IMG/VR virus record: IMGVR_UViG_3300029167_000033
Direction: 5' to 3' (one strand)
Source of the DNA: a virus
Lineage: Duplodnaviria > Heunggongvirae > Uroviricota > Caudoviricetes
Length of the DNA stretch: 4,270 nt
Shown here one piece after another: positions 1-4,270 of the stretch. Both the position numbers and the translations under genes were made by a program. The first letter of the stretch is position 1. Each line of letters starts with the position of its first letter. The notes beneath the pieces were generated by a model. The model saw only the letters and a list, made by a program, of their open reading frames with translations. It ran no database searches and was not told the origin of the DNA.

Positions 1-620
1 ATCTGACAGAGGTCGGTGGTGAACGTTATTTTTTCTGTAATGAGCAGAACGAAAAAGGTGAGCCGGTTACCTGGCAGGGGCGGCAGTATCAGGCATACCC
101 CATTCAGGGGACGGGATTTGAACTGAACGGCAAGGGCAGTGCTGCCCGTCCGACACTGACGGTTTCTAACCTGCACGGAATGGTCACCGGGATGGCGGAA
201 GACCTGCAGAGTCTGGTCGGCGGAACGGTGGTCAGGCGTAAGGTTTACGCCCGTTTTCTGGATGCGGTGAACTTCGTCAACGGAAACAGTGACGCCGATC
301 CGGAGCAGGAGGTGATCAGCCGCTGGCGCATCGAGCAGTGCAGCGAACTGAGCGCGGTCAGTGCCTCTTTTGTACTGTCCACGCCGACGGAAACGGACGG
401 TGCTGTTTTTCCGGGGCGCATCATGCTGGCTAATACCTGCACCTGGACCTATCGCGGTGATGAGTGCGGTTATCACGGTCCGGCGGTCGCGGATGAATAT
501 GACCAGCCGACGTCCGATATCACGAAGGATAAATGCAGCAAATGCCTGAGTGGTTGTAAGTTTCGCAATAACGTCGGCAACTTTGGCGGCTTCCTTTCCA
601 TTAACAAACTTTCGCAGTGA
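1..620 (+). CDS. L: Phage minor tail protein L (tail tip), 5'-truncated by the window edge; Cys-rich C-terminus
   Basis: Open frame 3 runs from the window start (first full codon at 3) to TGA at 618-620 with no stop. The translation (LTEVGGERYFFCNEQNEKGEPVTWQGRQYQ...MVTGMAEDLQSLVGGTVVRRKVYARFLDAVNFVNG...CSKCLSGCKFRNNVGNFGGFLSINKLSQ) matches my recollection of lambda gpL almost residue for residue. The track ORF 180..620 is only the Met-initiated tail of this frame. Confidence 0.95.
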   Translation, partial: LTEVGGERYFFCNEQNEKGEPVTWQGRQYQAYPIQGTGFELNGKGSAARPTLTVSNLHGMVTGMAEDLQSLVGGTVVRRKVYARFLDAVNFVNGNSDADPEQEVISRWRIEQCSELSAVSASFVLSTPTETDGAVFPGRIMLANTCTWTYRGDECGYHGPAVADEYDQPTSDITKDKCSKCLSGCKFRNNVGNFGGFLSINKLSQ

Positions 621-625
621 ATCCC

Positions 626-1369
626 ATGACAGAGACAGAATCAGCGATTCTGGCGCACGCCCGGCGATGTGCGCCAGCGGAGTCGTGCGGCTTCGTGGTG
701 AGAACACCGGAGGGGGAAAGATATTTTCCCTGCGTGAATATCTCCGGTGAGCCGGAGGAGTATTTCCGGATGTCGCCGGAGGACTGGCTGCGGGCAGAGA
801 TGCAGGGTGAGATTGTGGCGCTGGTCCACAGCCACCCCGGTGGTATGCCCTGGCTGAGTGAGACCGACCGGCGGCTGCAGGTGCAGAGTGATTTGCCGTG
901 GTGGCTGGTTTGCCGGGGAGCGATTCACAAGTTCCGCTGTGTGCCACATCTTTCCGGGCGGCGCTTTGAGCACGGGGTGACGGACTGTTACACGCTGTTC
1001 CGGGATGCTTACCATCTGGCGGGGATTGAGATGCCGGATTTTACGCGGGAGGATGACTGGTGGCGTAACGGTCAGAATCTCTATCTGGATAATCTGGAGG
1101 CCACAGGGCTGTATCAGGTGCCGTTGTCAGCGGCGCAGCCGGGCGATGTGCTGCTGTGCTGTTTTGGTTCATCGGTGCCGAATCATGCCGCCATTTACTG
1201 TGGTGACAGCGAGCTGCTGCACCATATTCCTGAACAACTGAGCAAACGAGAGAGGTACACCGACAAATGGCAGCGACGCACACACTCCCTCTGGCGTCAC
1301 CGGGCATGGCACGCATCTGCCTTTACGGGGATTTACAACGATTTGGCCGCCGCATCGACCTTCGAGTGA
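626..1369 (+). CDS. K: Tail assembly protein K; N-terminal JAMM/MPN (JAB) metallopeptidase-like domain plus C-terminal NlpC/P60 (C40) cysteine peptidase domain
   Basis: ORF in frame 2 ending at TGA 1367-1369. JAMM signature H-x-H-x7-S-x2-D is read directly as HSHPGGMPWLSETD (nt 827-868). NlpC/P60-like Cys in VTDCYTLF (tgt 986-988) and His in PNHAAIY (cat 1184-1186). Start chosen at ATG 626 (MTETESAIL...), 5 nt after the L stop; alternatives are GTG 617 (overlaps the L stop as GTGA) and ATG 770 (the start I recall being annotated in lambda, 199 aa, preceded by GGAGGAG). The 3' end is firm, the 5' end is uncertain. Confidence 0.88.
   Translation: MTETESAILAHARRCAPAESCGFVVRTPEGERYFPCVNISGEPEEYFRMSPEDWLRAEMQGEIVALVHSHPGGMPWLSETDRRLQVQSDLPWWLVCRGAIHKFRCVPHLSGRRFEHGVTDCYTLFRDAYHLAGIEMPDFTREDDWWRNGQNLYLDNLEATGLYQVPLSAAQPGDVLLCCFGSSVPNHAAIYCGDSELLHHIPEQLSKRERYTDKWQRRTHSLWRHRAWHASAFTGIYNDLAAASTFE
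754..760 (+). promoter_or_regulatory. Internal Shine-Dalgarno-like GGAGGAG preceding the in-frame ATG 770 within K
   Basis: GGAGGAG at 754-760, 9 nt upstream of the in-frame ATG at 770 (MSPEDWL...). It could drive an internal or alternative initiation giving a 199-aa product; it is also simply coding sequence (PEE) of the longer K frame. Confidence 0.4.
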
Positions 1370-1908
1370 AAACGGGGTCCGAAGCCATCCGGGCGCTGGC
1401 CATGCAGATCCCGGCGTTTCGTCAGAAACTGAGCGACGGCTGGTATCAGGTACGGATTGCCGGGCGTGATGCCGGTGAAACGGAATTATCAGCCCGTCTT
1501 AATGAACCGCTGGCAAATGGTGCTGTGATCCATATCGTGCCGCGTCTGGCAGGAGCCAAAAGTGGCGGTGTGTTTCAGGCTGTGCTGGGGGCGGCTGTTA
1601 TGGCGGTTGCTATATGGATGCCGGGGGTAGGAATTATGGCGAGTAATCTGCTGTTTTCTCTCGGTGCCAGTATGACGCTTGGCGGTGTTGCACAGATGCT
1701 GGCCCCTAAACCCAAAACTCCCCGCACACAGACAACGGATAACGGCAAACAGAACACCTATTTTTCTTCACTGGATAATATGGTTGCCCAGGGCAATGTT
1801 CTGCCCGTTCTGTACGGTGAAATGCGCGTGGGATCACGTGTGGTATCTCAGGAGATCAGCACAGCAGATGAAGGTGATGGTGGTCAGGTTGTGGTGATTG
1901 GTCGCTGA
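1267..1908 (+). CDS. I: Tail assembly protein I; N-terminal ubiquitin-like domain, diglycine, then hydrophobic Gly/Ala-rich segment
   Basis: ATG 1267 to TGA 1906-1908 in frame 1, 213 aa. The translation (MAATHTLPLASPGMARICLYGDLQRFGRRIDLRVKTGSEAIRALA...NGKQNTYFSSLDNMVAQGNVLPVLYGEMRVGSRVVSQEISTADEGDGGQVVVIGR) matches my recollection of lambda gpI. AGAGG at 1251-1255 is a possible SD, 11 nt upstream. The gene overlaps the 3' end of K by 103 nt in a different frame, as I recall for lambda. Confidence 0.93.
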   Translation: MAATHTLPLASPGMARICLYGDLQRFGRRIDLRVKTGSEAIRALAMQIPAFRQKLSDGWYQVRIAGRDAGETELSARLNEPLANGAVIHIVPRLAGAKSGGVFQAVLGAAVMAVAIWMPGVGIMASNLLFSLGASMTLGGVAQMLAPKPKTPRTQTTDNGKQNTYFSSLDNMVAQGNVLPVLYGEMRVGSRVVSQEISTADEGDGGQVVVIGR

Positions 1909-1926
1909 TGAAAAACGTTTTATGTG

Positions 1927-1947
1927 AAACCGCCTGCGGGCGGTTTT
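1927..1947 (+). other. Perfect 8-bp stem / 4-nt loop hairpin in the I-J intergenic spacer, followed by a T-rich tract
   Basis: AAACCGCC (1927-1934), loop TGCG (1935-1938), GGCGGTTT (1939-1946), then T at 1947 and ATCGTTTA. The stem is fully complementary; the GC core is 5 bp. It sits between the I stop (1908) and the J SD (1957). Confidence 0.4.
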
Positions 1948-1956
1948 ATCGTTTAT

Positions 1957-1960
1957 GGAG
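1957..1960 (+). promoter_or_regulatory. Shine-Dalgarno (GGAG) for J
   Basis: GGAG at 1957-1960, with an 8-nt spacer to the J ATG at 1969. Confidence 0.7.
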
Positions 1961-1965
1961 CATGA

Positions 1966-4270
<2,305 letters not shown>

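What the first reader, a model, noticed from the sequence alone, without database searches (positions are those of the whole stretch)
1267..1704. I has a Ubl-like N-terminus ending in a diglycine, followed by a long hydrophobic Gly/Ala-rich segment, adjacent to a JAMM-domain protein
The I N-terminal ~98 residues are followed by SGG (G100-G101, nt 1564-1569) and then a ~45-residue hydrophobic stretch VFQAVLGAAVMAVAIWMPGVGIMASNLLFSLGASMTLGGVAQMLAP (nt 1570-1704). Comparative-genomics work has proposed that gpI-family proteins carry a ubiquitin-like beta-grasp domain and that the JAB domain of gpK may process it. The diglycine at the domain boundary and the neighbouring JAMM peptidase seen here fit that idea, which to my knowledge remains incompletely tested biochemically.
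Basis: partly seen in the sequence, partly recalled or inferred. Interest (0 to 1): 0.5.

Follow-up and report, generated by a model that had tools for sequence, protein, structure and literature searches.

The report
Lambda gpI ubiquitin-like precursor, gpK protease
This is the ordinary lambda-type tail-tip gene pair K and I, where I is made with a removable ubiquitin-like head and K carries the matching deubiquitinase-type protease; the idea was published in 2006 and has since been reported as tested.

Summary

Cryo-EM of lambda finds only the C-terminal part of gpI in tails. [quoted passage not shown] An F-pyocin preprint shows the same N-terminal removal.

One correction: G100-G101 is not the family's conserved Ubl terminus. 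Across 65 diverse homologues G100 is Gly in only 21. P92-x3-G96-[A/S]97 is essentially invariant and aligns with the terminal GG of MoaD. The scissile bond is therefore more likely at G96-A97/K98, though this is not proven.

Verdict: already known, low interest.

The parts
626..1369 (+). Gene K, tail tip assembly protein (247 aa): JAB/JAMM domain followed by an NlpC/P60 domain
   Evidence: Pfam Prok-JAB on residues 4-98 (nt 635-919) and NLPC_P60 on residues 111-224 (nt 956-1297). PHROG phrog_30, minor tail protein. Weak match to NCBIfam desampylase, E 2e-7, below the family cut-off.
827..868 (+). JAMM zinc-site motif of K, H68-S-H70-PGGMPWL-S78-ET-D81; the upstream catalytic Glu E19 is at nt 680-682
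   Evidence: Regular-expression match in the translation. The same HxHx6-8SxxD motif is kept in K homologues of at least 14 motif-distinct clades.
1267..1908 (+). Gene I, tail tip assembly / plug protein precursor. 213 aa from ATG 1267, or 200 aa if translation starts at ATG 1306 (M14)
   Evidence: ORF list. E 2e-107 to lambda gpI in PDB entries 8IYK/8IYL/8K35/8XCG. Pfam PF06805. phrog_32, tail assembly protein.
1267..1369 (+). K/I out-of-frame overlap: 103 nt, or 64 nt if I starts at 1306. I is in the -1 frame relative to K
   Evidence: Coordinates. The same overlap is annotated in lambda NC_001416 and phage 434. Overlaps of 64, 58, 58, 23 and 4 nt occur in distant loci. This is the least variable stretch among 57 close relatives (pi 0.011-0.03).
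1248..1255 (+). Shine-Dalgarno-like GAGAGAGG, 11 nt upstream of ATG 1267
   Evidence: Sequence. Annotated as the ribosome binding site of I in the curated phage 434 record. Distant relatives instead carry GGAG/GAGG 8-9 nt before the M14-equivalent ATG. That motif reads TGGCGT here.
1306..1557 (+). Ubiquitin-like beta-grasp domain of I (residues 14-97), MoaD/ThiS type
1540..1557 (+). Family-invariant end of the Ubl, P92-R-L-A-G96-A97. This is the best candidate for the JAMM recognition and cleavage site
   Evidence: In 65 homologues of 35-58% identity: P92 65/65, G96 64/65, position 97 is A49/S12/G2, and the P-to-G spacing is 3 residues in 65/65. A profile alignment places residue 73 of the 74-residue MoaD chain 3rpf_C on G96 (weak, E about 1). 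AF2 confidence collapses at residues 97-99.
1564..1569 (+). G101 is the N-cap of helix H1
   Evidence: Present as stated. G100 is Gly in 21/65 and G101 in 58/65. The spacer between position 97 and G101 varies from 1 to 6 residues. Helix H1 starts at residue 101 in the model.
1561..1707 (+). Charge-free Gly/Ala-rich hydrophobic segment S99-P147, forming two predicted helices: H1 residues 101-117 (nt 1567-1617) and H2 residues 123-145 (nt 1633-1701)
   Evidence: Kyte-Doolittle 19-residue means reach 2.04 over H1 and 1.2-1.4 over H2. The AF2 helices have pLDDT about 62-66. G108, G133 and G140 are invariant. The corresponding lambda helices H1/H2 are described as predicted transmembrane, resolved in the closed tail and lost on opening (PMC11101478). 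This is the most variable part of the K-I region among close relatives, with indels (pi 0.13-0.25).
1639..1905 (+). Part of I that corresponds to the gpI segment seen in lambda virions (lambda 135-223 = window 125-213): helix H2, the Lys/Pro linker, the plug (window 149-165, nt 1711-1761) and the C-terminal strands
   Evidence: Alignment to 8IYK and 9E7M chains. Resolved ranges 135-223 and 134-222 are given in PMC10721106 and PMC12617516. The plug is lambda residues 159-175 in PMC11101478. AF2 is unconfident here for the monomer, which is expected for strands that only fold against gpJ.
1969..4269 (+). Gene J (N-terminal 767 aa; runs off the window), the partner into which the I C-terminus inserts
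   Evidence: Pfam FNIII-A_GpJ, Phage-tail_3, Ig_J and Ig_J_second.

Best explanation
I is made as a precursor with four parts:
- a MoaD/ThiS-type ubiquitin-like beta-grasp domain (residues 14-97);
- a short flexible junction (97-100);
- a hairpin of two hydrophobic, Gly/Ala-rich helices (101-117 and 123-145);
- a Lys/Pro linker plus C-terminal plug and strands.

The C-terminal part docks into the J/L tail-tip cone as a trimer and holds the C-terminal coiled coil of the tape-measure protein. K is encoded by the overlapping upstream gene and carries an intact JAMM (deubiquitinase-type) metalloprotease domain. It recognises the Ubl domain and cuts it off once I sits in the tip complex. Only the hydrophobic helices plus the plug remain in the finished tail, and K itself is not a virion protein. 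On receptor binding the plug opens and the helices drop towards the outer membrane.

Shown here:
- the domain anatomy, the beta-grasp fold prediction and its MoaD/SAMP neighbours;
- the intact JAMM motif;
- the conserved K-I adjacency and overlap;
- the conservation pattern at the junction.

Taken from the literature:
- only the C-terminal part of gpI is seen in tails;
- K-dependent cleavage occurs, and is timed after docking.

Inferred:
- the Ubl acts as a removable solubility or steric tag for the hydrophobic hairpin and as an assembly checkpoint;
- the scissile bond lies at the invariant G96-A97/K98 rather than after G100-G101. I put this at about 55-60% against 25-30%.
For: - Identity: Pfam Lambda_tail_I, Prok-JAB and NLPC_P60. 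About 96% DNA identity to lambdoid phages annotated L, K, I, J. 84% protein identity to lambda gpI in 8IYK.
- Protease: JAMM motif E19 and H68xH70x7S78xxD81. K's nearest curated NCBIfam family is the archaeal desampylase.
- Linkage: K with both domains lies directly upstream of I in about 48 of 50 loci from at least 14 motif-distinct clades. PHROG families of K-I and JAB-I fusion proteins exist (phrog_28576, phrog_35166).
- Literature: the hypothesis is in PMC1779556. gpK is absent from virions, and gpI is seen only from residue 135, 134 or 101 onward. [quoted passage not shown] The PA0640 N-terminus is present in stalled tip precursors and absent from mature F-pyocin, and deleting the gpK homologue PA0639 gives tip-less tubes.
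- Site: P92-x3-G96-[A/S] is invariant, whereas G100 is variable and the spacer to G101 is 1-6 residues. The MoaD C-terminus aligns with G96-A97.
Against:
- The Davidson result is available only as a conference summary with no site given.
- The F-pyocin preprint found that PA0640 expressed alone in E. coli loses its N-terminus to unknown host proteases. Removal therefore need not require K in every setting.
- K has a second peptidase domain, NlpC/P60, with an intact Cys-His-His. Sequence alone cannot say which domain cuts.
- For the site: the MoaD profile alignment is statistically weak (E 0.6-1.3). G101 is itself 89% conserved. 'Resolved from 101' is a second-hand statement about 8IYK.
Confidence: 0.8

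Rival explanations
1. One reading: K's JAMM domain cuts after the diglycine, G101|V102, in the way deubiquitinases cut after ubiquitin's GG.
For: KSGG is present in this phage and in lambda. G101 is Gly in 58 of 65 homologues. Helix H1 starts right there, and the lambda model is said to begin about residue 101.
Against: G100 is Gly in only 21 of 65 homologues, and only 33 of 65 have any GG between positions 97 and 104. The distance from the Ubl core to G101 varies by 5 residues, whereas P92-to-G96 is fixed. The terminal GG of MoaD maps to G96-A97. If residue 101 is in the mature model, the cut is N-terminal to it.
Confidence: 0.27
2. The Ubl domain is not removed by K. It is either trimmed non-specifically by host proteases or stays attached and is simply disordered in cryo-EM maps. 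On this view K acts only as a chaperone or through its NlpC/P60 domain.
For: PA0640 expressed alone in E. coli lost its N-terminus to unknown host proteases. Cryo-EM cannot tell a disordered segment from an absent one. Ge and Wang treat the N-terminal domain as 'unseen' rather than absent.
Against: The conference report states directly that gpK cleaves the domain. In mature F-pyocin the N-terminal peptides are undetectable by mass spectrometry, yet they are present in stalled precursors. The JAMM catalytic motif and the Ubl G96 are both conserved and co-located across distant clades, which is hard to explain without catalysis.
Confidence: 0.1
3. The N-terminal domain has another function: a sulfur-carrier or conjugated modifier like ThiS, MoaD or SAMP, or the missing peptidoglycan-degrading enzyme of lambda as Ge and Wang speculated.
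For: The structural neighbours are sulfur carriers and modifiers. The speculation about the gpI N-terminus is in PMC11101478.
Against: The domain's C-terminus is not free; it continues into the rest of I. No E1-like or E2-like gene is in the L-K-I-J module here or in related loci. An 84-residue beta-grasp with no hydrolase motif matches no lytic enzyme family.
Confidence: 0.03

Closest known systems
Phage lambda gpI / gpK (TAPI/TAPK of Iyer, Burroughs and Aravind 2006; Pfam PF06805; PDB 8IYK, 8IYL, 8K35, 8XCG, 9E7M)
   Same: Same genes in the same L-K-I-J order, with the same 103-nt K/I overlap. I is about 84% identical, with the first 66 residues and the last 85 almost identical. The AGAKSGGVFQ junction and the JAMM motif are the same.
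   Different: A mosaic patch at nt 1467-1650 (I residues 67-128) diverges from lambda. The loop between the two hydrophobic helices is 10 residues shorter, giving 213 aa against 223. There is no functional difference that I can see.
F-type pyocin tip plug PA0640 with PA0639 (PDB 25VF chain 9; bioRxiv 10.64898/2026.02.24.707460) and the F7 pyocin THIP (PMC12874032)
   Same: Homologous protein (E 2e-24) with the same Ubl / two hydrophobic helices / plug layout. Only residues 127-200 are seen in the particle, and the N-terminus is removed before the tip joins the tube. The gpK homologue is needed for tip assembly.
   Different: It is a tailocin rather than a phage. The junction is G-S-K-Q-S-G, with no GG. 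The authors leave the protease unidentified.
MoaD/ThiS/CysO/SAMP ubiquitin-like proteins with their JAMM partners (archaeal desampylase HvJAMM1; Mec+/CysO and QbsD/QbsE from my own knowledge)
   Different: Those Ubls end in a free GG that is adenylated by an E1 and carries sulfur or is conjugated. Here the Ubl is a cis N-terminal fusion to a structural protein, ends in G-A, and has no E1 or E2 nearby. The K match to desampylase is far below the family cut-off (30.8 against 130 bits).
Eukaryotic ubiquitin-fusion precursors (ubiquitin-ribosomal protein fusions, polyubiquitin) processed by deubiquitinases (own knowledge)
   Same: It works the same way: an N-terminal ubiquitin fold is made in one chain with a structural protein and is clipped off by a dedicated protease during assembly.
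   Different: This is an analogy of mechanism, and there is no close sequence relationship. The phage domain is of the MoaD/ThiS type, and the protease is JAMM rather than a Cys-type deubiquitinase.
Phage T5 pb3 plug domain
   Same: It has the same position and role as the mature C-terminal part of I. It forms a trimeric plug closing the tip lumen under the tape-measure C-terminus, and it has a hydrophobic segment proposed to reach the outer membrane (PMC10721106).
   Different: In T5 the plug is an insertion within the hub protein. It is not a separate gene product, and it has no Ubl or JAMM processing.

Membership tests
Lambda tail assembly protein I family (Pfam PF06805, phrog_32) | Match to the family profile above the curated threshold | tested here: met
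   83.4 bits against a cut-off of 23.8, covering profile positions 2-83 of 83. phrog_32 E 2e-83.
Lambda tail assembly protein I family (Pfam PF06805, phrog_32) | Full-length homology to lambda gpI, including the C-terminal plug region | tested here: met
   E 2e-107 over residues 1-213 against 8IYK chain I.
Lambda tail assembly protein I family (Pfam PF06805, phrog_32) | Position in a tail-tip module between K and J | tested here: met
   L, K, I and J are identified by Pfam in that order. The same order is found in annotated phages and in distant loci.
Ubiquitin-like beta-grasp superfamily, ThiS/MoaD branch | Beta-grasp fold (mixed sheet b2-b1-b5-b3-b4 packed on a helix) | tested here: met
Ubiquitin-like beta-grasp superfamily, ThiS/MoaD branch | Conserved glycine at the C-terminal end of the domain | tested here: met
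   G96 is Gly in 64 of 65 homologues, at a fixed spacing from P92.
Ubiquitin-like beta-grasp superfamily, ThiS/MoaD branch | Terminal Gly-Gly that becomes a free C-terminus for adenylation or conjugation | tested here: not met
   The structurally equivalent pair is G96-A97 (A/S in 61 of 65), and the chain continues. The G100-G101 pair is conserved as a pair in a minority of homologues. No E1-like gene is in the module.
JAB/JAMM metalloproteases (K N-terminal domain) | Catalytic signature E...HxHx7SxxD | tested here: met
   E19 and H68-S-H70-x7-S78-x2-D81. Prok-JAB 53.2 bits against a cut-off of 25. The motif is kept in related K proteins.
JAB/JAMM metalloproteases (K N-terminal domain) | Zinc-dependent cleavage at the C-terminus of a ubiquitin-like domain | not testable with these tools
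   Reported for lambda gpK on gpI in a conference summary only (PMC12908700).
NlpC/P60 (C40) peptidases (K C-terminal domain) | Profile match and Cys-His-polar catalytic residues | tested here: met
   NLPC_P60 48.8 bits against a cut-off of 23. C121 (GVTDCYTLF), H187 (NHAAIY) and H199/H200 are present. The substrate is unknown.
Membrane-inserting helical hairpin (H1/H2 of gpI) | Two segments hydrophobic and long enough to span a membrane | tested here: inconclusive
   H1 reaches a Kyte-Doolittle mean of 2.04, above the usual 1.6. H2 reaches only 1.2-1.4. No dedicated transmembrane predictor was available. TMHMM predictions for lambda and for the F7 pyocin are reported by others. Actual insertion is unproven.

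The most novel reading that the evidence does not exclude
The JAMM domain of K may cut at the family-invariant G96-A97/K98 position, the structural equivalent of the MoaD/ubiquitin C-terminus at a fixed distance from the Ubl core, and not at the diglycine. The variable K-S-G-G spacer would then stay on the mature plug protein as the N-cap of hydrophobic helix H1. Separately, the hydrophobic hairpin is the most variable and indel-prone part of the K-I region among near-identical phages. It could be under diversifying pressure, for example from host envelope differences.
Probability: 0.5. Interest if true: 0.3.

Novelty: already known. Interest (0 to 1): 0.2.

Why it matters
The lambda gpI/gpK pair is a clear bacterial-virus case of a ubiquitin-like domain paired with a deubiquitinase-type protease, used as an assembly checkpoint. 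It bears on how the ubiquitin toolkit arose. It also explains how a phage safely handles a very hydrophobic, possibly membrane-inserting hairpin during tail assembly.

None of this is new for this window. The hypothesis dates from 2006, and the structures and a first experimental report already exist. What this analysis adds is small:
- a family-wide argument about which glycine marks the cleavage site;
- a note that several database annotations (lambda RefSeq K, PhiR49_1 I) cut off catalytic or fold-forming residues.

Tried and rejected
1. AlphaFold of a K-linker-I concatenate with a paired alignment, meant to show which glycine sits in the JAMM site. 

2. A search for natural full-length JAB-Ubl fusion proteins that could be modelled instead. 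The long 'fusion' proteins in my hit lists are pseudogene or chimera products. Some come from 2-nt deletions in the (GA)3 or (AC)2 tracts at nt 1248-1262. Others are junctions with terminase, methylase or capsid genes. None has a complete JAB domain.

3. A covariation test between 'K lacks JAB' and 'I lacks G96'. All informative loci I could fetch had a JAB-containing K, so the test could not be run.

4. Programmed -1 frameshifting from K into I. The frames are right for it, but I saw no X XXY YYZ slippery heptamer in the overlap when reading the sequence. I did not pursue it.

5. Finding loci with the 43-sequence alignment failed because it had no sufficiently conserved stretch.

6. P0238, a 2783-aa protein with 20 matches to I residues 10-45, is a repeat protein in an insect assembly and a spurious hit.

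7. The mass-spectrometry table of PMC10721106 gives one gpI peptide at 9.9% coverage without its position, so it does not help locate the cut.

8. Minus-strand ORFs under the region (1041-1316 and 1575-1757) have no support and were dismissed.
Full report
**What the window is.**
The 4270-nt window is a lambdoid tail-tip module. It holds the C-terminal part of L (to nt 620), K (626-1369), I (1267-1908) and the first 767 codons of J (from 1969). Pfam identifies all four. The DNA is 94-96% identical over its whole length to many E. coli lambdoid phages that annotate these genes as tail tip proteins L, K, I and J. IMG/VR holds contigs encoding an I protein 100% identical to the window's.

**Checking the observation.**
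- Translating 1267-1905 gives 213 residues. G100-G101 are nt 1564-1569, as stated.
- The quoted hydrophobic string is 46 residues (102-147), nt 1570-1707.
- The charge-free run is S99-P147, 49 residues between K98 and K148, with 9 Ala and 8 Gly. Only 19 of 20,000 shuffles of the protein reach such a run. 50 of 65 diverse homologues have no charged residue in the equivalent stretch.
- K has Prok-JAB (residues 4-98) and NlpC/P60 (111-224). The JAMM signature is complete: E19 and H68-S-H70-x7-S78-x2-D81. The NlpC/P60 residues C121, H187 and H199/H200 are also present.

**The N-terminal domain is a ubiquitin-like beta-grasp.**
- I predicted the structure from a 43-sequence alignment of homologues down to 32% identity. 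Residues 11-95 have pLDDT above 90. The element order is strand 14-19, short helix, strand 29-33, helix 37-47, helix 49-57, strands 60-64 and 67-69, short helix, strand 86-92.
- Foldseek gives MoaD (TM 0.67-0.71), SAMP1, ubiquitin, SUMO and NEDD8.
- Four of the 43 family members hit Pfam ThiS directly.
- No solved structure of this domain itself appeared, so the fold rests on prediction.
- Confidence collapses at residues 97-99. Two helices follow, at 101-117 and 123-145, with moderate confidence.
- The C-terminal third is unconfident in the monomer. That is expected, because in lambda those strands fold only against gpJ.

**Which glycine marks the end of the Ubl.**
I aligned 65 representatives of 35-58% identity.

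| Position | Conservation |
|---|---|
| P92 | 65/65 |
| G96 | 64/65 |
| 97 | A 49, S 12, G 2 |
| 98 | G 31, K 28 |
| G100 | Gly in 21/65 |
| G101 | Gly in 58/65 |
| G108, G133, G140 | 65/65 |

- The P92-to-G96 spacing is three residues in all 65 sequences. The spacer between position 97 and G101 varies from 1 to 6 residues. Only 33 of 65 have any GG dipeptide near the junction.
- From my own recall of the CysO (…ILPAVAGG) and MoaD (…FFPPVTGG) tails, the same P-x-x-x-G-G register applies.
- A protease that docks on the globular Ubl cuts at a fixed distance from it. The invariant G96-[A/S] is therefore the more likely recognition and cleavage point than the variable-distance diglycine.
- Ge and Wang state that the closed-state lambda tail model resolves gpI 'from position 101 onward'. 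If so, G101 belongs to the mature protein, which contradicts cleavage after G101.
- I rate G96-A97/K98 at roughly 55-60% and a cut at G100/G101 at 25-30%. Neither is shown.

**K next to I is a rule, not a coincidence.**
I looked up distant I homologues in their contigs and scanned IMG/VR with two of them. Of about 50 loci with enough upstream DNA, about 48 have an ORF with both JAB and NlpC/P60 regions directly upstream of I, carrying an HxHx6-8SxxD motif. Together with the window they span at least 14 different motif variants. The exceptions are one locus with a pRha-type insertion (L087) and one frameshifted K (L143). PHROGs also contains families whose profiles span K plus I (phrog_28576) and JAB plus I (phrog_35166), and J proteins with an I-like part (phrog_31). 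This matches the fusions described in 2006. K's JAB domain is nearest, among NCBI's curated families, to the archaeal desampylase, though far below its cut-off.

**What is already known.**
- Iyer, Burroughs and Aravind (PMC1779556) described exactly this. They reported a ThiS/MoaD-like Ubl at the N-terminus of tail assembly protein I, a conserved C-terminal glycine, a glycine-rich linker, a C-terminal domain and the flanking JAB plus NlpC/P60 protein K. They predicted that JAB releases the Ubl at the C-terminal-most glycine.
- Cryo-EM of lambda shows a trimer of gpI residues 135-223 (or 134-222) plugging the tip lumen and holding the C-terminal coiled coil of gpH. No gpK is found in virions (PMC10721106 and PMC12617516).
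[quoted passage not shown] They are visible in the closed tail and gone after LamB binding (PMC11101478).
[quoted passage not shown] This ensures ordered assembly (PMC12908700).
- A 2026 preprint on F-pyocin shows the N-terminus of the homologue PA0640 is present in stalled tip precursors and absent from mature particles. Deleting the gpK homologue gives tip-less tubes. The authors leave the protease open, and they saw spontaneous trimming in E. coli.

**Mechanism I commit to.**
I is a precursor whose Ubl head keeps the hydrophobic hairpin manageable and blocks premature joining. The C-terminal strands dock into J/L. K's JAMM domain then removes the Ubl. The remaining helices and plug bind the tape-measure C-terminus and close the tip. 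On infection the plug opens and the helices move towards the outer membrane. The anatomy, fold, motifs and linkage are shown here. The cleavage, its timing and the virion content come from the cited papers. The solubility-tag or steric-shield role and the exact bond are inference.

**Surroundings.**
- K and I overlap out of frame by 103 nt, or by 64 nt from M14. Lambda and phage 434 have the same overlap. Distant loci overlap by 4-64 nt.
- Among 57 distinct close relatives, this overlap is the least variable stretch (pi 0.011-0.03). The hydrophobic hairpin region, nt 1580-1730, is the most variable (pi 0.13-0.25) and carries indels. The spacing between the invariant G108 and G133 ranges from 19 to 39 residues across the family.
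- Against lambda the window shows a mosaic patch at nt 1467-1650 inside otherwise near-identical DNA.

**The start of I is ambiguous.**
- Distant homologues begin at the M14 equivalent, with GGAG/GAGG 8-9 nt upstream. That motif lies within K's conserved HS[IL]WR[YH] codons.
- In the window those codons read TGGCGT, so the motif is lost.
- ATG 1267 has GAGAGAGG 11 nt upstream, and the curated phage 434 record annotates that as the ribosome binding site.
- Residues 1-13 are unstructured in the model.

**Verdict.**
The feature is real, correctly read, and already known. The window adds one more near-lambda allele. The only refinement from this work concerns the likely cleavage position.

Noticed in passing
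window 1267-1369 (also 1286-1303 and 1248-1255): In distant relatives the ribosome binding site for I (GGAG/GAGG, 8-9 nt before the M14-equivalent ATG) is built into K's conserved HS[IL]WR[YH] codons. In this lambda-type clade the Arg codon is CGT instead of AGG, so that site is lost. An upstream ATG (1267) with GAGAGAGG 11 nt before it would add 13 unconserved residues. The start of I may have shifted in this clade.
   Followed up: partly
L002 (lambda NC_001416, K at 14276-14875) and L001 (PhiR49_1, I at locus 1864-2406, starting at window nt 1366): There are annotation problems in public records. RefSeq lambda K is annotated as 199 aa from an internal start, which drops the first 48 residues including the JAMM glutamate; phage 434 annotates the 247-aa form. 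PhiR49_1 starts I at the GTG overlapping K's stop, which removes the first two strands of the Ubl fold.
   Followed up: partly
window 1580-1730; mosaic patch 1467-1650 against lambda: The hydrophobic helix-loop-helix of I is the most variable part of the K-I region among 57 close relatives (pi up to 0.25, with 21- and 9-nt indels against lambda). It stays charge-free throughout. It looks like exchangeable alleles inside near-identical flanks.
   Followed up: partly
window 1248-1262; proteins P0002, P0004, P0056, P0045: Several database 'K-I fusion' proteins arise from 2-nt deletions in the GAGAGAG or ACAC tracts just before ATG 1267, which join the K frame to the I frame. Their K parts are also truncated, so they look like decaying prophages or sequencing errors rather than a programmed fusion. 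Separately, PHROGs has whole families whose profiles span K plus I and JAB plus I (phrog_28576, phrog_35166).
   Followed up: partly
window 1924-1949 (between I and J): A strong GC-rich hairpin (GAAACCGCC-UGCG-GGCGGUUUU) followed by U-rich sequence. The minimum free energy is -20.8 kcal/mol, z = -3.3, and 1 of 200 shuffles folds as well. The phage 434 record annotates a terminator between I and J, and the Ayreon hit also lists a terminator under the match. The simple terminator scan did not call it.
   Followed up: partly
window 956-1297 (K residues 111-224): The NlpC/P60 half of K keeps its Cys-His-His residues, yet no substrate is known and K is not in virions. The protease that converts the tape-measure protein gpH to gpH* is also stated to be unknown (PMC12617516). 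Any connection between the two is pure speculation.
   Followed up: no
L087 1-1475: A distant I homologue (P0176) is preceded by a pRha-family gene and a 77-aa ORF instead of K. It is the only intact locus in my sample without an adjacent JAB protein, and the contig is too short to see whether K lies further upstream.
   Followed up: no
P0238 / L086: A 2783-aa protein from an insect genome assembly scored E 7e-26 against I through 20 copies of a repeat (…LLRFCTFGDFENLSRRMDLKVFADVIRASIREQL…) that resembles I residues 10-45. This is a repeat-inflated chance match, not a homologue.
   Followed up: yes
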